A stretch of 64,000 nucleotides of DNA, from contig CBDCTK010000002.1 of assembly GCA_965222225.1 (NCBI GenBank), positions 1,856,001 to 1,920,000 on the forward strand. Direction: 5' to 3'. Position numbers and translations under genes: made by a program. Source of the stretch: Candidatus Poribacteria bacterium (GTDB lineage Bacteria > Poribacteria > WGA-4E > JAJDTR01). Position 1 is the first letter of the stretch. Every line of letters starts with the position of its first letter. This document shows, in pieces, positions 1 to 64,000 of the stretch. The notes beneath the pieces were generated by a model. The model was given only the letters and a program-made list of their open reading frames with translations, was not told the origin of the DNA and made no database searches.

Positions 1-2
1 AG

Positions 3-1889
3 ATTGGGAAGCAAGCCCAAGAAATAAGCAAAGGGTTGGTTAGATTCTATCACCAATCCATAGTCCCTTTTGCGGTAGGAAACGAGTTCAATGCAGTTGC
101 GAATCAGCCAGTTACGGTCAGAAGGTCACTTTCAACAACTGATACAACCCTTGAAGGCCAGCTAGACGAAGGCAAGTTCCCGTCCGAATTGCGAGAAGCT
201 TTCCAAGAAAACGAGATTGGTTTTTACGGTGACATCCAAGTGTCAGTAAAGGAAAAACACGGCAAATGGCTTATAACCGACACCGGGGATGGGCAGGCGT
301 ATGAAATTCAGATGACGCAAGATCAGTTGTACATTTATTCGGAAACTCTTTATCTTGGGACAGAACACGGTCTGTATCGCTTTGACGGGAACCGAAACAG
401 GATGGTCGATATTACGGATGGAGCCCTAATTGGTCAATCAATTCAAGCAATCTCTACAGCCCCCTTCGCCGAACACCAACTCTTGGTAGGAACACCGGCA
501 GGTTTATTCGGGTACATAGCGCCGTCCATACGAGACGACGCTCTTCATGGGTGGCAACCCGTCGGGGAAGATGTGTTCGCAGGAAAACTTGTTCTGGCAG
601 TGGCAACTCCCATTCCGATGGCGCCTCGCGCTTATGTAGGAACGGACGAAGGAATTTACGCAAGTACAGATAACGGTAGAACATGGAAACATGTCGGTCT
701 TTCCGGATACGCAGTCCGAAGCATTGCGTATGTACCTAATGAAAATCCAAGAATCTACGTCGCTACAGACAAGGGTGTTTACTATGCGGGCGACTCCGAA
801 CCCTGGCGATGGCTCAGACTAGAGTCACGGACTGACGATGCTCCAGCCGCAATCCATACTCTTGTTTTTGCCACCGATGACAGCCAACTCTACGCCGGAA
901 CATCTAATGGAATATATCGCTGGGATGCCCGAAAGAAACGATGGAGCAAGGATAACAGAGAATCGCTCAGACTGCATCAGCCAATTTCGCTGCTGTTTTC
1001 GGATTCGCGAGGAGGACTTTACGCCGGCAATCGAGAAATAATCCATTATCGGAAAACCGCCAAAGCGAAATGGGATTTGATAGCATCCGCCAAAGAAGGA
1101 ATCCTCACTAGACTCGAAGACCTTCCAATGGTAAGCGAAACAGGCATCGTTTCCAATGTAGTCGCCGAGTCAAAGCAATATCTTAAAACGAAACTTCCGA
1201 CATTGGCTCAAACGAGTAGTGAATATCTGGGTAAAGTCGTCTTGATTTTCCCATCCTTTGCTCTTGGATTTGGAGGCTTTTTGGCGACGCTATTCCTGAC
1301 GCTTATGGTTTTCGTCTATGCGGGCCAGTCACTTGTAAACTATATCCGGAATTTTATCAAACTCTTCCCGGAACACAATCGCCCTACTGCCAGACGCTAC
1401 ATGGCCGAGATTGACCGAAATCTGCAGTCATTCCTTAAGGGTCAAGTCACTGTAATTGTTATCATCAGCGTTATCTCGATTGTTGTTTATTCAATCGTCG
1501 GTGTGCCGTTCGCTTTAGTTGTCGGGATACTTGCGGGAGTATGCAACGCGATTCCCACCTTTGGCCCCTATATTGGTGGCGCGTTTGCCCTGCTTTCGAT
1601 GTTAATGGGACTGGCTGCGGGCAACTTTGAGTTGGTCGAGTTCTTGGTTCGCATCGCTGTTGTGCTGGGAGCGATTGCCGGAATTCAGGCAGTGGATAAT
1701 TCTTTGATTTCGCCGAAGGTCATGGGAAGTGCTGTTGACGTAGATCCGTTGCTCATTATGTTTGGCGTGATTGTGGGCGCCGTTGTGCTCGGTTTCTGGG
1801 GGGTCATCTTGGCAATACCAATTATTGTCGTTATAAAGTCGGTGTTCACTGTTTCAAATGAACTTCGATCGCCTAACTCAGAACTGTAG
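3..1889 (+). CDS. AI-2E family (PerM-like) transporter carrying a large beta-propeller-like soluble region; 5' end lies outside the window
   Basis: Frame is open from position 3. C-terminal hydrophobic region has AI-2E motifs (FLKGQV, GVPFAL, NAIPTFGPYIG, DNSLISPKVMG, GFWGVILAIP). Upstream part has repeated 'LYxGTxxGlY' blades. Confidence 0.8.
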   Translation: MGKQAQEISKGLVRFYHQSIVPFAVGNEFNAVANQPVTVRRSLSTTDTTLEGQLDEGKFPSELREAFQENEIGFYGDIQVSVKEKHGKWLITDTGDGQAYEIQMTQDQLYIYSETLYLGTEHGLYRFDGNRNRMVDITDGALIGQSIQAISTAPFAEHQLLVGTPAGLFGYIAPSIRDDALHGWQPVGEDVFAGKLVLAVATPIPMAPRAYVGTDEGIYASTDNGRTWKHVGLSGYAVRSIAYVPNENPRIYVATDKGVYYAGDSEPWRWLRLESRTDDAPAAIHTLVFATDDSQLYAGTSNGIYRWDARKKRWSKDNRESLRLHQPISLLFSDSRGGLYAGNREIIHYRKTAKAKWDLIASAKEGILTRLEDLPMVSETGIVSNVVAESKQYLKTKLPTLAQTSSEYLGKVVLIFPSFALGFGGFLATLFLTLMVFVYAGQSLVNYIRNFIKLFPEHNRPTARRYMAEIDRNLQSFLKGQVTVIVIISVISIVVYSIVGVPFALVVGILAGVCNAIPTFGPYIGGAFALLSMLMGLAAGNFELVEFLVRIAVVLGAIAGIQAVDNSLISPKVMGSAVDVDPLLIMFGVIVGAVVLGFWGVILAIPIIVVIKSVFTVSNELRSPNSEL

Positions 1890-1914
1890 AGAACGCAAAG
1901 CTGCGTTCTCTACA
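1885..1914. repeat. GTAG-type REP hairpin overlapping the stop codon
   Basis: TGTAGAGAACGCA-AAGC-TGCGTTCTCTACA is a perfect inverted repeat; a related copy lies at 39371-39399. Confidence 0.7.
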
Positions 1915-2044
1915 AAACTCCAATTGATCGCAGTTTTGCCTTGTCTCCTTACACATCACGAGTTACGCATTAATTCTCGTATAGCAGAAACATTTCCGAT
2001 AGATCTCGGTGCGGCTTGATATTGCGCAAAGTTGAGAACGAAAA

Positions 2045-3379
2045 ATGATACGACTCGTTGTTGCCATCGTTGGAAGACCAAACGTGGGCAAATCATCGCT
2101 TTTCAATTGCATTACCAAAAAACGAATCGCCGTTGTCCATGATCACCCCGGTGTGACGCGAGATCGCAACTATGCCGATGTGGATTGGGGCGACTCTCGT
2201 TTCACTATCGTGGATACAGGCGGGCTGGATCTCGACCCAGACGATACATTGATTGACTCGGTGCAGTTTCAAGTCGAAACCGCCATTGACGAAGCGACGG
2301 TAATTCTCTTTGTTGTTGATGCACAAACGGGAATTCTGGCACAGGACCTTGTTGTTGCCGATAAGCTGAGAGAAACGGACAAGCCTATTTTTGTGGTCGT
2401 AAATAAATCGGATAATGAGCGACTTCGAGCTGAGGGGAGCGAGTTCTATGAACTTGGACTAACCGAGCCATTCTTCATTTCCTGTGCCCACAATCATGGA
2501 ATTGGTGAACTTCTGGATGAGGTGGCGTTTAATCTCCCAGCCTCAGAAACGGAAGTATCCGCGCCGTCTCAAGGCATCAAAATTGCCATTGTCGGGCGCC
2601 CAAACGTGGGGAAATCCTCAATTATTAACACCATCCTTGGCGAAGAACGCATGATTGTTGACGACCGTCCCGGCACTACTCGCGATGCGGTCAATATTCG
2701 CTTTGTCTATGATAACATCCCGTTTGAGCTAATTGACACGGCAGGCATGCGCCGCAGGTCGGTAATTGACGACGAACTTGAGGAAGTGACTGTGCAGCGG
2801 GCGATTCGCAGCATTCGTCAGAGCGACATTGCTTGGCTAATCCTTGACGCCACTCAAGAAGTGGCGCGCCAGGATAAGGTGATAGCCAGCTTTATCGCTC
2901 GGGAAGGAGTAGCAAGCATATTGGGGGTCAATAAATGGGATCTCATTCAGAAGGACAACCTAACCCATAACAAGTTCCTCGAGGAGATTTACCGCCAACT
3001 TCCACAACTCACCTATGTGCCCGCCGTGTTTACATCCGCAGAGACGGGGCAACGCGTGAAGAAATTATTGAGTCTTAGTTTGACGGTCCACCGAGAATAC
3101 TGCACGCGTGTGCCTACACATGCCCTTAATGAACTCCTACTGCAATTGAAAAGTGGCCATCAGCATCCGCGAGCAGGTAAGGTGCGCCCGACACTGAAAT
3201 ATATGACCCAAATCAAGACCGAACCACCAACCTTTCTAATATTTGCCCGTCATCCGAATAAGATTTCCCAGCCCTACGAATCCTACCTAATCAACGGAAT
3301 TCGGGATGCCTTCGGCTTTCACGGAACGCCGATACGAATCTACTATCGCTCCTCCGATGCAAAGCAGTCGAAGCATTGA
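2045..3379 (+). CDS. der: Ribosome biogenesis GTPase Der (EngA)
   Basis: Two tandem G domains (GRPNVGKSS twice, DTGG/DTAG, NKSD/NKWD) and a C-terminal KH-like domain ending [10 protein letters not shown]. Confidence 0.97.
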
Positions 3380-3610
3380 ACCGTACACCAGCCTCTTCAC
3401 ATGGACAGCCTAACGAAAACGTGTTATCCTGATACCTAGGTGAGTAAAGGATCGAACGACTGCAGTTTCATCCTAGCGTCATAGCATTGTACGACTCCCA
3501 CGCTGCCGCCCCACACCCGGAATCTGTAAACTGCCTCTCCTGTTTTCTCGTTTACCACGTTGTCGGCGCACCTGCCCGGAGCTGACCGAGTCGAATTAAG
3601 GAGATAGGCG

Positions 3611-6600
3611 TTGTATTCGATTATAACGAGAGGCTACTTATATCATACCCCTCTAGTCATTTTACTCATCTTAGTCCTCCCTTGTTTCAGCACTCACGCA
3701 AAACCCGTTACCAAGGATCCGAAGTTAACCCAACATTACTCGGAACTTCGAGAAGATTCTGCGGAATCGCCCGAAACCGAGGGTGAATTCGTGAAAGATC
3801 CGAGTTGGGAAACTGAATCCGCCGATCAGCACGATGAAGATGATTGGTGGAGGAGTGCTTCCGAACCGGAACCCCCGACCCCACCTCCCCTAGACCCTTT
3901 TACGCCAGATGCGGAAGACACTTCCATACCCTCCAGGATATTGGCTCCATATTATGAATCGTTACAAAGATGGAAAGATGCACCACTCATGATTGAACCT
4001 CGGATGCTATACGATCTCAAGGAGGATGGTTCCGGGATTGATGAGGAAAAAGGCCTCGCCCTGCCGCTCCAATCTAATCTTCAGATTACCGGACACAAGT
4101 CCGTTACGATTGAAGGCAATGTAACACACTATTTTGGTGAGAGTGATGCCAACCGTTACGCTGGATACAGCACCTATGGGGGTAATAGGCCAGGTCTCGA
4201 CCTCGGCTTAACATCCTCCTACGGATATGACGATTTTGGAAGTTTCGGAGGAGGTTACGGCGGCGGATATGGCTCTGAATATGGGAGCGGGTATGGGGGC
4301 GGCTACGGGAGTGGGTACGGCGGAAGTTTCAGTACATTCGGCAGAGGTGGTGTGGCGCGTGCCACAGGATTCAACCTTCGGCAAACACTCCGAGTTGGGT
4401 TGCATGGCCGCGTTGGTGAGCGTACCCACGTTGCCGTCGATTATAGCGATTCGGACGATTCCTTCGGAGGTGGCTATGGCGGATACGGGGGATATGGTGG
4501 CGGTCTGGGCGGCGCAAAACAACAAAAGATTAAAGTGTGGTATGAGGGCAAGCCGGATAGTATTCTCAAAACAATATCTTTTGGCGACATCACACTGAAT
4601 TTGCCGAATACTCGGTTTCTGAACATCAATCGAAATCTCTTCGGACTCGAAGCGGTTGCACAATTAGGGGGACTCAAGATGACAACCTTCGGTTCTCGAA
4701 GCAAAGGGATATCGGACACGCGGCGTTTCAGAGGGGAATCAACGAGAGCGGGGTACGGTCGAGGCGTCCAGATTGCTGATGCCAACTATGTCAAAGATCG
4801 ATTCTACTCTATCCATCGTGGTGAAGACGATGTTGTACACGAGTCCTATCTGCCGATAAAAAGTGGTAGCGAAGAAATCTATATTGACGACAACGTCGCA
4901 GGCAATAATCAGGGAGGGCAACGCACCGTACGGGGGTACTTCAACCTCCAATTCCCGGGGCAGGATTACAACATCAATTATGAGACCGGAGAGATTGAGT
5001 TTTTAACACCAATCTCCCCCGGCTATACAATCGCCGTTGCTTACGAGTATCTCGGCGATGGCGGAGGGCAGGTTGGGAATCCCGGTAACGTTTTCGTGGA
5101 TGAAAATGATGACGGCTCGATTGATGAGGAGGGAGAGGAAATCGGATACGTTATACTCAAGGACAAAGGATACCGTGGAACAGAAGCGCGTCGGGTCTAC
5201 AACTTGGGCAATCGAAATATTAACCCGCGAGACTATCAAATCACAATTTGGCGGCAAGGCGTTGGAGAGGCATTTGAAACTGATGATGGACCCGTATTAT
5301 ACATTGAAATCTTTGGGCTAGATCAGAATGGCGATGGCAGCATCGATCCGGAGTTTATCGATTTTGACCGTGGTTTGCTGACCTTTCCTGCCACGCGTCC
5401 ACGTCCATTTGTGATTGACAATCCAGAGAGCCCATACTATAAGTACCGAGATCAGCTGAATAACGAGGCCATCTATCTTGAAAACCCGCGCACGGCAGAT
5501 CAAATTTACACCATCGTCGCCGACTACGCCTATCAGTCAGGCACCTACAATGTTGGACTATTTGTGATTCCTGGAAGCGAAACTGTTCGATTGAATAGCA
5601 GAAGGCTACAGCGGGATGTCGATTACATGATGGTGTACGAGGTTGGGAGCCTTACGTTCTTTACCCAACTTGATGAGTTCGATGTCATCGAGGTTGAGTT
5701 CGAGAGAACGCCGTTCGGCGGTTCTTTGCAGCAAACTGTCGCGGGCGTATGGCTTGAATACTCCTACGTGCCGAAGCAAAAACCGCCGGAAGAGCAGAAG
5801 CAAGAAGATCGATTTGGAAGGCTGGGAAGGGGGCAGGATTCTTTTGGTGAGAGAAACCGAATCGGAGGTGGAAGTTCCTTCGGCGGAGGCAGCGGAGGCT
5901 ACGGTAGTGGGTTTGGTGGAGGATATGGCGGTGGGTTCGGCGGAAGCAGCTCTTACTCAAGCCTTGGTGGACGTTCCAGATACGGACTCACTTCAGGGAG
6001 AAGTAGCTATTTTAATCCTGTATACAAGAAAGGGTTTAGCCTATCGACGGGTTATATTCTAAATACGGGGAGCAAACCGAGCACCATTCCGGATGTGAAC
6101 AATGCCCCCAGTCGCCTACAAGCGTTTAACATCAACACAAGCGCTGGACGGAATTTCAACCTAGCTTGGTTCGTCAATCCGTTACCATTCGTGTCGGTGG
6201 AGTATTTCCCGTTGTCAATTGACTTTAGCGGCGAATCAGCGTTTTCTCATAACAACCCCAACAGTGTTTCCGTTGCGCTAATCGATAGCATGGAGGGAGC
6301 GCGCGATTCATCAAACATCCCCACATTCAAATACAACTGGCGCGTGGCAAGTCCGCCAGCGGTGGATGGATTAACGCCCGATAACCGCGCCCTCTTTCAT
6401 GTGCTGCTAAAAGATAAAGATGAGTCTAAAGCGGTCGGCAATTATATGCGCAACCGCGAAGTACCCGCCTCCGCCATCAACTCGCTATTGCAATCCACGG
6501 AACAGCGCCTTGTTATGGAGGTCGGTTATGATTTCACGGATGTTGTTGAAGAATGGGGCGGTTTTTCTTACGGCATCTCTGCGTCGGGGACCGATTTCTC

Positions 6601-9600
6601 TGAACGTGAATTTCTAGAAATTTGGCTACGAGTCCAAGGTGACGACGACGTGACGCTGTTACTCGATCTTGGGATTCTCAATGAAGACACAGACTATGAT
6701 GGTAGACTTGATAGCGAAGACCTACCTCTAGATCTTGAGGACCTCAATGGAGACGATAAGATTGACACATTGGATCTTGATTTGGAGAACCTGCCAGGAT
6801 CCCAAAAATACAGCGCTAACGGTTCCCTCGATACGGGCGAAGACGAAGGTTGGATTTATGACGGGGCTCTCCAACCCACGCCATTTGGAAGCGACAACCA
6901 AGTTTTGGATACCGAGGATCTCAACGGCGACGGTGTGCTAGACACTGTTGATGCATACCTTGAAATCCCCATTTCATTGAATGATTTACCGGAAGAATGG
7001 GTTAAGAAGCGCAATGACAACGGGTGGGTTTTTCTAAGCATTCCCCTCCGTGCGGCGAATGTTTATGGCAGCCGCCTGCCGAATCTCGGGTTCGTTCAAC
7101 ACTTCCGTTTTTGGCTATTAAAGAACAAACCCGGCAAACTGCGGGGAAAACTGGAATGGGCGTCAATCGAAATCGTTGGGAACCGATGGGAACGAGGGGT
7201 GGTTACACAAAACGGCACTATCGTCACGAATACTAATGAAAAATTCTCTGTCGGCACGAAGGACAATTTCAACTTCAACGACTACCAGAAAGCCTACGAG
7301 GAAATTAAAGATGACAATGCCTTCAAAAAGTTGCATCCGTATACGGATGTCACGTTTGGATTCGGCACCCGCCAACAGCGAGAACAGGCACTCGTGTTAG
7401 ACTACAACCTTCTACCCAACTCGTTCGCCGTGACATCGCAACGGCTACGCGGCGTTCAGCAAGGGGAAGGGCAAGACTTTTCCAAACACAACAAGCTAAA
7501 ATTTTGGGTCTACGGCGATAAAAATCGCGAAACGCTTGTATTGCGATTGGCGCCGAGTGTCCGAACCAGTTATCGCTCGTTTTACGGCTCGTCCGACCCG
7601 TTTTCCGACCCGCGCTCGCAGCAGGAGGATGACGTGGACATCTTCGAGAATTTGACGAACTACTACGAGTTCACGCAGGAGATTGACTTTGATGGTTGGA
7701 AACTCATTGAAATCGATCTGGAGGATGTTCAACGGAACGAATATCCGGACATTGTAACCCCAACTGAGGTCCTTGAGGAACCATCAGATTCAAGTCAACC
7801 CGCCACGCCTCAACCTGACGGTCACCCCGACGGATTTGTCGTCCGGGGAACAAATAGTGCCCAACTCTCCATTAAAAATATCGGCGGTATCCTACTCGGC
7901 ATCCGCAACGACCGTGGCGAAGAAATCAGCGGTGAAGTATGGGTGAACGAAATCCATTTGAGCGATCCGCTAGTGCGCTCCGGTTGGGCACGACGTGGAA
8001 ATGTGTCCGTGTCACTTGGAAACCTGTTGAGCGTGCGGGGGGGATATGCCAGTCAAGATAAGGACTTTGAGAACTCAGCCGGCGAAACCGGACGTCAACG
8101 CCAACAACAGCGGGGCTTCAGCACCACGAACAACGATTTGAATATAGACACCGATCTTAATCTCTTTCGGTGGCTTCCTATTAGCTACAACTTCCGAGAG
8201 AATGAGTCCGAAACCGAAAGCAGAAGCGGTTCATTCAGTTCGTTCCAGAGCGGCAAGAGTAAAACCAAAAACCAAGATCTTTCCGTTCGATTCCACCTCC
8301 CTCCGTACCCGTCAATTGGGCTTGCCTACAATCATCAAGACTTTTGGAATGAACGTCAAGGTACGAAAGTTAGCGACCTGTATACCGGAACTTTCCAATA
8401 TAATCTTGGATCAAAGCTAGGCTTGAATCTTCAATACCGGCATGAGGATGTCGACGCCGATACCGGGACGGCAGCCGGTGTTTCGTCGAGTAGCGGCTAC
8501 TCCGGCTTCGGCTCTAGCTACGGTTCTGGTTACGGTTACGGATATAGCAGAAATCAAGATGAAAAAGTTGATGACGGCTCCATTTCACTCAATATTAGTC
8601 CATTTTCTAGTTTTAGCCTAAATCCAACCTACGATGTTCGCCGGATTCTGGAGAAGCGCGAAAGCTCTCCGGAAGCGCCCACTTCCGAACCGGAGTTTAC
8701 TATTGCGAGCCGTGAGCATCGTTTCTCAATGACGCCACGTCTCAATCGCGACCTTTTGGGAATGCGCCCAACCATTAACAACCGGGTTAGCTTGCGCGAG
8801 AACTGGTTTAGCAAGCAGAAAGATATCTCAATCAATGCGAACATTGGGCTTGGAGTAAATATACGACCCCACGTCTGGTTTGGATGGTTGCTACGTAAAC
8901 CAGAAGAAGAGCCAGAAGCGAAGCCAGAAAAACTGGAATCTGTGGATAAGCCTGAGGACGAGTTGCAGACAGAATCGCCGCGAAATCCTTCAGAAGCCGA
9001 TGCTTTCGACGATGAGGTAGAAATGGAAGAACGGCGGCGACAACGGCTTGATAGGATGGAGCGAATGGGGGTAGACACGGAGAGGATACAAGACTTGGAA
9101 GATGAAAGAGGCGACTGGATTAGCCGAGACAAGGCTGAACTTGAACGAAAGTTGAGAGAGCGACGCGGAAGAAAGAAGGACGTGGGTATGGGAGTTTGGA
9201 GAAAAAGTCTCCAAAGTTTTGCCGTAAATACAAACGTAAGCTTCGACATTCAAGATTCTTTTCGGAGGTTAGACGCGGGGCAGTCGGTACTTGGTGTTCT
9301 GGATTTTCCGGATGAAGATGAACGGCGAACTCAGTCACGCCAAGGGCAACGTTACACTGTCCGCGGCTCTGTAGACCCATGGTCATGGGTGTCGTTGGGC
9401 ACAAATGTATCGCTCACAAACAATTTCGCGAAAACATCAAGCACCACTTCCCGGAATAAGTCCAAAAACTATGAAGGTGATGTAAAGTTTTTCAATGCCA
9501 AGAATTCTTCAAGTTTTCAGGTGCGCTATGGCTTCACACGCCGAGATCGGCGTAACCTTGCGACATTGATTAGCGAAAGCTCCGCCCACAATCCCTCAAT

Positions 9601-10030
9601 AAGTTGGAGGCAATCGTGGAGGCAGGAAACTAGCAGTTCACTAGGAATCCGTGTAACGCTTCGCGAGCAGCAAAGAAGTGGTGGCTCCATCAGGAGTACT
9701 TCTCTGATAGTTACGCCTAACATTAATTTTGACTATAGTCTTAATGTAGAAAGAGGCGTTTGGATGCCGTTCTTTGGTAAGATTAAACTCAAACACGACC
9801 TTAAAATGAGCAACACGTTCTCGACCGTTGTTCGACGCGAACGCTTTGGCGCGAATCAAGAGGAAAAATCTGAGCGGTACGAGACAACTGTACGCGCAAA
9901 TTACGAGCTGAGCACCCGGTTGAGTGCGCAACTCAATCTTGGTTTGAGCTACAACAACGATCGTGTCGAGGAGGGCAAGGATTTCTTCTCGGTAGCAAGC
10001 TCCCTCTCGGTACGAGGCGAGTTTCAGTGA
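3611..10030 (+). CDS. sprA: SprA-like large outer-membrane protein (type IX secretion translocon homolog)
   Basis: Signal peptide. SprA-like segments: 'KIKVWYEG..DSILKTISFGDITLNLPNTRF..RNLFGLEAVAQLG', 'IPGSETVRLNSRRLQRDVDYMMVYEVG', 'DTEDLNGDGVL', 'GEVWVNEIHLSD'. Amphipathic beta-strand C-terminal third ending VRGEFQ. RBS AAGGAG upstream of TTG. Confidence 0.8.
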   Translation: MYSIITRGYLYHTPLVILLILVLPCFSTHAKPVTKDPKLTQHYSELREDSAESPETEGEFVKDPSWETESADQHDEDDWWRSASEPEPPTPPPLDPFTPDAEDTSIPSRILAPYYESLQRWKDAPLMIEPRMLYDLKEDGSGIDEEKGLALPLQSNLQITGHKSVTIEGNVTHYFGESDANRYAGYSTYGGNRPGLDLGLTSSYGYDDFGSFGGGYGGGYGSEYGSGYGGGYGSGYGGSFSTFGRGGVARATGFNLRQTLRVGLHGRVGERTHVAVDYSDSDDSFGGGYGGYGGYGGGLGGAKQQKIKVWYEGKPDSILKTISFGDITLNLPNTRFLNINRNLFGLEAVAQLGGLKMTTFGSRSKGISDTRRFRGESTRAGYGRGVQIADANYVKDRFYSIHRGEDDVVHESYLPIKSGSEEIYIDDNVAGNNQGGQRTVRGYFNLQFPGQDYNINYETGEIEFLTPISPGYTIAVAYEYLGDGGGQVGNPGNVFVDENDDGSIDEEGEEIGYVILKDKGYRGTEARRVYNLGNRNINPRDYQITIWRQGVGEAFETDDGPVLYIEIFGLDQNGDGSIDPEFIDFDRGLLTFPATRPRPFVIDNPESPYYKYRDQLNNEAIYLENPRTADQIYTIVADYAYQSGTYNVGLFVIPGSETVRLNSRRLQRDVDYMMVYEVGSLTFFTQLDEFDVIEVEFERTPFGGSLQQTVAGVWLEYSYVPKQKPPEEQKQEDRFGRLGRGQDSFGERNRIGGGSSFGGGSGGYGSGFGGGYGGGFGGSSSYSSLGGRSRYGLTSGRSSYFNPVYKKGFSLSTGYILNTGSKPSTIPDVNNAPSRLQAFNINTSAGRNFNLAWFVNPLPFVSVEYFPLSIDFSGESAFSHNNPNSVSVALIDSMEGARDSSNIPTFKYNWRVASPPAVDGLTPDNRALFHVLLKDKDESKAVGNYMRNREVPASAINSLLQSTEQRLVMEVGYDFTDVVEEWGGFSYGISASGTDFSEREFLEIWLRVQGDDDVTLLLDLGILNEDTDYDGRLDSEDLPLDLEDLNGDDKIDTLDLDLENLPGSQKYSANGSLDTGEDEGWIYDGALQPTPFGSDNQVLDTEDLNGDGVLDTVDAYLEIPISLNDLPEEWVKKRNDNGWVFLSIPLRAANVYGSRLPNLGFVQHFRFWLLKNKPGKLRGKLEWASIEIVGNRWERGVVTQNGTIVTNTNEKFSVGTKDNFNFNDYQKAYEEIKDDNAFKKLHPYTDVTFGFGTRQQREQALVLDYNLLPNSFAVTSQRLRGVQQGEGQDFSKHNKLKFWVYGDKNRETLVLRLAPSVRTSYRSFYGSSDPFSDPRSQQEDDVDIFENLTNYYEFTQEIDFDGWKLIEIDLEDVQRNEYPDIVTPTEVLEEPSDSSQPATPQPDGHPDGFVVRGTNSAQLSIKNIGGILLGIRNDRGEEISGEVWVNEIHLSDPLVRSGWARRGNVSVSLGNLLSVRGGYASQDKDFENSAGETGRQRQQQRGFSTTNNDLNIDTDLNLFRWLPISYNFRENESETESRSGSFSSFQSGKSKTKNQDLSVRFHLPPYPSIGLAYNHQDFWNERQGTKVSDLYTGTFQYNLGSKLGLNLQYRHEDVDADTGTAAGVSSSSGYSGFGSSYGSGYGYGYSRNQDEKVDDGSISLNISPFSSFSLNPTYDVRRILEKRESSPEAPTSEPEFTIASREHRFSMTPRLNRDLLGMRPTINNRVSLRENWFSKQKDISINANIGLGVNIRPHVWFGWLLRKPEEEPEAKPEKLESVDKPEDELQTESPRNPSEADAFDDEVEMEERRRQRLDRMERMGVDTERIQDLEDERGDWISRDKAELERKLRERRGRKKDVGMGVWRKSLQSFAVNTNVSFDIQDSFRRLDAGQSVLGVLDFPDEDERRTQSRQGQRYTVRGSVDPWSWVSLGTNVSLTNNFAKTSSTTSRNKSKNYEGDVKFFNAKNSSSFQVRYGFTRRDRRNLATLISESSAHNPSISWRQSWRQETSSSLGIRVTLREQQRSGGSIRSTSLIVTPNINFDYSLNVERGVWMPFFGKIKLKHDLKMSNTFSTVVRRERFGANQEEKSERYETTVRANYELSTRLSAQLNLGLSYNNDRVEEGKDFFSVASSLSVRGEFQ

Positions 10031-10147
10031 AAGATTGGGGAAAACACATACAGACGCCGGGATATTCCGGCGGTTGGCATTTCGCAAATCATAACGGAAC
10101 ACAGATGCGTGTTCCATACCGATTGTATTTGCCGAAATCCCGGATGT

Positions 10148-11053
10148 TCAGGCGTAGCCCATATCCCTCAATTTTCGAACATCACGCCGCCAGTCTTCCT
10201 TTACATAGACTTGCAATTCCAGAAACACGGAAGCGTTGAGAAACTGTTCTATCTCCTCCCGAGCAAGTCTGCCTATCTGCTTAATCATATTTCCGCGATC
10301 GCCAATCAAGATTCGCTTTTGAGACAACCGTTCAGTGTAGATTATGGCGCGAATATAGATTTTACCATTCGAGCGATGCTTGAATTCCTCAACCATGACG
10401 CCCGACGCATAAGGAATCTCCTGTTGAGTCCTCAGGAAAACCTTCTCCCGCACCGTTTCGGCAACAAAAAAACGATCGGGCAAATCACTAATCTGATCAT
10501 CCGGAAAATAGAGCGGTCCAGTCGGCAAATGTGTAACAATCAGATCGCGAAGTCGTAAAACATCGCCTGAATTCTGGGCTGAAATTGGGACAATCTCAAC
10601 AAAGGGGAACTTGCCTCTGTATTGGGCAATAAGTGGCAGCAGCGCTGGCGCCTCAATCAGGTCTATCTTGTTGATGACCAAGAATACTTTTCTTGACTCG
10701 GATTCGCGTATGCGATTAAGGATCCGTGCTTCAAGAACCGGCGGTAGCTGGATGCCATCGACCATATATATAATCAAGTCCGCATCTTTAATCGCGCGGT
10801 AGGCAGCCTTAACCATCTCGTCGTGAAGCAGGTATTTCGGTGCAACTATGCCGGGAGTATCCAAAAAAATAAGCTGGTAGCCTTCAGTCGTGACGATTCC
10901 CATTATCCGATTGCGGGTCGTCTGCGGCTTAGGGGTTACAATTGCCAACTTCTCGCCCATCATCCCGTTCAGCAGGGTCGATTTGCCGACGTTCGGTTCA
11001 CCGATGATACTAACATAACCAGATTTGAAAGACTGCTGATTGGGTGCGTTCAT
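10148..11053 (-). CDS. era: GTPase Era
   Basis: GEPNVGKSTLLN, PQTTR, DTPG, NKID, KH domain, VFLELQVYVKEDW. Confidence 0.97.
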   Translation of the reverse strand: MNAPNQQSFKSGYVSIIGEPNVGKSTLLNGMMGEKLAIVTPKPQTTRNRIMGIVTTEGYQLIFLDTPGIVAPKYLLHDEMVKAAYRAIKDADLIIYMVDGIQLPPVLEARILNRIRESESRKVFLVINKIDLIEAPALLPLIAQYRGKFPFVEIVPISAQNSGDVLRLRDLIVTHLPTGPLYFPDDQISDLPDRFFVAETVREKVFLRTQQEIPYASGVMVEEFKHRSNGKIYIRAIIYTERLSQKRILIGDRGNMIKQIGRLAREEIEQFLNASVFLELQVYVKEDWRRDVRKLRDMGYA

Positions 11054-12132
11054 TTTCCGGTACCATCCACTGTTGACGAGAATTCGCGATGTGAAGTAAG
11101 CGGGTTAAGACGCGAACCGCTCCATCCACCCGGCGCGGACGGGCTTACGAGTCCAGGGCGCCGTAAACCCGACAAGGCTTGCACGTCATAAATTTCCTGA
11201 CAGACACTCTCATATCTCAGATTGCCAATCGTAGTCCCGCTTGACAGATTGATTACGACGATGCCACAAAACGGTGACTCCCTTGCGATTGGTATATCAC
11301 TAAAAGTCGGGCTCTTGCGGCGCAATTGCGACAGCCCAACAAACAGATAGTCGCCATAGCGCGCCATACCGCGCACAAAACCGGGCAAGCGCGTCACCAC
11401 CTCATAACCGCCTCGCCCCGTGTCCACGTGAGCGAGTTCCCCCTTTGCCGACAGCAACACATAGAGTTCATCATCGTACACCCTAGGAGCGTGCGGCATC
11501 GGTAATCCTCCAAGTACAACTTCGTTGCTTGGGACGTGTATGACAACCCCGTCGGAAGTTTTGCCAGGCCGCCACCCTTCAAAATTATTCGTTTCACCAA
11601 GTGCCGTGACATACTCGGGGTGACCCTCAACCATTGCGACGCCGTTGAGGTGACACCGATCCTCTGGTGCAAGTTCGCTGATGAATTGTGGTCGCCACTG
11701 GGGATTGAAGTTGTTCCGGTCGTCCTTCAGGGAAAGGCATGAAAACAGTGTGTTGACTTGCCATAGCCCCGCCAGCCCCCACACTAGGTCATGGATTTTT
11801 AGTTCGCCACAGTAATACGCCGCTTGTGGTACGTATTGCCCATCGGAGGTGTTCGAACGACGTGGATAACTGCTAGCCAATGCGCGGACGTAGGAGAGCA
11901 TAACCACTTCGTCTTTCGTTGCGACAGCAAGATAATCATCCTTGGCAGCCAGCCCCATAGGCGAGTCAAAATCTTGTGACACCTGAACGAGATTTTCGGA
12001 GTCTCCTGCGCTAATGTAGATAATCTTGTTCGCTTGGTAGATACTAATTACAAGCGTACACTGGAGTTTCCAGAGTAGCTCGGAGAATTCCGTGGAATGA
12101 GTGCATAAAACAGGGGTTAGTGGTTGACTCAT
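11050..12132 (-). CDS. TIGR03032 / DUF4915 family protein
   Basis: Motifs VNTLFSCL, WRPQFISELAPEDRCHLNGVAM, GLPMPHAPR, PGFVRG, FVGLS, EIYDV; ATGA overlap with era. Confidence 0.85.
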   Translation of the reverse strand: MSQPLTPVLCTHSTEFSELLWKLQCTLVISIYQANKIIYISAGDSENLVQVSQDFDSPMGLAAKDDYLAVATKDEVVMLSYVRALASSYPRRSNTSDGQYVPQAAYYCGELKIHDLVWGLAGLWQVNTLFSCLSLKDDRNNFNPQWRPQFISELAPEDRCHLNGVAMVEGHPEYVTALGETNNFEGWRPGKTSDGVVIHVPSNEVVLGGLPMPHAPRVYDDELYVLLSAKGELAHVDTGRGGYEVVTRLPGFVRGMARYGDYLFVGLSQLRRKSPTFSDIPIARESPFCGIVVINLSSGTTIGNLRYESVCQEIYDVQALSGLRRPGLVSPSAPGGWSGSRLNPLTSHREFSSTVDGTGK

Positions 12133-12301
12133 ATCTGATTTTGATGGGCCGAGACGATAGATATTATGTCGTATACGCTTCGGAACACAGATTCGCGTTC
12201 CTTACAGAGTGCTTCTCCGGTCTCTTCTTCCAGTAACACAGATCCCAAACTCAAGAAAGAACCGAGTTTCACCGTATCAAACACAACTATTCCGCGCTTT
12301 C

Positions 12302-12342
12302 GCCAATCCTCCAACTTTCCAATCTTCCTGTCTTCCATTTCC
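12302..12342. repeat. Short tandem octamer repeat (CCAATCTT-like)
   Basis: ccaatcct-ccaacttt-ccaatctt-cctgtctt-ccattt. Confidence 0.5.
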
Positions 12343-12350
12343 GATTTACG

Positions 12351-13308
12351 TTAAAATCCTAGCTGTTTATCAACCTGATTCCGCAGTGGCAGATCGCCTC
12401 GACAGAATCGATCGAGGTTCTCGCTAAAAATCTCAAGAACATACTGTCCCTCGTGCTGTGTGCCGCCGGAGATATGCGAGGTAATCAGCAAATTCTCAAA
12501 TCCCAGAGTTCGCTATCCTCTGGCAACGGCTCGGGATCGAACACATCAAGAGCCGCCGATGCCAGTTGTCCACTTAGCAGCGCATCAGCCAATGCGCCTT
12601 GGTCGATGATACCGCCCCGAGACATTCCAACGAGCATCGCAGTACGCTTAATCAAGGCGATCTGTTCGGCGCCAATCATGCCGGTTGTCTGTGGAGTGCG
12701 CGGCACGGTCACTATAACGTAGTCTGACTCCCGCAACAGGTCGCTAAGTTTATCGAATCCGTGCAATTCGTGGACAAAATCGGGTTTGTTTGACGGATAA
12801 AGATCCGCCGCTATAATCCGTGCATCAAAGCCCTGCGCGCGCTTCGCCATCTGGCGCCCCAGAATTCCAAGCCCGATGATTCCCACTGTGCTTCGGGCAA
12901 GTTCAACCGCTTTGGATCGAAGACTTTGATCCACTGTCTCCGCTGTTGCTTGAAAATCGAGTCACGAATACAACGCGTAAAAGCCAGTATCATACCGATG
13001 GCGCTATCGGCGACAGCGCCCGCATGAGTGCCACTCGCGCTTGTTAACAACACATCACTGTCTACCAATTCCGGTATAGCGACGAAATAGTCCACCCCAG
13101 AGCTTGTTGACTGAATCCATTTTAGCTTCTTTGCCCGCAAATATAGATTGCGATTCAAACCACCGACGAAAACGTCGGCATCCACAATTGAATCCGGTAT
13201 CTCTTCTCGACTGTTACAATAGTCGAAGTCAAACTCCGGATATTTATTCTTGAGGCAGGGGATTCCATCTCTCACTGCTAGGTGAGTCGGGGCAAACACA
13301 ATTTTCAT
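12351..13308 (-). pseudogene. D-2-hydroxyacid dehydrogenase with two frameshifts
   Basis: N-part (LKWIQSTSSGVD, HAGAVADSA), middle (GIIGLGILG, SRGGII, ALDVFDPEPLP) and C-part (ENLLITSHISGG..NQVDKQLGF*) lie in separate frames; shifts near 12933 and 12497. Confidence 0.75.
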
Positions 13309-13403
13309 CAAATACTCTCCTCGAATTGGTCTTCGCTTGATCACTACGATTCTATAACCTACATTGATTGTCTTTATTCTGAAACAACCGCCGTACCGCT
13401 ATC

Positions 13404-14237
13404 TCACCCCTTTTTCGCCTCCAATTCCAGGCGCCCTTTCAGGTTGTCAATGAACTGGCGGGCAACGCGGCCCGAACGTCCGCTGGATGACGCCTCCCAC
13501 TCCAGCGCTGCACGACGCAACTCCTCTGCCGGGATCGATATGTCATATTTCTGGGCGTAGTGTGAGACCATCTGTAAATATGTGGCTTGGGGAATCCGAT
13601 AAAACGCGAGACGCAGTCCGAATCGATCGCTTAGGGAAACCTTCTCTTCCGTGGCTTCACGAGGGTACAATTCGTCTTCATCAGCGTCGGGAAACTGGTT
13701 TTCCTTAACCTGACGCGGCATGAGGTGCCGCCGATTTGATGTGGCGTAAATGAGGACGTTCTCCGGACGCGCCGCAATGCCGCCTTCCAACATGGCTTTC
13801 AACTCTCGATACTCGGGTTCCCCTTCGCTGAAGGCGAGGTCGTCGCAAAAAAGAATGTACCGTTCCGGGCGCGACCATAGCAGGTCCGCAATTTCTTGAA
13901 GGTGTAGCAAACCGTCTCTGTTTACCTCAACCAACCGTAGTCCTTGACTTTCGTATTGTCGAAGCATGCCTTTGATGAGCGAGGATTTGCCGGTTCCGCG
14001 GTCACCCCAAAGCAGAACGTGGTTGGCAGGCAAACCGCGTAGAAACTGGAGGGTATTTCGATTGACCTCCTCAATTTGACGTGTAATGCCGATAAGATCG
14101 CCAATCTCTACGAGATCAGGATGCTTAATCGGAAGCAAATCTCCCGAACCGTTCTGACTACGCCATCGAAAGGCATTGTACTCGTCAAGCAGATCGTCTG
14201 CCGACGCAATTGGCAGACGTGATGTCGTCGCGTTCAA
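13404..14237 (-). CDS. DUF815 family AAA+ ATP-binding protein
   Basis: NHVLLWGDRGTGKSS, LFCDDLAF, YATSNRRHL, EEKVSLSDRFGL, SGRSGRVARQF. The true start may be about 25 codons further upstream. Confidence 0.9.
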   Translation of the reverse strand: MNATTSRLPIASADDLLDEYNAFRWRSQNGSGDLLPIKHPDLVEIGDLIGITRQIEEVNRNTLQFLRGLPANHVLLWGDRGTGKSSLIKGMLRQYESQGLRLVEVNRDGLLHLQEIADLLWSRPERYILFCDDLAFSEGEPEYRELKAMLEGGIAARPENVLIYATSNRRHLMPRQVKENQFPDADEDELYPREATEEKVSLSDRFGLRLAFYRIPQATYLQMVSHYAQKYDISIPAEELRRAALEWEASSSGRSGRVARQFIDNLKGRLELEAKKG

Positions 14238-14453
14238 TAACGCCTCGGCTTTGTCGAGAAGCCGCTCAAGGCGGCAAATAATTACTCTCCAATCGGAGGT
14301 TGTCTCGTCGATTTCTCCATCTCCTTTGTGAATTACGCCCTTTGATTGAATTGCAAACGTCCTCTAACCCAATCGAAAACCCGTCGGATAGGGACTGGAT
14401 TTGCCACGACAATCCGAGAATTTACCACTAACCACTACTATATAATTACCATC

Positions 14454-15203
14454 TCAAGGAAATAGAATCCGTCCGCCGCTTGCGATTACGGTGGATCCCG
14501 TCATAAAACTAGATTCCTCGCTCAATAGAAATGCGATTATGTTCGCTATCTCATCCGGTTCGCCCACGCGGCCAAGGGGCGTGGTTGATTGCATATGTTC
14601 CAGCATCTCCCTTGAAAGCTCGCCCAGCATATCTGTGCTAGTCGCGCCGGGGGCAACGCAGTTGATGCGGATATTATGTTCGGCAAAAGGCTCACAGCAC
14701 GATTTCGTTAGCGAGATGACCCCCGCCTTTGAGGCACCGTAAGCCAGTTGATGCGGGCGGACCGCTAACCCAGCGATTGAAGCCAAATTGACGATGCGCC
14801 CGAACCGCCGTTCCATCATGTGATCTTTCACCGCCCAAATTACGTTGAATGAGCCCGTTAGGTTGACGGCAATGATGCGGTCCCACTGTTCGGGAGTCAA
14901 CTCGTCAAACCCTTGATTGCCCACAATTCCCGCATTATTGACCAACAAATCAATGCGGCCAAGTTCATCTATCGCCTTCGCGGCCATCGCATTGACTGCT
15001 TCTCGATCGGTCACCTCAGCCGCCACGGTGATACATCGCCGCCCCATGGCACGAATCTGCTCACACACCTCCTCTGCTTTACCCGCAGATTGAACGTAAT
15101 GAACGGCTAAATCCGCGCCTTCATTTGCGAGTTTGATTGCTGTCGCTTTACCAATTCCTCGACTAGCCCCCGTTACCAACGCCGCCTTGCCCTCAAATCT
15201 CAT
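14454..15203 (-). CDS. Short-chain dehydrogenase/reductase (FabG-like)
   Basis: TGASRGIG, NNAG, YGASK, PG motif. Confidence 0.9.
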   Translation of the reverse strand: MRFEGKAALVTGASRGIGKATAIKLANEGADLAVHYVQSAGKAEEVCEQIRAMGRRCITVAAEVTDREAVNAMAAKAIDELGRIDLLVNNAGIVGNQGFDELTPEQWDRIIAVNLTGSFNVIWAVKDHMMERRFGRIVNLASIAGLAVRPHQLAYGASKAGVISLTKSCCEPFAEHNIRINCVAPGATSTDMLGELSREMLEHMQSTTPLGRVGEPDEIANIIAFLLSEESSFMTGSTVIASGGRILFP

Positions 15204-15363
15204 TGATTCGCCCCCGTTCTTAACATGAAAAGTCAGGTGAAGCGCCTCTCACGTTTGGAATGTGTTTTGATTCTTCGGTTATTCCCGTCAATCCGTGAAA
15301 CGACATTCTAACACATTCGCGAAAATCATTCAAAGCCTGAAATCTCACATTCACGTATTTCTT

Positions 15364-15393
15364 TTGATTCACGCTCTCAACCTGTGATACAAT
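15364..15393 (+). promoter_or_regulatory. Putative sigma70 promoter for nfo
   Basis: TTGATT-18 nt-TACAAT with extended TG. Confidence 0.45.
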
Positions 15394-15433
15394 GCCATTG
15401 ATTCAAACCGAGAAAGGAGTGAAAAATTTTAAC

Positions 15434-16276
15434 ATGCTTCTTGGAGCCCATGTATCTACCGCTGGTGGTTTATATAAATCAATTGAAAACGGAGAAAAAT
15501 TGGAATGTGAGGCAATACAAATTTTCGTGAAGAACCCCAACCGCTGGGTCGGCAAAGAGCCAACCGAAGACGACACCAATCGGTTCAAAGCGTCCTGGCA
15601 AGCGTCCGCAATCCAATCCGTCCTCATCCACGACATCCATCTCACCAACCTCACTTCTCCCAAACCTGATGTGCTTGAGAGTTCTCGAGAACAGGTTCGC
15701 TCACAGTTGCAACTGGCAGATGTCCTTGGAATTCCCTATTTCGTAACCCACATGGGCGCGCATCTTAACGCCGGTGAAGATGAAGGCTTGAGGTTGTTGA
15801 GCGAGAGTCTCAACCTACTCTTCGAGCAGACAGCGGACGGCGAGGTGATGGTGCTGCTAGAGACTACTGCCGGACAAGGATCGAATCTGGGTTACACCTT
15901 TGAGCATCTACGCCAGACTATCGACAGTTCGAAATGTCCGGAAAGGCTCGGCGTCTGCCTTGATACCTGCCATGTCTTCGTCGCAGGCTACGATATCCGA
16001 ACCGAGGAAATGTATCACGAGACCTTCGATGAATTCGATCGGGTAATTGGTCTTGACCGGCTACGTGCGTTTCACCTCAACGATGCAAAAGCGAAATATT
16101 GCAGTCGTGTTGACCGCCATGAACACATCGGCGAAGGGAATCTCGGCGAGCTTCCTTTCAAACTGCTTCTGAACGATGCACGGTTTGCGGATGTCCCGAT
16201 GGTCATTGAGACGCCAAAGATGGAAGAGATGCACGCGACGAACCTCGCCGTGTTGAGGAACCTAATCGCGACGTGA
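15434..16276 (+). CDS. nfo: Endonuclease IV
   Basis: LGAHVSTAGG, LLETTAGQG, GVCLDTCH, FHLND, DRHEHIG, IETP. Start moved to MLLGAH because the ATG at 15392 overlaps the -10 box. Confidence 0.93.
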   Translation: MLLGAHVSTAGGLYKSIENGEKLECEAIQIFVKNPNRWVGKEPTEDDTNRFKASWQASAIQSVLIHDIHLTNLTSPKPDVLESSREQVRSQLQLADVLGIPYFVTHMGAHLNAGEDEGLRLLSESLNLLFEQTADGEVMVLLETTAGQGSNLGYTFEHLRQTIDSSKCPERLGVCLDTCHVFVAGYDIRTEEMYHETFDEFDRVIGLDRLRAFHLNDAKAKYCSRVDRHEHIGEGNLGELPFKLLLNDARFADVPMVIETPKMEEMHATNLAVLRNLIAT

Positions 16277-16425
16277 GATTGTGCGGGGTGGTAGATTCTT
16301 AGGATGGTCGTAGGCGGGGAGGATTTTTCGCACCAACCGGGTGAGTTTTGAACACAACTCAAAGACTACATTGACATCCGGTAATCCGCTGATGAATGTC
16401 TAGCAGCGGCTTCCTTTTCTTCGGT

Positions 16426-16524
16426 ATTAGGACTTCCGCAGTTCGGTTTGTGCTAACGATTCTCGTTTTGAAGTTTGCAGATCTTAATACGAACCCGTAG
16501 GTGTTGAACTGCGTAAGTCCTAAT
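16426..16524. repeat. MITE-like element with AGGACTTACGCA-type terminal inverted repeats
   Basis: attaggacttccgcagttc ... gaactgcgtaagtcctaat (19 bp, 1 mismatch). Related shells at 23322-23611 and 59173-59239. Confidence 0.65.
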
Positions 16525-16582
16525 TTTGGTTTAGATAAGGGGCACGGCTCTAGGTTTATTGTCCAAGCTTTCAGGCTATCCA

Positions 16583-18091
16583 ATGTTTCTGATACTATTC
16601 CGCCGAGAATTGCTCGCAAATCTGATGACACTTCGATTTTTTGTCGCTGTCGTCACCTGCCTGATACTAGTCATTGCCAGTACCATCGCACTTCTTCAAG
16701 ATTACAAACACCGCCTAGCTGTCTACAACACCGCCGTGAAAACACATCGCGAGGATGTGACCGATGCCAAGACCTATTCGCAACTGCGGCTGTATGTGGA
16801 TCGCCCCCCGAACCCGCTCAGCATCTTTAACCAAGGGCTTGACAAACGACTTGGCAATACCGTCCATGTTCATCACCAATTTGTGCCTACTCTACTGGAC
16901 GCTCAACAACATGGTGTGGACAACCCCTTCCTCAATCTCTTCTCCGGCATGGATTTGGTTTTTATCTTCCAAGTTGTCCTGAGCCTAATGGCATTACTGT
17001 TCGCTTACGATGCGATCGCTGGCGAACGCGAAGCGCATACGCTTCGTTTAATGGCGACCAATCCGGTGCCTCGAAGTCTCATTCTTCTGGCGAAGTATGC
17101 GAGTGCGATGGTATGTCTCGTCTTATCGTTGACAATCAGTATCCTCATGGCGCTGTTTCTGTTAACGACTTCGGGATCAGTTGCCTTCTCAGGCGAGGAC
17201 TTTCTTCGGATACTTGGAATTCTGCTGACATCCATGATTTACCTCTCCACGTTTTATCTGATTGGACTGCTCATTTCGACTGTTTCGCGCCGTACCGCGA
17301 CAGCTTTGGTGTTCGTCATGTTTGTGTGGGTTATGCTAGTGCTGGTTTATCCAAGTCTATCTGTTGCAACCCTCGATCGATTAATAAGCACCGAGGAAAA
17401 GCTAAAAACAGCTCTGTCCGAGATAGAACAGTTCTGGGATCGGTATGATGCTGATGAGAGAGCTTCGGTCAAAAAGAACTCCGTACGTGCTTATAGCTAT
17501 CCTGCGCGCATTGGTCACGGCGACCATCTCAAATATTCCGGGGGTTACAACAATCAAACCCTGCTTCATCATAGATTTTGGTGGACATATGATTATGAAA
17601 AAATTGACGAAGATAAAGAAGAGTTGGTCCCGAATGTGAAATCCCATTGTCAGTTCATGGAATCATCCCGAATTCGCGCCGCGGAAAAGACATGGCTGGT
17701 TCGAAGAAAAGCGCTCGATCAGACCTACGGCCGCAAAGCGAATGCTGTGCAAATGGCGATCCGTTTTTCGCCGGCGGCAACTTATGATTTGGCAACAGAG
17801 GCTTTAGCAGGCACAAATCTCCAAGGGATTGAGCGTTTCGCGGAGTCGAGCCGGCAGTATCGGCGCACTCTGATTGAATATCTGCGGGAAAAGAAAGCCT
17901 TTTCCTCCAGGCAATGGTTTTCTCATGACAAAGGCAGCGTACGTTGGGACGACTTACCGCAGTTTTCCTATCAGCGGGCAGATTTGGGGAGTGATATTAT
18001 TGATGTTGTTCCAGATCTGATTCTGTTGCTGTTGATTAACTTGGTGATATTTTTGGCAGTCTTTTTGTCCTTCCGCAGACAGGACTTATAG
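16583..18091 (+). CDS. ABC-2 type transporter permease with large extracytoplasmic loops
   Basis: RRELLANLMTLRF, DLVFIFQVVLSL, YDAIAGERE..TLRL, multiple TM segments. Confidence 0.85.
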   Translation: MFLILFRRELLANLMTLRFFVAVVTCLILVIASTIALLQDYKHRLAVYNTAVKTHREDVTDAKTYSQLRLYVDRPPNPLSIFNQGLDKRLGNTVHVHHQFVPTLLDAQQHGVDNPFLNLFSGMDLVFIFQVVLSLMALLFAYDAIAGEREAHTLRLMATNPVPRSLILLAKYASAMVCLVLSLTISILMALFLLTTSGSVAFSGEDFLRILGILLTSMIYLSTFYLIGLLISTVSRRTATALVFVMFVWVMLVLVYPSLSVATLDRLISTEEKLKTALSEIEQFWDRYDADERASVKKNSVRAYSYPARIGHGDHLKYSGGYNNQTLLHHRFWWTYDYEKIDEDKEELVPNVKSHCQFMESSRIRAAEKTWLVRRKALDQTYGRKANAVQMAIRFSPAATYDLATEALAGTNLQGIERFAESSRQYRRTLIEYLREKKAFSSRQWFSHDKGSVRWDDLPQFSYQRADLGSDIIDVVPDLILLLLINLVIFLAVFLSFRRQDL

Positions 18092-18189
18092 GATCAAGCG
18101 AGTGAATAGCGAGCGAACAACCGACCGGATAGGGAGGACGATAGACAATCCCGTGCGATAGAGTTCCTACTGCGATAAAGATTCCATTA
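18089..18189 (+). repeat. Modular A2-B3 repeat insert inside an AGGACTTACGCA repeat
   Basis: Two 22-nt A units and three 17-nt B units; homologous inserts at 23348-23400 and 23433-23534. Confidence 0.6.
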
Positions 18190-18238
18190 CGCAAGAGGAC
18201 ATGCAATCTCCAACGAATCCCACATTGGTGAGTATTCT

Positions 18239-19678
18239 ATGATTTTTGGCATAGCGAAACGCGAACTTTACGACAACATGATGAGCCTCCGATTCGCGCT
18301 GATTGTGCTGATGATGCTCACAGTAATGGTTGCCAATGCCGTTGTCTCCCTCGGCAAATACAGTGAGCAAATCGGCGATTACCATAGAAATATAGCCGAT
18401 GAACTCAAGGAGATGGAGCTCCACGCAGAGAGTCTTCCCGATTTGGTCTTGTATGGGCCCGGTGAACTCCATAAGCAGCCTTCCGCACTTTCGTTTTGTG
18501 CGAATGGCGGAGAAGCCTTTCTTTCCAATAATGCCGATGGCAGGCCATTGGAACGGTGGTGGGGAAGCTACCCAGTCCGATTCAACGGCATCTGGCGGAT
18601 GACTTATCCTCAAAGCAATCCAAGCCTGTGGGATCTCCTGCCGGATTCTACTCAGATGGATTGGGCATTTCTGATTGGAGTTGTGTTGAGTTTCGCCGCG
18701 ATTCTGTTTACTTTCGACGCCATCTCCGGAGAACGCGCGCGCGGGACGCTACGCTTAATGCTCGCCAATAGTGTTCCACGCCACGTGGTGTTGGGCGGCA
18801 AATTTCTTGGGGCGCTGATAAGCATTGGTCTTCCATTTCTCATGGCAGTGTTGGTCAACCTCTTTCTACTTTATACCTCTGTCAGCATCCAGTTAGGAAC
18901 AAGCGACTGGGCGCGGTTGGGAGTAATCGTTCTGATTGGTTTCGTCTACATAGCCATCTTTATCACACTGGGGCTGCTGATTTCCTCCCGCGCCCGGCAA
19001 TCGTCATCAAGTTTGATGGTTCTCACTTTAATCTGGGTTGTCTGGGTGATTTTGATACCAAACACCGTCGGGTTGGTTGTCAGAAGTCTTAAGCCGGCAA
19101 TGACTAGTGACGAATTTCGCCAACGACGGGAGGAACTGTATCAGCAGGTGACACAAAAATATCTGGATCGGGGGCTGCTTGATGCTGATTTTACCCCGCG
19201 TGAGATTCCGCCTGCAAAGGTCACCTTGTTGTGGGGCGAGTATCACCTAGAAGAATCCCTCGGTGACGAAAGATTGCTTGAGGCACATTTGAGAGCGCAA
19301 ATAGATCAGGTTGTGTTTGCGAGATCGTTGGCACGCGTATCACCCGCAGCTGTCGTCCAGTATGCCATCGAATCCTTGGCGGGAACGGGCTTCTCACGAC
19401 ACCTACAGTTTCTTTCCCAGGTCAAGATTTATGTGTCCGAGTTTCGAGACTTCCTCGTCGAAGTCGACAAAGCGGACGCGGAAAGTCCCCATGCGCTCTT
19501 TTTTCCATATGCGATTTCGTGGAAGCCTGTGCCTATTGACGCCATCCCGAAATTCAAGGACCGCTACAGCTTCGGCGAATCGCTAAATGATGCTACTGTG
19601 GATACGTTGCTGTTGGTACTGGTCTTTGTGGTGTTATCCGTCGCATTATTTCTTTCTTTCCTTCGGGTTGATGTTTAG
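18239..19678 (+). CDS. ABC-2 type transporter permease (paralog of the upstream gene)
   Basis: KRELYDNMMSLRF, DWAFLIGVVLSF, FDAISGERARGTLRLMLANSVPR, SPAA...LAGTG. Confidence 0.85.
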   Translation: MIFGIAKRELYDNMMSLRFALIVLMMLTVMVANAVVSLGKYSEQIGDYHRNIADELKEMELHAESLPDLVLYGPGELHKQPSALSFCANGGEAFLSNNADGRPLERWWGSYPVRFNGIWRMTYPQSNPSLWDLLPDSTQMDWAFLIGVVLSFAAILFTFDAISGERARGTLRLMLANSVPRHVVLGGKFLGALISIGLPFLMAVLVNLFLLYTSVSIQLGTSDWARLGVIVLIGFVYIAIFITLGLLISSRARQSSSSLMVLTLIWVVWVILIPNTVGLVVRSLKPAMTSDEFRQRREELYQQVTQKYLDRGLLDADFTPREIPPAKVTLLWGEYHLEESLGDERLLEAHLRAQIDQVVFARSLARVSPAAVVQYAIESLAGTGFSRHLQFLSQVKIYVSEFRDFLVEVDKADAESPHALFFPYAISWKPVPIDAIPKFKDRYSFGESLNDATVDTLLLVLVFVVLSVALFLSFLRVDV

Positions 19679-19925
19679 AGCTTGTTTGAGAACGTTGTTT
19701 GCCAACCTTGGGAACTTTCATACTTTTCATACCTTTCATACCCCAATGGAAGTTTTCAATAGAGACAAAAAAAGGGTTATAACCCTTGCTATGACTGGGT
19801 TCTTCGAAGTTTCGACATTAAAACCATCCAAGAGGAGGTATGAAACTGTAGTTGTCACTCGGAACAGATTGAAATCTCAGATTGACACGATTTTCATAGG
19901 AGAAGATGGCTTTTCAAGCAGGCTC
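19678..19925. mobile_element. MITE-like element, GAGCCTGTTTGAAAA-type TIRs
   Basis: gagcttgtttgagaa ... ttttcaagcaggctc, flanked by TTA/TAA; same TIR family as 40117-40267; internal 9-mer tandem (tttcatac). Confidence 0.6.
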
Positions 19926-20149
19926 TAAACTTGACCGGATTGGTCAGGTTTTCCACCTTAAATCTCCTTCATTTCTGTCAAAGGATGGGAGTACGTTCAG
20001 ACTAATTTTCTGGTATTCTTGGGTAGGTCAATTTATAATAGATAGCATAGGCTTGTATCCAATATATTATTGACGAGTTTATCCATTTAGATTTTGCTTG
20101 CGCAGTCGTAACTCCAGCTTATTCCAATTTCTGTTACTTAAGGAAGATA

Positions 20150-20776
20150 ATGCAGAACGATTTACGCTACCGAACGATACTACTTTTTGGCCCTCCGGGA
20201 GCTGGAAAAGGCACACAGGGAAAAATTCTCGGATCGATACCCGGTTTCCTTCACGTTGCCTCCGGCGATGTTTTTCGATCGCTCGATCCTACCTCTGAAT
20301 TGGGAAAAATCTTTGCTGACTATTCGTCACGCGGTGCGCTCGTACCCGACGACCTGACGGTTAAGATGTGGGAGGAGCATATGCAAAATCTGACCGAAGA
20401 AGGGACATACAGGCCGGATAGTGCATTATTGATTCTTGATGGCATTCCGCGGAATCTAAACCAAGCACGGCTAATGGATGAACACATTCAGGTTCTCAGC
20501 CTTATCCATTTGGGATGTGAAGACGAGGATGCGATGGTTGACAGGCTAAGTCGGCGGGCGCTTAAAGAGAATCGCGCCGATGATGCCCGCGAAAAGGTCA
20601 TACGACATCGCTTGAAGGTGTATGAACAGGAGACGCAACCTGTAATCGACTACTATTCCGCATCGCTCGTAAACGTGGTTGATGCGCTTGGCACGCCTGC
20701 CGAAGTCCTTCAACACGTTCTCAAGCTGGTTGCTCCGATGCAGCGCTGCTGCTTTCCTGACGGCGTTGAGACGTAG
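20150..20776 (+). CDS. Adenylate/nucleoside monophosphate kinase family protein (short LID)
   Basis: GPPGAGKGTQ, GDVFR, GALVPD, LDGIPR, R.DD..VI.HRL.VY. Confidence 0.85.
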   Translation: MQNDLRYRTILLFGPPGAGKGTQGKILGSIPGFLHVASGDVFRSLDPTSELGKIFADYSSRGALVPDDLTVKMWEEHMQNLTEEGTYRPDSALLILDGIPRNLNQARLMDEHIQVLSLIHLGCEDEDAMVDRLSRRALKENRADDAREKVIRHRLKVYEQETQPVIDYYSASLVNVVDALGTPAEVLQHVLKLVAPMQRCCFPDGVET

Positions 20777-20824
20777 GCTATGAACCGGACGCTGTGGGGA
20801 ATAACGAAGGATTTCTACAAGAAA

Positions 20825-20848
20825 TCGCGACCGGGAGATCGCTCCTAC
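20825..20848 (-). repeat. GTAG-type REP
   Basis: Reverse complement reads GTAGGAGCGATCTCCCGGTCGCGA. Confidence 0.6.
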
Positions 20849-21010
20849 GAGGACCTACACCCGTGGAGATCACACACAGGTGCTAAGATAATTAGGGGTG
20901 ATGGCGATGCTACACTCCTGTCGCGCCGCGGTTATGAAATCGGCTGGCGGTAGTTTATTGGTTGTCATTGATTAAATTCAGAGGCAGAATAGGTATTCAT
21001 GAGGTGTAGA

Positions 21011-21769
21011 ATGGGTTTGGAAGATAAGGTTTGTATCGTTACGGGAGGTGGAAGCGGCATCGGCCGTGGCGCGGCTCTGCTGATGGCGCATAACGGGGCC
21101 AAAATTGCGCTCGCAGGGCGGACCGTCTCAAAGGTTGAAGTGGTAAGAGACGAGATTGAAGCCGCTGGCGGCTCGGCGCTGGCATTTGGGTTGGATGTCG
21201 CAGATTACGAGGCTGCTCAACAGATGGCAAAAGACGTATTCGCAGCCTTTGGCAGAATTGACGTGCTGGTGAACAACGCCGGACACAGCTCTAAAAACCG
21301 CCGTCTCCTGAACATGACGCCGGAAGAGATTCGTCAAGTCGTTGATTCCAATCTGATTGGTACAATCTTCTGTACTCAAGCGGTAGTACCCTTTATGTTG
21401 GAAGCTAAGAGCGGAACAATTATCAACGTGTCGTCAGTTGCCGCGATACAGCCGGGACCTTTTAGCGGACCGGCGTACGGCGCAGCGAAGGCAGGGGTGA
21501 ATAATTTCACACAGTTTCTCAATGCCGATTTGGTGAATACGGGAGTAAGAGCGAGCGTGATCATGCCGGGAGAGATTGATACACCCATTCTCGATCTGCG
21601 TCCAGTCCCTCCAACGGCTGAAGCCCGTGCAACAATGGCGGATATTGAGGATACTTCGGAACTCATTAACCTCATTGCGAGCCTTCCACAAAGAGCCAAC
21701 ATACCAGAAGTAATAATCAGACCGACAATGCAACGAGACGTTTCGAAGGAAATTCAGTCTGGACCATAA
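21011..21769 (+). CDS. SDR family oxidoreductase
   Basis: TGGGSGIG, NNAG, YGAAK, PGEIDTPIL. Confidence 0.9.
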   Translation: MGLEDKVCIVTGGGSGIGRGAALLMAHNGAKIALAGRTVSKVEVVRDEIEAAGGSALAFGLDVADYEAAQQMAKDVFAAFGRIDVLVNNAGHSSKNRRLLNMTPEEIRQVVDSNLIGTIFCTQAVVPFMLEAKSGTIINVSSVAAIQPGPFSGPAYGAAKAGVNNFTQFLNADLVNTGVRASVIMPGEIDTPILDLRPVPPTAEARATMADIEDTSELINLIASLPQRANIPEVIIRPTMQRDVSKEIQSGP

Positions 21770-21907
21770 ATTGGCAATCCGTCCTCTCAGGGTGTGCCGA
21801 ACCAAAGATTCACCTAAGCGTATATGTAGAAGCGATGGGCGGTCGGAGTGAATCCCAAAATTGTGACATTTGAATGTACTTCATTATACCTATTTTAGGG
21901 GACTGAC

Positions 21908-23140
21908 ATGCATGCAGAAATAGTTATGATCGGCAGCGAGCTTCTGCTAGGAGAGCTTGTTGACACGAACGCCAACAAATTGGCAATAGCCCTTCGAAAC
22001 ATCGGGCTAGACTTATACTACAAAACCACCGTTGGTGACAACGAGGGGCGCATTACCGATGTCTTAAACCTTGCTCTGGACCGCTCGGATGTGGTTATCA
22101 CCTCCGGCGGAATTGGACCGACCGTCGACGATGTAACACGCCAAGCTGCGGCAAATGCCACAGGGCGCCGGTTGGTCTACAGCAATGCACTGGAAGTGGA
22201 GATTGCGGAGCGTTTTCGTGGGTTTGGACGAAAAATGGCGGAAAACAACCGACGTCAAGCCTATTTGCCGGAAGGCGCGTTGCCGCTCACGAATCCTGTC
22301 GGTACCGCTCCCTGTTTCTTGAGCGAGGATGTGGGCGGAAGAGGTTGCGTCATCTCGCTGCCCGGTGTGCCGCGGGAACTTTTGCACATGCTGGAAAATA
22401 CGGTAATCCCCCTGTTAGTGGAACGGATTGGTGGAATCAAGGTGACTAGAATCCGAGTTTTGCGCACCTGTGCAGTGGGTGAAAGCAACATTGATCGGGG
22501 AATCGGCGATCTCATGACTGGAGGCAATCCTACCGTCGGGTTGGCGGCACATTCGGGCCAGACCGATGTGCGAATCGCAGCCAAAGCAGACACTGAGGAA
22601 GAGGCGGACGCGCTGATCGATGGGATGGAAACTGAACTTCGGAAACGTTTGGGTATCGCTATTTACGGCGTGGGCAAAGAAACGGTGGCCGACGTAGTAG
22701 GCAGTCTATTAGCCAAATGCTCCCTAAAACTCGGCATAGCAGATACGCTTACAGATGGCCAGGTTGCCAGGGATTTGACTGAGGCAGGTTACGGGGAATT
22801 GATTGCCACGGATTCTTGGTCAAGGGATTTGACCGAAGTATTAAAGTCCGCCGGTCTGCCTGCCAATCCGGCGAAAACGGACAAGCGATCATTAGCAGAC
22901 TCCCTTGCTAAAAGCGTGAGACCATCTGATGCTGATGGAGTCGGTCTGGTGATGCTGGGTCCCTTTGAAGACAACTCGACCTGTGTCTTCCTGCATGGTC
23001 CAGGCGATATGTGTTTATTCAAAAATGGCCGCCATTATCAAGCCACAGCCCATGTTAACCGATGGTTGGTCATCCAAGGGTTGGACTGGATTCGCCGTGC
23101 AGTGCTGGGGACGTTGGAATCGCCGGTGGACTGGAATTAA
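21908..23140 (+). CDS. cinA: CinA family protein (molybdopterin-binding/COG1058 N-domain; degenerate PncC C-domain)
   Basis: IGSELLLG..VDTN, VGDN, SGGIGPTVDDVT, NRRQA, NPVGTAP, LPGVPRE. Confidence 0.85.
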   Translation: MHAEIVMIGSELLLGELVDTNANKLAIALRNIGLDLYYKTTVGDNEGRITDVLNLALDRSDVVITSGGIGPTVDDVTRQAAANATGRRLVYSNALEVEIAERFRGFGRKMAENNRRQAYLPEGALPLTNPVGTAPCFLSEDVGGRGCVISLPGVPRELLHMLENTVIPLLVERIGGIKVTRIRVLRTCAVGESNIDRGIGDLMTGGNPTVGLAAHSGQTDVRIAAKADTEEEADALIDGMETELRKRLGIAIYGVGKETVADVVGSLLAKCSLKLGIADTLTDGQVARDLTEAGYGELIATDSWSRDLTEVLKSAGLPANPAKTDKRSLADSLAKSVRPSDADGVGLVMLGPFEDNSTCVFLHGPGDMCLFKNGRHYQATAHVNRWLVIQGLDWIRRAVLGTLESPVDWN

Positions 23141-23321
23141 CCACCCTTGCGTATCAGGACGGACAAATCCATCGGTAGCAGGTGAGCACTAACGTTACGA
23201 CTTCTAGTCGGTCGAGCCAGAGGCAAACCGGAAGCTTGTCCTGACCAGAGTTTAAGGAAACCGAAGACCAAGATAAAGAAATTCGTGCTGTCTCGCCCTC
23301 ACTTCTACTTTTATTCTGTTT

Positions 23322-23611
23322 GGACTTACACAGCAACAGGAGGTCGCTACGGTAAGCAGGATCAACCGAGCGGATAGTGAGGGCGATAGAGATCTTCTTG
23401 CCCTACCGCGCATCGGCGGTCGCGACCGGAGGCGATCTCTATGGGAACTCTATCGCAGCAGGCTCTCTATCGCACTCCTTATTCAGTCGCTTGATCTATT
23501 CGTTCCCTCGATCACTCGCTATCCACTCGTTTGTTCGCTCCTACAGGATTGTGGCCTCGAAACACGAAATAAACTCCGCGAATTTTTAGATGTTCAATTG
23601 CGAAAGTCCTA
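23322..23611. repeat. AGGACTTACGCA-type shell containing two REPs, each split by a modular insert
   Basis: ggacttacacag ... ttgcgaaagtccta; internal REP halves gcaacaggaggtcgc/ccctac and tcgcgaccggagg/tcgctcctac. Confidence 0.55.
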
Positions 23612-23662
23612 TCTGTTTTTCTCCCCACTCATGTACCTTCCCTTGTCCAAGTCAATAAGAAC

Positions 23663-24945
23663 CTGAGGTTTCCAAAAGAATGAGAAAAGCTTGACACCTC
23701 TGGGATAAAGCGTTACCCTTGGATGAAAATGCTCCCGGAGGATGGCTACGATGCTAGAAAGGTTGAACGAATCGCTTCGATTTTAACGGTGGCTTCTGTA
23801 TAGCAAGTTCCGCGACAATCGGGAGGAAGCAATAGAAATTCTGTTGGTGTTGGTGGTAGGACATGTTTTCGGCTACTATACGCCCCACCAATTGGCCCAG
23901 AGATTGGATATACCCAAGAGTCAACTGTACGAAGAATTGAAGTTTTGGAGTATCTATCAATGGAGACGTCAGTTGATGGTGATGGGGAGTGAATTGGCTG
24001 TTGAGCTTTTGCAGGAACTTGAAGGCAAGAGTGCCTCGACGCACTCTCGTATGCGTGTGACTATTGGCGTCGACGACACAGTGATAGACCGTTTGGGTCG
24101 AGTCTTGTCGATGACATATTCGTGGTGGAGTGGTCGTGCCAAGAAGGTGGTTCGTGGTCAGAATATTCTTGGTATCACCATCAAGATTGGGTGCATGGTC
24201 GTTCCCTTGGTAGTACGCCCTGTCGGCAAACAAGGACGCGCTAACACTTCCAAGCCAGAAGTTTTTGAGACCATTGTGGCTCAAGTCATCGCCTTTTTCA
24301 AAACATAAGGGATTGACTTGACCGAGTATCCTATCAGTTTCGACACGTGGTATGGCTCCGAAGAATTGGTGACTTTGCTGACCGACAAAGGTTTCGACCA
24401 GATTGCCATTCATGCCAAGAGCCGCTATGTATTCACCATTGGGCAAAGTCATCTGCCATTGAGTGAACATAAGCGTCAAATCGAATTGATAGAAGGTCAA
24501 TGGGGGTGTGGAAACACACCGGTCGCACGTTGCCAAGCCCAGAGTCCAACCTTCGGGAAACTGATATTGTTGCTGTTTCGACAAGGAGGGCAGCTCAAGG
24601 CCGTTATGATGTTTGGTCGGAAGTTGCGAGCATGTGAGATACTGGCCATCTGGCAGCAACATCATGGCATCGAGCAGTTCTGGCGTGCTCTCAAGACCGT
24701 CTTGCAGATTCGTCAAATGAGATTGCGTGGCAGACAGGGCGTCTATGCCACTTTGGCAATCAAGGTCATCGCCTATCTGCTGATGCTGAGAATCGGGTAC
24801 TACTCTCATTTTACACGCCAGCAAATCCAAATGGAAGTCAGTAAACAACTGGACATTCAACACTTCTTCAATGAGCATTTTCATCCCAACGATGCGGCTA
24901 TACCAGCATGAACACTATAAGAAACAAGTCTCATGGAAACGTCAG
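23663..24945 (+). mobile_element. IS4/IS701-superfamily insertion sequence
   Basis: TIRs ctgaggtttccaaaaga / tctcatggaaacgtcag enclose a DDE transposase gene; internal TTGACA-17-TACCCT promoter. Confidence 0.8.
23742..24911 (+). pseudogene. IS701-like DDE transposase with two in-frame TAA stops
   Basis: A single frame from ATG 23742 has VDDT, FDTWY and HGIEQFWRALK motifs; stops at 23784 and 24306. Confidence 0.8.
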
Positions 24946-24988
24946 TTAGTAATTCGATGGAAGCACTTGCGGGGCACTGGATATATTA

Positions 24989-25982
24989 ACCAATGGTGCT
25001 AGTTTGAAATTTGGAGGTTAATAAGCATAACATTCCCTTTTGGCTTTGCTTTAACGCGAAAGGTATCAGGGCATGAGACGATTTCCTCGATTCTTCCGTT
25101 AATTTGAGTATCGGTAGCTATCAAATAACGGGAGGAAATCTAGACTCATGACCATAGTAGATTTTATCACAGAACTGTTTTGTCGTGTTGATGATAAACT
25201 CTCACAGCACGGTAAAAACCATAAGCATAGCCAAGCCAAACTTTATCCGTCTGAAGTGGTTACCATTGCCATGCTCTTTGCGCTCAAGGGTGTGGGTAAT
25301 CGAGCCTCCTATCGCTGGATAGCGAACAATTTCAAATCCTTATTTCCGATGTTACCCGAGCGTACCCGATTGTTCCGCTTATTCGACGGGCATCAACATC
25401 TCATTGACGTTTTTATGGCGAATCCTTCGCTTATCGGTGGAATTGACACGTACGGTATTGAATTGATTCACCCGCGCCGAGAAGGGCGCTCTAAACGTCA
25501 AATCGGACGCAAAGGCATTTCCAACCAACGATGGATTGTAGGTGGAAAACTTTGCTTGCTACACAATCATCTCGGACTGATTGTCAACTGGGACTGCGAC
25601 ACTGCCAATGTACATGATGGGAGTGCCTTCCAACATCTCGTTGATGGGGTCAGTGACCAGATGGTTGTTTTTGCCGATGTAAATTTCGCCAAAGCGGATT
25701 GGTTCCCTTCCAACTTGCGTCTGTGCCGACGTGGCGAGTGGAATTCTCGGATGCTGTGAGTGGAATTCTCGGATGCTGGTAGAAACGATTTTGTCCATGT
25801 TGACGCTAGTGTGCCATTTTAAGAAAGTCATGCACCGTCGTTGGAGTTACTTCAAAACGCGAGTCGGCTTTACAATGGCTTTGGTCAATCTCTTGGTACA
25901 GTGGAATGGATTGTCGATTGACGACGATGGCTTTGTGCCTCTGTCAATAGCTCAATTCAGTCTCTAAACTAGCACCAAAGGT
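24989..25982 (+). mobile_element. IS982-like insertion sequence
   Basis: TIRs accaatggtgctagttt / aaactagcaccaaaggt (AC...GT ends); TATTA target duplication on both sides. Confidence 0.8.
25148..25967 (+). pseudogene. IS982-like transposase, frameshifted by a 22-bp tandem duplication
   Basis: DFITELFCRVDD, SEVVT, IDTYGIEL, R.LVET; gagtggaattctcggatgctg is duplicated at 25736-25778. Confidence 0.8.
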
Positions 25983-26609
25983 TATTACTGCCCCAAGACA
26001 TAGACCGGTATGGTACGTCAGGGGCTTGAACAGTTTGGACACATTGACATCCTGGTGAACAGCGTGGGGTCACGCCCAGAACGTGACCGTGTGCCCATGG
26101 TTGAGTTGGAAGAAGATGCATGGGATAAAGAATTCAACATCAACACCAAGGGGAATTTCCTCTGCTGCAGAACGGTTGCCAGGCACATGATAGACCGTGG
26201 CGGCGGGGGAAAAATCATCAACATTGCCTCTACGTCAGGTAGACATGCTAGACCCCGTTTTGCTGCCTACTGCGTCTCTAAGGCCGCGCTGCTTATTTTT
26301 ACGCAGTGTCTCGCATGCGAGTTAGGGGCTTACCACATCAACGTCAACGCTATCTCCCCAACCGCCGTGGATTCAGAACGGACAGGCGATATAGCAGCCG
26401 CGATGCCGTCGGAGCTTGTGTCACCAGAAACCTGGAGGACGAGCAAGAGGCGTGAGGAATTTATCAACAACCGGGTTGCGATGACTCCCTTAGGACGAGT
26501 TGCGGACGGATCTGATGTTGCCAGGACAGCGGCATTTCTCGCTTCGTCCGAGTCGGATTACCTCACAGGCATCGCCATTAGTGTCACCGGCGGTTCTGAA
26601 TTGGACTGA
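25983..26609 (+). pseudogene. SDR oxidoreductase lacking its N-terminal Rossmann motif (IS-disrupted)
   Basis: FGHIDILVN, YCVSK, TPLGR, FLAS are present; GxxxGxG is absent; 5' remnant at 24946-24988 lies on the other side of the IS. Confidence 0.75.
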
Positions 26610-26693
26610 TGCCGATGAACGGTGCGGAGCTGCTCGAACGGCTGGGTAATACCATGGGTAATACCAATTGAAGTTTGAAATGAGACTTTTATC

Positions 26694-26738
26694 ACCCCCA
26701 TCCCAACCTTCCCCCATCAAGGAGGAAGGCGCACCAAT
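26694..26738. repeat. REP-like element CCCCCATCCCAACCTTCCCCCATCAAGGAGGAAGG
   Basis: C-rich leader followed by the hairpin ccttccccc-atcaa-ggaggaagg. Confidence 0.5.
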
Positions 26739-26955
26739 TCCCGTCTCCCCTGGTGGTTTAGAAGCGGATGAATCGGTTGTTGAGGAATGCCTACACGATC
26801 AACAGGAACGGAATCTACGCAAACAAGCTAAATGAAAAAGCAGGATAGCAAATCACCTAGGCGTGAAAGCCCATTGAGTAACTTGCCCCCTGCTTTTCTA
26901 AACTGCAGAAGTCCCCACACAGTATGCAGGAACGAAGATTAAGTTGTGTGATATG

Positions 26956-26991
26956 TGAAACACAGGCACAAATACCTGGCTTGTGTTTCAT
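26956..26991. terminator. Hairpin just downstream of the 27003-28136 gene
   Basis: tgaaacacaggc ... gcttgtgtttca stem directly after the stop; no strong U-tract. Confidence 0.35.
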
Positions 26992-27002
26992 GCATTGTAG
27001 AA

Positions 27003-28136
27003 TTACTTGGAACTTTTGATAGCCCCCCATTGAGTGGTCAATTTGCCCCTGGCGTCAACAGCAGTAGCCACAGGCAAGCCATCCGCATCGGTAACGGTAA
27101 TGTTGTCAAGTAGACCTTCTTTCATACTCTCCAGATAGATTCCAACATTACCAGACCCATACTTAGTATCCTTGACGTCAAGAATTGGTTCTACGAGCCC
27201 CGCCGCGACTGTCTCGCGATTGACTGGGGTAGTACCATTAACATTCGGAGCGTTGTCTGGTTGTAGAGGAAAAAGGTGGGCCTGCGACGCAACTATTTCT
27301 TCAGCGTCTTCGGCATACTTGGGCCCAAACCAGACCTTAATGCTATCGCCGAAGGCTTCAACCCGCAAGTACATTACAATGGTGTGATCCATCGGAAGCT
27401 GTCCGCGCTGCCCGGGAGGGTCCCCGAAAGCGGGATCGATCGCAGTATAGCCGTGCCACGATCCGGCAATGCGCTTGCTCTGCCCGCCCCCGTCAATATC
27501 TACATAATCCCAGTCACACTCCCACGACGTCTCGGGATCGGCGATACCATCCGGACCGCCGTCTGGACCATGAACATCCGGCCCTCGTCGATAATTTAGG
27601 CACCCGCCAGGGACGCCGCAACCGTCTGCCAGATCAAGTAACTGGACAGACTGCGATTCATTCCATCCGAACGTCACCATATATCCCGTGGCCCAAGCGT
27701 CCGTGTTAACAAGGGGAAGAACCTCAGCGATGTCGAAATAAGTTAGCGCGGCAGGGGTACGTCGGAAAGTAACGCCCCAAGTGTCATCGTCGGCCCAAGA
27801 CGCCTCCAAATCGATAACACCATCGGTGAATTCTGGAGAAAACGGTAGCTCGGTATGCCCGGATACAGCACAACCTTCCGTAAGCTGTATGAGTGCCTTC
27901 TCGCCCGCTCTTCCAGCATCTGGATACTCTGCTCCGACATCCGATATGTCAAAGAATATATCTGGCATTTCGACGTTGGCATTCCAATTGTCGGGGTTAT
28001 TTACCTCTGGGCCAGGAATAGCTTTCGTCGTGGCGTCTGGTTCAAAATCCGCATACCAAATGACCTCAGCATTTGCCTGACCAATCACCGTGAACACTAG
28101 CAGCGCAGTTATGGTGAGTAGTGTTGCAGTTTTCAT
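27003..28136 (-). CDS. Secreted ConA-like/DUF1080-like protein with C-terminal WG motif
   Basis: Signal peptide (MKTATLL..ANA); beta-sandwich motifs WGVTFR, D.KY.SG.VGI, DNITVT; ends AVDARGKLTTQWGAIKSSK; RBS AAGGAG. Confidence 0.75.
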   Translation of the reverse strand: MKTATLLTITALLVFTVIGQANAEVIWYADFEPDATTKAIPGPEVNNPDNWNANVEMPDIFFDISDVGAEYPDAGRAGEKALIQLTEGCAVSGHTELPFSPEFTDGVIDLEASWADDDTWGVTFRRTPAALTYFDIAEVLPLVNTDAWATGYMVTFGWNESQSVQLLDLADGCGVPGGCLNYRRGPDVHGPDGGPDGIADPETSWECDWDYVDIDGGGQSKRIAGSWHGYTAIDPAFGDPPGQRGQLPMDHTIVMYLRVEAFGDSIKVWFGPKYAEDAEEIVASQAHLFPLQPDNAPNVNGTTPVNRETVAAGLVEPILDVKDTKYGSGNVGIYLESMKEGLLDNITVTDADGLPVATAVDARGKLTTQWGAIKSSK

Positions 28137-28341
28137 GTATAGGATCTCCTTAGTTTATAGATTTATCTAATTTTCCACAATAAACGGTGCACTTTAGTTT
28201 GCGGCTCCGCAATTGTAATCTTCCCGCTTAACAGTACCTAGAAACTAAGCGAGCGGCAACGGATTACCAAACCACAAAGTACTCCATAAACACAGAAAAT
28301 TGGGTCGTTGACGCAGCACGAGACATATCGCGCTTCGGGTT

Positions 28342-28367
28342 GTAGGGGCATAACACGTTACCCCTAT
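28342..28367 (+). repeat. GTAG-type REP
   Basis: gtaggggcataacacgttacccctat imperfect hairpin. Confidence 0.5.
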
Positions 28368-28518
28368 TGGCGCGGGGAAGTCCCCACAATAATCACGTAT
28401 TATACATATAGATCCACATAGATGTCAAGTCCAAAATGCAGCCTGATTCACCCCCAGTTTTTAGGATTGGAGATTTTATAACCTCTACATCTACTGCCTC
28501 ACCGAACCCTTGTATGTT

Positions 28519-28605
28519 GGACGCAGAGCGTCGAGTGAGGCGTTCCGACGCGGAGCATCGGAACGAGCCAGTGAGTGTGTTTTCTCGTTCCCACGCTCTG
28601 CGTCC
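28519..28605. repeat. REP-like cluster (GACGCAGAGCGTC / CTCGTTCCCACGCTCTGCGT)
   Basis: ggacgcagagcgt ... acgctctgcgtcc outer IR with inner gttccgacgcggagcatcggaac hairpin. Confidence 0.55.
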
Positions 28606-28908
28606 GTCATAAAATATGAATACCGCAGCAAGCTGTAAATCTGCATCAATGGAGAGAACGTTGGGCGGGCCGGTGTTTGGTCTGTTGGGCAAGGCGACGC
28701 ACTTAAATTACGGATAGGCGGATGTTAGAGGAAATGCGTTGCGGAGATTTGGTATTGAGTCGGGAATTTATTAGTCGGTGTATGCCCCGGAGGGATTAGA
28801 CTATGTGTGGTATATAAGTATCTGTAAGCCCAAGGTTTAGCATTGCATCAACATATGTGGAATTGGACATATTGAGGTATGTGCTGTTCAATGATGGCTG
28901 AACGTAAT

Positions 28909-29742
28909 TTAGCGTAAGTGCTCCAATAGCGCAAGCGGCGTAGCTGCCAACGTGCCAGCATCAACTGGCAACACTACTCCGGAAATCCAACGAGCCTCGT
29001 CACTTGCCAGAAATACTCCAGCCCACGCCACATCCCACGCAGTGCCCTCGGTGCCTAGGGACGTCCCACGCCTACGGAGGTCGCGCGATTCTTCCGCAAT
29101 CATGCCTACAAACGACCCCCAAACATGTCCGGGGGCAATGGAATTGACCCTAATGTTGTCCCGTCCGTGATGTACCGCCATGTTCCTGGTCATAGCAATG
29201 ACACCACCCTTGGCTGCGGCATAGGGAATATTTGGTCCCCACCCCGCGCGCATACCGTCAATAGAAGAAATATTGATAATCGACCCGCTGCCACTCGCGA
29301 TCATCTGCGGGATGGCGTGTTTACAAGCCAGCATTGTACCCTTGAGATTGACCTCTACGACACGGTCCCAGGCATCTTCTTCTACATCAACAACGGTCTT
29401 TGCGCCAGCGAGACCCGCATTGTTGAATAGGATGTGCAATCCGCCGTAACGTGACACAGCAGCTTCACCCATCGCCTGACAATCCGCGTTCTTCGTTACA
29501 TCGGCGACAAATATGGACGCCTCGCCGCCTACATCCTTAATCGTGTCGAGGGTTTTCGCGGCATTGCTCTCGTCCAAATCCGCTAGCAGAACCTTGGCGC
29601 CTTGCCTAGCGAAGAGAATTGCTGTAGCTTGGCCCGTGCCAGTCACCTCGCAACGCGCTCCCGCCCCTGTCACAATCGCGACTTTTCCGGCTAACCGCGT
29701 TCCGTTCTGTTGCATTGTTCCCTTTCCCACTTCAGTAGACAT
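28909..29742 (-). CDS. SDR family oxidoreductase
   Basis: LAGKVAIVTGAG, NNAG, YAAAK, IRVNSIAPG, FLASDEARWISG; start at MSTEVGKG after GGAGG RBS. Confidence 0.88.
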   Translation of the reverse strand: MSTEVGKGTMQQNGTRLAGKVAIVTGAGARCEVTGTGQATAILFARQGAKVLLADLDESNAAKTLDTIKDVGGEASIFVADVTKNADCQAMGEAAVSRYGGLHILFNNAGLAGAKTVVDVEEDAWDRVVEVNLKGTMLACKHAIPQMIASGSGSIINISSIDGMRAGWGPNIPYAAAKGGVIAMTRNMAVHHGRDNIRVNSIAPGHVWGSFVGMIAEESRDLRRRGTSLGTEGTAWDVAWAGVFLASDEARWISGVVLPVDAGTLAATPLALLEHLR

Positions 29743-29770
29743 CTTTCCTCCGTAGAGTATGTTTAAATAT

Positions 29771-29863
29771 AGCAAGTCGGCGCGGCCGGTAAAAGATGCT
29801 TTCATCTGGCCCGACGCCCTGGGTTCGGACCATTGCCCAGTGGGCGTGGATATCGACCTGTAA
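29771..29863 (+). pseudogene. xth: 3' fragment of exodeoxyribonuclease III
   Basis: Frame reads VKDAFIWPDALGSDHCPVGVDIDL*, with the ExoIII C-terminal SDHCP motif; no 5' part. Confidence 0.65.
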
Positions 29864-29910
29864 TACACGACAAAGCCCCAAACTTGCGGTTGGTAGGCCG
29901 CCTCCAACAA

Positions 29911-30645
29911 TCAGGGAATGCCGATCGTCTCAGTATGGGCGCGCAGCGCCAGGGTCTCGGTGTCACTGACCCAGCGCTCCATGCCATCGGGTTCTATCGT
30001 CTCGCGGTAGCGCTGCCAGCCTGACGCATCAGGAAAATATAATTCCGCCATGCCCGCGTAGGGCTCCTGTTCCGGGTTCAGGCTGTGGCTGACGACGTAG
30101 CGAAAACCGCCGACTTGGTGCATGACTGAGGTAACGTTCGGAACGTGGACATCGAGCCAGTGCGCAAACAGCGCATCGAAGTCGGTATTCGTCTTCGCTG
30201 CCACGAGAAACGCGATCTTGAAAAACCCTGTACGCGTTGTGGGAAAGGGCTCGTTTAATGTCAAAGCCACGACAGGTAGACGCTCGGATCCGTCCATAAC
30301 GACGTACTCCGTGGTAGCCCAGGGAATATAGGGCTCCGCCTTTTCTTGAAACGTATCCGTCGGCTCGGTGCCGTGGGACGTGGCCGGAACGGGTAAGGGC
30401 TTCTCCCACCAAAGCTGCGCAACGCCATCCCAAGGGTGCTCGCCGGCCTTGTCCGGGTCGAACAATGTCGCAATGTAGCGCGTGGCGTGCAATTTTCCGC
30501 GTGCGGCCTGCTCAGCCTGGCCGGCAATAACGATGGGCATGTGATTGGCAAACCAGTGAGCAACGAGTTCTTCTCGCGATGTCTCCGGGCGCCGTTTGAT
30601 CAAATACATCATTTTCGCACCGGGGCTCTTGAGCGGCTGCGTCAT
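29911..30645 (-). CDS. Tandem EthD-domain protein
   Basis: Two copies of the 'K..YL/FL..R/K.....E/D...HW...H' ... 'DG/AG-v/mA-Q/E-LW/Y' dimeric alpha-beta barrel pattern; GGAGG RBS. Confidence 0.75.
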   Translation of the reverse strand: MTQPLKSPGAKMMYLIKRRPETSREELVAHWFANHMPIVIAGQAEQAARGKLHATRYIATLFDPDKAGEHPWDGVAQLWWEKPLPVPATSHGTEPTDTFQEKAEPYIPWATTEYVVMDGSERLPVVALTLNEPFPTTRTGFFKIAFLVAAKTNTDFDALFAHWLDVHVPNVTSVMHQVGGFRYVVSHSLNPEQEPYAGMAELYFPDASGWQRYRETIEPDGMERWVSDTETLALRAHTETIGIP

Positions 30646-30666
30646 CTCTCCCTCCGTTGACTAAAG

Positions 30667-30900
30667 TCAGGCATCACGATCAAAACTCACGGACTTCACC
30701 AATGCATAAATATCACTATCCGTAGTCAAACCCAAGTCTGCGACAGCGGCTCGGGTCACGCGTGCATGCAGCACCTGTTCGCCGACCCGAATGGTCAATT
30801 CGGCGAATGGCGTGCCGGCATTGGCCTGCACGCTCGCCAGTGTTCCGGTCAGAACATTGCGGATACTCATTCTGGCCGGTCTTGCAGTCGCCACGCTGAC
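30667..30900 (-). pseudogene. modC: 3' fragment of molybdate ABC ATPase (TOBE domain)
   Basis: RP..MSIRNVL.G, LHARVTRAAV.DLGL, IYALVKSVSFD; ATPase domain missing. Confidence 0.7.
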
Positions 30901-30904
30901 ATCC

Positions 30905-31144
30905 CTGGCGTGAGCAGTCCGTCTGAAAGTCCTTTCGGCTGCGGGGCAGTGGGCTCAGAGCCAGGTCGGAGAAAGCGTCTTCGAAATTGTCGGGCATTTC
31001 GTTCATCAGGAGTTTGGAGACGTAGGCGGCTTTCGATGAAATGGCGGTTATCACTTTGGACCAATCGGTTTTGGGAATGGGTGTAATGCCAACCGTAGTT
31101 TGATAGAGGGGTTCTTCATACACCTCAAAGTATGGATTGAACAT
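30905..31144 (-). pseudogene. Fragment of a SWIM-zinc-finger-associated protein
   Basis: AAYVSKLLMNEMPDNFEDAF....LSPLP.S.KDFQTDCS truncated at the first Cys of the SWIM motif. Confidence 0.5.
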
Positions 31145-31217
31145 TTGGTCGAGTGTTTGCAGCCATTGATTCGGCGCAATTCGAGGGTTGTTTCACTGTC
31201 CTCCCTCGGAGCCGTCC

Positions 31218-32360
31218 TCAAAGAGATAGGTCCCGCAAGGCGTAGTTTGCTAGGATGCTTTCCCTCATCTCCTCGCTCCACCGATTGGCATTCTCTTGTC
31301 CAACCAAGGGCTGGTATGCGTAGCGTGGCTCATTGAGGAAGCGTTGTTGCCGAGCATCGATGGCCAAGGCGATCAAACGGGACCTTTCAAAGATGCGCTC
31401 CTCGTCGTAGACGACCTCTTGGTTATCGTACTGCTTTCGGCGAACACCCAGTACGGAAGAGCGGCGGTGGAATCCAAAGTTGAAACTCACCCGCTTGTAC
31501 GGAGAGGAGTTTGGAAAAGAGGCGTGCAAGACTTGGCGATTGGTCATGACCACATCGCCAGGCTTGCACACCATCGGTACTGCCTCGGGCAAACGATCGG
31601 AGCCGCCGTTGGCTGCGATCATCCCCTTGATGTCCAGTTTGCCCTGTTTGTGAGATCCGGGAATCACCCAAACCCCGTTGGTCGCAGTGCTACCGTAATA
31701 CTGGAACATAAAATTAAACCCGTGTGTGTCCTCGTCCCAGTCAGGCTTGTCCCAGTGTGTGGTCCCATCCTGGTGCCAGGCGACAGATGGCCCCAACGCC
31801 TGTGGCTTGACAACTATGAACTCTTGGAACGGGGTGAAATCGGGTCCGTTGATCTGTTCTGCGATGGACAACAACTGCGGATGACCGTAGAGCCTTAAGC
31901 AGGAATCCATGATCTCTAGCGGGCGAGCGATCCCGCTAATCACAAATTCCGGGGCGTCGGTGGGAGGCTCTAGTTCAGTCATCTTGGCCGGGTGGCGACC
32001 ATTGTTTGCCGACGTGCCACCGATAGGGTCGCTCAACGGCTTAGCAAAACGGAAAGTCGGCCGCGCAAACTCGGTCCCCAGTGCAGGCCGTCCTTTTGAG
32101 TCAACCAGTGCGTCCTTGGTGTGCGGTGCTCGCTCAAACACGTACTCTAAATCCGCCTGCAGGTCTTCGAGTTCTTCACTTTTTACAACCCCTTCGAATA
32201 CATAGAAGCCACAACTGAAGTAGGCATCCAGGATGTCCTTGTCTAGCGTGCCGTCGGAGTTGAATTTAATCGGCCCGCGATTGCCAAGTGCATAGGCCAT
32301 CCGCTCGCCCTCGCGGACGTAAGCGGCTATTACATCCTCTCCTTTGTTTGTGGTACTCAT
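31218..32360 (-). CDS. Phytanoyl-CoA dioxygenase (PhyH) family Fe(II)/2OG enzyme
   Basis: WHQDG, GVWVIPGSH, LHASFPN, RVSFNFGF. Confidence 0.88.
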   Translation of the reverse strand: MSTTNKGEDVIAAYVREGERMAYALGNRGPIKFNSDGTLDKDILDAYFSCGFYVFEGVVKSEELEDLQADLEYVFERAPHTKDALVDSKGRPALGTEFARPTFRFAKPLSDPIGGTSANNGRHPAKMTELEPPTDAPEFVISGIARPLEIMDSCLRLYGHPQLLSIAEQINGPDFTPFQEFIVVKPQALGPSVAWHQDGTTHWDKPDWDEDTHGFNFMFQYYGSTATNGVWVIPGSHKQGKLDIKGMIAANGGSDRLPEAVPMVCKPGDVVMTNRQVLHASFPNSSPYKRVSFNFGFHRRSSVLGVRRKQYDNQEVVYDEERIFERSRLIALAIDARQQRFLNEPRYAYQPLVGQENANRWSEEMRESILANYALRDLSL

Positions 32361-32678
32361 TTGGTTATCTCCTTGGATTAACGAATCAACCGAAACCTAG
32401 GGCGACCAACGCTTCCCAGTATGCAATCAAAATGAAAATCCATCAAGTGGAATTACGGTTCGTTCTTCGTCAGAATCGGGTTGACACTTTTTAAAACTCA
32501 AAAAGATTCACAGCCGCGTTTGCGCTGGGGATAGCTCGCTGACGGGAAGGAATCGCGGCCACTATCGCTTTGTAACCTCCAATTAGCTTGGTCTCATCAA
32601 TCAGTATCAACGCTTTACCATGACACTTTAGATACACCTTTTTTATACCAATTCTATCTTTCGGTGATGCATTAGCCT

Positions 32679-32726
32679 GTAGTAGCGATTTTAACCGCTC
32701 TTTTAAGCGACTGAAGTCGCCACTAC
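32679..32726. repeat. Inverted REP doublet
   Basis: gtagtagcgattttaaccgct plus reverse-complement gtagtggcgacttcagtcgct. Confidence 0.6.
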
Positions 32727-32762
32727 GCAGAATGCACCATTAGGTATTAGTACAAAGGTGAG

Positions 32763-33026
32763 TCATTTTTCTTGCATTGCTGCTATCGGCAGTTTGGATT
32801 TAACGAATCGGGAAAGCCGCTTCTGTTTCGTCTTTTCCCTTTGACCACTTATCGGCAGATGCCGCGCTAGCTCGTTGAAACGGAACGCATGCTCATCGCT
32901 ATGGCGATGAGCAGCACTGTATTCTTCAGTTGCGGTTGACTCAAGGTCCCCTTGAAAATCGGCGACACAGTGGTCATCATTTCTTCTGGCGATATTCGCT
33001 TTTTCACAGCGTGTTTCACTTTCATA
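32763..33026 (-). pseudogene. Degenerate transposase N-terminal remnant (IS4-like)
   Basis: Frameshifted MKVKHAVKKRISPEEM.. / LSQPQLKNTVLL / FNELARHLP..EKTKQKRLSRF HTH-like segment; no catalytic domain. Confidence 0.4.
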
Positions 33027-33171
33027 AATCCTTACTCTGTTAAACTTAATGCGTTTCACAAAGGAGGGGAATTTACCATATCTCAACAGACTTTCTCACA
33101 CCTTAGGCCTTTCAAACTGCTCTCGGTGTACCCTCCCCAAAAACTGGGGGTAAGTCCAAAAAATGCAAATA

Positions 33172-34086
33172 TTATCTTCCGTTTTTCAACTCGCCCCATG
33201 TCACAGAAAGTTTCCCAGCCGGTTCAACGGCCTGACCCTGGAGGCCAATTGATTCCAATCCTTCCGCCATGAGGGTTTTAATATCATCCAGGCTCAGCGC
33301 TACATTGAAAATAGCCAGTTCGTCAATGGAGCCACTAAAAAAATCTGGGACTCCCTCCCTAGGGCCAAAAATCCCGCCGCCTCCAATTTTCGTAGAGTGT
33401 GCCGAAGCTCCATAGGAGGTTACTGGACCAATGTTCAACTTGTTAACACGTTTCTGTACCCCTCTTGCCGCGTTACGCGTGTTCCTCATAATTGCTGCGT
33501 CCCCAATAGCCGCCAAATGAACCCAGCTCTCTTCATCTTCCCATTTAAAGTCAGGACCTGGCAATTTGAGGAGTGCGCTGATACAGATTTTGACATTTAA
33601 ACATCCTGCCGCGTCATGAGGATGAACGTGAACGTCTTTCTTCTTATGTGTCTCTGTTGTCGGGTACGCCATCAGCATAAGGGTGCTTCTCCTACTCAGA
33701 TACCATTCAATAGCATCATGTTGCCCCACGATGCTTTCATATCCAGCCCAATCCTCGGCGTCTTTATTGACCCAGGCAACAATTGTAAACTCTTCAAGAT
33801 CATTCAACAAGGGTTTTCCGAGGTCAATGAAATTTTTTCTGCTCGGATTAAAGTGTATTGCCTTGCCGAACTTCCCCTCTACATAGTCGACTTTACGGTT
33901 AATTTCACCATGGTTGCGATTTCCAGACCAATCTATTAGAACAGCGTCAGCCTTCTCGTTATCAAAAAGGTACGCCGCGACAACACTGGTCGGATCGATT
34001 TCGGCAGAACCTATGTTTGTGAACACCAGGCTGACGCCGATTAAACCGATGCATGTTAAGGTGAACCATGTTGCTGAGGTTTTCAT
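33172..34086 (-). CDS. Secreted LamG-like jellyroll protein with C-terminal WG motif
   Basis: Signal peptide; AAYLFD, DWSGNRNHG, GKFGKA, FTIVAWV, WVHLA, FSGSIDELAIFNVALS; ends AVEPAGKLSVTWGELKNGR. Confidence 0.85.
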   Translation of the reverse strand: MKTSATWFTLTCIGLIGVSLVFTNIGSAEIDPTSVVAAYLFDNEKADAVLIDWSGNRNHGEINRKVDYVEGKFGKAIHFNPSRKNFIDLGKPLLNDLEEFTIVAWVNKDAEDWAGYESIVGQHDAIEWYLSRRSTLMLMAYPTTETHKKKDVHVHPHDAAGCLNVKICISALLKLPGPDFKWEDEESWVHLAAIGDAAIMRNTRNAARGVQKRVNKLNIGPVTSYGASAHSTKIGGGGIFGPREGVPDFFSGSIDELAIFNVALSLDDIKTLMAEGLESIGLQGQAVEPAGKLSVTWGELKNGR

Positions 34087-34159
34087 TGTAATTTCTCCCT
34101 CGCGCTTTCTGAATTTGGGTGAAAATTGAATTACACTCATTTCTATTGTAATGCTAGTA

Positions 34160-34282
34160 TGGCGTTATGCTAATTCGTGCAAACCCAACGCCCACAAGGG
34201 GCTAGACTACGATGACGCCTCCGTAGCCTAGGGCTTTATGCCCGTTATGATTGAATCGGCGAAAACACCTAGCGTAACGCCA
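34160..34282. mobile_element. MITE-like element with TGGCGTTACGCTA TIRs and a REP pair inside
   Basis: tggcgttatgcta ... tagcgtaacgcca, flanked by TAGTA direct repeats; internal ..ctagactac / gtagcctagggc REPs. Confidence 0.65.
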
Positions 34283-34366
34283 TAGTATATCTAAAATGAC
34301 CCCACTGTCAAGATTATAGTAAAGTGTGAAAAACAGGCGGTGGCACAATTTACACATTGCAGTTGA

Positions 34367-35272
34367 TTACTTGGAAGCCTTGATAGCACCCCACTCAGTA
34401 GCTAATTTGCCCTGGCTATCAACGGCAAAGCCCTTCGCGTCTGTGATAGTTAGGTTGTCAATAACACCGTTCGACCAACTCTCATGCCAGATGCCAACCT
34501 GCCCCGACAGATACTTGCTATCTCTGACGCTAATCATTGGTTCCCCCAGCTTGCCTCTGTCAAACTTTTTATCCATCGGCATATACCAGATATCAATCTG
34601 CCTCCCGATGGCTTGGATGCGTCCATAAAGCGGGTGTTTGTGATCTTGCGGGAGTATGCCACGGTTGTCAACACCTCCACGGTGGCCAGCCTTCTTCCCA
34701 TCAACCTCGAAGCCGACGTCTGCGAGTAATACCATTTCAATCCATTCGCCACCTGGCCATGCTGGTTCGTCACAGTGCTTCCCGTCTGCCCGAGGCGCGC
34801 TTAGACACAGCCCGGGTTCTGCGCAACCACGTCTCAGGTCATGCAACATTAGCGCAATTGTTTCATTGTATCCGAATACAACTAAATAGCCTCTGTCACC
34901 ACTCGTTCGAAAAGTGACCCCCACGCTGTCATCATCGTTCCACGACATCTCCAACTCGATGGTGCCATCTCTGAATCTTGGCGACTCCGGTATTGGCGTG
35001 TTGCCCGAAGTAGTACAGCCTTCGGCAAGCTGTATAAGTCCATTCCCCTTTCTTCTAGTCGCTGGCCAGTCTTGTCGATAACTGGTTATATCCCAGATTG
35101 TATCCGGGTTCTCGACATTGCGGTTCCAATGGGCCGGATCGTTTACCCGTCCGTTAGGAATTGCGTCGCGAAATTCACGTCCTTCAAAATCTGCCCGCCA
35201 AACGACCTTCGCGCTTGATTGAACGATGACCGTAAAGCATAGCATTATGACAATGAATAATTTCAGCCCTTT
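34367..35272 (-). CDS. Secreted ConA-like/DUF1080-like protein, paralog of 27003-28136
   Basis: Signal peptide; shared blocks W.ADFE, LIQL.EGC..SG, DG.I.LE.SW.DDD..GVTFR, KY.SG.VGI..ES; ends AVDSQGKLATEWGAIKASK. Confidence 0.75.
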   Translation of the reverse strand, partial: KGLKLFIVIMLCFTVIVQSSAKVVWRADFEGREFRDAIPNGRVNDPAHWNRNVENPDTIWDITSYRQDWPATRRKGNGLIQLAEGCTTSGNTPIPESPRFRDGTIELEMSWNDDDSVGVTFRTSGDRGYLVVFGYNETIALMLHDLRRGCAEPGLCLSAPRADGKHCDEPAWPGGEWIEMVLLADVGFEVDGKKAGHRGGVDNRGILPQDHKHPLYGRIQAIGRQIDIWYMPMDKKFDRGKLGEPMISVRDSKYLSGQVGIWHESWSNGVIDNLTITDAKGFAVDSQGKLATEWGAIKASK

Positions 35273-35590
35273 CATGTCCAGCATTCTGCTTACCAAGTGG
35301 AAGTTGTGCCAGAGAGCAAGTTCAAGGAAGCAACTTCAAGACATAGCGACTCTCGTTACCATCTCAAAGAGGCCTCTTCGTTTGAATCAAAAAAAACAGG
35401 AAACGAATCGCTTGATAGCGGCGGTGTTGTTCATGTCTCGCGGGATGCTCCCATACCATATTTAGTCATTTTCATTCTGATGTAGTAACTGTTTAGTTCC
35501 CTGATTTCTGGGGTCGAGTGCTATGAACCTAGGCGGTCTTTTTTGCCAATTTCTAGGCGCACATCGTGCGGATGCCCATTTTTCCGGTTT

Positions 35591-35667
35591 GTAGTAGGGC
35601 AATTCATTGCCCGTCCTATGGCTCCAGGGGTTTTACCGACCACTAATCACTAGCCACTAAACACTTA
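35591..35667. repeat. REP followed by CCACTAA heptamer tandem
   Basis: gtagtagggcaattcattgcccgt; ccactaa-tcactag-ccactaa-acact. Confidence 0.5.
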
Positions 35668-35885
35668 CCTGATGTATAATGCACTACACTATGGAGAGGG
35701 TGTCAACAATCAACGTCATAAGCTCGTTGGGACACCGCCAGTATTCTATCGTTGTCACTTACCATTTAACTTTCATGGATCTCAAGGCATCTAGTCCATT
35801 ATTTCTGAATTGCGGACAGTGTAACACTTTCAGCTGAAATGTCAATCAGAAAGGGATTAGTCGCTTTATCTCCACGAGAAGAAGC

Positions 35886-36216
35886 GGTCGGAAGTTGCGA
35901 GCATGTGAGATACTGGCCATCTGGCAGCAACATCATGGCATCGAGCAGTTCTGGCGTGCTCTCAAGACCGTCTTGCAGATTCGTCAAATGAGATTGCGTG
36001 GCAGACAGGGCGTCTATGCCACTTTGGCAATCAAGGTCATCGCCTATCTGCTGATGCTGAGAATCGGGTACTACTCTCATTTTACACGCCAGCAAATCCA
36101 AATGGAAGTCAGTAAACAACTGGACATTCAACACTTCTTCAATGAGCATTTTCATCCCAACGATGCGGCTATACCAGCATGAACACTATAAGAAACAAGT
36201 CTCATGGAAACGTCAG
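35886..36216 (+). mobile_element. 3' 331 bp of the IS4/IS701-like element (second, truncated copy)
   Basis: Appears identical to 24615-24945, including the right TIR. Confidence 0.85.
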
Positions 36217-36324
36217 TCAATAAGAACCTCCAAGTTGCGCAGAAAGACCAATCCCGTGTTCTCCGTACACACCGTGGTTTAGTTGCGGAATTGTAACATA
36301 CGCCCCGGACGCGACCTACTCACC

Positions 36325-38268
36325 ATGATAAAGGATATCACAACCATTCACAACCCGAACGTAGGGGTTACATTTCGAGCCGTGATTTTGGGATTGCTAC
36401 TCATCCCGATAAACACGTATTTCATCATGGCTAATCACCTACTGTTTTGGAGTACCCTGCCCACCACGCTATCGCTAATCTACAATGTTATCATCACTTT
36501 AACGATACTAATTATAATCAATTTCCTGATTCAGCGTTTTTTTCCCAATTTCGCACTTAAGCAGGGCGAACTGCTAGTCGTTTACATTATCCTTTCGCTT
36601 TCATCGGCGATTTCCGGACATGACATGATGCAGACGCTCGTGCCAACTATACCTTACGGATTTCAGTACGCCACTCCCGAGAATGAATGGGAACAACTCT
36701 TCTGGAAATATCTTCCGCGTTGGTTAACCTTAGATAATCTCTCGCGTTTGGAGGATTTTTACCGGGGTGGAAATACCTTATACACCAAAGCGCACCTAGA
36801 ATACTGGTTACGCCCAATCTTTTGGTGGACGCTGTTCTTAACAGTGCTAATCTGGACGCTAATCTGCTTGGACATTCTGCTTAGAAAACAGTGGGTGGAA
36901 CGGGAACGCCTGTCTTACCCAATCCTCCAGTTGCCGCTCGAAATGACTCGCTCTAAAAGCAGGCTGTTCAAGTCGAATATGATGTGGCTCGGGTTCGCCA
37001 TCGCCGGTGGCATAAATCTGATAAACGGTATACACGCCTTCGTTCCGGCATTCGTAGAAATTCCTGTACGCAAAGCGGAGATTGGTCAATATTTCACCGA
37101 AAGCCCCTGGAACGTCGTCGGGTGGACACCTCTCTACGTACTCCCCTTTGCCGTGGGGCTGGGTTTTCTAATGCCGTCCGACATGTCTTTCTCTGTCTGG
37201 TTTTTTTATCTGTTCTGGAAGGTACAACGTGTGGTGGTAAAAGCGCTTGGGGTAAACACCGCAACCGGATTCATGGACTCTCACGGGAGCATCGCTTACG
37301 ATGGCCAACAGGCGTTCGGTGCATTTTTGGCACTCACCGTCTTTGCAATTATCGGAGCCCGTCGTCACATCGTTGCTATTGTCAAGAGTCTTGGCAAACC
37401 ACAGCCGTATGAACGGAAAGAACCGATGACATACCGATGGGCTGTAATCGGATTTGTCGTCGGCTTCGTTTTCCTCATGAGTTTTTCCTATACCGGAGGC
37501 ATGGCTGTTTGGACGATACTGGTATATTTCTTGATCTACTATCTCCTCGCGATCAGCGTGAGTCGCATTCGCGCCGAGGTTGGCGCCCCAACGCACGAAC
37601 TATTCTTGGCAAATCCGCGTCAATTCTTTACCTCCGTGTTTGGAAGTCGGGTATTATCGCCCGGGAGTTTAACGATGATGGCGCTATATATCACATTTAA
37701 CAGGGGTTACCGTGCCCACCCGATGCCGCACGCGCTGGAGGCGTTTAAGCTGAGCGGAGAATCGGGCATAAATTCACGTCGGCTTGTTCCCGTCATGGTG
37801 CTCGCGACTGTTGTTGGAATTCTCGCCGCATTCTGGGCATATCTAGCCGTATCCCACAGTGCCGTAGCTGTCGTCGGCGAAGGCGGTCTCGCTTTCCGCG
37901 CATACTCGTCGCTGCAGCGGTGGCTGTTTAAACCTTCGGAAACAAACGTTGGAGGAATCATCGCGATGTGCAGCGGTTTTGTCTTCACGGGTCTGCTGTG
38001 GTGGTTGCGAAGGCTTTTTCCTCTCTGGCCGTTTCATCCCGCAGGTTACGCGGTCGCGAGCGGCTCACTAACCTTCAGTTGGCTCTGGTTCTCAATACTG
38101 GTGAGTTGGGCGGCAAAGGTGATTATTTTGAAGGTTGGCGGGATTGGGCTATATCGCAAAGCACTTCCACTCTTTCTAGGTCTAATTTTGGGTGAATACG
38201 TCGTCGGCGGCGCTTGGGTGATTATTCGTCTGGTATCGGGCTTTCCCGCATATTCGTTTTACCGCTAG
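36325..38268 (+). CDS. DUF6785/DUF6784-type polytopic membrane protein (putative transporter)
   Basis: TFRAVILG, ELLVVY, ATPENEW, RKQWVERERLSYP, RIRAEVG, WPFHPAGY, FLGLILGE; many TM segments. Confidence 0.7.
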   Translation: MIKDITTIHNPNVGVTFRAVILGLLLIPINTYFIMANHLLFWSTLPTTLSLIYNVIITLTILIIINFLIQRFFPNFALKQGELLVVYIILSLSSAISGHDMMQTLVPTIPYGFQYATPENEWEQLFWKYLPRWLTLDNLSRLEDFYRGGNTLYTKAHLEYWLRPIFWWTLFLTVLIWTLICLDILLRKQWVERERLSYPILQLPLEMTRSKSRLFKSNMMWLGFAIAGGINLINGIHAFVPAFVEIPVRKAEIGQYFTESPWNVVGWTPLYVLPFAVGLGFLMPSDMSFSVWFFYLFWKVQRVVVKALGVNTATGFMDSHGSIAYDGQQAFGAFLALTVFAIIGARRHIVAIVKSLGKPQPYERKEPMTYRWAVIGFVVGFVFLMSFSYTGGMAVWTILVYFLIYYLLAISVSRIRAEVGAPTHELFLANPRQFFTSVFGSRVLSPGSLTMMALYITFNRGYRAHPMPHALEAFKLSGESGINSRRLVPVMVLATVVGILAAFWAYLAVSHSAVAVVGEGGLAFRAYSSLQRWLFKPSETNVGGIIAMCSGFVFTGLLWWLRRLFPLWPFHPAGYAVASGSLTFSWLWFSILVSWAAKVIILKVGGIGLYRKALPLFLGLILGEYVVGGAWVIIRLVSGFPAYSFYR

Positions 38269-38435
38269 AAACCACGCACGAACAGATGGAGGGCTATTTT
38301 GGCATCTGGTGTTTGGTTAATAATATACCGCAGACTGTGGCGAATTATGGTCATGATGTCACTCTCTTAACCGCGATTCGGGCACGAAACGCGCGAGGAT
38401 TTTGTTAAAGACCGCAATAACGGGAGGCAGTCAGA

Positions 38436-39287
38436 ATGAAACTCAAGAATAGGGTAGCCATCGTAACTGCAGCAGGACGAGGAATTGGCCGTTCAATCGC
38501 CGTGTGCCTTGCCGAAGAAGGCGCCGATGTAGTTGTCAACTCATACAGCGAAGACACAACAACTCGCACTGCTGGCGAGGTTCAAGCGTTAGGGTGTAAA
38601 GCGCTCGCAATGCCGTGCGATATCACAAAGCCGGACATGATTACGCAAGTGGTTCAGGAAGCCTTGAAGGCTTTTGGCAAAATCGATATCTTGGTAAACA
38701 ACGTTGGCTCTGGACCAAAGACATGGAAGACAACCGATGCCGGGCCCCTTGCGAAATCGATAGACCTGTGGGACAATATGTATGAGCAGAATCTAAAAGC
38801 GCCCGTGCTCATGTGTGAAGCTGTTGTACCACATCTCATGGAGCAGAAAAGCGGAAAGATTGTGAACATCTCATCAATTGCGGGGCGGGTTGCACTGCCT
38901 CAAAAGCTACAAGAGCGTATCGTACCTCAATCGTACAGCGCCATGAAGGCTGGGCTAATCAGCTACACGCAGTCGCTGGCGGAAAGGCTAGGTCCGCACA
39001 ACATCAACGTGAACTGTGTTTGTCCGGGTATCGTCTACACGGATGACTGGGAAAACAACTCGACGCGGATGGTAAATAACATACCGGAGTTTCAGGGTCA
39101 GGATGTGAGGGAGTGGTTCGCCGGCATAGCTCGCGGCGAATATCCGGATATGTTCTGTTCAACGCCGCTCAGGAGAGAACAGATGGTTGAAGATATCGGA
39201 CGGGCTGTCGTATATTTCGTGTCCGATGATGGAATGAACATCACCGGGCAGTCTCTGAATGTTGATGGTGGCATGTATAAGAACTGA
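38436..39287 (+). CDS. SDR family oxidoreductase
   Basis: TAAGRGIG, NNVG, YSAMK, VNCVCPG, ITGQSLNVDGG. Confidence 0.9.
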   Translation: MKLKNRVAIVTAAGRGIGRSIAVCLAEEGADVVVNSYSEDTTTRTAGEVQALGCKALAMPCDITKPDMITQVVQEALKAFGKIDILVNNVGSGPKTWKTTDAGPLAKSIDLWDNMYEQNLKAPVLMCEAVVPHLMEQKSGKIVNISSIAGRVALPQKLQERIVPQSYSAMKAGLISYTQSLAERLGPHNINVNCVCPGIVYTDDWENNSTRMVNNIPEFQGQDVREWFAGIARGEYPDMFCSTPLRREQMVEDIGRAVVYFVSDDGMNITGQSLNVDGGMYKN

Positions 39288-39370
39288 CAAGTAGCCTGTG
39301 CCGAGTTGGTATACAGAATGACTGTCTCTCAGCGCTCTGTATCGCGCATCATATTTAGAACGCAGAACCC

Positions 39371-39399
39371 GTAAGGAACGCAGATTTGCGTTTTCTACA
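39371..39399 (-). repeat. GTAG-type REP (same family as 1885-1914)
   Basis: gtaaggaacgcagatttgcgttttctaca. Confidence 0.6.
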
Positions 39400-39464
39400 A
39401 CTCCGAACTCAATGAAATGAGACTCATCTGAAGTACGGAGTTTACCTCGGAACAATTACCCCTC

Positions 39465-40139
39465 ATGACGAACAAGCCGACAAAACCAATCGATCCTGAG
39501 CGAGGCATAATCGTGGGAGTTACTGGCGGAATTGCCAGTGGAAAATCGACTGCCTCGCGGTTACTGGCGGAGAAGGGGGCATTCACCATCAACTTGGACG
39601 CAATTGGCCATGAATTGCTCAAGCGGAGAAGCCCCGTAATGGATGAACTGCTTGAGGCATTCGGATCAGATATCCTTGACTCATCGGGGGACGTTAGCCG
39701 CAAAAAACTCGGCGCCATTGTCTTCACCGATGATGATGCTCGCGAACAGTTGAACGCGATTATGCATCCGCCAATCGTTCAACGTTCGCAATCCGAGGCG
39801 AGATGGCTTGCTGCTGAAGATCCGAATCGTGTCGTGGTAATTGACATCCCGCTGCTCATCGAAGGTGGACGCCAGGAGCTGGTCGACGTTATCGTTGTCG
39901 TAACAACGTCGACCGAGAATCAACTACAGCGCCTTTTAGCAAGGAGCATTGAAGACAGCCGTCCGTTAAGCCGCGAGGAGGCTCAGGCGCGAATCAGTGC
40001 CCAGATACCGTTATCCGAAAAGGTAAAATTCGCGCATTTCGTTATTGACAACAATGGCGTCCTTGAAGAACTTTCACATCAGGTCGATCGGCTGTGGGTA
40101 GAACTTTGTAAACTTAGAGCCTGTTTGAAAAGTCGGTAG
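39465..40139 (+). CDS. coaE: Dephospho-CoA kinase
   Basis: GVTGGIASGKST, R.KLGAIVF, LNAIMHP, DIPLLIE, ARISAQ, VIDNNG. Confidence 0.93.
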   Translation: MTNKPTKPIDPERGIIVGVTGGIASGKSTASRLLAEKGAFTINLDAIGHELLKRRSPVMDELLEAFGSDILDSSGDVSRKKLGAIVFTDDDAREQLNAIMHPPIVQRSQSEARWLAAEDPNRVVVIDIPLLIEGGRQELVDVIVVVTTSTENQLQRLLARSIEDSRPLSREEAQARISAQIPLSEKVKFAHFVIDNNGVLEELSHQVDRLWVELCKLRACLKSR

Positions 40140-40267
40140 CAAAGCCATTTTTACTCATTTGAAGACACGTTTTTTGTGATTTCCTGCTATATATCTGTCG
40201 CCCCTCTGGGGCTTTTAAGGCTGGTGCGCAGTGCGCACCCTACAAAATGTACTTTTCAAACAGGATC
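40117..40267. mobile_element. MITE-like element with GAGCCTGTTTGAAAAGT TIRs, TTA duplication and REPs inside
   Basis: TTA|gagcctgtttgaaaagt ... acttttcaaacaggatc|TTA; contains gcccctctggggc and ggtgcgcagtgcgcaccctac. Confidence 0.72.
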
Positions 40268-40322
40268 TTAAGACGCCTAGGCAAACCTGAATTAAATGGC
40301 GCAACAGCACGCATATCCGAAC

Positions 40323-40352
40323 TTGACTACGCTTAAATTGTTGTGTTAGAAT
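40323..40352 (+). promoter_or_regulatory. Putative sigma70 promoter
   Basis: TTGACT-18 nt-TAGAAT with extended TG, about 27 nt before the rhodanese start. Confidence 0.5.
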
Positions 40353-40379
40353 CTGTTCATCCCTACGAAAGGTCAATTG

Positions 40380-40757
40380 ATGCGCGGAAAAACGCTAGAG
40401 CAACTCGTTGCCGAAGCTCGGGCGGATATCGGACATATGACTACCGATGAACTCCAAGCGGCAGTCGAAAACTGTGAACGGCTAGTTATCCTAGATATCC
40501 GTGATAAAGAACTGTACGAAGCCGGACATCTGCCGGGCGCCATCTCACTTCCGCGTGCCGCGATAGAGCTAGACATTGATGAGGTAGTTCCCGATCAGGA
40601 CATGAGAATCGTCACCTACTGCGGAGGCAACACGCACGGTTCCCTCTCCGCCCATACACTGAAGATTATGGGTTACGAGAACGCCTCAATGTTGGACGGT
40701 GGATTTCGTGGCTGGAAAGCTGATGGCTTACCCGTTGAAGGCGGAGAAGGTGAGTAG
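40380..40757 (+). CDS. Rhodanese-like domain protein
   Basis: ILDIRD..LYEAGHLPGA, VTYCGG, L..MGY.N...LDGGF.GW. Confidence 0.88.
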   Translation: MRGKTLEQLVAEARADIGHMTTDELQAAVENCERLVILDIRDKELYEAGHLPGAISLPRAAIELDIDEVVPDQDMRIVTYCGGNTHGSLSAHTLKIMGYENASMLDGGFRGWKADGLPVEGGEGE

Positions 40758-40892
40758 CGCATGTTAATCACGGTAACATGGTATTTTCAGTGAATCGCAT
40801 TTAAAATCGTTCGATAATGTTACGATTTTCGTTCAACCCAACCTACGGGCTTTCCTGTATTTTCGTAAAATTTGAGCTTAGGTTAAAAAAGA

Positions 40893-42605
40893 TTGATAAG
40901 TGAAGTAAGAAATCAGATAAAGGGAATTCTGCAAGACGCCATTGACGCAGCGGTTCAGGGCGGTGACCTCCCTCACGTCAACACTCCCGACATTCCGTTT
41001 TCCCCCACCAAAGCACCTGAGCACGGCGATATTGCCAGCCCGATTGCTCTATCATTGGCTAAGATTGCCAATACATCACCGCGCAAGATTGCGGAAACGA
41101 TTGCCAACCATATACAGCTTGGAACATCCTCGCTGATTCGAAAGGTGGAAGTTGCGGGTCCGGGATTCATCAACATTTACCTATCCAGTCATTGGCTTTA
41201 TGACGTGCTTAGAACCATCAAAGACGAAGGAACGAAATTCGGGCACTCAGACCACGGCGAGGGTTCGCGAGTCCAAGTAGAATTCGTTAGCGCCAACCCA
41301 ACCGGACCGATTAATATCGTAAGTGGTCGTGCGGCTGCGGTGGGCGACTCACTTGTCAACCTGCTTAGCGCCGTCGGTTACAAGGCAATTCGTGAGTATT
41401 ACGTCAATGACGCTGGTGGACAGGTCGAAAACCTTGGGGCATCAATTGACGTGCGGTATCGGGAGTTACTGGGTGAAAGCGGCTTGGAAATCCCGGATGG
41501 TGGATACCACGGGACGTATCTTATTGACTTGGCTCAATCAATCATTGACGAAAGTGATGATAAATACCTACAATTCGATGATGCAGAGAGAGTAGCCACC
41601 TTTCGAAATCTCGGCGTAGAACATTTGCTCGCCGTACAGAAAACCACATTGGAGCGTTTTGGTGTTCATTTTGACATCTGGAGCAGCGAACAAGCCCTGC
41701 GCGAGAGCGGGAAACCTGATGAAATCATTGAGGTATTCCGTCAACGCGGCTACCTCTACGAGGCTGATGGCGCGACGTGGTTTCGCATGACCGATTTCGG
41801 CGACGCCAAAGATTGTGTAGTTATCAAAAGCGATGGCGAATACACCTACTTTGTACCTGATGCGGCGTACCACCGCGACAAGTCCGAGCGCGGATTCGAT
41901 AAAGCAATAGATCTTCTTGGCCCCGATCACCAAGGACACGTTGAACATCTCAAGTACTTCGTGGAGGCGCTTGGATTGGGCAATGATTGGTTGGAGGTTC
42001 GGATTATCCAGCAGGTCAATCTAATCGACTCCGATGGCAACCGAATTGAGATGTCCAAACGGAGTGGGCAATTTTATACGCTTGACGCACTCATTGATGA
42101 ACTTGCCGAAGCTGTCGATGATCGATTTGCTGTTGATGTGGCAAGATACTTTTTCCTGATGCGCTCCAATACCAGTCACCTCGATTTTGACCTCCAATTG
42201 GCGGTGACCCAAGCAAATGAAAACCCCGTTTTCTACGTTCAATACGCGCACGCACGCTGCTGCAGCATTTTTCGCGAGATGGAGAACCAGGGCATCGATC
42301 AGGCCGAGATAGATGAAGTGCTGGCTGAGTATATCGATGAGCCAGAATCATTGCAATTGATACGACATCTCGCCGAATACCCGGAGGTAGTTCTGCACAG
42401 CGCAGAAAAAAGGGAGCCGCATCGCATGACTCACTACCTATACGAACTTGCTGCGCTGTTTCACGGTTTCTATAATGAACACCGCGTGCTTGACCCTTCC
42501 AATCCGGATTTGACACAAGCGCGGCTAATGTTGGTTGGTGGTGCACAAACGGTGTTAAGAAATGGCTTAGCCCTGCTGGGGATTTCCGCTCCTAAGTCAA
42601 TGTAA
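40893..42605 (+). CDS. argS: Arginine--tRNA ligase
   Basis: AGPGFIN, VEFVSANPTGP, EYYVNDAG, MSKRSG, NPVFYVQYAHAR, LGISAP. Confidence 0.96.
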   Translation: MISEVRNQIKGILQDAIDAAVQGGDLPHVNTPDIPFSPTKAPEHGDIASPIALSLAKIANTSPRKIAETIANHIQLGTSSLIRKVEVAGPGFINIYLSSHWLYDVLRTIKDEGTKFGHSDHGEGSRVQVEFVSANPTGPINIVSGRAAAVGDSLVNLLSAVGYKAIREYYVNDAGGQVENLGASIDVRYRELLGESGLEIPDGGYHGTYLIDLAQSIIDESDDKYLQFDDAERVATFRNLGVEHLLAVQKTTLERFGVHFDIWSSEQALRESGKPDEIIEVFRQRGYLYEADGATWFRMTDFGDAKDCVVIKSDGEYTYFVPDAAYHRDKSERGFDKAIDLLGPDHQGHVEHLKYFVEALGLGNDWLEVRIIQQVNLIDSDGNRIEMSKRSGQFYTLDALIDELAEAVDDRFAVDVARYFFLMRSNTSHLDFDLQLAVTQANENPVFYVQYAHARCCSIFREMENQGIDQAEIDEVLAEYIDEPESLQLIRHLAEYPEVVLHSAEKREPHRMTHYLYELAALFHGFYNEHRVLDPSNPDLTQARLMLVGGAQTVLRNGLALLGISAPKSM

Positions 42606-42829
42606 AATGGGAAAACCGGGATTGTGAAGACGAGTACGGACCTTATCTGCCTCTACCATGTCACGCAGCAAGTCTAGTTGCTATCAGCCTCGACGGTAAA
42701 GGTCCAAGGATCGCTGCATTGTTTTGCACTACTTTAACTACTAATCGTCCTGCTGATGCCGTACACCATCTCTACATCCACACCGTTATCGATCTAGTTT
42801 CGTGCATTTAGCCTGAAGAGGAAAAACCT

Positions 42830-44200
42830 ATGGCGACTTCTCAAAATGATTTGTCCTTAGAAGAATATCGCAGAATCGATCGGGCTCACGTCTGGCACCC
42901 GATTTTTCAGCACCAAGCTTTGGAAAACACAAATTTAACCGTATTCAAGGAGGCACACGGCACTACTATCACCGACTCGGAAGGCAACCAATACCTGGAC
43001 GCGCTCTCGGGGTTATGGAACGTCAATGTTGGCTACGGACGCAAACAGATTGCCGACGCCGTGTATGAACAGATGCGGAAATTGTCATACTATCCGCTGT
43101 CACAGATCAATATCCCGGCGACGCTCCTAGCGGACAAACTCGCCGAGCTACTGCCGGGCGATTTGCAGCATGTCTTTTTTAGCAACAGTGGTTCTGAAGC
43201 CAACGAGACCTCGATTAAGATTGCTCGCCAGTACGGTCGGCAAAAATACCCGGGGCAGAATCGACACAAGATTATTGCCCGCTATCGTGGTTACCATGGT
43301 TTCACGTATGGCGCCATGTCGGCGACAGGGCAAACGCAGCGACGAAAAGTTTTTGAGCCTCTCGTTCCCGGGTTTCTGCACGCACACCCGCCATATTGCT
43401 ACCGATGCCCACTGGGGAAAAACTATCCGGAGTGCAACGTTGCGTGCGCGGATGAGATTGAACAGATAGTTCGGTGGGAAGGTGTTGACACGGTCATTGG
43501 AGTCATTGCCGAGCCGATTATTGGCGGGGGCGGAGTTATTGTTCCACCTGATGACTACCTCCCGAGATTACGAGAAATCTGCGATCGTTACGGCTTGCTG
43601 CTGATCCTTGACGAAGTCATCACAGGATTCGGGAGAACTGGTGCACTTTTCGCCTGCGAACACTGGGGCGTGCAGCCGGACATCATTTCCCTCGCAAAGG
43701 GTATAACGAGCGGATATCTCCCGCTCGGCGCGAGTGCTGTGACCCCGAAAGTGTTTGATGTTTTTCGGGGAGCTCCCGACGACAACCTTGAGTTCGCACA
43801 AGTTGCCACCTACGGCGGACACCCGGTCACCTGCGCCGCGGGGCTTGCCAATCTGAACATCTTGACAGAAGAACGGTTATGGGAAAATTCTGCGCGGGTT
43901 GGAAGCTACTTGCTGGAAAAACTGAAAGTTCTCCTGGACCTTCCGGTAGTCGGTGACATCCGCGGAAAAGGTTTGATGATCGGCGTCGAACTCGTCAACT
44001 CCGATCAATCATGCCTTGATACGGCAACCACGAATAGAGTCGTCAGCATGATGCACGACAGAGGAATCTTGATTGGAAAAGTGAGTCACACGATGGACGA
44101 ACCGGAAAACACCATATTCCTCGCGCCTCCGCTTATTGCGACCACCGCCGAAGCAGATCGGATATTTGATGCGCTTCGAGACGTGTTGTCGAATTTGTAA
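42830..44200 (+). CDS. Class III PLP-dependent aminotransferase
   Basis: YLDALSGLWNVNVGYG, SGSEANE, YHG, DEVITGFGRTG, AKGITSGY.PL, RGKGLM. Confidence 0.92.
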   Translation: MATSQNDLSLEEYRRIDRAHVWHPIFQHQALENTNLTVFKEAHGTTITDSEGNQYLDALSGLWNVNVGYGRKQIADAVYEQMRKLSYYPLSQINIPATLLADKLAELLPGDLQHVFFSNSGSEANETSIKIARQYGRQKYPGQNRHKIIARYRGYHGFTYGAMSATGQTQRRKVFEPLVPGFLHAHPPYCYRCPLGKNYPECNVACADEIEQIVRWEGVDTVIGVIAEPIIGGGGVIVPPDDYLPRLREICDRYGLLLILDEVITGFGRTGALFACEHWGVQPDIISLAKGITSGYLPLGASAVTPKVFDVFRGAPDDNLEFAQVATYGGHPVTCAAGLANLNILTEERLWENSARVGSYLLEKLKVLLDLPVVGDIRGKGLMIGVELVNSDQSCLDTATTNRVVSMMHDRGILIGKVSHTMDEPENTIFLAPPLIATTAEADRIFDALRDVLSNL

Positions 44201-44239
44201 CGCCAGATTCTTACCGCAAAGACATGTGAGAACATTGCT

Positions 44240-45778
44240 ATGAACCGCGAAATGATTGTGGTCTTGGATTTCGGATCGCAATACACGCAACTGATTGCCA
44301 GGCGAATTCGCGAACGATGGGTATACTGCGAGATTCACCCCTACCACATTTCAGTCGACGATCTGAGAGCATTGAATCCCAAGGGCATTGTTTTATCTGG
44401 TGGTCCATCCAGCGTGTACACGGAAAATGCCCCCCTACCGGATCCCAAAGTTTTAACGCTTGGCTCCCCCGTTCTCGGTATTTGCTACGGTATGCAACTC
44501 ATCGCCCACCTTTCTAAAGGAGGAAAAGTGCATCCTATGGCTGAACGTGAGTTTGGCGCCGCAACCCTAGATGTCGATCAACGTGGCACGCTATTCGAGA
44601 ACTTGCCCGACGGAATCGATGTATGGATGAGCCACGGCGACCGAATCGATAGCTTGCCGGAAGGTTTTCAAGTCATCGGTCATACGCAAAACTCACCGAT
44701 TGCAGCCATGGCAAATCTAGACCAAGAAATCTACGGTATGCAGTTTCATCCGGAGGTCGTGCACACGAAGGATGAGAATCGCATCCTCTCCAACTTCGTA
44801 CATACGATCTGCGGCTGCCGTGGCGATTGGACGATGAAATCTTTCATTGTGGAGGCTACGGAGAAAATCAAGTCCGCGACGCAGGACGGACGGGTATTGT
44901 GCGCGGTTAGCGGTGGTGTTGACTCAACTGTTCTTGCCGCTTTGCTCAAGCACGCCATTGATGATGCACTGGTCTGCGTTTTTGTCAATAATGGACTCTT
45001 GCGAAAAGACGAAGCCGACGAAGTGCTGTCAAATTACCGAGAACTTGGAATCGGAATCCATTATGCGGATGCCTCGGATCGATTCCTGGAATATCTGTCG
45101 GGCGTCGAAAACCCCGAGAAAAAACGCCTCGTGATCGGAAAGCAGTTCATAGAGGTGTTTAAAGAGGGCGTGGCGAAATTGGGAAAAATCGACTTCCTCG
45201 CGCAAGGGACGCTTTACCCCGATGTGATCGAAAGTGTATCCGTCAAAGGGCCATCGGCGACAATTAAAACACATCACAACGTCGGGGGCTTACCTAGCGA
45301 CCATCCGTTCAAGTTGATTGAGCCATTTCGCGAATTGTTTAAGGACGAGGTTAGGGCTGTTGGTTTGGAGCTAGGACTTCCCCAGTCAATTCTTGGACGG
45401 CATCCCTTTCCGGGCCCCGGCTTGGCAGTGCGGGTCATTGGTGCGATTACAAAAGAACGCTTGGATATTCTGCGTGAGGCGGATCGGATTTTCGTTACGG
45501 AACTGCGCAAGGCTGGACTGTACGATGATATTTGGCAGGCGTTAGCGGTGCTCCTACCAGTCAAGAGTGTAGGTGTGATGGGAGATGAGCGTACCTACGA
45601 AAACGTTGTGGCGTTACGTGCGGTTACGAGCACCGATGGGATGACAGCGGACTGGGCGAAGATTCCACCCGAAGTGTTGGGAACTGCCTCCAATCGTATT
45701 ATCAATGAAGTACACGGTATCAATCGCGTGGTCTACGATATCAGCTCTAAACCGCCAAGTACGATTGAGTGGGAATAA
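44240..45778 (+). CDS. guaA: GMP synthase (glutamine-hydrolyzing)
   Basis: [41 protein letters not shown]. Confidence 0.98.
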
Positions 45779-46033
45779 GCGTTTTAACGCCAAGCAATGT
45801 CGATTGACTTACATTCTCACCCCATGCGTCGGAGTTTCTTCTATTGCGTATCGGGGACAGATCGATTATACTGCGCCTAAACAACGGCTAAGTCCCGTCC
45901 GCTAACGTAATGGGCATGGCATCGTAGACCCTAGACGAAAATAATGGCGATTCAGAACACCTAAGTATAGATTTCCGCTCACCCCATTGGCAATTCACTC
46001 AATTTCAACACGGTAGCGGCGAAAGAAAACTTG

Positions 46034-48193
46034 ATGGCAGATCTCCTTGAGTCCTTGAACCCGGTCCAACGGCAAGCGGTGCAACATGCTGATGGGCCAC
46101 TGTTACTTCTGTCTGGCGCTGGTAGTGGAAAGACACGCGTCATTACCTACCGCATCGCTTATCTACTTCGCCACCACCGCGTGTCGCCGTTTAATGTCCT
46201 AGCGGTAACGTTCACCAACAAAGCGGCAGGCGAGATGAAGTCTCGCCTTGAAGGGCTTGTTGGGGTAGATACGACAAAGCTGATTTGGGTATCTACTTTT
46301 CATGCCTCTTGTGCTCGCATTCTACGCAGAGATATTGAGCGGCTCGGATATTCTCGTTCTTTCACGATTTACGATACGGTCGATCAGCTCGCGGTTATCA
46401 AGGAGATTCTTAAAGAACATCAGATGCGCGAAGAGTTGAATAACCCTAAAGCTGTTTTGAGCCAAATTAGTAAAGCCAAAAATGACTTTGTAACGCCAGA
46501 GATGTATATGCAAGCGGCGGACAGCTACTTCGAAGAAAATATCGCAAAAATTTACCCCGTGTACCAAGACTATCTTCGCAAGAACAATTCCCTTGATTTT
46601 GACGATCTCATCGGCTTGACCGTGGATTTGTTCAAATCCTGTCCCGATGTTTTGGGGTATTATCAGAATAAGTTTCGGTATATTCTTGTTGATGAATATC
46701 AGGACACCAACCGCGGTCAATACCTGCTTGTTCATGCATTGGCTAAGGAGCACCAGAATATCTGCGCCGTAGGAGACGACGACCAGTCTATATACTCGTG
46801 GAGGGGTGCGGATATCAACAATATCCTCGACTTCGAGAAGGATTATCCGGACACTACGGTGTTGCGCCTTGAGCAAAACTATCGCTCGACGCAAAACATC
46901 CTCTCCGCCGCATACGAGGTCGTCCGCAACAATCGTCTGCGAATGGAAAAGAAACTCTGGACAGAAAATGGACAGGGTGAGTTGATTGACTGTTATGAGG
47001 CGATAGACGAAGTTGACGAAGCAAAATATGTCATCAAGCAGCTTCGTGAGGCGCGCTCACGGGGACTTAAGTATGGCGACTGTGTGATTTTTTACCGGAT
47101 TAACGCCCAGTCCCGGGCGTTTGAGGAAGCGTTGAGAGGCGCGAACATCCCGTATCAAATCGTGGGGGGCGTCCGCTTCTATGAACGGGTGGAGATAAAG
47201 GATCTCATTGCCTATCTCCGTGTCATTGTGAATCCCGATGATTCAATTAGCCTCAGGCGAATCATCAACGTGCCCCGCAGAGGAATCGGTGGGACTACTC
47301 TTGGGAAACTTGAGGATTTTGCGGATGACGAACAGATTGACCTGTTCTCGGCCCTCCGTCGCGTTGATGAAATCTCAATGCTGCGTGTAGCCGCGAAGGT
47401 AAAAATCCGAGAGTTCTCTCAACTGATTGAAAGTTTCGATCCGGGGCGTCCTCCCGTAGAGATTATTAACGAGCTACTTGATGTCACGGATTATCTTACT
47501 TTTCTCAAAAGCGATAACACAATCGAGGCGATGGGCAGAGTTGAAAACGTGAGCGAGTTCATTTCCGCCGCAGGCAGATATGAGGGAAACGAGCCCGAAC
47601 CGACACTGTCAGGGTTCTTGCAGTTGATTACCTTGGTTGCCGATGTCGACAACATGGATGACAAAAGTGATGTGGTCACCCTGATGACACTCCACAGCGC
47701 AAAGGGACTAGAGTTCCCTATCGTCTTCATGGCTGGAGTTGAGGAAGGCTCTCTGCCCCATCAACGCGCATTTGCCAACGAAGCCGAACTAGAGGAGGAG
47801 CGACGGCTCTGTTATGTGGGTTTGACGCGGGCAAGAGAGCGGGCCTCCCTCTCTCACGCTCGAACGCGCAGAATCCACGGACTTGAGGATTATCGCATGC
47901 CCTCTCGCTTTATTGAAGAGATTCCACCCGAACTAATCAATCATGTTGACAGGTTTGAGACCGCCCATCGCCCCGTCGTCAGATCCTACGATCCCGATGA
48001 ACCCGACATTGACGTAGGGTCCTCATTCGATTACAGTGTTGGTGAATTCGTGTTTCACCCGAAGTTTGGCCGCGGCAAGATTACGGGAATCAGCGGCCAT
48101 GGTGCAAACATGCGCATTACGATTCGGTTTGCGCGTGGTGCCGAGAAGACCTTGGTCGCTGAATACGCACCATTACAGCCGATGGTAATGTGA
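46034..48193 (+). CDS. pcrA: ATP-dependent DNA helicase PcrA/UvrD
   Basis: GAGSGKTRV, VDEYQDTN, GDDDQSIYSWRGA, LEQNYRS, TLHSAKGLEF, EEERRLCYVG.TRA, C-terminal Tudor-like H.KFG.G. Confidence 0.95.
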   Translation: MADLLESLNPVQRQAVQHADGPLLLLSGAGSGKTRVITYRIAYLLRHHRVSPFNVLAVTFTNKAAGEMKSRLEGLVGVDTTKLIWVSTFHASCARILRRDIERLGYSRSFTIYDTVDQLAVIKEILKEHQMREELNNPKAVLSQISKAKNDFVTPEMYMQAADSYFEENIAKIYPVYQDYLRKNNSLDFDDLIGLTVDLFKSCPDVLGYYQNKFRYILVDEYQDTNRGQYLLVHALAKEHQNICAVGDDDQSIYSWRGADINNILDFEKDYPDTTVLRLEQNYRSTQNILSAAYEVVRNNRLRMEKKLWTENGQGELIDCYEAIDEVDEAKYVIKQLREARSRGLKYGDCVIFYRINAQSRAFEEALRGANIPYQIVGGVRFYERVEIKDLIAYLRVIVNPDDSISLRRIINVPRRGIGGTTLGKLEDFADDEQIDLFSALRRVDEISMLRVAAKVKIREFSQLIESFDPGRPPVEIINELLDVTDYLTFLKSDNTIEAMGRVENVSEFISAAGRYEGNEPEPTLSGFLQLITLVADVDNMDDKSDVVTLMTLHSAKGLEFPIVFMAGVEEGSLPHQRAFANEAELEEERRLCYVGLTRARERASLSHARTRRIHGLEDYRMPSRFIEEIPPELINHVDRFETAHRPVVRSYDPDEPDIDVGSSFDYSVGEFVFHPKFGRGKITGISGHGANMRITIRFARGAEKTLVAEYAPLQPMVM

Positions 48194-48248
48194 TAGACTA
48201 ACGGACAATCCTCAGACAACTTATCAGAAATCGTGAAGGAGAAGCAAA

Positions 48249-48539
48249 ATGGCAGTAATCACGTCCGAGGAAGTCGAGCACGTCGCGAATCTCGCGCGCC
48301 TCGAATTTAATGAGGAGGAAATAGCGCAATTTACGCATCAACTCGGTAGAATCTTGGACTACATCGGAAAACTGAACGAGTTGGACACGACGGACGTGCC
48401 GCCGACCTCTCATGTTCTCCCCATTCACAATGTGTCCAAAGAAGACACAGTGAAGCCATCATACGATAGGAAGCTTGTATTCGCTACCGCACCGGAAACC
48501 GAAACTGGATACTTTGATGTACCGAAGGTGATTGAGTAA
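48249..48539 (+). CDS. gatC: Asp/Glu-tRNA amidotransferase subunit C
   Basis: EVEHVANLARL, L.ELDT..VPPT.H, F.VPKVIE. Confidence 0.93.
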   Translation: MAVITSEEVEHVANLARLEFNEEEIAQFTHQLGRILDYIGKLNELDTTDVPPTSHVLPIHNVSKEDTVKPSYDRKLVFATAPETETGYFDVPKVIE

Positions 48540-48625
48540 ACTGTAGAGGAAACAGTGGCTAGTGATGAATGAAACCCGCTCTTACCTTCCACTAGCCACT
48601 AACCACTGGGTTTCGGAGCAAACGC

Positions 48626-50089
48626 TTGACACAGTTATACGAACTTACAGCCCACGAACTTCATGAGAAGCTAAAAACACGAGAGATAACCTCCGCAGAA
48701 CTCACACAATCGGTGTTTAATCGTATTGACGCTGTCGAAGGGCAAATCGAAGGCTATATTACACTCACGAGGGAGACTGCGCTCCAGCAAGCCGAAATTG
48801 CGGACGCTGGTTTCCAACGCGGTGATGAGATGCCACCGCTCGCTGGCATTCCAATCGCGGTCAAGGACGTCATCTGCACCAAGAGTGTATTGACCACCTG
48901 CGGTTCCAAGATTCTAGGCAATTTTGTGCCCCCATATGATGCAACCGTGATAACAGAACTCCATCGGCAAGGGAGTGTGGTGATTGGCAAGACAAACATG
49001 GATGAGTTTGCGATGGGGTCGTCCACCGAGAATTCCGCGTACCACATTACGCGCAACCCGTGGGACTTGGAAACCATACCCGGCGGATCAAGCGGGGGTT
49101 CCGCGGCGGTTGTCGCCGCTGATGAAGCCATCTGCTCCCTCGGATCCGACACCGGAGGTTCCATCCGGCAGCCGGCGGCGCTGTGCGGAGTTGTGGGAAT
49201 GAAACCCACGTATGGACGTGTTTCGCGGTTTGGCTTGGTCGCCTTCGCGTCCTCTCTGGATCAGATTGGACCGTTCACAAAAGATGTCACCGATTGTGCT
49301 CTTATGCTGAACGCAATCTGTGGTCATGATCCGATGGACTCGACCTCTGTCAATTTGCCGACTCCGGATTACACGGAATATCTCACCAACGATATCGAAG
49401 GTTTAAAAATCGGTGTGCCGCAGGAATACTTCGTTGAAGGAATGGACACAGAAGTTCAAGAAATCGTACATACGTCAGTTCAAGCACTGAAGGAGTGCGG
49501 CGCGTCCATTGAGGAGATTTCCTTACCACACACCGAATACGCAATTGCTACGTATTATATCATTGCCCCGGCGGAGGCGAGCGCAAATCTGGCGCGTTAT
49601 GACGGCGTTCGATACGGATACCGCGCTGAGGATGCCGAGGAACTCATTGATATGTATAAGAAAACTCGCAGTCGCGGGTTCGGCGAGGAGGTTAAACGGC
49701 GCATAATGCTTGGAACGTATGCACTCAGCTCCGGATATTATGATGCCTACTATCTGAAAGGTCAGAAAGCGCGGACGTTGATTAAATCCGATTTCGATCG
49801 TGCCTTCGAGACCGTTGATGCCATCGTCACGCCAACCTCGCCGACACCAGCCTTCAAAGTAGGCGAACGCACCGCTGACCCTCTGCAGATGTACCTCTCG
49901 GATGTCCTGACAACTCCCTCAAGCCTCGCTGGCTTGCCGGGAATCTCCGTCCCGTGCGGGTTGACAAAGGGCGGTCTTCCAATCGGTCTTCAGATCTTAG
50001 CCGCACCGTTTGAGGAAGGGAAAGTCTTAAATGTCGCTCACACATTTGAACAACGTACGAATCACCACCGGCGGAAGCCAAATCTGTAA
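48626..50089 (+). CDS. gatA: Asp/Glu-tRNA amidotransferase subunit A
   Basis: [50 protein letters not shown]. Confidence 0.97.
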
Positions 50090-50194
50090 CTGGCAAGAGG
50101 GAGCACTGACCAATAACGAATGTGGAGAATAACTAGCAACATCGTTCTGTGCCCTTAGCTTGCATTCGTCCTCAAGATTCACCTTTATTTGACT

Positions 50195-50689
50195 ATGGAC
50201 ACTACGAACCACTCTTCAGCTAATGCCATTCTTGCGCCCACGGGCGCGTTGCTAGGCGCAATTATCGGTGGTATATTGTGGGCAAAATATATCAATTGGA
50301 CAGGCATGACAGCCGGTTGGGTTGTGCTAGTTATCGGACTTCTAACCGGCATCGGCGCCGTGCTGACGAGCCGCTCACGTCGAGTTTCCATTGCGTCGAT
50401 TGCCGCTGTCTTTGCAATCTTGGGAATTCTCTTGGGCAAATACCTTGATGTTCGATGGAATGCGCCTCGCACGGTTGGCATCATTGAGGCGCAACCGGAT
50501 ATCCCGCCGGAATACGCGGAAAGCATTGCCAAGATGGTTGAGGCAAGCGAAGCTGGCGACTCAACATGGAAGCGTATGCGGGTGCGAATGGAATGGTTTG
50601 ATTTGGTTTACTACGCGGTTGCCAGTTTCGTTGCGTTTCGTACGGCATATAGTAGACGATTGCACCAACTCCTTTTCAGAACCACGTGA
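50195..50689 (+). CDS. Hypothetical membrane protein
   Basis: Three N-terminal and one C-terminal hydrophobic segments; sits on the gene strand in a gap. Confidence 0.6.
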   Translation: MDTTNHSSANAILAPTGALLGAIIGGILWAKYINWTGMTAGWVVLVIGLLTGIGAVLTSRSRRVSIASIAAVFAILGILLGKYLDVRWNAPRTVGIIEAQPDIPPEYAESIAKMVEASEAGDSTWKRMRVRMEWFDLVYYAVASFVAFRTAYSRRLHQLLFRTT

Positions 50690-50860
50690 TCGGAAATTTC
50701 TCTGCGCAGGCTGGTAGTCAAGAATTTGTTTTCCGCAGTGCAATTTCCAATGTATCGATTGACTTCTAACCGCTCAGAAACTATTAACGGAATCGGTATC
50801 GAATTCGATTTTACCAGTGTCCAGCAATCATTAGCCACTGCCTTTGAACGGAGCAAATGA

Positions 50861-52354
50861 ATGAAAGAAGGTCATATCCATTTTCTTGCCACTGATTGTT
50901 GTTCTATGTCTTCCCCCCGTAGTTTGGTTTCGCCTCGTCTCTTTATTTGGTCTATTGTGGCGATTTGTCTCTTATGCTTGAACCCAATACCAGCGACAGC
51001 AACTGACGATGCGGTATCCACTGATCCCCTCAACGAAGAACTTCTCGAAAATCTTTCCCTGCTGTCAGAGGTTTTGGCACATATTCAACAGGGGCATCTG
51101 GAATCACCGGAGCCAAAGAAACTAATGTACGGCGCCATTCGTGGAATGCTGCGTACGCTTGATCCGTATAGCCAATTTTTTGATCCTGAAAGCTATGGGG
51201 ATTTCCGAACCGAAAGTCGAGGCGCCTATGGTGGTCTAGGTATGGTAATTGGATTTCGCCAAGACCGTCTGACCATAATCTCGCCATTCAAAGGCACGCC
51301 TGCCTACGAGGCTGGGGTTCAGAGTGGTGATATTATCAGCCTAATAGAAGAGGAATCGACCGCGACGATGGCTGTTGACGAAGCAGTCGAACGCTTGCGC
51401 GGAGAACCGGGCACCCAAGTGACGATTACTCTGCTGCGCGAAGGTGAAAACGAACCGATTGAGATGACAATAACACGCGATGTCATCCGTTTTCGTTCCG
51501 TTGAATCCAAAGTTCTAAAAGGCGATGTCGCGTACATCCGAATCAATCAGTTCCGGGACACCACGGGAGCCGATGTTGACAAGGCTTTTGAATCCTTCGA
51601 TTCACAGGAACTTCGCGGGATGATTTTAGATTTGCGGTCTAACCCGGGCGGCTTGCTCAGCTCCGCCGTTGAAGTGGCGAGCGATTTCCTTGACCCCGAT
51701 CAGTTGGTCGTCTATACGGAGGGCACTAGCCAGCGAGAAGATTTACTTGCCCGTCCCGGACAGCAACAGAAACACTATCCTCTCGTTGTCCTCGTCAATG
51801 GAGGGAGCGCAAGCGGATCGGAGATTGTTGCGGCAGCGATTAAAGACCATGGGCGTGGTCTTGTACTTGGTCGCAAAACCTTCGGAAAGGCCTCGGTACA
51901 GAAGGTGTTTCCGCTAAGTGGCGACCATGCGATGAAACTGACCGTCGCTCATTACTACAGCCCCAGCGGAGTTAATATCCACAAGATCGGGATTACGCCG
52001 GATATTGAAGTCCCATGGTTCAGTCAATCCGAGAATAAAATTCTTACTAAGCTGCGCCAGCACGAAAAAATCAAAACCTTTATTGAGGAAAATGGCGATG
52101 ACGTTTTGACAAAGTTGGATGAGGCACGCCATGCGTCGCGCGAGGACCGTGAGGCTATTGCTCTGTTGAGGAAATATCGGCGCCTTGTAGATACGTTGTC
52201 TAAAGAGGAACTTGTCCTAGGCAATGCCGGGATAGACCTTGCCATCGCGCGTGAAACTGAAAATGACGTTGACGAGTACGAACACGATCCGCAAATCCTG
52301 GCTGCCAGTCAACAGCTAAAGTTGCTCGAACTTTTCCAAACAATACTCAAATAA
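50861..52354 (+). CDS. ctpA: S41 family carboxyl-terminal processing protease
   Basis: LDPYS, GGLG (PDZ), LDLRSNPGGLL, SASGSEIVA, GKASVQ, GITPDI. Confidence 0.92.
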   Translation: MKEGHIHFLATDCCSMSSPRSLVSPRLFIWSIVAICLLCLNPIPATATDDAVSTDPLNEELLENLSLLSEVLAHIQQGHLESPEPKKLMYGAIRGMLRTLDPYSQFFDPESYGDFRTESRGAYGGLGMVIGFRQDRLTIISPFKGTPAYEAGVQSGDIISLIEEESTATMAVDEAVERLRGEPGTQVTITLLREGENEPIEMTITRDVIRFRSVESKVLKGDVAYIRINQFRDTTGADVDKAFESFDSQELRGMILDLRSNPGGLLSSAVEVASDFLDPDQLVVYTEGTSQREDLLARPGQQQKHYPLVVLVNGGSASGSEIVAAAIKDHGRGLVLGRKTFGKASVQKVFPLSGDHAMKLTVAHYYSPSGVNIHKIGITPDIEVPWFSQSENKILTKLRQHEKIKTFIEENGDDVLTKLDEARHASREDREAIALLRKYRRLVDTLSKEELVLGNAGIDLAIARETENDVDEYEHDPQILAASQQLKLLELFQTILK

Positions 52355-52467
52355 CTGACATAGCAGCTCCTAACGGGCGAGTGAAGAGAGGCTCAACTTG
52401 CCGCTATCCGAAGTGTTTATCCACATTCACCGGCGTCTGACTACCGCTGAAAGCGAGCTATTGCCTT

Positions 52468-53847
52468 ATGACCACGAAACCGAATGTCCTTCTTATAGGC
52501 GTTGATTCACTTCTTGCCGACCACATGAGTTGCTACGGTTATCACCGCCTCACCACCCCACATATAGATCGGTTCGCTCAAGGCGGAGTGCTTTTTGAGC
52601 AAACATACAGCGCCCATATTCCGACAACCAGCGCCTATTCATCAATGCTCTCCGGCATGGATTGCTTCAGTACCCAAGTCGTCGCGCTACGACATAAGGG
52701 CCCCCTTAGACCCGAGGTTAAGACCTTGGCTGAAATCCTTCGAGAATCCGGCTATAACACCACTTGTGTCGGTTTCAGTGGTAATCCCGGTTCCCGAGGC
52801 TTTGACAACTACCTTGATTACCCGGGCTGGGGAAGTTGGGCAGAAGGACGTAGTCCAAAGGCGCAGAACCTCAACAACGTGACGATTCCCGAATTGAATA
52901 GGCTTTTGGATCAGCGCGACCCCTTTTTCCTTTTTCTTCGCCACATGGATCCGCATGCACCCTACCTGCCGCCCGAACCCTATGAGCGTATGTTTTATCA
53001 CGGCGACGAATGCGATCCGAGTAATACATCAATGCAACCCGTAATGGCGTTTAAGCCGTTTCGCGATTTCTTCGCGAGTTGGATGCCGCCCGGAATAACC
53101 GACAAAGACTACGTCATTGCGCAGTATGATGGCGCTATCGCGTACATGGATGCCTGTATACAGGCTATCTTCAACGCTCTTGAAACCCGAGGCGTCCTCG
53201 ACGACACCATTGTTATCTTCAATGGCGATCATGGTGAGACCCTTTACGGTCATGAGTGCTGGTTTGACCATCACGGACTTTACGATGTCACTCTGCATGT
53301 CCCTTTGATTATCCGTTATCCGCGTGCCATCCCCGCAAGCAAACATGTATCCGGTTTTAACCAGCACAAAGATCTCGTGCCAACAATCCTTAAACTGGCA
53401 GCGATTCAGACGGACATTGACTTTGATGGCAGAAGTCTGGTGCCGATGATTAGGGGCGAGGTCGCCTCACATGAGAGTGAATTTTACATTACCGAGTGCA
53501 CCTGGATGCGGAAACACGGTTGGCGAACACCACACTGGAAGTTGATTGTTGCGCTTGAACCCGATTTTCATTTTAAACCCACGATTGAACTCTACAATCT
53601 CATCGAAGACCCTGATGAAAACAACAACCTCGCGGAGGATCGCCCGGATATTGTTGCCACTTTGCAAGATAGAATGCAGACTTGGATTGCCAAACGCGAG
53701 AAGGAAACCGGTCTAAAAAACCCAATGATGACGCAAGGAGCATGGGTAGAAGGCGCGCCGTTCAAGACATCTCAAGATGCGTACGACACGCTGCATATTG
53801 GAGATCCTGGACAGGCGGCGCGATTGCAAGCCAAAAGTCGGAAGTAA
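52468..53847 (+). CDS. Sulfatase-like (alkaline phosphatase superfamily) hydrolase without a CxPxR motif
   Basis: NVLLIGVDSL.ADH, TPHID, MDPHAPY, YDGAI.Y.D, GDHGE, HVPLII, ELYNL..DP.E..NL. Confidence 0.88.
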   Translation: MTTKPNVLLIGVDSLLADHMSCYGYHRLTTPHIDRFAQGGVLFEQTYSAHIPTTSAYSSMLSGMDCFSTQVVALRHKGPLRPEVKTLAEILRESGYNTTCVGFSGNPGSRGFDNYLDYPGWGSWAEGRSPKAQNLNNVTIPELNRLLDQRDPFFLFLRHMDPHAPYLPPEPYERMFYHGDECDPSNTSMQPVMAFKPFRDFFASWMPPGITDKDYVIAQYDGAIAYMDACIQAIFNALETRGVLDDTIVIFNGDHGETLYGHECWFDHHGLYDVTLHVPLIIRYPRAIPASKHVSGFNQHKDLVPTILKLAAIQTDIDFDGRSLVPMIRGEVASHESEFYITECTWMRKHGWRTPHWKLIVALEPDFHFKPTIELYNLIEDPDENNNLAEDRPDIVATLQDRMQTWIAKREKETGLKNPMMTQGAWVEGAPFKTSQDAYDTLHIGDPGQAARLQAKSRK

Positions 53848-53998
53848 AGGGTAAAATCCGCAGCCCGATTTATCAGGCATCGGTTCGCAGTAGCGACATT
53901 CATCGCGCTCTAAGATTTGTAGTTTGTTACCATTCTGGGACCTATCGCTTTGTGTGAGTTTTTGCCTCTAACCACAACTCTTACCCAGTTCTTAAAGG

Positions 53999-54727
53999 AT
54001 GTCCCTAATCACAGTTATCGGGCGTGGCCATTCCGGCACGCGCGCAATTTCACATACGTTATACGCCAGCGGCGTGTATATGGGAAAGCTGCTCAATCCT
54101 TCCGGAGATAAAGTGCCGCCCGAGGAAATGTACGACGCCTGCCGCGTCATGGCAAAATACGTAAAATGGAAGGGCGGATTGTGCTGGGAGTTTTCGCCGC
54201 TGCACACGATGCAGATTGATAAGCAGTTTGAAGCGTTAATAAACAGTTATTTGGAAGATGTCCTGTCGAACGAATCCGAAAACCAGGGCTGGAAAATACC
54301 GGAGACGACGCTGGTTTATCCGTGGATCACTCGGATGTTTCCCGATATTAAGTATATTCATTGGATTCGGGATCCGAGGGATTGTATTCTCAGCCCCCAC
54401 GGCACCGACGACCTGCAGCGATTCGGAGTTGAATATTCGTTAACCGACGACGTCCGCAAACGCCGGGCAATCTCATGGCTGTATCAATACCAAATAATGC
54501 AATCAACGCCCAAGCCGAAAAACTATATTCTCATTCGCTTTGAAGATTTCGTGTTGCGGCAAGAGGAAACGCTTTCGCGGCTTGAGGATTTCTTGGGTAT
54601 CCCGCTTGCGCGCATTATTGTGCGCCTTGAAGCCGTTGGTCGTTGGAGAAAAGACCCGGGACCGTATTCTTTTGAGTTTTTGGCAGACGCTATGCGTGAA
54701 AACGGCTACGGCGAAGAATTGCAGTAG
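53999..54727 (+). CDS. Sulfotransferase family protein
   Basis: 5'-PSB-like GRGHSGT, GWK.P, 3'-PB-like IRDPRD..LS, IRFEDF, VGRWR. Confidence 0.8.
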   Translation: MSLITVIGRGHSGTRAISHTLYASGVYMGKLLNPSGDKVPPEEMYDACRVMAKYVKWKGGLCWEFSPLHTMQIDKQFEALINSYLEDVLSNESENQGWKIPETTLVYPWITRMFPDIKYIHWIRDPRDCILSPHGTDDLQRFGVEYSLTDDVRKRRAISWLYQYQIMQSTPKPKNYILIRFEDFVLRQEETLSRLEDFLGIPLARIIVRLEAVGRWRKDPGPYSFEFLADAMRENGYGEELQ

Positions 54728-54841
54728 GGTTTTTCATTGCGCGTCAGCTCTTCCCAAGTCACGTCTCATGACTGCGTTCGTCCGCACCCTGCAACCCGTT
54801 GAGCGTCTTTTAACCGAGCACTGTTATTAAGGAGGAATTAC

Positions 54842-55960
54842 ATGGCACTGAATGTCGGTGTCGTCGGTCTTAGTGGAATCGGAACCAAGCACACAAGCTG
54901 TTATGCAGACGATGAGTTGGCAGAGCTTGTAGCCGTATGCGATCTGGATGAAGAGCGTGCCGACAGTCTAGCGGAACAGTGCAACGTGAAGGCATATTAC
55001 AGCCTCAAGGACATGCTAGACGGTGAACCGAATCTTGATATAGTCGACGTCAGCACCGGAGGGAATGAGAACGGGAGCTGGCACTACGAACCCGGCATGC
55101 AGGCTTTGGAAGCGGGGAAACACGTACTCGTTGAGAAACCGCTATCGAATGACATTCGCGAAGCGCGAGAAATGGTCGGCAAAGCCGAAGAAAAAGATGT
55201 CTATTTTGGCTGCAATCTAAACCACCATTTCACTCCACCAGCTGATCGCGCAAAACAGTATATCGAAGACGGTGAAGTTGGTGAACTCGTCTACTGCCTC
55301 CACAAAATGGGGTTCGCCGGTGGGGAACGAACATACCAACCCCAAGATTCGCCCAGAATCAAAGGCTTTCCATATTTCCACATGAAAGCCTTCCTTTCGC
55401 ATCCCTTCAGTGTCATGCGGCACTTCTGCGGCGACGTGACGCACGTTCAAGCCTTCGTAACGCGCCCGAGTTTTCGGAAGAGCGCTGGCGATGTTATGTT
55501 ATCAGTGAACGGCATACACGTTCGGTTCGCCAACGACTGCATCGGCTACCTTCTCAGCCAACGCGGAGATGCGACCTTTGGGCTCGGCGGCTGGTGGAGT
55601 CTTGAGGTTGGGGGAACACGCGGAACATTCTGCGTCGAAAATTGCATTGAGAAGGTAACATTCTGGCGGGCACCCGGCGGGGAGGATGCCGCGCAGCCTG
55701 AAAATTTGGACGTGGGAACATCGTCGGGTCCCGTCGTCACGGAGTCCGGGATAACCGATTTCGGCGAGACCTTCCCGCGCAGAATCCACGCGTTTTTGGA
55801 AGACATCACGAATAACGTCCCTAAATTGCAACTCAGGGCTTCCGGGAGAGATGCATTGGCGGCGATGGAATATACATGGGCAGCGATGGAATCTTACGAA
55901 CAGGGCGGGATACTCGTCCGTCCACAGCCGCTGCCTCCGCAACATGCCCACCCTAGTTAG
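54842..55960 (+). CDS. Gfo/Idh/MocA family oxidoreductase
   Basis: VGVVGL.GIG, AVCD, GKHVLVEKP. Confidence 0.9.
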   Translation: MALNVGVVGLSGIGTKHTSCYADDELAELVAVCDLDEERADSLAEQCNVKAYYSLKDMLDGEPNLDIVDVSTGGNENGSWHYEPGMQALEAGKHVLVEKPLSNDIREAREMVGKAEEKDVYFGCNLNHHFTPPADRAKQYIEDGEVGELVYCLHKMGFAGGERTYQPQDSPRIKGFPYFHMKAFLSHPFSVMRHFCGDVTHVQAFVTRPSFRKSAGDVMLSVNGIHVRFANDCIGYLLSQRGDATFGLGGWWSLEVGGTRGTFCVENCIEKVTFWRAPGGEDAAQPENLDVGTSSGPVVTESGITDFGETFPRRIHAFLEDITNNVPKLQLRASGRDALAAMEYTWAAMESYEQGGILVRPQPLPPQHAHPS

Positions 55961-56159
55961 AAACAGGGATTAGTAGAGAATGACGGGCTAAAACCGCTTC
56001 TCATTAACTATTGACTGCTCTTCTGTTTGCAATAGCGATTTTCGAACTTCAAACCGAAGATGGATTACCTCCATCGTGGGTAGACATTTCGCTCTTTACG
56101 AGCAATTGGGATTTCACTGACCACTAACCACTTGCCACTGTTTTCAAGGAATGAAATAG

Positions 56160-56957
56160 ATGAAATTAGGAGCTAATTCCGTCCTGTTTGGCGGTCATGA
56201 CATGGAAGTTGCCTTCAAGTATATCGCTATGGCTGGATACGACGGCATTGAGTTGTCTGCCATTGATGGCATGAGCGAACACCTCGTCCTCAATCGCTGG
56301 CGCGAACTTGCGCATGAGATTAAGCGACTGTCGAAAGATTATAGTCTCGAACTGTTGGCGATGGAACAACCATCACAAGACCACGCCACCATGGAGAAAG
56401 CCTTTCAAGCGACCGTCGAAATCGGGATTCCTATCGTCAACTGCGGTCCGGGCGGGAAATCCGATGATGAGGAATCTTGGCCCAAAATTATCGACTCACT
56501 TGGCAACTTGGCGGAGATGGCGGAACGATACGGCGTGACCTTGTGTGTGAAAGCGCACGTAGGCGCGAGCATTTACAACACGCCGACCACTCTGCGGGCG
56601 ATGGAGGAGATTTCCTCCCCCGCTTTCGGTATTGATATGGACCCGTCACACATTCATCGTGCCGGTGAAAATCCGGTTGAAGCCATTGCCGCCGTCATCT
56701 CACGGGTCAAGCACGTACATATTCGCGACTGTAAAGGGCGCGAGCCCGGACCGGGGAAGCCGGAATTGCAGGCAAGTGGCAGAGGAGACATAGATTTGGT
56801 CGGTTATATCCGTGTGTTGCATGAAAACAACTACACCGGCCCGCTTAATCTGGAAGTGATAGGTGCAAAGGAGTACGATGCTGCGCAATGCAGCGTCATC
56901 GTCGCCGAGTCGCGAGGCCACATGCAGGCGTGTCTGCAAGCGTGTGGGGCAAGATAA
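56160..56957 (+). CDS. Sugar phosphate isomerase/epimerase (AP_endonuc_2 TIM barrel)
   Basis: AGYDGIEL, DMDPSH, HVHIRD, G.GDID, YTGPLNLE. Confidence 0.85.
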   Translation: MKLGANSVLFGGHDMEVAFKYIAMAGYDGIELSAIDGMSEHLVLNRWRELAHEIKRLSKDYSLELLAMEQPSQDHATMEKAFQATVEIGIPIVNCGPGGKSDDEESWPKIIDSLGNLAEMAERYGVTLCVKAHVGASIYNTPTTLRAMEEISSPAFGIDMDPSHIHRAGENPVEAIAAVISRVKHVHIRDCKGREPGPGKPELQASGRGDIDLVGYIRVLHENNYTGPLNLEVIGAKEYDAAQCSVIVAESRGHMQACLQACGAR

Positions 56958-57126
56958 ACGCGATTACATCTCAAAATCTGTACGCAGCCGGTTATTAGAT
57001 CGTTTCCACCGGCTCATGGAGTAACGATGTTATCTGCTGCTGAATCCCAAATGTTGGAATACCTGTCTACCGTGCTGGGACTCACATTGTTAAATGGTTC
57101 AGCCACGATTTGGTATGACGCCGGTT

Positions 57127-58269
57127 TTACCCTTGGATTTCCACCGAGGGTGGATTAACGTAGTCATGATACCGATCGTTAATCCTACCCCTGCTTGCGT
57201 CGTAACGATGTACGCAAATGCGGTAACGGAAGGTCAAGGAAGTACCTGCTGGGATTGTGTGCGTGCCGTCTTTGAGGAAACTGCTTCGGTAGACAGCGTA
57301 TCCAAATGGGTTTGCCGTCATCAAACCGTAATCGCGTACGTGCCAACAGGTCGGATGCCGCAGGTTCATCGGATGATCGAAGATCGCGATGCCCATCTCT
57401 TGTCCATCGACTCTACCTGAATAATCGCACCAATGAGCGGGCTTGCCCCAACACTCGGACTCGCCAACTCCTCCTACGCTGTTTTCAATTCGCCCGCCTT
57501 TATTCGCGTCCATCGACGTGGCAACACGGACGCTACAGAACGCCCCCTCTTTGGTATCGCCCAGCCGGACATCGCGATCTTGCGCCTTTAACGTTACGGT
57601 CAAGTCCATTAAACGTGCCACGTCAGGGGTCGCGTAAAAACACGCTGTTCGTGTCTCTTTCATCACACACCGATGGGCATGATCCTCCCAATCCAGATGG
57701 TGTTGGAATTCTCCGAGCACAGGCCCATCCACAACGTAAGTAAACTGGCGGTGCGTCTGCCAGCCGTGTTCGCCTTCTTCAATCCAATTATCCGTTCCGT
57801 TTACGTCGCCAAATGCCACCCATACGGAACGATGATGGATGTGGTCGGGTGTTTCGCCTTCCACCTCTGCCATGGGATAGTTCCGTGTAATCTGTTTCTG
57901 ATCAGGTCCGAGAAAAGGATAGAAGTGTGGGCGCGGAAACTTGGAATCATATTGATAGCAGGTGAACTCCTGTTCTCCGATTTTGATGTCAATCGCGCTG
58001 TCATTACTACGGTGATCGAAGCATACCCCAAGCTCTGTATCCAGACGATTCACCTCGGGTTCGAAGGTCAGACGCATTTCGCTGTGTTCTGCCAACTCGT
58101 CGATGACGAACCACAATGCCCCCTTGTGAATCTGACACGGAACCTCAGTCCCTGTATCACCTCGCGTGAGTCGACCGCTTAAAGGGTTGTCTGATAGCTT
58201 GATGCTTACCGGAGTGTGAAGTCGCTCATGCGCCCCGGCTTTAACAAGAAGGTTGATTGGCTTTGTCAT
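57127..58269 (-). CDS. PmoA-like / DUF6807 family protein
   Basis: P.FYP, DHIHHRSVW, GDTKEG, W.DYSG, IAIFDHP.N, WHVRDYGL..ANPFG, FRYR..VH. Confidence 0.75.
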   Translation of the reverse strand: MTKPINLLVKAGAHERLHTPVSIKLSDNPLSGRLTRGDTGTEVPCQIHKGALWFVIDELAEHSEMRLTFEPEVNRLDTELGVCFDHRSNDSAIDIKIGEQEFTCYQYDSKFPRPHFYPFLGPDQKQITRNYPMAEVEGETPDHIHHRSVWVAFGDVNGTDNWIEEGEHGWQTHRQFTYVVDGPVLGEFQHHLDWEDHAHRCVMKETRTACFYATPDVARLMDLTVTLKAQDRDVRLGDTKEGAFCSVRVATSMDANKGGRIENSVGGVGESECWGKPAHWCDYSGRVDGQEMGIAIFDHPMNLRHPTCWHVRDYGLMTANPFGYAVYRSSFLKDGTHTIPAGTSLTFRYRICVHRYDASRGRINDRYHDYVNPPSVEIQG

Positions 58270-58282
58270 GTATTGCTTATTC

Positions 58283-59110
58283 CTATATTGCGCCCGCTTC
58301 TCGAAACGTCCGTTTCAGGTACGCTAGGCTTTCGCGGGCAATTGACTCGGGATTTGGTTCGTAGTTAAAGACTTCCACCGATACCACTCCGTCGTATTCC
58401 ACCTTTTTCAGGGCGCGGGCGATGGGAACAAAATCGATCTCGCCGAATCCTGGGCCCCGCAGATTGGGATCGTTGGCGTGAAAATAGGCAAGATATTCCT
58501 GATTCTCGCTGATGATTTCGTCAATGGTCTTCTCTTCACTGCACATGGCATTCACATCCAAATGCAACCGGCATGCGGGATGGTCTACAGCCTTAATCAC
58601 CCGCACGGTCTCCTCGGCGTTTACCATGAAATTGGTATATTCGGCGGAAAGAGGTTCCAATGCTAGGGTCACCCCCAAGGGATACGCAACATCGCACACA
58701 TCGCGAAATAGTTCCACTGCCCTCCCGAATGCGTCATCGTACGTTTCGCCGGGCAACACATCCCGATGTTTGGGGCTACCGAAAACTATAACCTCGCCCC
58801 CCATAACGGCGCAGATGCGAGTCAAATGTTGGAGGACTTCCTTGGTGCGTTTTCGGATTTCACCATCTGGGCAGGTCAACTGCAGCCCTTCCGGCTTCTG
58901 CAGCAGCCAATGAAATCCTGTCACGGTAAGCCCGGATGCCTTGGCGAGGTCGCCGATTTTCCGAGCGTCACTCTCGGTAATCCTGCTTGGGTCATTGTTG
59001 AGTGTAAATGGTGCGATTTCGACCGCGTCATAGCCGCTTTCGGCGATGTCCGCGCAAGCAGCTTCAAAATCCCAACCCTCGTAGGTCTCGTTGCAAATGG
59101 CAAATTTCAT
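58283..59110 (-). CDS. Sugar phosphate isomerase/epimerase (D-tagatose 3-epimerase-like)
   Basis: GYDAVEIAPF, FGSPK.R, ALEPL, HLDV, FHAND, PGFG..DF, SVEVF. Confidence 0.85.
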   Translation of the reverse strand: MKFAICNETYEGWDFEAACADIAESGYDAVEIAPFTLNNDPSRITESDARKIGDLAKASGLTVTGFHWLLQKPEGLQLTCPDGEIRKRTKEVLQHLTRICAVMGGEVIVFGSPKHRDVLPGETYDDAFGRAVELFRDVCDVAYPLGVTLALEPLSAEYTNFMVNAEETVRVIKAVDHPACRLHLDVNAMCSEEKTIDEIISENQEYLAYFHANDPNLRGPGFGEIDFVPIARALKKVEYDGVVSVEVFNYEPNPESIARESLAYLKRTFREAGAI

Positions 59111-59172
59111 TGGGTGTGATACTGTCAGTGACTACGACCAGATACCTTACTGAAAGGGATAAGAGAACGATT

Positions 59173-59239
59173 TAGGACTTTCATAGCAACGGTAGGATCA
59201 ATCTCCGAGTCGTGACCTTTTGTGGCTGAGTAAGTCCTA
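59173..59239. repeat. AGGACTTACGCA-type shell with an internal REP
   Basis: taggactt...aagtccta flanking gtaggatcaatctccgagtcgtgacc. Confidence 0.55.
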
Positions 59240-59251
59240 CGAGGAATACTT

Positions 59252-60007
59252 TCAGGGGTTGCAGACATGTAATGCATTCTTCAGCGCTTCCACGGGATCC
59301 CCTGTGGGAATGAATTCGTGCCCTACGTATCCATCGTAGCCCGTATCCCTGATTGCGGTGATGACTACCGGGTAATAAATTTCCTGAGTTTCGTCAAGAT
59401 TATTTCGTCCGGGATTTCCCGCCGTGTGATAATGAGCAAAGTGTTCATGGTTGTCTTGGATAGTGCGGATTAGATCGCCTTCCATGATTTGCATGTGATA
59501 GATATCGTAGAGTAGCTTTACCCGTGGTGATTCGACACGTTTGATGACTTCTACCCCCCATTCGGTCCGGTCACACTGATAGCCTGCGTGGTTTACTTTG
59601 CTGTTCAACAACTCTAGCACCAAATACACGTCTGCCTCTTCCGCTGCCTTTGCCACCCGCCGCAATCCTTCCGCGGTTATGTCTATACCCCGCTCATCAC
59701 TTTCGCCGTGGCGATTTCCGGAAAAACAGATTAAGCAGCGTATTGAATACCTTTCCGCCAGTTTGAGGTTCTCGACAATTTCTCTTTCAATGCGATCATG
59801 ATTGCCGGTTTTGTTAAGACCGTCGCCAAGACTTTCGTGTCCGACTACGGCGGCAATTTCTAAGCCGGCACCCCGGATGGCGTCCCAGTGTTGCTGTCCG
59901 ACAAGTTCGATTCCATCGAACCCCAACTTGACGACGCTTGAGATTAGTTTTTCCGGGGGCATTCGGCTTTCAAAGCACCACCAAGAAATAGAATGTCGAA
60001 TCGTCAT
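59252..60007 (-). CDS. hyi: Hydroxypyruvate isomerase family protein
   Basis: LICFSGNR, ELLNSKV.H.GYQCD, KLLYDIYHMQIMEGD, HYHTAGNPGR, GHEF.P. Confidence 0.85.
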   Translation of the reverse strand: MTIRHSISWWCFESRMPPEKLISSVVKLGFDGIELVGQQHWDAIRGAGLEIAAVVGHESLGDGLNKTGNHDRIEREIVENLKLAERYSIRCLICFSGNRHGESDERGIDITAEGLRRVAKAAEEADVYLVLELLNSKVNHAGYQCDRTEWGVEVIKRVESPRVKLLYDIYHMQIMEGDLIRTIQDNHEHFAHYHTAGNPGRNNLDETQEIYYPVVITAIRDTGYDGYVGHEFIPTGDPVEALKNALHVCNP

Positions 60008-60250
60008 TTTATACGTCCTTTAAAAGAGATTGGAGCGAGACGGGCCGTGCTCGCATAACTATAAAGTCTCGAAAGAGCGAATCTCTGACGCGAAGATAGC
60101 AGGGCAGATGACATCTTTGGAAAACCGTAGGGACACTATTCTATGCGTTGAACCCCTTTTGTACAATAAGAAAATTTAGCATCTCGGCAGAGACTCCAGG
60201 AAGAGAATGAATCCCTCATTCGCGGGGTTGTAAATCTCTTGACTCTTGTT

Positions 60251-61063
60251 CTAATAGTCAACAATTTGACAGAATTTGAATAACTCACGCGTCCGCTCCG
60301 AAAAGCCCTCGTATGATTCAGGCGGTACTTTCATTTGGTGTCCGATGTCAATCCAAGACAACCCATAGCCGACAACAACCTCGGGACGCGGCGCGTTGGA
60401 AATGTTTGGCGTGCCGCGATGGAGCATACGAGGGTCCTGTATCCACATCGATCCCTTTTTCATGTTGAGCTGGCGAGCCGACGGAAAATCACCCCGCGTC
60501 AGCACCTCGTCATACAGGCTCTGCAAGTCGGGATTAGCAATATATTGAGTAGAAGGAAGCACTTCGACGCTGCCATTCTCCTCAGAAGTGTCCACGAGCG
60601 GAAACTTGATGCCCAGTATCGGGCAGGTATCAAGACCGACATGCGGAATCTCGCCGGGCAGCGGCGTGTCTCGGTGCCAGTGCTGGTACTCACTCCCCGG
60701 GTAAGGGTTGTTGGAATGAAAGCATTTGATATAGAACTCCTCTTTTCCCCAATAGCGCTTGAGAAACTCGAGAATAACAGGATTTTCATATACCTCCGGG
60801 TCGGCGAACGGAGGTACCCACGGAATTGTCATCGTGTAGCGGTTTACATTCTGTTGGCGCCCGAAACCTGTTCGCAGGTCGCCCCATTCTCTGTCAGCGA
60901 TGCCGGCTTCCCGCTTCCTGATATGTTCTAGCATCGGCAGAAACGCTGCCCGAATGCGGTCCACCGCGTTGACTGAAAGGACATCCTCCAATACGACGTA
61001 GCCGTTAATCCTGAACTCGGCAACTCTTAAGTCGAAGTCTACGTCTTCACACTTTACAGTCAT
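60251..61063 (-). CDS. Phytanoyl-CoA dioxygenase (PhyH) family protein
   Basis: NGYVVL, QHWHRD, ENG..E..PST, LHRGTPN.S..PR. Confidence 0.85.
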   Translation of the reverse strand: MTVKCEDVDFDLRVAEFRINGYVVLEDVLSVNAVDRIRAAFLPMLEHIRKREAGIADREWGDLRTGFGRQQNVNRYTMTIPWVPPFADPEVYENPVILEFLKRYWGKEEFYIKCFHSNNPYPGSEYQHWHRDTPLPGEIPHVGLDTCPILGIKFPLVDTSEENGSVEVLPSTQYIANPDLQSLYDEVLTRGDFPSARQLNMKKGSMWIQDPRMLHRGTPNISNAPRPEVVVGYGLSWIDIGHQMKVPPESYEGFSERTRELFKFCQIVDY

Positions 61064-61334
61064 TGATTCCTCCGGCGTCGACTGGATTGTTCAGATTGTC
61101 GCAACGGTTTTGCTCATCAATCTGTATTGAGAAAACCGGTTGAAAAATCCATCGAATTGTCAAATCCAACTGTACTCTCTCAAAAAAGTGTCCACGTCAA
61201 TCAGATGAGTACGAAACCAAGGCCGATGAATCGGCGCATCATAAACCGCGCCGGATGTGGACTAGATAGGGCAAAAATCGGCGATTTGCTAATCGACGAT
61301 TGCTACTACATACCGAGCTGTATAAACTCGAATC

Positions 61335-62062
61335 TTAATACCACACTGCTTTATCCACAACGTTGCGTAACGGCTGTCCATTGGCAAACCGACGTGCGTT
61401 TTCCAAGAGAATCTCATATCGACGTTCGGTGACGCTCTCAGCATCTTTTGCCGCGATATGCGGTGTCAACAAGACATTCGCCAGCCTCCAAAGCCTATGT
61501 TCTTTCGGCAGTGGTTCTTCCTCGAACACGTCCAACCCGGCGCCGGCAATTCGGTTACTCTCAATCGCATCGGCAAGGTCATCAATTTTCGTGGTCTTGC
61601 CCCGACCGACATTTATAAAGTAGGCTGTCTGCTTCATCAAACCAAACCGTTTAGCGTTCCACATTCCTTCCGTTTCCGGAGTATGCGGTGTCGTGGCAAC
61701 AATAAAATCCGCACGCGGAATTAAGTCATCAAGGGTTCCCGGGGTGTGCAGTTCGACGAACGGCAGTTCATATTCGCATCGTGGATCAACACCAACGACC
61801 GTCATGCCGAATTCCGCGCAAAGTCTCGCCGTTTCGTGGCCAATACCACCGACTCCAATGATGAGCACCGTCGTCTCGGCAAGATCGATGTACCGGCTTT
61901 TGCGTGCGTCAGGATCCCAAATCGCTTGACGTTGGGCATCATAATAGTAAGGAAGACCTCGCGCAAGCGCGAGCAGAAACATCATGATATGATGGCTGAT
62001 ATGATCGAAGTAGATGCCGCGAGGATTGCAGATAGTTACGGGATGTTCAATTAATTCTTTAC
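61335..62062 (-). pseudogene. D-2-hydroxyacid dehydrogenase, 5'-truncated by IS1595
   Basis: Frame is open from the IS end (KELIEHPVTICNPRGIY); GVGGIG, INVGRG, LDVFEEEPLP, TPHIA; N-terminal ~80 aa missing. Confidence 0.8.
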
Positions 62063-63309
62063 GGAATTAGTAGCTTGTAGCTTTTAGACTGACGACAAAC
62101 ATAAAACTTGGTACCCTGTCGTAAATCTTTTCGTCACACGTAGATGTCCATAGTGACTATTCTTCTCGTAGGAGTTTGCTATGGACATTTTGAATCTTAT
62201 GAAAGAGTTTCCAAATCAAGAATCTTGTCTCAGATTTATAGAGGAAAAACGTTGGAAGGACGGTGTTTGCTGTATCCACTGTGGCAGTGAAAAAGTTGGA
62301 CGCAAGAACAAAAACGACATTACTACTGGTTGGAATTGCTACGATTGTGAATCTAGCTTTTCGGCTACAGCAGGAACCATCTTCCATGGTACCAAGATAC
62401 CTCTCCAGAAATGGTTTTTGGCTATCTCAATTCTTTCCAATGCCAAGAAAAGCATATCGAGTTGTCAGCTTGCTCGTGACTTGGACATGAATCAAAAGTC
62501 CGCTTGGTATATGGCAATGCGCCTCCGTGAGAAAATGAGTGATAGTGATGAATTGCTGAAAGGGATAGTTGAAGCGGACGAAACCTATGTCGGCGGCAAA
62601 CCCAGAGCAAAATCTAAGAGAGGTAGAGGCACAAATAAATCTCCCGTCATCGGCGTAGTCGAGAGAGGCGGTCGGGTGGTTGCTAAATTCATGAAGGTTC
62701 TATCTGGTGAAAATATCAGAGAATTCATCCTTAGCAATGTCTCACCCGATGAGTCTATTCTTATGACTGATGAATTTCGCTCTTACAATAGTCTGGACGA
62801 AGATATCGAAAGACATGTTATCCATCACCAAGAGAGATATGTTTCTGAGGACGGCGTAACTCACACCAACACCATCGAGTCGTTTTGGGCTTGTGTCAAG
62901 AGGTCATTCTACGGAACGCATCATCACTACAGCAAGAAGTGGCTGCCACTGTATATCATGGAGTCTTGCTGGAAATATAATCGCAGAAAAGATGATGAGA
63001 TTTTCATAAGATTTTTTGATGAATGCTTCACCTGAGCCACATGAATTGTTTGGCTATCGGTATATTCTGTCAACGACAACATCATGGTGTGCTGAAAATC
63101 CCATAGTGTTGGAAATTAAAATCCCGCAGATAACCCGCAATGCTCCCGCGAGCATGTACAAACGCTTGGTCAACATGATATGCCTCCATTTCTCTCTTAT
63201 AGAGATGTATTTTAGTGTGAATCAAGATTCCGAACACTGTCTAAAGTTATTGTACATTAAGAAAAGAAAAGCAAGCAAATCAACCAAAAAGCAGTTAACT
63301 ACTAAGTCC
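62063..63309 (+). mobile_element. IS1595 family element
   Basis: Imperfect TIRs ggaattagtagct / agttaactactaagtcc; AT-richer than its flanks; no matching target duplication. Confidence 0.75.
62181..63035 (+). CDS. IS1595 family transposase
   Basis: N-terminal Zn ribbon (CIHC..CYDC), GTIFHGTK.PL.KWF, EADETYVGG, TDE, HTNTIESFW. Confidence 0.93.
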   Translation: MDILNLMKEFPNQESCLRFIEEKRWKDGVCCIHCGSEKVGRKNKNDITTGWNCYDCESSFSATAGTIFHGTKIPLQKWFLAISILSNAKKSISSCQLARDLDMNQKSAWYMAMRLREKMSDSDELLKGIVEADETYVGGKPRAKSKRGRGTNKSPVIGVVERGGRVVAKFMKVLSGENIREFILSNVSPDESILMTDEFRSYNSLDEDIERHVIHHQERYVSEDGVTHTNTIESFWACVKRSFYGTHHHYSKKWLPLYIMESCWKYNRRKDDEIFIRFFDECFT

Positions 63310-63782
63310 CAATTTTTTTCGCCCAATACAAGTGTGGTAAGCTGGGTAAGGTTGGCGAGGGGACTGATATCCGTGATGTTGTTGCTGTCCAAAGGCAGTG
63401 TAGTAAGTTCAATGAGGTTAGCGAGGGGGCTGAGGTCATTAATTTGGTTGCCGTGAAGGCGTATAAAAGTTAGATTTACAAGGGGGGAAAGCGCGCGTAA
63501 ATCAGAAATATCGTTGTTATGAAGCAAAAGGGAAGTGAGGGAGGTGGCGTGTTCTAAGCCGGTGAGGTCCGAGATGCCGCGGCCTCCCGCGTCCAAATGC
63601 CTGAGGTCGCGGCGTAAAACAGATGCATCCAACTTGACCTCAGGACGGTGGGCGATATCAAGCGCCTCCCGGATGGCGGCACGAAGGTTGGGGTCGGGTA
63701 TCTCAACAACTTGCGCAAATGCAGCGCTGCACAGCGCGATATAGAGCAAAACATATAGCGTAATTCTACGTCCAAAATCCAT
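63310..63782 (-). pseudogene. Secreted internalin-like leucine-rich repeat protein, 3'-truncated by IS1595
   Basis: Signal peptide, IPDPNLRAAIREAL cap, 22-aa LRRs (N.I.D.SPL.NL..L..L.L); LRR pattern stops at the IS end. Confidence 0.8.
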
Positions 63783-64000
63783 CAGTCCCTCCTTTTCAAT
63801 CGTAAGCCTTCCCATAAAATCAACCAATTCCTCCAAACAATACAAGTCTACCACACATCCCTTCCCTCTTCCATCCTTCCTCATTCCTAGGGTGCCTATT
63901 CCTTTACCAGCCACTGGTCACTGGCTCTTCACATAGCTCTCCCGCGCCTCCGGCAAATCAACCAACACCCTTCCCCGCCATCCGAGAAACTCCCCGTTAA

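Follow-up and report, generated by a model that had tools for sequence, protein, structure and literature searches.

The genome of a sponge-associated Candidatus Poribacteria bacterium contains a single, very divergent homolog of SprA, the very large pore by which type IX secretion exports proteins across the outer membrane (exactly one locus in a six-frame profile search). This gene likely specifies the outer-membrane translocon of a type-IX-like route for secretion and surface display in Poribacteria. Cargo would cross the inner membrane via Sec, in analogy to Flavobacterium and Porphyromonas, its C-terminal sorting domain (CTD) would be recognized at the SprA-like barrel, and the cargo would then pass through the latter and be received by a PorV-like shuttle barrel. 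A PorU-like sortase would cut the CTD, with the passenger being released or anchored.

The SprA-like gene and its predicted fold

The window, i.e., the complete stretch of 64,000 nucleotides analyzed, sits within a contig of 5.6 Mb, and the GC content across the SprA-like gene (0.48–0.52) equals that of its flanks. A sequence-only reading of this DNA had proposed a secreted protein of 2139 residues in a Poribacteria-like genome, with segments resembling conserved SprA/Sov blocks and a C-terminus rich in β-strands. The lineage is indeed Poribacteria (NCBI lineage), and the ORF is present as proposed, together with a ribosome-binding site and, by inspection, a putative signal peptide (a basic residue followed by a hydrophobic run and a small-residue site) (Table 1). 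The strand-rich C-terminus is likewise borne out by about 23 long antiparallel strands assigned by DSSP in the last about 640 residues of the model, a run that is broken at aa ~1798–1869 by a helical, charged insertion. Within the best-conserved block, the CBM11-like domain (model residues 250–517) aligns to 6r31_A with a VIA-align Z of 13.5 and an rmsd of 2.7 Å over 145 residues. The first of the two low-complexity inserts is flanked by two long predicted strands, and Gly/Tyr-rich inserts, one to three per protein, were found by composition scan in 12/12 Poribacteria-type sequences vs. 0/47 other SprA homologs. Some Poribacteria SprA-like versions carry N-terminal LysM domains.

Table 1. Features of the SprA-like locus in window coordinates (aa, residues of the predicted protein).
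Feature	Position	Strand	Description and evidence
SprA-like gene	3611..10030	+	2139 codons plus stop; TTG start; ORF, TIGR04189, Foldseek, dN/dS
Shine-Dalgarno-like AAGGAG	3598..3603	+	7 nt 5' of TTG; sequence inspection
Putative Sec signal peptide	3611..3700	+	aa ~1-30; translation inspected by eye
Gly/Tyr/Ser-rich low-complexity insert 1	4187..4378	+	aa 193-256; composition scan; pLDDT <50
Gly/Tyr/Ser-rich low-complexity insert 2	5822..6007	+	aa 738-799; composition scan; pLDDT <50 at aa 724-805
Best-conserved SprA block	6890..8194	+	aa 1094-1528; TIGR04189 positions 1082-1503; Pfam SprA_N at aa 1420-1523
CBM11-like β-sandwich, within best-conserved block	7175..7978	+	aa ~1189-1456; VIA-align to 6r31_A
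C-terminal barrel-wall region	8120..10018	+	aa ~1504-2136; DSSP of model mc37f68f06d18; alignment to SprA

Comparison with TIGR04189 substantiates the proposed SprA/Sov segments with high significance (E = 2e-47), the score of 161.3 bits staying under the equivalog cut-off of 200. The match comprises four collinear stretches, corresponding in the six-frame search to model positions 127–254, 373–672, 720–797 and 1082–1503. Pfam SprA_N (PF14349) is matched at 26.1 bits (E = 5e-6), just under the gathering threshold of 27; precomputed PF14349 assignments are also found on some of the SprA-like homologs listed. Querying PDB sequences with the full-length protein in phmmer returned no match at E ≤ 0.01, so that a fold search was needed instead.

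For this, AlphaFold models of two 1200-aa halves, each folded in isolation, were used. These are moderately confident (pLDDT 67.2 and 59.7; pTM 0.46 and 0.35). Foldseek ranks 1–4 of the N-terminal half are all SprA (from 8gl8_A at 5.1e-35 to 6h3j_A at 2.1e-25, with rank 5 at 7.6e-4), and the same holds for the C-terminal half (2.2e-26 to 6.7e-20, followed by MtrB at 1.5e-7), which puts SprA between 12 and over 20 orders of magnitude ahead of any other family. Moreover, VIA-align places 808–842 residues collinearly with SprA chain residues ~906–2401. VIA Z values for SprA (13.3–13.9) do not separate from those of generic barrels (12–13); discrimination is provided only by aligned length and Foldseek E-values. 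TM-scores to SprA of 0.13–0.29 and rmsd values of 16–29 Å refer to half-models only and are due to the separate folding of the halves of a giant barrel, from which neither strand number nor gate can be read; adding up strands over both half-models to reach 36 was judged unreliable and given up. Taken together, Foldseek with both halves and the collinear alignment find the SprA fold along the whole protein, which, as judged from profiles and predicted structure, is genuinely homologous to SprA/Sov over its entire length, though very divergent.

Putative partner proteins and the search for an energy module

Two PorU-like ORFs reach 403.4 and 408 bits against the NF033707 cut-off of 420. Comparison with PorU from the PDB (6za2_A, 2.5e-27) aligns an AGHGG histidine and a cysteine, which we take to be the catalytic C25 pair. 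One of these ORFs is directly followed by a PorV2-like barrel. PorU-like proteins at E ≤ 1e-40 are found in 81/81 Poribacteria genomes, with two copies here and one to three across the phylum. In addition, at least six PorV/PorQ-family barrels are encoded, six of them scoring between 104.7 and 227.5 bits and thus over the NF033709 subfamily cut-off of 90, while staying under the equivalog cut-offs for PorV (250), PorQ (220) and PorV2 (325); the best PorV-like protein matches PorV from the PDB (6h3i_F) at 7.2e-16. Some of the PorV/PorQ paralogs are dedicated to giant adhesins.

As to possible cargo, 76 ORFs carry a uniform T9SS-type CTD, with 76/76 matches ending no more than 12 residues before the stop codon, i.e., at the extreme C-terminus expected for a type A sorting domain. 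Mean column identity among 31 aligned CTDs is 60%, 12/18 PF18962 matches are flagged above cut-off, and TIGR04183 is matched on six proteins at 26–34 bits (cut-off 23). Most CTD-bearing proteins are repeat proteins of the WD40, LRR-cohesin-dockerin and FG-GAP types, with proteases and giant adhesins besides. The predicted complex of a PorV-like protein with a CTD scored 0.88 vs. 0.00 for the best control, a mark reached by 116/157 solved complexes and by 2/215 mismatched pairs; contacts agree at ≥94%, partner pLDDT is ≥90, and the CTD is placed on the PorV-like barrel. Since a like complex has already been solved, this model shows likeness.

The canonical T9SS is described in the literature as requiring a PMF-driven motor. 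GldM, GldL, GldN and PorP/SprF models found no match in the genome, and control genomes were without match as well; in a first positive control of five SprA-bearing FCB genomes, GldM and GldL were each at 0/5. When profiles built on nine gldKLMN operons were run exhaustively (hmmsearch --max) over all 35,952 ORFs, no E-value was better than 0.47 for GldL, 0.19 for GldM and 1.4 for GldN, and across 81 Poribacteria genomes only two GldM matches and one GldL match, all at 16–22 bits, were obtained. Matches to the PorZ model were confined to CTD and propeller pieces and did not exceed 43 bits. GldK-like matches were rejected as PorK, being FGE-sulfatase proteins beside CoaBC/KsgA or TPR/FG-GAP genes with nothing L/M/N-like downstream; GldK positives score 515–600 bits, and their fold is strongly conserved. 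As to the reach of these models, GldM was found in 10/41 genomes of a phylum sample (nine above cut-off), and the motor models miss 25/34 SprA-positive FCB-side genomes. Our own nine-sequence GldM alignment recovered its nine source genomes only and hence added no sensitivity. Accordingly, neither the motor (PorL/GldL-PorM/GldM) nor the ring (PorK/GldK-PorN/GldN) of a canonical T9SS was recovered by profile searches. The divergent T9SS-like route anticipated from the sequence is thus upheld by PorU-like, PorV/PorQ-like and CTD proteins, with GldK/L/M/N, PorP and PorZ not detected by the searches described; its "minimal" character rests on non-detection, which remote homologs could escape.

A complete canonical T9SS, with PorL/M-like and PorK/N-like components diverged past profile reach, is conceivable, albeit rather doubtful. 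This explanation agrees on the identity of the gene and differs from the translocon reading in the energy module only. In its favor, the SprA-like protein itself keeps just 161 bits vs. about 2,000–2,800 for canonical proteins, and the same relative divergence would put a 215-aa GldL or a 330-aa GldN below detection; moreover, a weak GldK-like (144 bits) and a weak GldM-like match (36 bits) lie about 2.5 kb apart on one contig of another genome (G108), so divergent versions do exist. Nevertheless, the exhaustive profile search and the 81-genome search gave no credible GldL/M/N, PorU and PorV retain far more signal than SprA, and the sole GldK representatives are FGE-sulfatase enzymes whose neighbors are unrelated.

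It is considerably less probable, indeed unlikely, that the SprA fold serves another role here, such as that of an uptake channel, a structural protein of the envelope or a large porin, with the CTD proteins being exported otherwise. Scores below the family cut-offs, the Gly/Tyr inserts, LysM domains in some versions and the failure to find a motor would be compatible with such a role, as would the observation that no T9SS partner adjoins the SprA-like gene in any flank examined. However, sprA stands alone in known systems too, SprA-like, PorU-like and CTD cargo proteins occur together in every genome sampled, the SprA-like locus is the only one in its genome, and no other candidate was seen that could carry the 76 folded CTD proteins through the outer membrane.

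Beyond the role as translocon, we tentatively consider, as a possibility that may well fail, that secretion centred on SprA predates the FCB superphylum and extends beyond it, and that Poribacteria possess neither a GldLM/PorLM motor nor a GldKN/PorKN ring, with SprA, PorV shuttles and PorU sortases being self-sufficient. Within this scenario, the core would be energized in another way or not at all, and the same core may be present in Elusimicrobiota and most SprA-bearing genomes sampled. The Poribacteria-specific Gly/Tyr-rich loops may represent a built-in gate or plug for a very wide pore. If true, the absence of the motor would provide a natural test of a translocon working without GldLM and would bear on the mechanism of T9SS generally.

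Conservation and distribution in Poribacteria

Judging from substitution ratios, the SprA-like gene is under strong purifying selection, with dN/dS values of 0.070 and 0.091 vs. the two nearest orthologs. An intact ORF of about 2100–2300 codons is present in 30/32 related loci, with 31 of the 32 labeled Poribacteria, and the gene was found in 81/81 sampled Poribacteria genomes representing 17/17 genera, with the TIGR04189 cut-off reached in 0/81. Contigs from RNA libraries span the gene in 4/4 runs from two studies; these are contigs only, which are uninformative as to transcript ends, strand and expression level and may derive from DNA carry-over.

A location in core-genome context had also been proposed, and der (TIGR03594, 527.5 bits) and era (NF000908, 351.9 bits) do flank the gene. 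This arrangement, however, is kept only in 9/32 loci (L014–L022), with der alone in one more (L023) and unrelated flanks elsewhere. Being limited to the closest relatives at genus level, these flanks have no functional meaning and were rejected as functional context. In line with the earlier statement that the window holds no other T9SS gene, no further T9SS family was found among its 49 ORFs of at least 110 aa (all 49 compared with Pfam, five with NCBIfam), and 0/76 CTD ORFs lie inside it.

In an unrooted, approximate tree (fast alignment and FastTree), the phylogenetic check suggested earlier placed 12 Poribacteria-type sequences in one clade of their own (support 100), which has a stem 1.36 substitutions per site long and falls outside the clade formed by 42 FCB sequences. 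The phylum itself is placed outside the FCB superphylum, the range to which papers limit SprA, in the phylogeny of Kamke et al. (2014, PMC3909097), and two other papers confine T9SS to Bacteroidota or the FCB group (PMC12611786, PMC11285876), a range that does not include this host. Although such a restriction would favor a recent horizontal gain from Bacteroidota or a contaminating contig, this explanation is already effectively refuted by the 5.6-Mb contig, the flank-like GC content, the occurrence in 81/81 genomes and the separate clade outside FCB. The presence of a selected and conserved SprA/PorU/PorV/CTD set in all Poribacteria genomes sampled runs counter to the FCB-only range published there.

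Kamke et al. (2014, PMC3909097) report that eukaryote-like proteins of Poribacteria, "especially WD40 repeats," bear Por-type CTDs; they found no structural genes for the pathway and state that it "remains to be revealed." The SprA/PorU/PorV set corresponds to the machinery reported there as missing. The CTD-tagged repeat proteins are the main candidates for sponge–symbiont interaction, and with their export route named, surface display becomes testable. Our literature search, with subscription journals and bioRxiv supplements outside its range, found no paper reporting a poribacterial SprA system.

Comparison with known type IX systems

The closest characterized counterparts are the T9SS outer-membrane translocons covered by TIGR04189, namely Sov of Porphyromonas gingivalis and SprA of Flavobacterium johnsoniae (6H3I, 6H3J, 8GL6, 8GL8). 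With 2139 aa, the poribacterial protein is similar in size to the 2200–2750-aa frames of canonical genomes. It shares with SprA/Sov the four collinear profile blocks, has SprA as sole strong structural match for both halves, and resembles SprA in the β-sandwich within the most conserved block and in a long strand-rich C-terminus aligned to the SprA end. Like SprA/Sov, it co-occurs with PorV-like, PorU-like and CTD cargo proteins. Unlike canonical SprA, it scores 161 instead of about 2,000–2,800 bits, belongs to its own deep clade, bears Gly/Tyr-rich inserts and resides in a host outside FCB, in whose genome GldKLMN, PorP and PorZ were not detected.

The PorU-like proteins match P. gingivalis PorU (6ZA2; NF033707, NF033709-11) in the C25 peptidase core, the CTD and the aligned His/Cys motifs, whereas their length of about 2,080–2,090 aa is roughly double that of the solved chain (1,156 aa). 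The poribacterial set also departs from the PorU-PorV/PorZ-PorQ complex in comprising at least six PorV/PorQ paralogs and two PorU-like proteins, all with scores under the equivalog cut-offs and with no PorZ found.

Next-nearest to the Poribacteria clade are SprA-like proteins from Elusimicrobiota and from Gemmatimonadota-type (Longimicrobiales-labeled) MAGs, among them the Elusimicrobia-labeled P0101 with 174 bits vs. the query. These are likewise single large genes (1,840–2,030 aa) matching TIGR04189 at or outside the edge of the classical range. In contrast to the Poribacteria proteins (161–184 bits), they exceed the cut-off, with 205.8 and 454.9 bits, and are devoid of Gly/Tyr inserts. The Elusimicrobia type comprises 61 loci, nearly all labeled Elusimicrobia or Elusimicrobiota.

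Identity and descent of the SprA-like gene

The gene that a sequence-only reading had taken for sprA-like is a real, selected and phylum-wide SprA homolog. Its open reading frame was borne out as described (3611–10030, + strand, 2139 codons); it starts with TTG, carries a Shine-Dalgarno-like AAGGAG 7 nt 5′ of this codon and has a GC content of 0.48–0.52, equal to that of its flanks. By inspection, the N-terminus of the product resembles a signal peptide, in agreement with the secreted protein that had been proposed. The NCBIfam SprA/Sov model TIGR04189 matches in four collinear stretches (E = 2e-47, 161.3 bits), the equivalog cut-off of 200 bits not being reached. Likewise, the Pfam SprA_N segment was matched, but with a score 0.9 bit short of the gathering threshold, while plain sequence comparison with PDB chains gave no match.

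The protein was therein modeled as two overlapping halves of at most 1200 residues each, using alignments of 28 sequences. The N-terminal half-model has a pLDDT of 59.7, its low-confidence parts being low-complexity stretches, and the C-terminal one a pLDDT of 67.2. About 23 long strands form the last ~640 residues of the latter, corroborating the β-strand-rich C-terminus claimed from the sequence. In Foldseek searches against the PDB, four SprA entries occupy ranks 1–4 for the N-terminal half (5.1e-35 to 2.1e-25; next match 7.6e-4) as well as for the C-terminal half (2.2e-26 to 6.7e-20; next match MtrB at 1.5e-7). With a second aligner, model residues 3–1199 are collinear with SprA residues ~906–2401 (808–842 residues aligned), and a CBM11-like sandwich is found inside the best-conserved block. 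As the TM-scores of the half-models are low (0.13–0.29) and the Z-scores for SprA no higher than for generic barrels, these models do not demonstrate a closed 36-strand barrel. Gly/Tyr/Ser-rich inserts are present in 12/12 Poribacteria-type sequences versus 0/47 other SprA homologs, and some Poribacteria versions have added N-terminal LysM domains.

The genome collection contains 32 related loci with identities to the query of 53–90%, of which 31 bear Poribacteria in the record title and 30 have intact frames of ~2100–2300 codons. Both shorter frames (2002 and 1671 codons) belong to one MAG holding two der-sprA-era copies (L021 and L022), which suggests assembly duplication or frameshift errors. 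TIGR04189 matches all 81 sampled Poribacteria genomes and 17/17 genera, over cut-off in none, and dN/dS values versus the two nearest orthologs are 0.070 and 0.091. The NCBI taxonomy lists Poribacteria among candidate phyla, not in FCB, and the consulted part of Kamke et al. (2014; PMC3909097) places them beside the PVC group with Aerophobetes, Hydrogenedentes and, loosely, Elusimicrobia. In an unrooted FastTree phylogeny (59 SprA homologs, 1767 columns, fast alignment), the 12 Poribacteria-type sequences form a single clade with a support of 100, which has a stem length of 1.36 substitutions per site and lies outside the clade of 42 FCB sequences (support 98). Hence, lineage, conservation and tree results argue against recent transfer or contamination. 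In RNA-library contigs from two studies, the gene is covered in 4/4 runs with depth in 27–30 of 30 bins, DNA carry-over being possible.

Genomic surroundings

The core-genome context proposed for the gene holds at this locus, where der and era, both scoring well above equivalog cut-offs, are the flanking genes, but not as a general feature. The order der-sprA-era is kept only in the related loci L014–L022 (~87–90% identity; the L019 flank is without der), L023 has kept der and not era, and the remaining 22 loci show other neighbours, e.g., MoxR, HpcH aldolase, IGPD, FG-GAP/ASPIC and GFO/IDH/MocA. Accordingly, the SprA-like gene stands alone and its der/era context is incidental. The SprA-like gene of one Poribacteria MAG has a FliG-like gene immediately upstream (L040:2668–3342, −), pointing to flagellar genes in at least some Poribacteria.

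With a minimum length of 110 aa, the window contains 49 ORFs, and the Pfam scan (covering 7 + 42) assigned no T9SS family to the others, housekeeping and metabolic genes only. A 2-hydroxyacid dehydrogenase NAD domain (12488–13344, −) and a short-chain dehydrogenase (25148–26606, +) each begin mid-profile and adjoin an unassigned ORF, possibly reflecting frameshifts or split genes. A DUF4915/TIGR03032 protein (11050–12132, −) shares 4 nt with the start of era and has a DUF815 AAA ATPase nearby (13404–14237, −), each matching at full length a family without known function. Near the window end, an IS1595-family transposase (DDE_Tnp_IS1595 and zinc ribbon; 62181–63032, +) adjoins an LRR protein.

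Predicted partners and cargo

The SprA homolog is at the centre of a predicted T9SS-like export route for repeat proteins tagged with a C-terminal sorting domain (CTD). From the source genome (5.70 Mb, 2 contigs, 94.9% complete), two PorU-like proteins of 2080 and 2092 aa can be deduced (403.4 and 408 bits versus a cut-off of 420), each with a type-A CTD at its end, and the second gene is directly followed by that of a PorV2-like barrel. The PorU-like protein matches solved PorU (6za2_A, 2.5e-27) and gingipain R, with alignment of the AGHGG motif and a cysteine, which we take to be catalytic. PorU-like genes occur in 81/81 Poribacteria genomes at 1–3 copies apiece. Besides, six PorV/PorQ-family barrels of the source genome score above the subfamily cut-off, two of them encoded directly behind CTD adhesins (3251 and 3076 aa); at the 3076-aa locus, the next gene is SusC/TonB-receptor-like (CarboxypepD_reg and Plug). 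For the best PorV-like barrel, solved PorV is a match with 7.2e-16, and the predicted complex of this barrel with the CTD of its neighbour reaches 0.88 versus 0.00 for the best control, a mark attained by 116/157 solved complexes and 2/215 mismatched pairs. Contact agreement in this model is at least 94% and partner pLDDT at least 90. As a like complex (8GL6) has already been solved, the model represents likeness, not independent proof.

A CTD profile built from the source genome found 76 ORFs, in all of which the CTD ends at most 12 residues from the stop codon. Among 31 aligned CTDs, mean column identity is 60%, the passengers being unrelated. Cargo classes were assigned by scanning 41 of the 76 ORFs. 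Outside this set, the CTD portion of the PorZ model matches further C-terminal domains (G000:C2:39794–40069, C2:3370155–3370487 and C2:837614–837877), one of them the end of a ~1030-aa protein whose gene immediately precedes that of a PorV-like barrel (L073). These domains may constitute a second CTD class.

Features of the SprA-like protein and of CTD-tagged proteins in the source genome (G000; C2, contig)
Feature	Position	Details
Gly/Tyr/Ser-rich low-complexity inserts	aa 193-256, aa 738-799	between predicted strands; pLDDT <50
CTD adhesin, 3076 aa, with own PorV/PorQ-family barrel	G000:C2:345238-359310	L075
CTD adhesin, 3251 aa, with own PorV/PorQ-family barrel	G000:C2:1564162-1577000	L074
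Tandem array, ~9 CTD-tagged paralogs	G000:C2:5220668-5235823	mostly ~540-aa FG-GAP_2 repeat proteins
Tandem array, ~8 CTD-tagged paralogs	C2:75884-90923	mostly ~540-aa FG-GAP_2, also two WD40 proteins
FG-GAP repeat paralogs, tandem arrays		18 of 41 scanned cargo ORFs
WD40 propellers		10 of 41 scanned cargo ORFs
LRR proteins		7 of 41 scanned cargo ORFs; cohesin and dockerin in five
Other cargo: S8 subtilase, M36 protease, CotH/lamin-tail/malectin protein, Ig-rich adhesins		6 of 41 scanned cargo ORFs

Motor, ring and range of SprA-like proteins

In the source genome, GldM, GldL, GldN and PorP/SprF gave no match, and only CTD and propeller pieces of PorZ were matched. GldK matches were rejected, as these were FGE-sulfatase enzymes only with unrelated neighbours. 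A search of all 35,952 ORFs, filters off, with own profiles built on nine gldKLMN operons yielded E-values no better than 0.47 for GldL, 0.19 for GldM and 1.4 for GldN. Across 81 Poribacteria genomes, two GldM matches and one GldL match were obtained, all at 16–22 bits. Among 41 control genomes, sampled from the phylum of a Bacteroidota-labelled genome, 34 have SprA over cut-off, while GldM and GldK exceed theirs in the same 9 genomes only, leaving 25; in KSB1, Ignavibacteria and other genomes that bear SprA, GldM/GldL were found in 0/5. From these controls, many SprA-bearing lineages either genuinely lack motor (GldL/GldM) and ring (GldK/GldN) or have them diverging faster than the profiles follow, and genomes on the FCB side, too, may commonly have SprA with neither motor nor ring detectable. 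One control genome (G108, contig C186) has a weak GldK-like match (8889–9416; 144 bits, 664-aa frame) ~2.5 kb from a weak GldM-like one (11994–12539; 36 bits, 382-aa frame), possibly a divergent PorK/PorM pair.

In the literature search on Poribacteria and type IX secretion, with subscription journals and supplements outside its scope, only Kamke et al. (2014) was relevant among the papers listed: according to the consulted part of that paper (PMC3909097), eukaryote-like proteins of Poribacteria possibly bear TIGR04183 domains, and no structural Por genes were found. Neither PMC13052501 nor PMC7313196 connects Poribacteria with T9SS. The nearest non-Poribacteria match to the SprA-like protein is Elusimicrobia-labelled (205.8 bits on TIGR04189), and its relatives comprise 61 loci, including one complete chromosome, nearly all labelled Elusimicrobia or Elusimicrobiota and encoding a protein of ~1,840 aa. 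Hence, with the Poribacteria and Elusimicrobia-type genes, SprA-like proteins are present in no fewer than two phyla outside FCB. In the consulted part of PMC11285876, T9SS genes are stated to be 'absent from other bacterial phyla'; the SprA-like gene of Poribacteria, accompanied by no detectable motor, lies outside this range stated in print.

Follow-up and report, generated by a model that had tools for sequence, protein, structure and literature searches.

This analysis identified a repeat unit of about 37 nt, present in about 900-1400 copies in the genome of a sponge symbiont, a Candidatus Poribacteria bacterium, which appears to be among the smallest known mobile DNA elements. With a probability of roughly one in two, it is a non-coding, non-autonomous, strand-specific and hairpin-seeking mini mobile element that would travel by a single-stranded DNA route, with a protein, most plausibly of the Y1/HUH type, acting in trans. 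The family came to light in a 64,000-nt stretch of contig CBDCTK010000002.1 (the whole of which is referred to here as the window), where an initial annotation had described two short modules, A and B, lying in fixed order and variable number at three places.

Unit structure and the covarying hairpin

The unit (about 35-37 nt) is made up of a head, GATCAA, a 17-nt hairpin of the form NNGANN-GRATA-NNGANN, and a tail, GCGATAG(AGATCC); module A corresponds to head plus hairpin, and module B to the tail. The hairpin consists of two 2-bp stems, with tandem G.A/A.G mismatches between them, and the loop GRATA. Letters of the head, loop, G.A mismatches and tail were 95-99% invariant, and the stem positions varied freely yet stayed paired. 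The annotation was right that terminal inverted repeats and an open reading frame are absent, the unit ending at most in an invariant 4-nt GATC...GATC, but it had overlooked the hairpin nature of A. Two GATC sites are present per unit in the genus of origin, and the second is absent in the other unit-bearing genus. On the left flank only G[C/G] precedes the units, many of which follow ...GCG and begin with ATC; the GTAGG found 3-4 nt upstream is part of the host REPs and not of the unit.

Both modules lay in the window where they had been reported. The A skeleton ATCAANNGANNGRATANNGA (≤2 mismatches) gave 7 matches against the 1.14 expected from 100 shuffles of the window, none of which reached 7, and five of these matches are the A units first described (18093, 18116 and 23361 on the forward strand, 23476 and 23516 on the reverse). 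For GCGATAGAG (≤1 mismatch), 23 matches were found against 12.07 expected, with exact copies at 18155, 23383, 23448 and 23465. A search with nhmmer gave no further locus in the window, and the count of three places is therefore correct for this stretch, but genome-wide the same profile search, which the annotation had called for, recovered abundant copies (918 matches in 747 loci at E≤0.01). Hairpin skeletons numbered 1016 across the genome versus 42 for the reversed pattern, and PSSM tokens at a threshold of 14 numbered 1443 for A (reversed control, 2) and 1120 for B (control, 33). The order of A before B proved general, holding in 646 of 664 same-strand arrays that contained both units.

Mutual information (MI) was calculated over all position pairs in 525 distinct full-length copies, and the four highest-scoring pairs of all were the four stem pairs of the hairpin: 10-18 (MI 1.16, 97% paired), 7-21 (0.87, 94%), 6-22 (0.65, 95%) and 11-17 (0.45, 97%). 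Every stem pair occurred in three types, G-C, C-G and A-T, and MI between different stem pairs was low (≤0.17). Mismatches of the G.T/T.G kind outnumbered A.C/C.A by about 10 to 1 in the stem pairs (272 versus 26), and therefore it is one strand that folds, with compensatory changes keeping the stem. All four pairs were intact in 673 of the 1016 skeleton matches, in all five window copies, which differ in their letters, and in 12 of 14 genuine copies from the second unit-bearing genus. An additional outer stem between the two GATC motifs was considered and set aside as uninformative because these letters are invariant; the second GATC is, besides, missing from the other genus.

Insertion sites, nesting and amplification

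Comparison of G000 with G005, a genome of a sister species, revealed unit-sized indels with otherwise aligned flanks. Two of them, one in a hairpin loop and the other nearby, interrupted an IS3-family transposase gene of which G005 has an intact copy; one consisted of a unit inside another unit, and an 88-nt composite occupied a REP loop whose counterpart in G005 is unbroken. An orthologous RAYT flank was likewise empty in G002 and filled in G005. These clean orthologous cases of presence and absence number about six, drawn from 400 kb of one sister genome and 20 RAYT loci. Insertion was accompanied by the loss of 1-3 target letters, and no target duplication was seen at the empty/filled pairs, which, together with the lack of terminal inverted repeats, bears out the initial view that this is not classical cut-and-paste. 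The companion proposal of a micro-element targeting repeats also stands, and can be widened to hairpins in general, on the strength of unit-sized insertions relative to both orthologous and paralogous empty sites. Ligation of GATC-ended fragments into GATC sites was ruled out because the empty sites that were seen carry no GATC.

Units occupied fixed positions, namely the loops or feet of REP hairpins, other hairpins, and the loop or the hairpin/tail junction of older units. Among the REP families, REP4a had 106 empty and 39 filled copies, REP4b 24 and 59, REP5 15 and 26, and REP1 11 and 5, the last including the copy at site 3 of the window. The unit had the same orientation as its host REP in 34 cases and the opposite in 2 for REP4a, 49 and 0 for REP4b, and 22 and 1 for REP5 (105 same and 3 opposite together). 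Units at one and the same loop position number 1-4 and differ in stem variant. Many filled REPs, including many REP4b copies, have one unit variant in common; these may go back to a single insertion whose composite was then copied, or to gene conversion, and independent insertions would accordingly be fewer than these counts suggest. The broader notion that every unit sits between complementary flanks was not upheld, as stems of at least 5 were only mildly enriched (25.5% versus 15.6-17.9% in controls), a result of the many flanks that consist of other units or of the feet of hairpins.

The three sites of the window are laid out in Table 1.

Table 1. Components of the three unit-bearing sites and their hosts, in window coordinates
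Site	Feature	Position	Strand
1	Unit A1: GATCAA head and 17-nt hairpin, 4/4 pairs	18092..18114	+
1	Unit A2: degenerate head GAACAA and hairpin whose stem differs from that of A1 and is fully compensated, 4/4 pairs	18115..18137	+
1	Three tail (B) units, each more decayed than the one before: ACGATAGAC.., GCGATAGAG.., GCGATAAAG..	18138..18189	+
2	Left arm of decayed host hairpin of GTAGGCGGG type	23351..23359	+
2	Complete 37-nt unit in the host hairpin loop: head, hairpin 4/4, tail GCGATAGAGATCTT	23360..23396	+
2	Right arm of host hairpin: CTTGCCCTACC (consensus CTTGCCCCGCC)	23397..23407	+
3	3' part of host REP: CCTCCGGTCGCGA	23420..23432	-
3	104-nt composite: full A, 5' partial A', full A, two B	23433..23536	-
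3	5' GTAG-tagged part of host REP: GTAGGAGC	23537..23544	-

At site 1, the first unit starts one base past the TAG stop of ORF 16559-18091, an ABC-2 permease gene whose 3' end reads CAGGACTTA-TAG. Removal of this array had been thought to restore a host repeat, CAGGACTTACGCA, with TTA duplicated. The letters in question are the end of the permease gene, its orthologues differ in sequence at this position, and five other sister genomes lack the array and carry an unrelated 64-nt spacer instead; the restored repeat and the target duplication are therefore unsupported. Orthologous arrays in G005, G001 and G002 hold other numbers of units. One DNA-type contig has 107 other letters in place of the site 1 array.

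The claim that the insert always lies inside another repeat thus fails at site 1; at sites 2 and 3 the hosts are a hairpin and a REP. Both of these hosts had been assigned to one kind of split REP, which is correct for site 3, where the REP is GTAGGAGCGA|CCTCC-GGTCGCGA, but not for site 2, which is a decayed hairpin of the form GTAGGCGGG...CCCCGCC. In G005 the site 2 unit is also present, and the left arm of its host is nearer to the consensus. The composite at site 3 belongs to a subfamily with copies of about 80% identity across the genus, and lies within a 264-nt stretch that is absent from G005. One contig lacks 266 nt at 23396-23663, and contig stops at 23495/23496 coincide with a high-depth repeat.

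Of 1448 arrays found genome-wide, 1394 were confined to a single strand, and inverted combinations (aB, bA, AbaB and others) accounted for at most 7 arrays per type. Partial and chimeric arrays were common (AAB 93, AA 74, ABB 31). In 16 composites the outer half-stems could be paired across the inner unit, with 4/4 pairs in 12 and 3/4 in 3, and pairing of outer 5' with inner 3' halves reached only 0-2 of 4. One source of arrays is thus the insertion of units into the loop of a unit already in place. Whole composites, both unit-in-unit and REP-plus-unit, have themselves been amplified, and copies decay after insertion. The odds are about even that each A(n)B(n) string has been piled up from units that were nested, truncated or decayed, and is not a separately written array. 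Pure nesting, which would yield A^nB^n, was rejected as the sole route, as arrays with two A and one B (93) far exceeded those with two of each (15).

Orientation, distribution and a proposed route of movement

Unit orientation ignores gene direction and follows the host REP strand and GC skew. Relative to flanking genes, 277 units were sense and 250 antisense, and convergent and divergent gaps held 133 and 131. When one unit was kept per 2 kb, 326 of 509 units had their folding strand on the C-rich strand (binomial p = 2e-10). Most units (772 of 915) fell outside ORF calls, which were crude longest-ORF calls covering 82% of the contig. This behaviour fits the level of DNA rather than that of mRNA.

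The family was found in all ten genomes of its own genus (597-1296 copies) and in all four of a genus of another family (206-215 copies), where 5 of 14 copies were directly preceded by GTAG. The remaining ~160 Poribacteria genomes searched had either 0 or 1-19 copies on few contigs, and the reversed control gave 0 in all 176 genomes; the low copy numbers in three other genera, on few and in part short contigs, are likely to be binning carry-over. Sister genera are without units yet have the same REPs and RAYT, and no match was found in the viral contigs searched. The phyletic pattern is a selfish-type distribution.

On the proposed route, the unit would either be single-stranded itself while moving or enter single-stranded DNA, exposed at replication forks or in extruded hairpins, and a trans-acting protein would recognise it by the fold of the hairpin and by the invariant letters of head, loop and tail. 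The most plausible mobilisers would be the Y1/HUH (RAYT-type) transposases of the genome, whose own REPs appear to be the commonest hosts, and units may also hitch-hike when those REPs are copied. Five Y1 transposase matches were found in G000, and in several genomes of the genus the REPs that flank the RAYT hold units, at distances of up to ~100 nt from the ends of the gene. The number of Y1 matches does not rise or fall with that of units (1 match in G008 goes with 889 units, and a genus with 2-10 matches has none), and the RAYT found beside units has relatives of 70-77% identity, a measure of likeness and not of orthology, in a unit-less genus. The RAYT-flanking repeat proper, GCCCC..GGGGC+GACAGGTG, is a hairpin distinct from the unit and is carried by unit-less loci as well. 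Transposition by HUH enzymes, as in IS608, is letter-precise, with the active strand on the lagging-strand template. The Poribacteria insertions, in contrast, cost the target 1-3 letters, and their folding strand is opposite to the IS608 expectation if the leading strand is the one with G>C.

A tentative alternative, possible although doubtful, is that the chemistry is of an undescribed kind, in which a single-stranded module of ~35 nt, recognised through a GA-mismatch mini-hairpin, would enter any exposed DNA hairpin at its tip or foot in a strand-specific splicing step, with 'loop replacement' of 1-3 letters, using an enzyme new to mobile DNA and horizontally shared by just two Poribacteria genera. 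If true, no structured transposable unit with a defined recognition fold would be smaller, and the small dispersed repeats (SDRs) of cyanobacteria, so far unexplained, would gain a mechanistic key.

It is unlikely that the units spread with no dedicated enzyme, through template switching by replicative or repair polymerases at stalled hairpins combined with gene conversion of REPs. The nascent end would exit a hairpin, copy a unit elsewhere by way of 1-3 nt of microhomology, and return. The slightly imprecise junctions without duplication, at which the unit ends (G...C) match target letters, would be expected of such a process, as would the use of hairpins as targets, the orientation with GC skew, and the frequent partial units and chimeric arrays; REP arms could supply homology for conversion, consistent with the unit variant shared by filled REP4b copies. 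Passive copying, however, leaves unexplained why stems are paired yet variable next to near-invariant head, loop, G.A and tail letters, why the REP orientation rule is nearly absolute, and why sister genera with the same REPs and RAYT have no units, and the two insertions in the unique IS3 gene lack REP homology.

A functional RNA motif, that is, a protein-bound, GA-rich hairpin kept by host selection in untranslated regions for stability, processing or termination, is improbable. Folding with RNA energy parameters put the covarying hairpin at minimum energy in 336 of 548 copies, and in 368 of 548 when the whole 37-mer was folded. DNA parameters predicted it in 1 of 548, and DNA folds of single units were no better than those of shuffles, which are points against the mobile-element reading. 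Pairs of the G.U type are frequent, and contigs assembled from RNA libraries of two studies cross site 1 and enter sites 2 and 3, although DNA carry-over is possible and such contigs bear no RNA ends, strand or level. Against this stand the even split between sense and antisense and between convergent and divergent gaps, the IS3 gene broken by copies, the decay and changing number of copies at one orthologous site, the sister genera entirely without the family, and Rfam (release 15), in which no match was found at E≤1 for window positions 17000-25000 or at E≤0.1 for three other unit loci.

The mechanism first suggested, in-place writing by iterative, error-prone templated synthesis at nicked hairpins by an RT- or primase-like enzyme, is very improbable, also when taken to include a telomerase-like enzyme or a primase-polymerase that copies a small RNA or DNA template. 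Tail-only and half-hairpin-plus-tail units do lie behind full units, and head-only partials in front, unit numbers vary at one orthologous site, and the small target losses are compatible with target-primed synthesis. In 16 testable cases, however, the front and back partials could be explained as one earlier unit that a nested unit had divided in two. The sole reverse-transcriptase candidate of the genome, a weak RVT_1-like match (27.5 bits), was set aside: 5 of 9 sister genomes have it, as do 1 of 4 genomes of the second genus and also unit-less genera, a patchy distribution unlike that of the units; its neighbours, judged from sequence, resemble restriction-system genes. No master copy was found beside any gene: among 88 same-strand pairs of a tailless A and an A-less tail that were separated by 300-6000 nt and enclosed genes, none held a recurring gene set.

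A double-stranded site for a replication-polarised host protein (a nucleoid, GATC-methylation or segregation factor) would suit the two GATC per unit in the own genus, the bias with GC skew and the mostly intergenic location, but can hardly be right given Watson-Crick covariation with G.T tolerance, a single-strand signature, as well as the missing second GATC in the other genus, the patchy phyletic distribution and the insertions into a transposase gene.

Relation to known repeats

To our knowledge, mobile DNA so small, with no terminal repeats, duplication or linked gene, is represented in print by only one cyanobacterial family, and we know of no mechanism found for it. The Poribacteria family offers about a thousand copies per genome and ten near-complete genomes of one genus, as well as a second genus with its own tail variant. 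A measurable recognition fold and clear target rules (hairpin loops, one strand) lead to testable biochemistry of strand, letters and shape, and a comparative gene search for the mobiliser becomes possible. The units break genes, such as the IS3 transposase, and give rise to hypervariable intergenic arrays, which vary from strain to strain; the assembly and binning of sponge-symbiont genomes will probably suffer from them. A literature search found no paper on intergenic repeats of Poribacteria.

In the portions of the literature available, REP, REPIN and BIME sequences with their RAYT (Y1) proteins are described as short, high-copy, mostly extragenic compensated hairpins that form mosaics (Bertels & Rainey 2011, PMC3116915; Di Nocera et al. 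2013, PMC3733652), and by that description the Poribacteria unit is alike in each respect. Y1 genes are present and flanked by host REPs, and the imperfect palindrome with a compensated stem corresponds to the 17-nt hairpin within the 37-nt unit. Unlike a REP, the unit itself has no GTAG or CGTC tag but the head GATCAA, its stem is just 2+2 bp with tandem G.A, and the cognate repeat of the nearby RAYT is another hairpin; unlike REPINs, inverted doublets are rare (a few dozen mixed-strand arrays of the 1448). It behaves as a parasite of REPs and not as a REP.

REP hairpins also serve as specific targets for insertion sequences, such as IS1397, which is described as entering palindromic units (Tobes & Pareja 2006, as cited in PMC3116915). 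Those are full elements with transposase, terminal inverted repeats and duplications, whereas the unit has 37 nt and none of these. Compared with MITEs, it lacks terminal inverted repeats of 15-30 bp and a duplication, and has 35-37 nt instead of 70-300 bp. The BOX elements of Streptococcus pneumoniae (boxA-boxB(n)-boxC) have modules of 45-59 bp and as a whole are MITE-like. They share a modular order with one module variable in copy number, but the modules seen here are two parts of one 37-nt unit, and their numbers result largely from nesting and truncation. Set beside elements derived from IS200/IS605 (PATE-like), which have single-strand hairpin ends, the unit gives a mixed picture: the hairpin, the absence of duplication and the strand bias are there, but the unit is preceded only by G[C/G] in place of a fixed 4-5-nt target, letters are lost, and there is one hairpin only.

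The SDRs of cyanobacteria appear, by analogy, to be the closest published counterpart. They are said, after work by Elhai and colleagues in 2008, to measure ~20-27 nt. In the accessible text of the papers concerned, SDRs of Nostoc punctiforme and its relatives are very small, non-coding, dispersed and in variable tandem, and 'might be mobile' (PMC2884548), and SDRs are given as not found outside Nostocaceae (PMC5861425). SDR5 inserts precisely into another short repeat, between the 3rd and 4th letters of GCGATCGC (PMC4390886), to which may be compared the many Poribacteria units that follow ...GCG and begin with ATC. Set against those descriptions, the Poribacteria units differ in length (35-37 nt versus ~20-27 nt) and in host (Poribacteria versus Nostocaceae), but they resemble SDRs in being small dispersed and tandem units inserted at fixed points of other repeats.

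Unit family and its hairpin

The inserts noticed in the window belong to a unit family that is real, abundant and structured, a hairpin-seeking mini mobile element. The unit is a repeat of about 37 nt, with an A part (head GATCAA plus a 17-nt hairpin) and a B part (tail GCGATAG, with AGATCC). The source genome is 5.70 Mb in two contigs with 50% G+C, and the window lies at C2:1856001-1920000 (C2 being CBDCTK010000002.1). Direct inspection of the window bore out the positions that the initial annotation gave for A and B. The A skeleton has seven matches there against 1.14 expected, a number attained in 0 of 100 shuffles, and five of them are the A units first reported; GCGATAGAG, with at most one mismatch, has 23 matches against 12.07 expected. 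The claim that the insert occurs three times holds for the window, where nhmmer shows no locus beyond the three sites.

Features in the window and elsewhere on C2 (window positions unless C2 is given)
Feature	Position	Strand	Remarks
Site 1	18092-18189	+	One base past TAG stop of ABC-2 permease ORF; second such ORF after
Site 2	23360-23396	+	In gap behind CinA-like gene
Site 3	23433-23536	-	In gap behind CinA-like gene; one of the filled REP1 copies
High-identity segment	18175-38299 (C2:1874175-1894299)		94-99% identical to G005
Repeat, ~245 nt	19685-19930		Overlaps ORF 19587-19928 (no Pfam match); dozens of copies, 70-87% identical, in G000 and G005
Block missing from G005	23398-23662		264 nt
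ORF, 376 codons	23754-24884	-	No Pfam match; DNA 96-99% identical in G001 and G005, far above its neighbours
Stretch of ~995 nt	~24989-25982		In G000, missing from otherwise collinear G005
ORF in this stretch	25148-25759		DDE transposase domains PF13612, PF01609
IS3-family orfB	L184 1008-1776 (C2:1604008-1604776)	-	Interrupted by two units
RT-like protein	L208 2560-4572 (C2:4499560-4501572)	-	670 residues; weak match

The genome-wide profile search that had been proposed, with an HMM derived from 30 A1B1 copies of strict form, returned 503, 788 and 918 matches at E≤1e-5, 1e-3 and 1e-2, the last corresponding to 747 loci. By our own arithmetic, a random 9-mer would be expected about 43 times on both strands, against 560 occurrences of GCGATAGAG in the genome. 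Position weight matrices (threshold 14) gave 1443 A tokens and 1120 B tokens, with 2 and 33, respectively, in reversed-sequence controls. The named letters of the aligned unit (positions 0-36: G0ATCAA5, N6N7, G8A9, N10N11, G12-R-A-T-A16, N17N18, G19A20, N21N22, G23CGATAGAGATCC36) are 82-100% invariant, mostly ≥94%, and the N positions are free to vary.

Among all position pairs in 525 distinct full-length copies, the top four mutual-information values fall on 10-18, 7-21, 6-22 and 11-17. These stem pairs are Watson-Crick or G.T in 94-97% of cases, against 52-79% expected from column composition, and each is seen in G-C, C-G and A-T forms; as the information across pairs is ≤0.17 bit, a few subfamilies are insufficient to explain the covariation. 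The result is two 2-bp stems separated by invariant tandem purine mismatches, G8.A20 and A9.G19, and the stem cells (272 G.T/T.G against 26 A.C/C.A) indicate that the strand that folds is the purine-rich one. The bare hairpin skeleton occurs 1016 times in the genome, against 42 for the reversed pattern, with 4/4 pairs in 673 copies, and all five A copies of the window, read from the sequence, pair 4/4 with differing stem letters. The covarying hairpin is the minimum fold in 336 of 548 cases with RNA parameters and in 1 of 548 with DNA parameters, neither set being calibrated for GA-rich DNA mini-hairpins.

Insertion into hairpins, movement and arrays

Several host hairpin repeat (REP) families of the source genome occur both empty and filled, with the unit at one fixed position. 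In REP5, many different stem variants and one to four units are found at one loop position, a variety that argues for repeated hits, and in REP4b one unit variant predominates, which argues that the composite of REP and unit was copied. Inspection of the GTAG hairpins and of their RAYT (REP-associated transposase) is in keeping with ordinary REPs.

Host REP families of the source genome without (empty) or with (filled) a unit, and unit orientation relative to the REP
Family	Sequence	Empty	Filled	Same way	Opposite
REP4a	GTAGGGTG..CACCAGCC	106	39	34	2
REP4b	AGCCCC..GGGG/ACAGGT	24	59	49	0
REP5	GTAGGCGGG..CCCCGC	15	26	22	1
REP1	GTAGGAGC..CCTCC-GGTCGCGA	11	5		

The unit moves, as filled and empty sites differ between genomes. 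The source genome (G000) was compared in both directions with 400 kb of its nearest sister genome, G005 (identity ~86% overall, 94-99% around the window). In G000, two units 300 nt apart, one occupying the loop of a 6-bp hairpin, interrupt the IS3-family transposase gene, leaving ORFs of 157 and 111 codons where G005 has an uninterrupted frame of 285 codons. Elsewhere, one unit lies in reverse orientation between the hairpin and tail of another, and an 88-nt composite lies within the loop of a GTAGGCGGGGCA-TCT-TGCCCCGCC hairpin; the host unit and the host hairpin are both intact in G005. An orthologous flank of the Y1/HUH-type REP-associated transposase (RAYT) is empty in a sister genome, G002, and filled in G005. 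No target duplication was found in any of the clean presence/absence cases, each of which lacks 1-3 target letters, with a breakpoint ambiguity of 1-2 letters.

The orthologues of site 1 comprise arrays differing in length and make-up in four genomes and an unrelated 64-nt spacer in five, one genome being without an orthologue that could be found, and in a metagenome contig 107 other letters replace the array. In the G002 orthologue (L129), the tail part of the array holds an extra insertion of ~240 nt of unrelated sequence. The site-2 unit is common to G000 and G005. The block missing from G005 takes in the site-2 hairpin's right arm, all of site 3 and 126 nt more, and another metagenome contig has a shorter form like that of G005 (skipping 23396-23663). 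The high identity of segment 18175-38299 to G005, compared with ~82-90% in the surrounding synteny blocks, suggests recent exchange between the two species. The DDE transposase ORF marks the ~995-nt stretch that G005 lacks as a recent IS insertion.

The fixed A-then-B order described at first was seen in 646 of the 664 same-strand mixed arrays on C2. The commonest token strings are AB (464), A (318), B (312), AAB (93) and AA (74), with ABB (31), AAAB (17), AABB (15) and ABAB (15) rarer; front A units are frequently 5' parts, and back units frequently consist of the hairpin 3' half plus the tail. In 16 half-full-half composites, the two outer half-stems form all four pairs in 12 cases and three of the four in another three, and the outer 5' half and inner 3' half pair at just 0-2 of 4 positions. 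Pairing of the outer halves across the inner unit shows that a newer unit entered an older one at its loop, and since 14 of the 16 share one combination, that composite has itself multiplied. Nesting is only part of the origin of arrays, given that AAB is far more frequent than AABB.

Distribution and possible means of spread

The skeleton pattern (≤1 mismatch) was searched in all 176 genomes of the phylum that were available, with the reversed pattern as control. Units were present in all ten genomes of the own genus (597-1296 copies each) and in all four of one genus of another family (206-215 copies each); the remaining genomes had 0 or 1-19 copies, and the control gave 0 in every genome. 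The low counts outside these two genera sit on few contigs, some of them short, in three genomes, and are probably binning carry-over. In the second genus, the head, hairpin and GCGATAG are retained with a different tail; pairing is 4/4 in 12 of the 14 genuine copies. A viral collection had no copy, and a unit-pattern scan of named genomes had only 'MAG: Candidatus Poribacteria bacterium' among the matches listed (80 of at least 110 stretches).

Of four readings, the first in rank is that a trans-acting single-strand enzyme, most plausibly a Y1 protein, would mobilise the unit. The source genome has one intact RAYT of 157 residues. In three genera, the repeat that flanks the RAYT consists of GCCCC-AGA-GGGGC and GACAGGTG, and in the own genus units often lie within this repeat, ~100 nt or less from the gene. 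Y1/HUH transposase matches are present in 34 of 41 relatives, unit-free genera included, and their numbers do not track those of the units; a spread of units by enzyme-free template switching or conversion is ranked second.

Relative to flanking crude ORFs, units show no preferred orientation, being sense (277), antisense (250), convergent (133) or divergent (131), and 772 of 915 lie outside such ORFs, which cover 82% of the contig. Unit orientation tracks local GC skew, whose sign changes many times over the length of C2: with one unit kept per 2 kb, 326 of 509 have the C-rich strand as their folding strand (p = 2e-10), as do 190 of 283 at |skew| above 0.02, a bias present in both gene-orientation classes. 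The pattern is compatible with an event at forks that involves single-stranded DNA, or with loss that depends on the strand, and not with an mRNA element; an RNA role of the unit is ranked third. The 5.6-Mb contig C2 shows about ten skew sign changes, not two, with unit orientation flipping along, which implies either many inversions or assembly joins.

Writing of the arrays by a reverse transcriptase (RT) or primase, as originally proposed, is ranked last, as the distribution of the sole RT-like gene mismatches that of the units; the master copy that had been envisaged was searched for in G000 and not found. The RT-like protein adjoins ORFs that by eye resemble restriction-system genes and is patchy in four genera, suggesting a defence-type RT.

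Comparison with known small repeats

A literature search found no publication on Poribacteria repeats. Papers citing Elhai et al. 2008 describe the small dispersed repeats (SDRs) as units of some 20 bp, in tandem and variable in number, and possibly mobile (PMC2884548); the insertion point of SDR5 is given as exactly between the third and fourth letters of GCGATCGC (PMC4390886), and one such paper (PMC5861425) states that searches beyond Nostocaceae yielded no SDR-like repeat. REPs located inside palindromes are described by Di Nocera et al. 2013 (PMC3733652). The present unit family is a variant of the 'very small mobile repeat' kind.
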